A DNA stretch of 20,000 nucleotides from an uncultured virus (IMG/VR IMGVR_UViG_3300042321_002025) (lineage: Duplodnaviria > Heunggongvirae > Uroviricota > Caudoviricetes). Below are positions 1 to 20,000 of the stretch, in pieces; the stretch's first letter is position 1; each line of letters opens with the position of its first letter. The notes beneath the pieces were generated by a model, which worked only from the letters and a program-made list of their open reading frames with translations, had not been told where the DNA came from and ran no database searches. Both the position numbers and the translations under genes were made by a program. Where the stretch lies: the IMG/VR virus record IMGVR_UViG_3300042321_002025; one strand, given 5' to 3'.

Positions 1-93
1 GATGAACAGCCATTGATATTTAAACAACAGACACAAGACCACATTCTTGGTTTGGTAAAAGCTATACAATTTTATAAGGACCAATACAAATGA
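1..93 (+). CDS. C-terminal fragment of a gene entering the window, probably the PD-(D/E)xK exonuclease found upstream of gp33 in T4-like phages
   Basis: Frame +1 reads DEQPLIFKQQTQDHILGLVKAIQFYKDQYK* and its TGA overlaps the next ATG (ATGA). Product call rests on resemblance and gene order only. Confidence 0.45.
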   Translation, partial: DEQPLIFKQQTQDHILGLVKAIQFYKDQYK

Positions 94-374
94 CAACCGT
101 GATGACATTTAAATTCCCAACTTGGCCACCTGTTTTTTGGGATGTGCCTGAAAATTTTATTCAAACCAGAGATGAATATCTAACCACAAATAAAATAATT
201 GATAATTATAAAGTTGAAAATGAAAACCAAAAAACGGTAGTTTTTACTACAATTTTTAAAGATGCCGAAACTTTTGAAAAATGGAAATTAGAACCAGCTG
301 TTGAATCGTTTTTTAATTACAGAAACGACTATTGTAAAAATAATGGTATAGAAAAAACGGCAGAATTTTTTTAA
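90..374 (+). CDS. hypothetical protein (94 aa)
   Basis: ORF coupled to the upstream gene by an ATGA overlap; no family recognised. Confidence 0.7.
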   Translation: MTTVMTFKFPTWPPVFWDVPENFIQTRDEYLTTNKIIDNYKVENENQKTVVFTTIFKDAETFEKWKLEPAVESFFNYRNDYCKNNGIEKTAEFF

Positions 375-423
375 AACTAATTACACACATAATTATAATG
401 ACCAAAAATGGTAATTCTCTAAG

Positions 424-431
424 TATAAATA
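424..431 (+). promoter_or_regulatory. T4-type late promoter TATAAATA
   Basis: Exact gp55-dependent consensus in intergenic DNA, 33 nt upstream of the ATG at 465. Confidence 0.65.
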
Positions 432-464
432 CTAATAGTACAAACACTAATACGAAAGAAAAAA

Positions 465-584
465 ATGAGTAAAGATAACTTCGAAAACTATTCGGAAGAA
501 AAAATTGAACAGAGATTAGGTACATTGATAGTACTTGCAGCCGGTTTGACCGTTTTGTTTACGGTATTTTACCTGTTCGGTTAA
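465..584 (+). CDS. small single-pass membrane protein (39 aa), below the ORF-track cutoff
   Basis: MSKDNFENYSEEKIEQRLGTLIVLAAGLTVLFTVFYLFG*: charged N-terminus plus a ~20-aa hydrophobic C-terminus, downstream of a late promoter. Confidence 0.6.
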   Translation: MSKDNFENYSEEKIEQRLGTLIVLAAGLTVLFTVFYLFG

Positions 585-622
585 TTACCAGTTTCACATT
601 GTAAGATAATTGCAGCAACCGC

Positions 623-651
623 TTGACATTTATGTTGGATTAGTATACACT
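623..651 (+). promoter_or_regulatory. sigma70-type promoter
   Basis: TTGACA (623-628), 17-nt spacer, TACACT (646-651), intergenic. Confidence 0.75.
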
Positions 652-673
652 CCAAGAATGTAGATTAACTCTG

Positions 674-681
674 CATAAATA
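674..681 (+). promoter_or_regulatory. late promoter variant CATAAATA
   Basis: One mismatch to TATAAATA, 59 nt upstream of the ATG at 741. Confidence 0.45.
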
Positions 682-740
682 AAGTACCAGCAACACACAA
701 ACCGCTGGTAATACACATAAACACACACAAGGAGAAGTAA

Positions 741-1019
741 ATGAGTATGACACCTTATGAGATTCGGCTAGAACTCTTAAAAATGGCCAAAGAAATGCTC
801 ACCGATGACTATTATGGCAAGCGTGAAGTTATTTCAAACGAGTGGACAACCAAGGTAGAAGAATCCAAGATTAACGGAACTCCTTCACCACAACATCCAG
901 GTTTTCCACCATTTCCCTCCGAAGAAGAAATCATTAAAAAAGCAGAGATGCTCAATGGTTTCGTTTCTCAAACCACTCCACAACCTGAAGTAAAAATTAC
1001 AAAGAAAACGAATTCGTAA
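741..1019 (+). CDS. small phage protein of unknown function (TPYEIRLELLKMAKEML...EEIIKKAEMLNGFV)
   Basis: Strong SD AAGGAG at 729-734; two predicted amphipathic helices joined by a Pro-rich linker. Confidence 0.85.
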   Translation: MSMTPYEIRLELLKMAKEMLTDDYYGKREVISNEWTTKVEESKINGTPSPQHPGFPPFPSEEEIIKKAEMLNGFVSQTTPQPEVKITKKTNS

Positions 1020-1075
1020 TTGGAGAAATCTGGCCGCCTGATGTTTGGTGGCCAGAACATCAAAAAGGAAGAAAG

Positions 1076-1618
1076 ATGTATTTCAACAAAAAAGTAACTA
1101 ATAAATTTTTAATTGCAACCTCAGTAATATTAATTGCGGTTAATCTATTCGTGCCTGTAGCAAAAGCTCAGGTAGAAAAACAAACAATGAAAGTTGCCAG
1201 TCAACATTTCAATAATGAAATTCAATGTTTAGCTGAAAACATTTATTATGAATCTGCTGGTGAATCATTTGAAGGTAAATTGGCAGTTGCACAAGTAACA
1301 CTCAATCGTGTAAACTCTGGCAAATTTCCAAACACCGTTTGTGGTGTAGTAAAACAGAAAGATGTAATCAATGGTAAAATGATTTGCCAATTCTCTTGGT
1401 TCTGTGGCCATGTATACTCGATGGTTCGTAACCCATATCAATGGGAAGAATCGGTACTTGTTGCAAAGAAAGCCTTGACAAGTGAAGTTGCTCATGTTAC
1501 ACTCCATAAAGAGAAAGCAATGTTTTATCATGCCAATTATGTAAAGCCTAATTGGAATTTACCAAGAATCACACAGATTGGTAATCACATTTTTTATAAA
1601 GAGAGAAGTAAAATATAA
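1076..1618 (+). CDS. SleB/CwlJ-like cell wall hydrolase (Hydrolase_2) with N-terminal signal/TM segment
   Basis: Motifs CLAENIYYES-GE, AVAQVTLNRV, FPNTVCGVV, CQFSW, YHANYVKPNW, IGNHIFY; hydrophobic residues 12-28 followed by AKA. Confidence 0.9.
   Translation: MYFNKKVTNKFLIATSVILIAVNLFVPVAKAQVEKQTMKVASQHFNNEIQCLAENIYYESAGESFEGKLAVAQVTLNRVNSGKFPNTVCGVVKQKDVINGKMICQFSWFCGHVYSMVRNPYQWEESVLVAKKALTSEVAHVTLHKEKAMFYHANYVKPNWNLPRITQIGNHIFYKERSKI
1475..1503 (+). promoter_or_regulatory. internal sigma70 promoter inside the hydrolase gene, upstream of gp33
   Basis: TTGACA (1475-1480), 17 nt, TACACT (1498-1503), extended -10 TG at 1495-1496. Confidence 0.6.
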
Positions 1619-1619
1619 T

Positions 1620-1841
1620 ATGCCAACAAAAAGTGAGATTAAAGATTTTAGTATGATGATTGAAGAATTGGCATCCAAATTGAGATGTAATCACATGGAT
1701 GCCATTCTACAACATTGCAAAGAAAAAGGATTAGAAGTTGAAGTGGCATCTACATTAATTTCTTCCGCACTCAAAGCAAAAATTCGTGAAGAAGCACAAG
1801 AATTAAATTTGATTAAAAAGAGTTCAAAACTCCCTCTATAA
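1620..1841 (+). CDS. gp33: late transcription coactivator gp33 (73 aa; likely start is ATG 1620 rather than 1578)
   Basis: FSMMIEEL...MDAILQHC...EVEVASTLISSALKAKIREEAQELNLIK..KLPL pattern; directly upstream of gp59. Confidence 0.85.
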   Translation: MPTKSEIKDFSMMIEELASKLRCNHMDAILQHCKEKGLEVEVASTLISSALKAKIREEAQELNLIKKSSKLPL

Positions 1842-1847
1842 TTTGTT

Positions 1848-2468
1848 ATGACAGAAAATTCAGGTTTTGCCGCATATGCATTATGGAATGCCTTGAAGTT
1901 GCATTTTACTTCCGAATCTTACGATTACTTTAAGTATAACGGAAAAACAAATGTATCTAAACAGACATTCACCATCAACAAATCAAAATACCAATTCTAT
2001 AAATTATCCCGTAAATACGATATAGAAGAATTAAAAAACTTCTATATTGCCAACTTTATCCAAGGTAAAGGTGATTGGGTGGGCGACTTACTTCAGGATG
2101 GTGATGAGAACTATACCAAGTGGCAAAAAACCCAACAGAGCTTGACATATACCTTTGAGAATGATATAATGTATATGTTTGATAGTGTTGATGGTGCTGA
2201 GTTCTGGCATATTGATGATTACTTTAAACCAATCGATGGTGGTTGGCCAATGTTAATTACCAAAATGATGCACGATAAGATTTCATTGGAAACAGTTTGT
2301 ATCCTAGTTGATATACTTGGTTGTATGCCAAAATGGGAAAAACAAATCACCGAAGATATTATTTGGCCAACACACCGAAGAATTATAAAGAAATATACAC
2401 CGTTTATACAATACGATAAAGAAAAGTTTACGAAGTTTTTAAAAGAAAAGATTAAAGAATATGCATAA
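1848..2468 (+). CDS. gp59: helicase loader gp59
   Basis: ALKLHFTSESYDYFKYNGK, FYKLSRKY, ISLETVCIL, IKKYTPF motifs; 33-59-32 gene order. Confidence 0.9.
   Translation: MTENSGFAAYALWNALKLHFTSESYDYFKYNGKTNVSKQTFTINKSKYQFYKLSRKYDIEELKNFYIANFIQGKGDWVGDLLQDGDENYTKWQKTQQSLTYTFENDIMYMFDSVDGAEFWHIDDYFKPIDGGWPMLITKMMHDKISLETVCILVDILGCMPKWEKQITEDIIWPTHRRIIKKYTPFIQYDKEKFTKFLKEKIKEYA
2142..2170 (+). promoter_or_regulatory. internal perfect-consensus sigma70 promoter inside gp59
   Basis: TTGACA (2142-2147), 17 nt, TATAAT (2165-2170), extended -10 TG at 2162-2163. Confidence 0.75.
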
Positions 2469-2946
2469 GATTACCAAGATTTACTTGGACATGGATGGTG
2501 TGATTGCTGATTTCAATAAGCGATACAAAGAATTGTATAAGATTGAACCAAAAGATGCAGACACATACAAAACATTTGATAAGTTTTTTACCATGTTCAT
2601 TGCTGAAAGACAGTTTGCCAAATTAGATTTAATGCCTGATGCTCTGATGCTAATTAACTACCTCAGGTCATTATCAATACCAACAGAGATTCTATCTTCA
2701 ACATCATCCGAAAAGCGTGATGCAGAAATTAGAGAACAAAAAATTGATTGGTTGAATAAACACAACATTGAGTTTCCTGTTAATTTAGTACCAGGTAAAA
2801 GATTTAAGAGAGATTTCTCTAATGAAAATTCACTATTGATTGATGATACTTCACAGAACATCGACCAATGGAGAGTAGAGGGTGGTATTGGTATACTTCA
2901 TACTGATGCTATGACCACCATCGGTATTTTGAAAATGTATACTTGA
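2461..2946 (+). CDS. HAD-family 5'(3')-deoxyribonucleotidase (NT5C-like)
   Basis: Motif I YLDMDGVIADF, motif II ILSS, K..WL, motif IV LLIDD, followed by W...GGIGILH. Confidence 0.85.
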   Translation: MHKITKIYLDMDGVIADFNKRYKELYKIEPKDADTYKTFDKFFTMFIAERQFAKLDLMPDALMLINYLRSLSIPTEILSSTSSEKRDAEIREQKIDWLNKHNIEFPVNLVPGKRFKRDFSNENSLLIDDTSQNIDQWRVEGGIGILHTDAMTTIGILKMYT

Positions 2947-2971
2947 CATTGGATAAATATTCTTATATAAT
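2943..2971 (+). promoter_or_regulatory. perfect sigma70 promoter for gp32, with a late-promoter-like GATAAATA in the spacer
   Basis: TTGACA (2943-2948, overlapping the upstream TGA stop), 17 nt, TATAAT (2966-2971); GATAAATA at 2952-2959. Confidence 0.85.
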
Positions 2972-3035
2972 GAATAATGTGGACAAGCCGTTTTATACAC
3001 CGTTAATAATCCGTTTATACGAAAGGAAGTAAATT

Positions 3036-3923
3036 ATGAGTTCATTTGCGAACCTCAAACGCCAATCTGGCAACCTCGATAAGTTATCTAAAGCAATCGA
3101 GGCACTCAATACCTCATCCGAGGGTAACGAAAAATCCGATAATTTCTGGCGACCAGAAGTAGACAAAGCTGGCAACGGCATGGCTACGATTCGTTTTCTA
3201 CCAGCACCTGCTGTAGATGGCGATGATGCATTACCATGGGTCAAAGTATTCTCACATGGATTTCAAGGTCCTGGTGGTTGGTTAATTGATAACTGTTTAA
3301 CCACCAAAAATCAACAATGTCCTGTGTGTGAACACAATTCTGCATTGTGGAATTCTGGTATCGAAGCGAATAAAGATATTGTTCGTAAACAAAAACGTAA
3401 ACTAAATTACATTGCCAACGTTTATATTGTGTCCGACCCAAAACATCCTGAGAATGAAGGTCAGGTTAAATTGTTTAAGTTTGGTAAGAAAATCTTTGAT
3501 AAGATTACTGAAGCGATGAATCCTCAGTTTGAAGATGAAACAGCAGTCAATCCATTTGATTTATGGAAAGGTGCCAACTTCAAATTAAAGATTCGTAAGG
3601 TTGAAGGTTATCAGAACTATGACAAGTCTGAATTTGAATCATCATCTCCATTGTTGAGTGATGATGATGAATTGGAAAAGATTTGGAAGTCAGAGTTCTC
3701 TTTGTCTGAGATGACTTCTGATAAAGAATTCAAGTCATATGATGTTCTGAAACAACGCCTTGATAAAGTTCTAGGTCTCAATGGTGAAGCACCAAAGACA
3801 ACCGTAGAACAAACCAAAGCGAAGAACTTTGACGCCAAAACTAAATCTAATGATTCTCCTTTTAAAGATGAATCGGAAGATGATGATATGGCATATTTCA
3901 GCAAGTTAGCTGAAGAAGATTAA
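3036..3923 (+). CDS. gp32: single-stranded DNA-binding protein gp32
   Basis: DKAGNGMATIRFLPA, Zn ligands HGF...NC...CPVCE, FKFGKKIFDKI, ANFKLKIRKVEGYQNYDKSEF, acidic tail; SD AAAGGA. Confidence 0.97.
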   Translation: MSSFANLKRQSGNLDKLSKAIEALNTSSEGNEKSDNFWRPEVDKAGNGMATIRFLPAPAVDGDDALPWVKVFSHGFQGPGGWLIDNCLTTKNQQCPVCEHNSALWNSGIEANKDIVRKQKRKLNYIANVYIVSDPKHPENEGQVKLFKFGKKIFDKITEAMNPQFEDETAVNPFDLWKGANFKLKIRKVEGYQNYDKSEFESSSPLLSDDDELEKIWKSEFSLSEMTSDKEFKSYDVLKQRLDKVLGLNGEAPKTTVEQTKAKNFDAKTKSNDSPFKDESEDDDMAYFSKLAEED

Positions 3924-3945
3924 TTCTTCTATATAAGAGTAACAC

Positions 3946-3986
3946 GGCCACACCCTCTGTCGAAAGATACGGTGTGGTTTTCTTTT
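3946..3986 (+). terminator. intrinsic terminator after gp32, between convergent transcription units
   Basis: GGCCACACC/GGTGTGGTT stem with inner TGTC-GAAA-GATA tetraloop hairpin, followed by a T-rich tract. Confidence 0.8.
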
Positions 3987-3991
3987 GGTTA

Positions 3992-5362
3992 TTATACGAC
4001 TCTGGTGCTGTATAATATCATTCTTTGAAATGTTTCTTCCATATTCCTTACTGAAGGAATCTCGGTAACACTTTGAGATGGTTGATTTTGTGCATTGATA
4101 TTTGTTGTATTGATTGTTTCATTAGCCGAAGTTGAATCCGTTGGTAAATTCATTTCTAAATTCTCATTAGTTGCTGGCATTACGGCTGCTGATGCAGGCG
4201 CCGAAGGCATTGGTGTGGCCGTGTCGGAAGATTCTGCTGAAGCCGTTGGTGTCGCTGTGGGTCCTGAATCAGCCTTTGGTGTCGCTGTGGGTCCTGAATC
4301 AGCCTTTGGTGTCGCTGTGGGTCCTGAATCAGCCTTTGGTGTCGCTGTGGGTCCTGAATCAGCCTTTGGTGTTGCTGATGTTGGTACCGTAGCCGGTTTG
4401 CCAAGTAACTTATCTCTTTCAATTTTATAATCTTGAACTGCTCGTGCAGCTTCTGGACCTCTCTCTGCATATCCTTTTAATTGTGCATCATTTAATTTTT
4501 CACTTTCATTATAGTTCTTTTCAAAATTGGCAATTTCAGCTTTTGTTTTTTCATATTCAGGAAGTTTTCTAATACGGTCTTCCTCATCTTTAACACCGGC
4601 AAGGCCACCAACTGATTCTGCTTGTTTTAAGGCCAAATTAAAAGGTGAGTTTGGATCTTTATCGTAACTGGATTCATCAGTCAAAACTTTATACATGAAA
4701 TAAGCAATACCAGCTGCAGCTGCTCCGCCTAATAAAACTCCACCAGCACCAGTAACAGCGGCTGTTGCTAAACTTCCCAATCCTCTAATTGCTAATTTAC
4801 CAAGGTCTTTTAATCCAAACATATCCAAGATATTATCAAATATTGAAACATCTGGTTCTTCTTTCTTTGTTGCCGTTTCTTCTTTTGTTGTTTTATATTT
4901 TAAAGCCTCAAGCAATTCTTTATGCCGTTGTTTAGCTTTTAATTCCCTTTCAAATATTTCTTCTTCTGTTGGTGATAGATTTTTAAGTGAGTGTCGAGAA
5001 TCTTCTAACAAAAGATAAATCTCATTCAGCATCTCTAACATACCTTCTTCATTTTCACGAGTGGGTTTTATCTTTGATGCTGTATCCATTTTACCTTGTT
5101 TACCGGTAAAATATTTCATATCCTTTTCACTTCTACCCATCAATCTACCAACAAGAGCAGGAGCTAAATTTGAACCACCAGTCATAAATTTAGCAATGTT
5201 CATTGGATCAAACTTTTTCTTTAAGTTTGTCATTCTTGCTTGGCTGCCTTCTGAAACGGATTTAGAAATGGATTTACCAAAAGATTCTCCACCGACCATT
5301 TTCTCAGAGATTCTATCTGATAATGTTTTTTTTCTTATTCTATCGGCTTGTTCGTAGTTCAT
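3992..5362 (-). CDS. tape-measure-like / baseplate hub virion protein, paralog B (456 aa)
   Basis: Lies downstream of gp26-gp51, where T4 gp29-type genes are expected; charged helical N-half, Gly/Ala hydrophobic segment (LGSLATAAVTGAGGVLLGGAAAAGIAYFMY), Pro/Thr repeats; N-terminus paralogous to 5365..7008. Confidence 0.55.
   Translation of the reverse strand: MNYEQADRIRKKTLSDRISEKMVGGESFGKSISKSVSEGSQARMTNLKKKFDPMNIAKFMTGGSNLAPALVGRLMGRSEKDMKYFTGKQGKMDTASKIKPTRENEEGMLEMLNEIYLLLEDSRHSLKNLSPTEEEIFERELKAKQRHKELLEALKYKTTKEETATKKEEPDVSIFDNILDMFGLKDLGKLAIRGLGSLATAAVTGAGGVLLGGAAAAGIAYFMYKVLTDESSYDKDPNSPFNLALKQAESVGGLAGVKDEEDRIRKLPEYEKTKAEIANFEKNYNESEKLNDAQLKGYAERGPEAARAVQDYKIERDKLLGKPATVPTSATPKADSGPTATPKADSGPTATPKADSGPTATPKADSGPTATPTASAESSDTATPMPSAPASAAVMPATNENLEMNLPTDSTSANETINTTNINAQNQPSQSVTEIPSVRNMEETFQRMILYSTRVV
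4246..4372. repeat. perfect 30-bp tandem repeat, about 4.2 copies, encoding (TPKADSGPTA)n on the minus strand
   Basis: GTCGCTGTGGGTCCTGAATCAGCCTTTGGT at 4251, 4281, 4311 and 4341, identical with no spacers. Confidence 0.97.
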
Positions 5363-5364
5363 TC

Positions 5365-7008
5365 TTAACCTTTACTCTTTTCAAGAATTGCTGGCCTGTC
5401 ATTCTCTTTTTGTTTTTTATTTGTTTGTTGTGTATTATTTGTTTGATTAACATTGGTGGTATTTACAATGTTTGCATTCTTATCTGATTCAGTTTGTTTC
5501 AAATCTTTATTTTCAACAGAAGCTGCGTTAATTTGATTACCGGTGTTTAAACCTTGTGATTCAAATTCTAAAGCCAATTCCGCTCGTTTGGTAGCTTTTT
5601 CACCTGTAGGATCAGAAAAACCAACGGCTTTATTTACTAATGATATATTTTCAAGAGATTTTGGATCTCCTTTAGTTAAATATGATTTATAATTTAAAAA
5701 GAACCAAGGTATAGATTTTGCAGCAACTTCAGGACTATTAAGTAAATCTGGATTAGAAATTAAATCCATTTTAAGATAATCACCTAAAGATTTATATGCA
5801 TTTTTTCCTGTAATTTGTAAAAAACCTCGGCCTCTATATTTCCACCCGTCACCTGGTTGAGAATTACCATCTGTTTTTGCATATACATGATTTGCTAGTG
5901 CTTCTGGATTTTTAACAAATTGTTGAGCAAATTCTTCACTAGGTATTCTATTTTTACCAAAAGTATTTTGAATTGCTTTTGCGGAAGAATAATTTAAATT
6001 TTCACTTTTTGCCACGAAATTAGATTCTGATTTTACTTGTGCCAATACATTTGCTTGTGCTTTAGAAGAAAGGCCAGCAGCAGCCAATGAAGAAATGACG
6101 ATTGCTGCAGACCCACCTAGTTTACCTGCCGCACCACCAACTATTGGAGGTTTAGCAGTTGGTGTTGCTGTTGGTGGTTTTACTTCTGGTTTTGGTGCAG
6201 GTGCCGTAGTTGACGGCTTAACTTCAGGCTTGGGAGCAGGCGCTGCCGAGGGTGGCTTTACTTCTGGTTTTGGTGCAGGTGCGGCCGTGGGTTTTTCTGC
6301 TTCTTTAGCAGGAGGCTTTGGTGCTTCTTTAACTGGTGGCTTTGGTGCTTCTTTAGTAGGAGGCTTTGGTGCTTCTTTAGCAGGTTCTTTTGGTGCTTCT
6401 TTAGCAGGTTTTTTACCTTTGCCTTTACCTTTACCTGGTGGTGTAGGTTTTGTTGGTGCACCAGGTTTTTCTTTTACTTCTTCTTTCTTTTTTCTTTTCT
6501 TTTTATCTTCTTCTTCTTTTTTCTTTCTGACCGTCAAAGCTGCAATGATGGCTTTATTTCTTTGTGTTTCTCTTTCCTCATTTGCATCATCTTCATTTCT
6601 TCTGGCTTTGGCCAATGACTTTCGAGTTTCTTCAGCCATTTTTAATTCTTCATAAATCATTCCCAATACTTTAGTTGCTTCACCACCTTCTTCTAATGCA
6701 CCACCAGTTTCAAAATTAACTCCTCGTGCAGAAGGTCTTTTTCTTGGTTTGGCAAAATGTTCTATTGTGGATTGTTTACGACCCATTAAACGGCCGAGAA
6801 GTGCTGGTGCTAGATTAGAACCGCCAGTAAGTTTCTTGGCAATATTGAGTGGGTCGAACTTTTCTTGAATGCCAGTGAATGTGGCTTTGGTTCTATCGGA
6901 TATAGCAGAACCAAAAGACGAACCAATGCCTTGACCTTCAACCAAATTGTCGGTGATGAGGCCTGCTAGTCCTTTTTTTCGTATGCCTTCAGCTTTGCCG
7001 TATTCCAT
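5365..7008 (-). CDS. tape-measure-like virion protein with glycoside hydrolase family 19 (lysozyme/chitinase-like) domain, paralog A (547 aa)
   Basis: GH19 motifs LAQVKSES, ENLNYS, PEALANHVY, GDGWKYRGRGFLQITGKNAY, NPDLL, WFF; long Pro/Lys/Ala linker. The GH19 call is firm; the tape-measure role is inferred. Confidence 0.8.
   Translation of the reverse strand: MEYGKAEGIRKKGLAGLITDNLVEGQGIGSSFGSAISDRTKATFTGIQEKFDPLNIAKKLTGGSNLAPALLGRLMGRKQSTIEHFAKPRKRPSARGVNFETGGALEEGGEATKVLGMIYEELKMAEETRKSLAKARRNEDDANEERETQRNKAIIAALTVRKKKEEEDKKKRKKKEEVKEKPGAPTKPTPPGKGKGKGKKPAKEAPKEPAKEAPKPPTKEAPKPPVKEAPKPPAKEAEKPTAAPAPKPEVKPPSAAPAPKPEVKPSTTAPAPKPEVKPPTATPTAKPPIVGGAAGKLGGSAAIVISSLAAAGLSSKAQANVLAQVKSESNFVAKSENLNYSSAKAIQNTFGKNRIPSEEFAQQFVKNPEALANHVYAKTDGNSQPGDGWKYRGRGFLQITGKNAYKSLGDYLKMDLISNPDLLNSPEVAAKSIPWFFLNYKSYLTKGDPKSLENISLVNKAVGFSDPTGEKATKRAELALEFESQGLNTGNQINAASVENKDLKQTESDKNANIVNTTNVNQTNNTQQTNKKQKENDRPAILEKSKG
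6170..6410. repeat. degenerate coding repeats: 24-bp (KEAPKPPx, about 5 copies) and 39-bp (xAPAPKPEVKPxx, 3 copies)
   Basis: Seen in the translation and as recurring GGTGCTTCTTTA and TTTACTTCTGGTTTTGGTGCAGGTGC; synonymous differences between copies. Confidence 0.85.
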
Positions 7009-7206
7009 TTACTTTTTTCTTTGTCTTTCCCGTATCTTTTGGTTTTCTTCTTCAATATACGCAATCAACATAGAAACGTAAATGTCCCGCTCCCAAGGCA
7101 TCATATTTTCAAGCTCTGACAAACTATACTTATGGTGATGTATCAACGCAAAGTTTGTCTTATAGTAATTCTTTAAATTGTCATGACGAAATATTAAACG
7201 AAAAAA
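7009..7206 (-). CDS. gp51: gp51-like baseplate hub/tail assembly chaperone frame, missing from the ORF track; no ATG at its conserved 5' end
   Basis: Reads FFRLIFRHDNLKNYYKTNFALIHHHKYSLSELENMMPWERDIYVSMLIAYIEEENQKIRERQRKK*, matching the NYYKTNFAL..HHKYSL.E.ENMMPWER signature of the short gp51 of cyanophage-type T4-likes. Confidence 0.85.
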   Translation of the reverse strand, partial: FFRLIFRHDNLKNYYKTNFALIHHHKYSLSELENMMPWERDIYVSMLIAYIEEENQKIRERQRKK

Positions 7207-7919
7207 CTTTCAAGTCCTTCTACTTCAATTTTGTGGTCAAAACCACATTTGTTACATTTAATATCTAATGTTTCTTTTAGTTTTGGTAAATTATTAAAAA
7301 AGTTTTCTATCTTACCAAATTGTTCTTGGTTTAAACCTTCAACAAACTCCATTAATTCTTCTGGTGTTGATTCAGTTGCGTAGTAAAATTGTTCACCATC
7401 ATAAATGTATTCAATACTCTGTGCAATCATATGAAAGGTGACATCATTAATATTTTCATATTGCAAAGAATCTTTAACAATACCAAACTCTGGATACTTT
7501 AACTTAATTGAAATGTTTGATGTGAGATTAATCTCAGCCGAAACATCTTCATTCATTTGTACCTGAATTTGAGTTAAATCAACTTCTTTCTCCATAATAT
7601 TACCACATTCAACATCGTCAACCACATTATTACAACGATACCGTGATTCAACTATCTCACCAACTGATTTGGCACGAAGATTGACGAAGTAATATTCAAC
7701 ATCAATGATGGGCAACTTCTCTATGTTCACACCTTCAGTAAGTGTGCAGTTATACAAAATGTCTTTAATGTTCTGTTGAATGGTAGACGATTCAGACGAT
7801 TCAATCGCCATTAATAGATTTCTTTGTTCTTTAACAAGAAACGGTCTATATTTAATTTTAGTTTTTGAAACCGGCAACTCAATTTCATATGTCGGCACGT
7901 CAAGTTTTGGTAAAGCCAT
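7194..7919 (-). CDS. gp26: baseplate hub subunit/assembly chaperone gp26
   Basis: MALPKLDVPTYEIELPVS, YRPFLVKE, LRAKSVGE, LKYP, FFNNLPKL, C-x2-C, GLESFF; SD AGGAG. Confidence 0.92.
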   Translation of the reverse strand: MALPKLDVPTYEIELPVSKTKIKYRPFLVKEQRNLLMAIESSESSTIQQNIKDILYNCTLTEGVNIEKLPIIDVEYYFVNLRAKSVGEIVESRYRCNNVVDDVECGNIMEKEVDLTQIQVQMNEDVSAEINLTSNISIKLKYPEFGIVKDSLQYENINDVTFHMIAQSIEYIYDGEQFYYATESTPEELMEFVEGLNQEQFGKIENFFNNLPKLKETLDIKCNKCGFDHKIEVEGLESFFV

Positions 7920-7950
7920 AATTAACTCCTATAATAAATTAATAAAATTA

Positions 7951-8661
7951 TTACACATTCGGTAGTTGCCTTGGTGTCTGCTCGTTTGGTATTGAAGGTA
8001 TATTTTGAGTCGCTAAGGAATTTGGAATTAAATTACCCGCTTGACCTAAAGCACCAATTGCATTACCACCTAAACCACCAATTGCATCAGAAACAGCTGC
8101 AATACCGGCATCAACCAATTGCATACCGTAAGCCTGCAACGAATTGTTCTGCCAGTATGTGTATGCAAAAGTAACTCTTAGTTTGTGATAACCATCAACC
8201 GCCCAATCTAAATCTAAAGCTTCAATAGAAACAGGATAAGCATCATATAAATTACAAGAATATGATATTTGATTCGTAACGTCATACTGATTTACAGTAA
8301 TAACTGTTGCATAATCACCTTTGTATCTAAAATTGTAATTGTATTGTGGGTTGATAAAGTTTAACCAAGCGTCAAAAAATACCTTTTGGCTCATATCATC
8401 ATCAACAATGAATGTTAATTGTATATCATTAAATGTTGTAAGATAAGGATATTTCTCAACAGGATTTGAACCAATCTTTTGTTCTGTTGTTGCCAAAGAC
8501 CTGCCAGGTAAACTAGCACTTTCACACCGATAGTTCAAACTCTTTGCATTATTGACATAAGGTATCAAAGTTAATGGAACAGGAATGTTGACATCAAACT
8601 TATTTGGTCGTGCAATTTCTTTTCTAAAACTTGCTTTAAATTCGGTAATCGAACCTGCCAT
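7951..8661 (-). CDS. tail-tube-family protein (gp54 tube initiator / gp19-like)
   Basis: ARPNKFDV, RCESASLPGRSL, LTF..D....K.FFDAW, DAYPVSI, LRVTFAY tube-fold motifs. Confidence 0.8.
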   Translation of the reverse strand: MAGSITEFKASFRKEIARPNKFDVNIPVPLTLIPYVNNAKSLNYRCESASLPGRSLATTEQKIGSNPVEKYPYLTTFNDIQLTFIVDDDMSQKVFFDAWLNFINPQYNYNFRYKGDYATVITVNQYDVTNQISYSCNLYDAYPVSIEALDLDWAVDGYHKLRVTFAYTYWQNNSLQAYGMQLVDAGIAAVSDAIGGLGGNAIGALGQAGNLIPNSLATQNIPSIPNEQTPRQLPNV

Positions 8662-8670
8662 TTTGTTTCC

Positions 8671-9255
8671 TTATCGTATCTGCTCTAGTGATTCTTGCCA
8701 CACCTGAGATGTGGAAGCTTTTCTAAACTGTTGAATTGGCAAGAATGCCGCAACGTCCCATTCATTTGGCTGCACGGCAAGTATTTTTGACTGAACATGG
8801 CTCATCAGATACTTTTTGAAGCATGGTTTAAACTCTTTAAACCGTCTGGAGGCGTTTAATATGTCGTAGGTGACATTCATACGCTGTATGTCTTTATTGC
8901 CGTCAACTACCGCAAAATCCATCAATTTATCCAAAAAGGCGACTCGGTACTGAATTGGTAAATAATGCAGGTTCAAACCAGTAAAACTATCTGCCTCAAT
9001 GTTGAGTACCAATACCAATGGAAATCGGTCATAATATGGTAAATCTGCTTTTGTTTTTGGATCATAATAAAAGAAATATAAACCACCATTGTAAAAGTGA
9101 TTACCTCTATCTTCTCGTGCAATCGTAGAAGCGATGCCTGTAGGATTACTAAGCGAACTAATCTTCTTGGTCATCCAACGATAAGCATCTCGGCTCATCG
9201 TTTGAAGTTCCGAAGCGGTTTTTTGTCTTGCTAGTTGTGTAAGTTTAGAGCTCAA
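8671..9255 (-). CDS. gp2: DNA end protector protein gp2 (TTG start)
   Basis: LYFFYYDPKTKADLPYYDRFPLV, GLNLHYLP, KPCFKKYL..HV, W..A.FLP.QQF, VW..S motifs. Confidence 0.93.
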   Translation of the reverse strand: MSSKLTQLARQKTASELQTMSRDAYRWMTKKISSLSNPTGIASTIAREDRGNHFYNGGLYFFYYDPKTKADLPYYDRFPLVLVLNIEADSFTGLNLHYLPIQYRVAFLDKLMDFAVVDGNKDIQRMNVTYDILNASRRFKEFKPCFKKYLMSHVQSKILAVQPNEWDVAAFLPIQQFRKASTSQVWQESLEQIR

Positions 9256-9270
9256 TATATTTCCAAGTGT

Positions 9271-9337
9271 TATAAATAGGTGTAGGCCACGATATTAACG
9301 GTATCCGCCTACTCTAACATTGTAAAGGAATGCCAGT
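9271..9337 (+). promoter_or_regulatory. late promoter TATAAATA followed by a structured leader for the NUMOD3 gene
   Basis: TATAAATA 9271-9278; stems GTAGG/CCTAC and GATAT/GTATC; CATT/AATG hairpin around the SD AAAGGA. Confidence 0.7.
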
Positions 9338-9739
9338 ATGAGTATTTATAAGCTCACCAAAGAAGAACAAAGAATAGTAGATATTAATCTTTGTAGACAT
9401 TTCAACATAGAATATACACCAAGAGAATATGAGGACGTCTGCTTTGAATATAACCACAACGGTTGGGGTGGTGCAACTATGGGTACCACAGGTTACAAAT
9501 ACACAGAACAACAAAGAAAGAATATAAGCAATAGTTTAAAAGGTAAATGCAAAGGTTTTTCTGGAAAACATACTCTAGAAACAAAAAAGAAAATATCTTT
9601 AAAACAAACTGGTAAGAAAGCTTCCGAAGAAACAAAACTAAAGATGTCTAAAACACGAAAAGGAAAAGGACATTCAGAAGAAACTAAGCAAAAAATGCGA
9701 GAATTGGCTTTAATTAGGGAAGCACTAAAAAGACGGTAG
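9338..9739 (+). CDS. NUMOD3-repeat DNA-binding protein, homing-endonuclease-related, no recognisable nuclease domain
   Basis: Four NUMOD3-like units (GYKYTEQQRKNIS, GKHTLETKKKIS, GKKASEETKLKMS, GHSEETKQKMR); no GIY-YIG or HNH motif. Confidence 0.8.
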   Translation: MSIYKLTKEEQRIVDINLCRHFNIEYTPREYEDVCFEYNHNGWGGATMGTTGYKYTEQQRKNISNSLKGKCKGFSGKHTLETKKKISLKQTGKKASEETKLKMSKTRKGKGHSEETKQKMRELALIREALKRR

Positions 9740-10162
9740 GTGATCCTCCGTTAATATTACAAAGTCCCAGCCTCGGTCCGCACAATATTCTTTAGCTTGT
9801 TGCCACTTTGCCTGATTAACTCCCCAGGTTGTCACTTCCGTAATATATCGTTTTGTCACTCTTTTTTGTTTTTCTGGTGGCTGTGTCTGTTTTTTTGGTT
9901 TAACTTCAACCATCCATGTCTTTAAAATGCCATCTTTGGTACGAACTTTAATTATGAAATCAGGAAAGTATCTATGGTATCGGCCGTCTACTGGTGACAT
10001 ATAAGGAATGGCAGTTTCTTCACTTGACCACGAAACACACCAATCGGCTTTATCAAAATGATGCATAAACCTCACCTCCCACGAACTGCGGTAGATGATA
10101 TTATTATAATCCCCAATGTATTTTTGGGGGTTAGAGGGTGTAAATCGTCCAGAATATGCCAT
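9725..10162 (-). CDS. gp4: head completion nuclease gp4 (TnsA-like endonuclease fold)
   Basis: NPQKYIGD, YRSSWE, WSSEE, HRYFPDF, EVKPKKQT, NQAKW, LTEDHL motifs. Confidence 0.95.
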   Translation of the reverse strand: MAYSGRFTPSNPQKYIGDYNNIIYRSSWEVRFMHHFDKADWCVSWSSEETAIPYMSPVDGRYHRYFPDFIIKVRTKDGILKTWMVEVKPKKQTQPPEKQKRVTKRYITEVTTWGVNQAKWQQAKEYCADRGWDFVILTEDHLPSF

Positions 10163-10167
10163 AAATA
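10160..10167 (+). promoter_or_regulatory. late promoter variant CATAAATA for the baseplate operon, overlapping the gp4 start codon
   Basis: At the edge of the 38-bp divergent gap between gp4 and gp48, 33 nt upstream of ATG 10201. Confidence 0.6.
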
Positions 10168-10200
10168 TAGTATTATGTATCTCTCTTTTAGGACAACCTA

Positions 10201-11145
10201 ATGGCTATCATTTCAATACCAACATCCATCGGCGGTGTATCCATACCCGGTGCAGTAGTCAACGGACCACTTGGTGCTCTTTATCAAAACAAGTTTGGTC
10301 GAACCGATTTACAGTATCCAAGAGATTTGCAATCGGCCACCAGAGGCCATTATGTTCAGTTTACAATTGGTGAAATTAAACCAGCCACATTTAATGAAGT
10401 AACAGATAAACTTCTTGGTGCAGCCAAGTCAGCGGCCGCTGGAATCACAGATGCAATTACGAGTCCTTTAGAAACATACAATCAATTAGCTAGTGGTATT
10501 TCTAAGTTTCGTGAAGATCCGAACAGTATTTTAAAATCAGTTCAGTTCACTCAGCCAGAATTAAAAACAGTTGGAACAATTTCATTATATATTCCAGAAA
10601 CAGTAAACTTTACATATGCAGCTCAGTATGACAAATTAAGTTTAGCCACTGCAGCACAACAAACACCTATTATTGGTAAAGCAGCTAAAACTGTTTTGGG
10701 AGCCATTAATTCAGGACCAGCCAAATTATTATTAAGAGGTCAAGGTTACGCTTTTAACCCACAACAACAAATTTTGTTTGAAGGTATTGATTTTAGAACT
10801 TATCAAATGGCTTTTACATTTACACCATATTCAAGACAAGAAGCCGCAACTGTAGAAAAGATTATTAAACTATTTAAAGTTCATGCCGCTCCTCGACTTG
10901 CTACAGGTTCAGCCGGTATGTTTTTTGTACCACCCTCTATTTTTACACCAAAATTCTTTTTTAATGGTCAAGAAAATAAAAAAATTAATAAGATAACAAA
11001 AAGTGTTATAGAAAATATTGATGTGAATTATGCACCAAATGGTTTTACCACTCAATCTGATGGTGCACCAACTCAAATTCAATTAACTATTAATTTTAAA
11101 GAAATCGAACTCTTGACAAGAGATAGAATAGAACAGGGATATTAA
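10201..11145 (+). CDS. gp48: baseplate tail tube cap gp48
   Basis: LQYPRDL, ISLYIPE, NPQQQILFEGIDFRTYQMAFTFTPYS, I..IDVNYAP, L.INFKEIE motifs; precedes gp53. Confidence 0.88.
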   Translation: MAIISIPTSIGGVSIPGAVVNGPLGALYQNKFGRTDLQYPRDLQSATRGHYVQFTIGEIKPATFNEVTDKLLGAAKSAAAGITDAITSPLETYNQLASGISKFREDPNSILKSVQFTQPELKTVGTISLYIPETVNFTYAAQYDKLSLATAAQQTPIIGKAAKTVLGAINSGPAKLLLRGQGYAFNPQQQILFEGIDFRTYQMAFTFTPYSRQEAATVEKIIKLFKVHAAPRLATGSAGMFFVPPSIFTPKFFFNGQENKKINKITKSVIENIDVNYAPNGFTTQSDGAPTQIQLTINFKEIELLTRDRIEQGY

Positions 11146-11146
11146 A

Positions 11147-11746
11147 ATGCAATATTTTAATACATTACCAAAAATTATAAAGACAGACGCAAATCGTAAT
11201 TCTGTTGTTATGACCGATTTGATGGCTCGGTGTTCCATTATACCTGAGATATTAAAAAATCCAATGGTGTATTATGACTACGATGTGCAAGATGGTGACA
11301 CACCTGAAATTGTGGCATACAAATACTATGGTGATTCTTATCGATATTGGATTGTTTTATTTGCAAATCAAATAACAGACCCACAATGGGATTGGCCATT
11401 ATCAACTAATGATTTTGATGCTTACATAGCAAATAAGTATACTTCATTTAATCCTTATTCAACTGTGCAACATTATGAAAAAATTGTTACACAATACGAT
11501 GCATCAACTCAAACCACTACAACCAAAAACATCGTTATTGATGAAGATACATATAACTCATTGGTCATAGGTACTAGCACTTATGTGTTACCAACAGGAA
11601 GTGTAACAATCACTACCACAAAGGCTGCTGTAAGTTATTATGACTATGAATTAAATTTAAATGAATCAAAAAGAAGTATTAGAATTTTAAATTCTGCTTA
11701 TGTTGACCAATTAGAAAAACAATTTACTGATTTGATGGCTGCTTAA
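11147..11746 (+). CDS. gp53: baseplate wedge subunit gp53
   Basis: YFNTLP, LysM-like YDVQDGDTPEIVAYKYYG, WIVLFAN.I.DP..DWP, YDYE...NESKRSI.IL. Confidence 0.92.
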   Translation: MQYFNTLPKIIKTDANRNSVVMTDLMARCSIIPEILKNPMVYYDYDVQDGDTPEIVAYKYYGDSYRYWIVLFANQITDPQWDWPLSTNDFDAYIANKYTSFNPYSTVQHYEKIVTQYDASTQTTTTKNIVIDEDTYNSLVIGTSTYVLPTGSVTITTTKAAVSYYDYELNLNESKRSIRILNSAYVDQLEKQFTDLMAA

Positions 11747-11749
11747 AAT

Positions 11750-13132
11750 ATGGCTGAAATTGACCAAAATATTTACACCGATGTAGAAAATCCTGGTGCG
11801 TATTATCCGCAAGATTATTCTTTAGAATCTATTAATTTTTTAACAGGTTCTGGCCAACGATTTGAAATGAAAAAGTTGTTAATAGAATTATCATATTATG
11901 AAGATATCTACAGTTTTTCTGTGTCTGGTTATGTTACGATTGTAGATGCTCAAGGATATATTGAGCTGTTGGATTTGACAGGAAATGAATTTGTTGAAAT
12001 AATCTTTGCAAAATCTAAAAATGCTTCAAATACAAATAAACAAGTATATCGAGTATACAAAATAGGAGATAGAAAACCTGTTGGTAACTTAAACTCTGAA
12101 TATTATACTTTTTACTTTTGCTCGGAAGAATTATTATTATCAGAACAAACTAAGATTAGTAAGTCATACAAAGGTAAAGAAATTGATAAGGTTATTACTG
12201 ATATATTAGTTGACAAATTAAAAGTAAAAAAAGAGAAAATACGAATTGAGAAAACAAATGGTATAAATGATTTTATTGTGCCTCGTTTCAAACCTTTTGA
12301 AGCAATCAGCTGGTTGTCAACATATGCAAGGCCTAAAGGTGCAGGTGAAATTGGTGCTGATATGTTATTTTTTGAAACAAAGGACGGGTTTAATTTCCGT
12401 TCTTTGCAATCAATGTTTAAAGATAACATTTATACCACATACAAATATCAACAACAAGGTATAGAAGATAAAACACAATCTTTTCAAGAAAAAACAATAA
12501 GTGTTTTAGACTATGAGTTTGTTAAAGTTTATGATATGATGAATGATGTTAATTCTGGCACATTGTCAAATCGACTTATATCTCTTGATACCATGTCTAG
12601 AACAAGTAAGGTTACAGATTTTAATTATATCAAATATAAATCTCAGGCAAAAACATTAAATCCTGGAAGCCCAACAAATACATTAAAAAATAGACTAGGA
12701 TTAACAAATTCTGATTCTTACAATGCCTCATTTAAGGTGGCTACTAGTAATGCTTTTCAACAAAATCAGCCATATATAAAGCAAGTTGTTGATGGTGTTG
12801 CCAAAAACATTGCAATTGAAACATATGTGCCAAATAGAACTGCTCAAATTTCATTGGCAAACTATACTGTGTTAAAGATTAAAATACCTGGTGATTCAGG
12901 AATTACTGTTGGTCGAACAATTAACTTTAATTTACTAACTTTAAAACCAACCACAGAAACAAAAAACTTGGACGAATTTTACTCTGGTAAATATTTGGTG
13001 ACTGCTGTAAGGCACATTATACAACCAACAGCATTTCAAACTGTCCTTGAAATTGCGAAAGATAGCACACCTAAACCATATACTGGTATCAACAATGATT
13101 CTGGTGTTTGGCAAAATACAGTTAAATTATAA
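11750..13132 (+). CDS. baseplate hub protein (gp27/Mu gp44-like)
   Basis: YYEDIY...VSG...IVD..G, FFET..GFNFRSL, IPGD..ITVG, YSGKYLVTAVRHII motifs; lies between gp53 and gp5. Confidence 0.75.
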   Translation: MAEIDQNIYTDVENPGAYYPQDYSLESINFLTGSGQRFEMKKLLIELSYYEDIYSFSVSGYVTIVDAQGYIELLDLTGNEFVEIIFAKSKNASNTNKQVYRVYKIGDRKPVGNLNSEYYTFYFCSEELLLSEQTKISKSYKGKEIDKVITDILVDKLKVKKEKIRIEKTNGINDFIVPRFKPFEAISWLSTYARPKGAGEIGADMLFFETKDGFNFRSLQSMFKDNIYTTYKYQQQGIEDKTQSFQEKTISVLDYEFVKVYDMMNDVNSGTLSNRLISLDTMSRTSKVTDFNYIKYKSQAKTLNPGSPTNTLKNRLGLTNSDSYNASFKVATSNAFQQNQPYIKQVVDGVAKNIAIETYVPNRTAQISLANYTVLKIKIPGDSGITVGRTINFNLLTLKPTTETKNLDEFYSGKYLVTAVRHIIQPTAFQTVLEIAKDSTPKPYTGINNDSGVWQNTVKL

Positions 13133-13422
13133 TGCAAAATTTTATAGGAAAAGATGGTTTTACTTGGTTCATCGGTGTAGTTGAAAACCGAGTAGATCCT
13201 TTGGGTATGGGAAGATGTCAACTTAGAATATTTGGTTGGCACACAGACAATATTAGTGAATTACCTACACAAGATTTACCATGGGCTCAACCAATGTATC
13301 CAATTAACAATTCAAAATCATTTTCAGCACCACTATTAGGTGATTGGGTGGTCGGTTTCTTTATGGACGGAGATTCAGGACAGGCACCAATTATGATGGG
13401 CGTTTTACCGGGAATAGCATAA
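13132..13422 (+). CDS. gp5: gp5 N-terminal OB-fold domain as a stand-alone gene
   Basis: WFIGVVENRVDPLGMGRCQLRIFGWH, LPTQDLPWA, GDWVVGFFMDG..Q.PI.MG.LPG; stops right after the OB fold. Confidence 0.9.
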   Translation: MQNFIGKDGFTWFIGVVENRVDPLGMGRCQLRIFGWHTDNISELPTQDLPWAQPMYPINNSKSFSAPLLGDWVVGFFMDGDSGQAPIMMGVLPGIA

Positions 13423-14241
13423 ATGGCAAATGAAATTCAATTACCTCCTTCTATTGTATCTGTAACTTTTGTTGGTGGCACAGCCGTTGAATCACCAGCA
13501 CCATCTCCAACTCAGGTTAATGATGGACAAACTAAAGGTAATCCTCAAGTACCTGCTGGTGCAAGAAGTATTGTTGCCAATACTAGTGTTGGTTTTGCCA
13601 ATGATAACTTGGCTCATGTGTGTGATTTTGTTACCGATATACAAAAAAATATTGAATTTAAAAAATATGCAAAGGCTACGGCCAAATATATTAGAGATGC
13701 AATTAGAGCAGTTTTAAGAGCATTGGGTTTTGCTGACCCTACAGGCGAAACTTCTTGGCTGGCAACCACACTAAAAGCCATTGCTAGAGAAGTTAATCGT
13801 ATCAATAAAGAAATTTTGCAACCAATTTTAGATTTTCAAAAATATGTTATTGCTTACATTGCCAAATTAAGAGCAATCATTGCTTGGATTTTAAGTTTAC
13901 CTGCAAAATTTTTAGCACTACTTCAAGATTGTTTGTCAAGATTAATTAAATTAATTGGTTCTGTTTTTTCTGATATTGGTGCTGGTCTTTCAGAAGGTTT
14001 TTCAGAAGGACCTAGTAATTATGATGACATTATTAAAGAAGCAAAAGCCTTAGCCGAGTCGGCAGCCAAAACAGTAACCGCAACAGTTGCTGTTGTAGCA
14101 GGTACAGTTAATATTGCTGGTGCGGCAACAGTTGGTCTTTTGATACCCACAAATCAAACAGAACTTGATGCAGCCAATGCAATTATTGCATCATACGAAG
14201 CTCCGGCCAAACCACCATCACAAAATAAATCGGCACCTTAA
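13423..14241 (+). CDS. uncharacterised helical protein at the position of the gp5 lysozyme domain
   Basis: Starts in frame immediately after the OB-fold stop; long amphipathic/hydrophobic helices; no lysozyme motif. Confidence 0.75.
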   Translation: MANEIQLPPSIVSVTFVGGTAVESPAPSPTQVNDGQTKGNPQVPAGARSIVANTSVGFANDNLAHVCDFVTDIQKNIEFKKYAKATAKYIRDAIRAVLRALGFADPTGETSWLATTLKAIAREVNRINKEILQPILDFQKYVIAYIAKLRAIIAWILSLPAKFLALLQDCLSRLIKLIGSVFSDIGAGLSEGFSEGPSNYDDIIKEAKALAESAAKTVTATVAVVAGTVNIAGAATVGLLIPTNQTELDAANAIIASYEAPAKPPSQNKSAP

Positions 14242-14243
14242 TT

Positions 14244-15017
14244 ATGGCAATATTACCACCATCACCTTCAGATAACTCTTGGACAGAACCAGAATCGGCT
14301 AGAAATACCGAAACTCCACCAGTATATCCATATAATAACATACAACAGACGGAATCTGGTCATTCCTTTGAGATGGACGACACTCCAACAAGAGAACGAG
14401 TTCGGTTACAGCACCGTATAGGTACTTTCTTGGAAATGCATCCTGATGGCGATGAGGTGCATAAGGTATATGGTACTGGATACGAGATTTACTTAAAAGG
14501 TAAAAATGTTCTAATCAAAGGTACCTGTAATATTACCATTGAGGGTGATGCCAATATGGAAGTTAAAGGTGACCACAATGTTCAGGTAGCAGGTGATTAC
14601 AATCTATTAGTTGGTGGTAAAATGAACACCAGAGTTGTAGGTGATATTTCTCAATCTAGTGATGGTGATATGTCAATTACTGCTAATGAGAACTTTGGTG
14701 GTGCAATCCGTATGGCTGCGTCTGACCATGTTTACATAGACTCTGATTTGGTAGTTGCTGGCTCTGCTTCGGCTGATTTAATTACTGCTGAAACACGAAT
14801 TAATGCTGGTACTGGATTGTATGCAGGTTTATTGGGTGTATATTCACAAGGACCAATTACTTCATTAACTTCAGTTGAAGCACCTTTGGGAACATTTGGT
14901 ATTATGAATGCTGTATTGATGTCTGATATTATTAACAAAGGCATCTATAACACCCATATACACAATTCACCAAAAGGACCAACCAGTCCGCCTTTGACAC
15001 CTTTCTTTGGAGTTTAG
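14244..15017 (+). CDS. gp5: gp5 C-terminal beta-helix spike with HxH apex
   Basis: YPYNN...TESGH..EMDDTP..ER....H..GT..E..PDG, VxG repeats at 8-residue spacing, terminal YNTHIH. Confidence 0.9.
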   Translation: MAILPPSPSDNSWTEPESARNTETPPVYPYNNIQQTESGHSFEMDDTPTRERVRLQHRIGTFLEMHPDGDEVHKVYGTGYEIYLKGKNVLIKGTCNITIEGDANMEVKGDHNVQVAGDYNLLVGGKMNTRVVGDISQSSDGDMSITANENFGGAIRMAASDHVYIDSDLVVAGSASADLITAETRINAGTGLYAGLLGVYSQGPITSLTSVEAPLGTFGIMNAVLMSDIINKGIYNTHIHNSPKGPTSPPLTPFFGV

Positions 15018-15020
15018 ATA

Positions 15021-15824
15021 ATGGCATTAGTTAATAACGCAACTGGAGTATATGCAACATTAGGTTATAATTTTAGTGACCCAAATGGTGATGTATTAAA
15101 TCTTTCTGCAAATACAGTTGCACATCTAAACTCTATGCCGGCGTTTATTGAAACTTGGCAGGCACAAGACATTGCAAATAACGCAGTTGGCGGATATTAT
15201 CAAAACCCCGTGGCTTCTAATACCGGTTCAATCATTACAATTTCACAAACCATGATAACTGTGGCAAATACTGGGGCCAGTCAAAACATTGCAAATTGTG
15301 ATTTGATTGTTACAGCTGCAAATACACTTGCGAATGTTGCAACTTCGTTTTTAGCACACACTAACAGAATATCAGGAGTAACACCCTTTGTTGGCCAAGA
15401 AGTTGAGAATCCATATTATGACACGGCCATGGGATTAGGTAAGACTGCCTTGTATATCACCAATCAAACTGACAATATAACCAATACTTCACCTATTTTA
15501 GGTAGCTTTACTAGTATACTGATTGGTCCTCAAGTAGGTTCAACAAATGTTACTTTGGCCAATAGTCTTGTAACTCTAACAAATGGAGTGACAGCCAACA
15601 ATTTGACAGAAGCACAAATATCACAGATTCTTTCTGATATATCAAATACCAACACACTTTTGATAACCAGACAAAATGCTGATGTAACCTACTATACTAA
15701 TTTGCGTAGTTTTGTAGACAAATACAATCAGGTGAAGAAATTTACCAATATGGGTGAAACGGAGACCTATTTGGTCAACAACTTTGTTGGTACAGACAAG
15801 ATTAAAGAAAGAATAAACTCATAA
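15021..15824 (+). CDS. hypothetical virion-associated protein (Asn/Thr/Ala-rich, 267 aa)
   Basis: Tightly packed ORF between gp5C and gp25 with SD GGAG; no family recognised. Confidence 0.75.
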   Translation: MALVNNATGVYATLGYNFSDPNGDVLNLSANTVAHLNSMPAFIETWQAQDIANNAVGGYYQNPVASNTGSIITISQTMITVANTGASQNIANCDLIVTAANTLANVATSFLAHTNRISGVTPFVGQEVENPYYDTAMGLGKTALYITNQTDNITNTSPILGSFTSILIGPQVGSTNVTLANSLVTLTNGVTANNLTEAQISQILSDISNTNTLLITRQNADVTYYTNLRSFVDKYNQVKKFTNMGETETYLVNNFVGTDKIKERINS

Positions 15825-15911
15825 TTCCAAAATTCGAATTTTTTGATTCCGGCCCAAAAATTTTTTAGGCGCATTTCAAGATGCTAAAAAGCAAATTTAC
15901 TTCCAGAGCAG

Positions 15912-15919
15912 AATAAATA
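15912..15919 (+). promoter_or_regulatory. late promoter variant AATAAATA just before gp25 (near-leaderless transcript)
   Basis: ATAAATA core ends 4 nt upstream of ATG 15924; no clear SD. Confidence 0.5.
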
Positions 15920-15923
15920 AACA

Positions 15924-16316
15924 ATGGCAACCATAAAGAACTTATATTCCGACATAGATTTCACATTCACCCGTAAACCGGTGACCAATGATGTCGCTTT
16001 AAGTTATGACGAAATGGCTGTTATAAGGTCGGTTCGTAACCTTTTATTGACGAACCACTATGAAAGGCCGTTTCAACCAGAGTTAGGTTCCAATATTAAC
16101 AATTTATTGTTTGAACCTATTTCACCCATTACATCGTCATCGTTGCAGACCGAAATTGAAAACATGATTACGAACTATGAACCTCGTGCTCTGTTAAAAA
16201 GTGTCACCGTAAATGCACAACCAGACCAAAATGCGTATGAAGTGAGTTTAGAATTTTACATACAAAATGCAACGCTACCAACAACAGTTACCATCCTTTT
16301 AGAGAGAAATAGATAA
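15924..16316 (+). CDS. gp25: baseplate wedge subunit gp25
   Basis: YSDIDFTF, SVRNLLLTNHYERPFQPELGS...LLFE, NYEPR motifs. Confidence 0.95.
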   Translation: MATIKNLYSDIDFTFTRKPVTNDVALSYDEMAVIRSVRNLLLTNHYERPFQPELGSNINNLLFEPISPITSSSLQTEIENMITNYEPRALLKSVTVNAQPDQNAYEVSLEFYIQNATLPTTVTILLERNR

Positions 16317-16317
16317 A

Positions 16318-18390
16318 ATGGCAGGCGAAAATTCAAATATTCAAATTACCGATTTGGATTTTAATACAATTAAAACCAATCTAAAACGGTACTTACAATC
16401 TCAAACCACACTTCAAGATTATAATTACGAAGGTTCTGCACTTTCTACTCTGTTGGATGTTCTTGCATACAATACACAATATCAGGCATACTATCTCAAC
16501 ATGGTGGCCAACGAGATGTTCTTGGATTCAGCATTGCAAAGAAGTTCTGTTGTTTCTCATGCCAAACTATTAAACTATACACCACAATCGGCAGCCGCAC
16601 CACGAGCTCAGATTGATTTGGTGATGAACAATGTAACTACCAGTTCTTTAACTTTACCAAAATTTACCAGTTTTCTTTCTGAGGCGATTGATGGCGTCAG
16701 TTATAGGTTTGTTACACTTAACTCAACGACACAAAACACCGATTTGGCCAACAACACAGTAACTTTTAATGATTTAGTTATCAAACAAGGTGAACCAGTT
16801 ACTCTTTCATTTACCTATGATTCTGCGGCCAATCCAACAGCAATCTTTGAATTACCTGACACCAATGTAGATACGACTACTATCTCTGTTGTTGTTCAAC
16901 AAAGCACATCCAATACTTCTTCACAAGTATTCACATTAGTTGATGACTATTTGGCACTCAACGGCACAACCAAGGCTTTCTTTTTACAAGAAGCAACAAA
17001 TGGTTTCTATCAAATTTATTTTGGTGATGGCATATTAGGTGAAGCGTTAACAGATGGTAATGTGGTGTCTGTATCATACATCATCACTTCAGGTACAGCT
17101 GCAACCGATGCCAATAACTTTGTGTTGATGGATACAATCTCTGGTTTTTCAAGTTCAACAATTACACCAGTGCAAGCAGCAACTCAAGGTGCAGAAAGAG
17201 AAAGTATTGAATCAATTAAATATACTGCACCAAAATCGTATGCTGCTCAAGGTCGTGCAGTAACCAAAGAAGATTACATTTTCTTAATTCAAAACAATTC
17301 GGGTATATTTCCAATTGATGCGGTCAATGTGTGGGGTGGTGAAGAAAATGATCCACCAGTTTATGGTGTGGTGTTTGTGGCTATTAAACCAAGTGGTGGT
17401 TATCTATTAACACAATCACAAAAATCAGTCATTGAAGAACAAATCATTAAACCTATTTCTGTTCTGACAGTTCAACCAAGAATTATTGATGTTGATTATA
17501 ATTATTTGGTCATCAATTCAAATATACTATACGATACAAAGTTGACAACACTTACTTCTTCACAGTTACAGACACAAGTATTGACTGCTATTCAAGGATT
17601 TGCAACTGATACACTCAATACATTTAACTCTACATTCCAACTTTCAACATTAATTTCTACGGTACAATCGGTCAGTCCTTCTTTTATTACAAATGATGCT
17701 TCGATTGCTTTACAGAAACGACTTGTTCCGAGTTTAACTTCATCAACAACATACACATTGAAATATGGAACGTCACTAAAAAAAGATATTTTTGGTAAAA
17801 GTATTAGTGTCACACCAACATTTCAAGTAATTGATGTTGATAATAATAGTGTGGTACGAGATTCTGTATACTTAGAAGAAACTCCATCGTCAACCACATT
17901 TGTTGAATCAATTTCTATTAGTAATCCTGGTTTTGGTTACACATCAACACCAACTGTAACTATCCTTGGTGATGGTACAGGTGCCACAGCAAGAGCAACT
18001 GTTGTGAATGGTCAAGTAGATAGTATTACAATGATTGATGTTGGTGTTAATTATACACAGGCTATTGTGCAAATCACATCAACTGATGGTAATGGTTCTT
18101 TGGCATCTGCTGTGGCTGTTCTTGCTGGTAATAAAGGTACATTGAGAACTTATTATTTTGAAAACAATGTTAAGAAGATTCTCAATGCCAATGCCGGTAC
18201 AGTAGATTATGCTCAAGGTATTGTAACACTCATCGATTTCAATCCGTCTGCAATTAATAATCCTTTAGGTGTATTGGGTGTGCAAGCCGTGCCAACATCC
18301 ACGATTGTATCTTCTGCAAGAGATAAAATTATTACTCTCGATAACACCGACCTTAATGCTATCAATATTAGTATTGTAGCCAAAGTTTAA
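16318..18390 (+). CDS. gp6: baseplate wedge subunit gp6
   Basis: LDFNTIKTNL, DYNYEGSALSTLLDVLAYNT, NEMFLDSA..RSSVVSHAK, FGDGILG, QGRAVTKEDY, WGGEENDPPVYG, GTVDY..G. Confidence 0.96.
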   Translation: MAGENSNIQITDLDFNTIKTNLKRYLQSQTTLQDYNYEGSALSTLLDVLAYNTQYQAYYLNMVANEMFLDSALQRSSVVSHAKLLNYTPQSAAAPRAQIDLVMNNVTTSSLTLPKFTSFLSEAIDGVSYRFVTLNSTTQNTDLANNTVTFNDLVIKQGEPVTLSFTYDSAANPTAIFELPDTNVDTTTISVVVQQSTSNTSSQVFTLVDDYLALNGTTKAFFLQEATNGFYQIYFGDGILGEALTDGNVVSVSYIITSGTAATDANNFVLMDTISGFSSSTITPVQAATQGAERESIESIKYTAPKSYAAQGRAVTKEDYIFLIQNNSGIFPIDAVNVWGGEENDPPVYGVVFVAIKPSGGYLLTQSQKSVIEEQIIKPISVLTVQPRIIDVDYNYLVINSNILYDTKLTTLTSSQLQTQVLTAIQGFATDTLNTFNSTFQLSTLISTVQSVSPSFITNDASIALQKRLVPSLTSSTTYTLKYGTSLKKDIFGKSISVTPTFQVIDVDNNSVVRDSVYLEETPSSTTFVESISISNPGFGYTSTPTVTILGDGTGATARATVVNGQVDSITMIDVGVNYTQAIVQITSTDGNGSLASAVAVLAGNKGTLRTYYFENNVKKILNANAGTVDYAQGIVTLIDFNPSAINNPLGVLGVQAVPTSTIVSSARDKIITLDNTDLNAINISIVAKV

Positions 18391-18393
18391 TAC

Positions 18394-20000
18394 ATGATAC
18401 CGAACGATTATAAAACATCACTACTGATTCCTCAGCAGCTTCCCGAATTTGTTCGGGATAATATTAACTATTCCACTTTTGTTGATTTTATTCAGGCATA
18501 CTATGAATGGTTAGAAACTGCTTACTCAGCCAACGGATCCGTTACGACAGCCAATACAAGTGGTGAAGGTGTAACTTATGGTGCCAAGAATCTACTCAAT
18601 TATATGGATGTGGATTCTACATTAGATGGTTTTGTTTCATACTTTCTAAAAGATTTTCTACCTTATATACCAGAAGATGCTCTAACAGATAAAAGAAAAC
18701 TGTTAAAGATTGCAAAAGAGTTTTATCTTTCAAAAGGTACTGAGAAATCATATCAGTTTTTATTTCGTGCATTGTATGATTCACAGGCCGAGATTTTCAA
18801 TACATCAGATGTAATATTAAAAGCTTCTGATGGTAAATGGATTGTATCTAAATCATTACGAATCAATTCGGTTGATTTGAATTGGTTACAAATTAACAGC
18901 TTAAGGTTGTTTGGTGAAACCTCACAGTCATATGCAACAGTTGATTATTCTGCGGCAGTAGGAGATAAAACAGAAGTTTTCATCTCAAACATTCAACGTC
19001 TGTTTGAATCTGGTGAGTTTGTCCGTGTTGTGGATAATAATAATCTTGATGTATACTTCTATAATGGTGAAGTATACATTCAAAATCAAGGTGTAAGTAT
19101 ACCAACTGGCGCCACAATACTTAGAGGTAAAGTTGTAGGTGTTTTATCTTCTATAACAATTAATCCAAGAAATCGAGGATTGTTCTATGAACCTGGCGAT
19201 CCAGTTATTGTTGTTGGTGGATTAAGTCCTGATGTAACAAACCCGATTGGTGCAACAGCAGAAGTTGGTCGAACAACAACAGGATCTATTGAGAGTTTAG
19301 TTGTAACTGACCCTTCTCATGGTTATAGAGTATTTCCAAATTCAGCCATCACATTTTCTGGCGGCGGTGGTACCGGTGCCGCTGCTAGAATTAATTTATT
19401 AGATGATGCTAGATTAGCCAATGTTACACTTATTACAAGTAACACATTAGGCATTGTAGCTAATGTTGCAATTGGAAATTCAACCTTTGCTCAGACATAT
19501 ACATCATTTGCCGTCAGCGCAAACACAAATTCTACTTTGCGTGACACTTTAACTTTTAGAACTCTACAAGTTGGACCAATCGGTTCAATACAAGTTACCA
19601 ATCAAGGTGGAGGATATTCTTCTGCACCTGCTGTCGATGTAAGTTCTTTGTATACAACTGATGTAGGAACTGATTCACTTAGTTTCCTTGGCATACTTCA
19701 ACCAATTCAAGTATTAAATGGTGGCCAAGGATATGGTAATGCAAACACAGTATTAATTACTGGCGGCACGGGTGTTGGAGCATTTGCCAATGTAACTGTT
19801 AATACGGCTGGTTCAATTATCAATGCACGATATGTTTATGCCAACAACAATACAAATCAATCATTTCCTTTAGGTGGGTTAGGTTATACAAAAGATAGTT
19901 TACCCACAATCACAGTCACAAGTAACACAGGTTCTAATGCGTCACTTGTTGTCACAGGAATTATGGGTGCTGATGCAATTTTAACACCCACAACCGATAG
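18394..20000 (+). CDS. gp7: baseplate wedge initiator gp7-like, partial (runs off the window; absent from the ORF track)
   Basis: MIPNDYKTSLLIPQQLPEFVRD...FIQAYYEWLE...KEFYLSKGTEKSYQFLFRALY...LKASDGKW, then repeated beta-rich G-x-G-Y modules; follows gp6. Confidence 0.8.
   Translation, partial: MIPNDYKTSLLIPQQLPEFVRDNINYSTFVDFIQAYYEWLETAYSANGSVTTANTSGEGVTYGAKNLLNYMDVDSTLDGFVSYFLKDFLPYIPEDALTDKRKLLKIAKEFYLSKGTEKSYQFLFRALYDSQAEIFNTSDVILKASDGKWIVSKSLRINSVDLNWLQINSLRLFGETSQSYATVDYSAAVGDKTEVFISNIQRLFESGEFVRVVDNNNLDVYFYNGEVYIQNQGVSIPTGATILRGKVVGVLSSITINPRNRGLFYEPGDPVIVVGGLSPDVTNPIGATAEVGRTTTGSIESLVVTDPSHGYRVFPNSAITFSGGGGTGAAARINLLDDARLANVTLITSNTLGIVANVAIGNSTFAQTYTSFAVSANTNSTLRDTLTFRTLQVGPIGSIQVTNQGGGYSSAPAVDVSSLYTTDVGTDSLSFLGILQPIQVLNGGQGYGNANTVLITGGTGVGAFANVTVNTAGSIINARYVYANNNTNQSFPLGGLGYTKDSLPTITVTSNTGSNASLVVTGIMGADAILTPTTD

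Follow-up and report, generated by a model that had tools for sequence, protein, structure and literature searches.

Comparative support for a predicted -1 ribosomal frameshift between the gp26-like gene and the Gp51_C frame of a T4-like phage

The gp26-like gene of an uncultured T4-like phage very probably gives rise to two tail assembly chaperones, one of 241 and one of 303 amino acids, the longer of which would be made by -1 ribosomal slippage on the heptamer U_UUU_UUC near the end of the gene. A first-pass annotation of the window (the whole stretch of 20,000 nucleotides that was analysed) had proposed such a frameshift, fusing gp26 to gp51. This proposal is well supported by the comparison with related loci, and the support comes from a constant frame offset, conservation of the heptamer at synonymous positions, the lack of a conserved start codon for the second frame and the predicted fold of the first domain.

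Results

The locus and its reading frames

The window belongs to a virus record of 72.5 kb, which has T4-like replication and baseplate genes. In this record, which is estimated to be 43% complete, there is a single gp26-like frame and a single Gp51_C frame, and no separate full-length gp51 gene was found. The features that matter for the argument are the following:

8661-7951, minus strand: tail-tube-family gene (phrog_45, E 3.6e-42; PF23849), upstream of gp26
7919-7194, minus strand: gp26-like gene, 241 aa, PF12322; candidate short form of the tail assembly chaperone (TAC-N)
7219-7215, minus strand: AAGGA, a Shine-Dalgarno-like candidate for a 5' stimulator, 9 nt before the P-site codon
7206-7200, minus strand: slippery heptamer U_UUU_UUC (T_TTT_TTC); predicted -1 shift site
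7209-7009, minus strand: Gp51_C frame (TAC-C), the -1 frame, 64 residues counted from the second Phe, without an early start codon
7008-5365, minus strand: 547-aa gene abutting the Gp51_C stop, PF00182 (GH19), E 1e-6; candidate tape measure
5362-3992, minus strand: 456-aa gene, paralogue of the 547-aa gene; candidate second tape-measure-like gene

Read on the minus strand, gp26 ends with GAA AGT TTT TTC GTT TAA, its stop codon being 7196-7194. The -1 frame is closed at its upstream end by a TGA (7212-7210), opens at 7209 and runs for 66 codons to the TAA at 7011-7009. Its earliest in-frame starts are TTG 7146, at codon 20 past the slip site, and ATG 7104, at codon 34. Normal reading of gp26 yields 241 aa and the computed gp26-Gp51_C fusion 303 aa. 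A re-reading of the strand returned every coordinate that the first-pass annotation had given for the heptamer, the stops, the frame ends and the starts, and the computed sizes agree with its 241-aa gp26 and fusion of about 303 aa. It had also placed the recognisable gp51 residues before any in-frame ATG and judged TTG 7146 to be too late as well; indeed, initiation at this first start would remove 20 codons, including the conserved His, Leu, Tyr-Tyr and Asn-Phe.

Both domains of the T4 gp26/gp51 family (PF12322; Gp51_C, PF28602) were matched by sequence. The Gp51_C frame matches phrog_634 (E 1.7e-29) and Atlas clusters named Gp51_C (score 0.96). Moreover, the two frames are consecutive on the phrog_150 profile, of which gp26 covers positions 5-232 and the Gp51_C frame positions 230-276 directly after.

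Conservation of the frame offset and of the heptamer

Viral contigs and annotated phages supplied the 258 loci of our first set of relatives; with the window added there were 259, of which 257 have a gp26 stop. A match to the Gp51_C profile was sought in the 300 bases behind that stop, and the matching frame lay at -1 in all 249 loci that had one. Of the other eight, three are contigs that are cut, three have an open -1 frame that stays below threshold, one is a T4-type phage and one is L248. A second, more diverse set of 80 loci was taken from genome bins by means of N-terminal gp26 motifs; here the offset was -1 in 77/77 loci with a Gp51_C match, the remaining three being cut.

The heptamer by itself is not beyond chance, since 42 in-frame X_XXY_YYZ motifs occur in the 5762 codons of the 23 ORFs of the window (T_TTT_TTC nowhere else among them). 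Its conservation among the relatives is beyond chance. At the aligned site T_TTT_TTN was found in 251 of 256 loci (TTC 198, TTA 28, TTT 24, TTG 1), the other five being four with G_ATT_TTC or A_CTT_TTC and L248, and in 77/77 loci of the second set. Among 58 representatives obtained by clustering at 80%, the Ser/Asn/Asp-Phe pair is encoded with T_TTT in 52 of 52 cases, compared with the 21.9 that codon use would predict; the representatives are kin, and such synonymous-site counts are therefore non-independent draws. The first Phe is TTT in 54/54, whereas seven other conserved Phe columns have TTT in 25/58 to 41/48.

The -1 frame is itself conserved from the slip site onwards, ahead of any start codon. 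The second codon in the zero frame varies (TTC, TTA, TTT, TTG), whereas the Phe at codon 1 of the -1 frame is constant (58/58). The same representatives have L/I/V across the gp26 stop (57/58), L/F/M at codon 5 (56/58), His at codon 7 (50/58) and Leu at codon 10 (53/58). By the position of the conserved His, or at it, a start codon has occurred in 22 of the 58 representatives of the first set and in 16/54 of the second, and a further count gave an early start in 9/25 representatives; the window has none. Thus the constant -1 relationship, the conservation of the heptamer at synonymous positions and the absence of a conserved gp51 start, to which the first-pass annotation had pointed as properties to be compared among relatives, were all found.

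Several loci deserve separate mention. In L248, a relative of Moby, the run has one T fewer (at about 1740-1760), gp26 reads on and the gp51-like frame is found at +1; the loss is either an assembly error or a mutant. Kuttervirus-like phages and two Vibrio phages (L084 at 3735-3747, L257, L251 and L252) have G_ATT_TTC or A_CTT_TTC at the slip site, which would let just one tRNA re-pair, and in these loci the -1 frame before gp5 is unannotated or truncated. In Moby (L083, 3732) and Vibrio phage XZ1 (L086, 3831) an ATG in the -1 frame shares bases with the gp26 stop, and T_TTT_TTC is still kept.

Relation to T4 gp26 and gp51 and predicted fold

A profile of 55 computed fusions aligned with positions 24-281 of the 296 of T4-type gp51 (E 2e-11) and crossed the junction gap-free, whereas its match to T4-type gp26 ended at 236 (E 4e-23). 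Because T4-type gp51 aligns gap-free across the junction, the predicted long form would correspond to a separate gene in T4-type phages. In their 2022 study, Vladimirov et al. are said to name 26 and 51 as the tail chaperone genes and to describe frameshifts in several T4-like groups; that naming fits the gap-free match of the fusion.

Residues 1-96 of gp26 are predicted to adopt the fold of a tail assembly chaperone: the best three of 48,161 chains for the predicted N-terminal fold were 3FGX, 3KLU and 2OB9, which are named as tail assembly chaperones (PMC9603447). The rest of gp26, residues 97-241, adds about 145 residues to this fold that the solved chaperones lack.

Possible stimulators of the shift

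No conserved 3' structure or hairpin downstream of the slip site was found among the relatives, and single sequences downstream of the site fold with an average z of -1.0. The upstream side is more suggestive. The AAGGA at 7219-7215 would form a 5-bp duplex of -5.4 kcal/mol, computed, like the other pairing energies, against the tail motif of 16S rRNA, and no downstream ATG is near enough for it to act in initiation. Four codons ahead of the site, a conserved Gly is GGA/GGG in 42/51 cases, compared with 127/439 elsewhere in the gene and 13/53 at another conserved Gly; the corresponding counts in the second set are 33/50 and 131/367 (elsewhere). Upstream anti-SD pairing in the first set amounts to -6.26 kcal/mol versus -4.80 (sd 0.21) in synonymous recodings, 0/500 of which were as strong, and the second set repeats this bias more weakly (-5.76 versus -4.59, sd 0.20; 0/500). 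Out of 54 segments along the gene, the three nearest the slip site stand out in this respect. The duplex ends 8-10 nt upstream of the site in 47 of the 58 representatives and 9 nt upstream in the phage studied here; 9-14 nt is the spacing stated for SD-stimulated -1 shifts in PMC5009743, and a general role of SD stimulators in frameshifting is described in PMC4066793.

As a statistical hint, this makes the upstream SD-like element a candidate stimulator. We give even chances to the more specific idea that the shift is driven by an internal SD-like element embedded in the codons for a conserved Glu-Gly, 8-10 nt ahead of U_UUU_UUN, and not by 3' RNA structure, and that this design is conserved across hundreds of aquatic T4-like phages. 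If true, it would constitute an SD-stimulated tail-chaperone frameshift in which the strength of the element sets the ratio of short to long form.

Neighbouring genes

The first-pass annotation had recognised a lambda-like gene order of tube-family gene, gp26, gp51 and tape-measure-like genes. The tube-family part holds (phrog_45), with the proviso that the gene may encode not the major tube protein but a gp54-like initiator of the tube, because the OLIVR6 gene at the same position is annotated as 'baseplate tail tube initiator'. The tape-measure label was not borne out by family searches, in which neither the 547-aa nor the 456-aa gene matched a tape-measure family and the latter matched no family at all; an Atlas TMP_2 row for the 547-aa gene had a score of 0.82 at rank 15. 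The downstream genes are nevertheless plausibly tape measure genes. The 547-aa protein consists of a conserved N-terminus, a Pro/Lys-rich linker and the GH19 domain, while its homologues swap cell-wall hydrolase domains (PF00182, PF00959, PF01464, PF21277), and a conserved N-terminus combined with a varying hydrolase domain fits a tape measure. The N-terminal 170 or so residues of the 456-aa and the 547-aa protein are 38% identical (E 1e-27). Both genes (3992-7008) carry Pro-rich repeats, and P-SSM5 also has two genes of similar size downstream of the chaperone locus.

Other features of the window

On the plus strand gp5 appears in pieces (13132-15017). A 96-aa ORF with the N-terminal OB-fold (13132-13422) is followed in the same frame, with a TAA and directly then an ATG, by a 272-aa ORF of no family (13423-14241); two bases on and in another frame, a 257-aa ORF (14244-15017) matches the C-terminal part of gp5. 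A lysozyme domain was not found in these three ORFs. A 133-aa ORF with NUMOD3 repeats (9338-9739, plus strand) resembles a homing endonuclease remnant; it lies on the strand opposite to its two neighbours, which are the genes for the DNA end protector and for head closure. The plus-strand ORFs 15021-15824, 741-1019 and 90-374 have no PHROG family at E 0.01.

Discussion

A model for the synthesis of the two chaperones

Judging from the sequence comparison, both forms would be made from one start codon, normal reading giving the short form of 241 aa. With tRNA-Phe on UUU and UUC, the ribosome would slip back one base in tandem at 7206-7200 and continue into the Gp51_C frame, giving the presumably rarer long form of 303 aa. 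The upstream AAGGA may aid the slip by pairing with the 16S rRNA of the elongating ribosome. By analogy with lambda G/GT we infer lambda-like roles for the two forms, in which the short form would coat the tape measure protein and the added domain would recruit the tube protein.

The same 303-aa protein would be obtained by ordinary translation if RNA polymerase added one U in the T6 run, as a single added T results in an identical frame and junction peptide. Slippage on T5C5 is mentioned in PMC5009743, and the longer run T_TTT_TTT does occur in 24/256 loci. Nevertheless, of 55 representatives 46 have a run of just 6 T and four have one of 4 T, and longer runs are avoided, as the second Phe codon is TTT in just 7/51 against a background of 68%. 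In addition, the run is always in X_XXY_YYZ phase and the upstream SD-like bias suggests an involvement of the ribosome, and we regard transcriptional slippage as very unlikely. Even harder to sustain is a small separate Gp51_C protein without any fusion, whose translation, coupled to the gp26 stop, would begin at TTG 7146, ATG 7104 or a non-standard codon. The public records of relatives do annotate two genes, as the first-pass annotation had said is usual, or miss the second one, and an ATG occurs 4-6 codons past the slip site in 19/58 representatives, many of them cyanophages, where coupled re-initiation may take place. However, in 41/58 representatives the position of this Met is occupied by Leu or Phe, the first start in the window would drop the 20 codons with their conserved residues, and SD pairing amounts to only -1.2 kcal/mol before TTG 7146 and -2.1 before ATG 7104 (several real starts of this phage are without SD). 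Such a protein would, moreover, leave the T_TTT conservation and the gap-free match to T4-type gp51 unexplained, and we consider its independent synthesis highly improbable.

A further alternative accepts the -1 frameshift and concerns its purpose, in that the pair would chaperone assembly of the baseplate hub alone and would not act as a G/GT-type tape measure chaperone. PMC3004832 lists T4 gp26 and gp51 as chaperones of hub assembly, residues 97-241 have no counterpart in the solved chaperones, and the gene behind the locus in Kuttervirus and the two Vibrio phages is gp5 and not a tape-measure-like gene. On the other hand, the best matches of the predicted N-terminal fold are three tail assembly chaperones, and PMC3004832 counts the tape measure of T4, gp29, among the components of the hub, so that the roles overlap. 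An exclusive role in the hub therefore seems unlikely to us, and -1 slippage that produces a short and a long tail assembly chaperone is the reading we prefer.

Implications and comparison with known systems

The idea of a frameshifting chaperone gene is already in print for T4-like phages, and the present locus is a well-supported new example, not a discovery. No paper devoted to this locus was found in our literature search. The upstream SD-like element may be the sole part that is new here, and with it the locus offers a compact predicted frameshift system with a candidate upstream stimulator. For annotation, the comparison implies that what is called 'gp51' in cyanophages and in other T4-like phages of aquatic habitats is probably not a gene of 45-60 aa but the end portion of a frameshift product. 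The locus also supports a reading in which T4 gene 26 encodes the short chaperone and gene 51 the long one.

Of the T4-type copies (in slur03, locus L085), gp26 corresponds to the short form and gp51, across the junction, to the computed long form. The T4-type phages, however, have two divergent genes without a frameshift, whereas here one gene would suffice by means of the predicted -1 shift. The slippery motif of phage lambda is G_GGA_AAG, whereas that of the present locus is U_UUU_UUC; the tail here is contractile and the short form is larger, by the residues beyond the chaperone fold. The two systems are alike in that lambda gpG and gpGT are a short and a long chaperone that a single gene yields through a -1 shift close to its 3' end (PMC5009743). 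The -1 signals of the dnaX and IS type, with their internal Shine-Dalgarno, likewise have an SD-like element upstream of the shift site, but the spacing of 9 nt is at the lower edge here, the element is putative and a 3' hairpin is not conserved. The closest precedent is the work of Vladimirov, Gautam and Davidson (Virology 2022), which, as far as the citing passages convey, concerns the same gene family and makes the same proposal: it is cited for polyT -1 signals in 'TAC-N genes of T4-like phages' (PMC12846349) and for T4-like phages that have the short form and the long fused form in separate genes (PMC10885494), and further in PMC12859696, PMC11526630 and PMC13222765.
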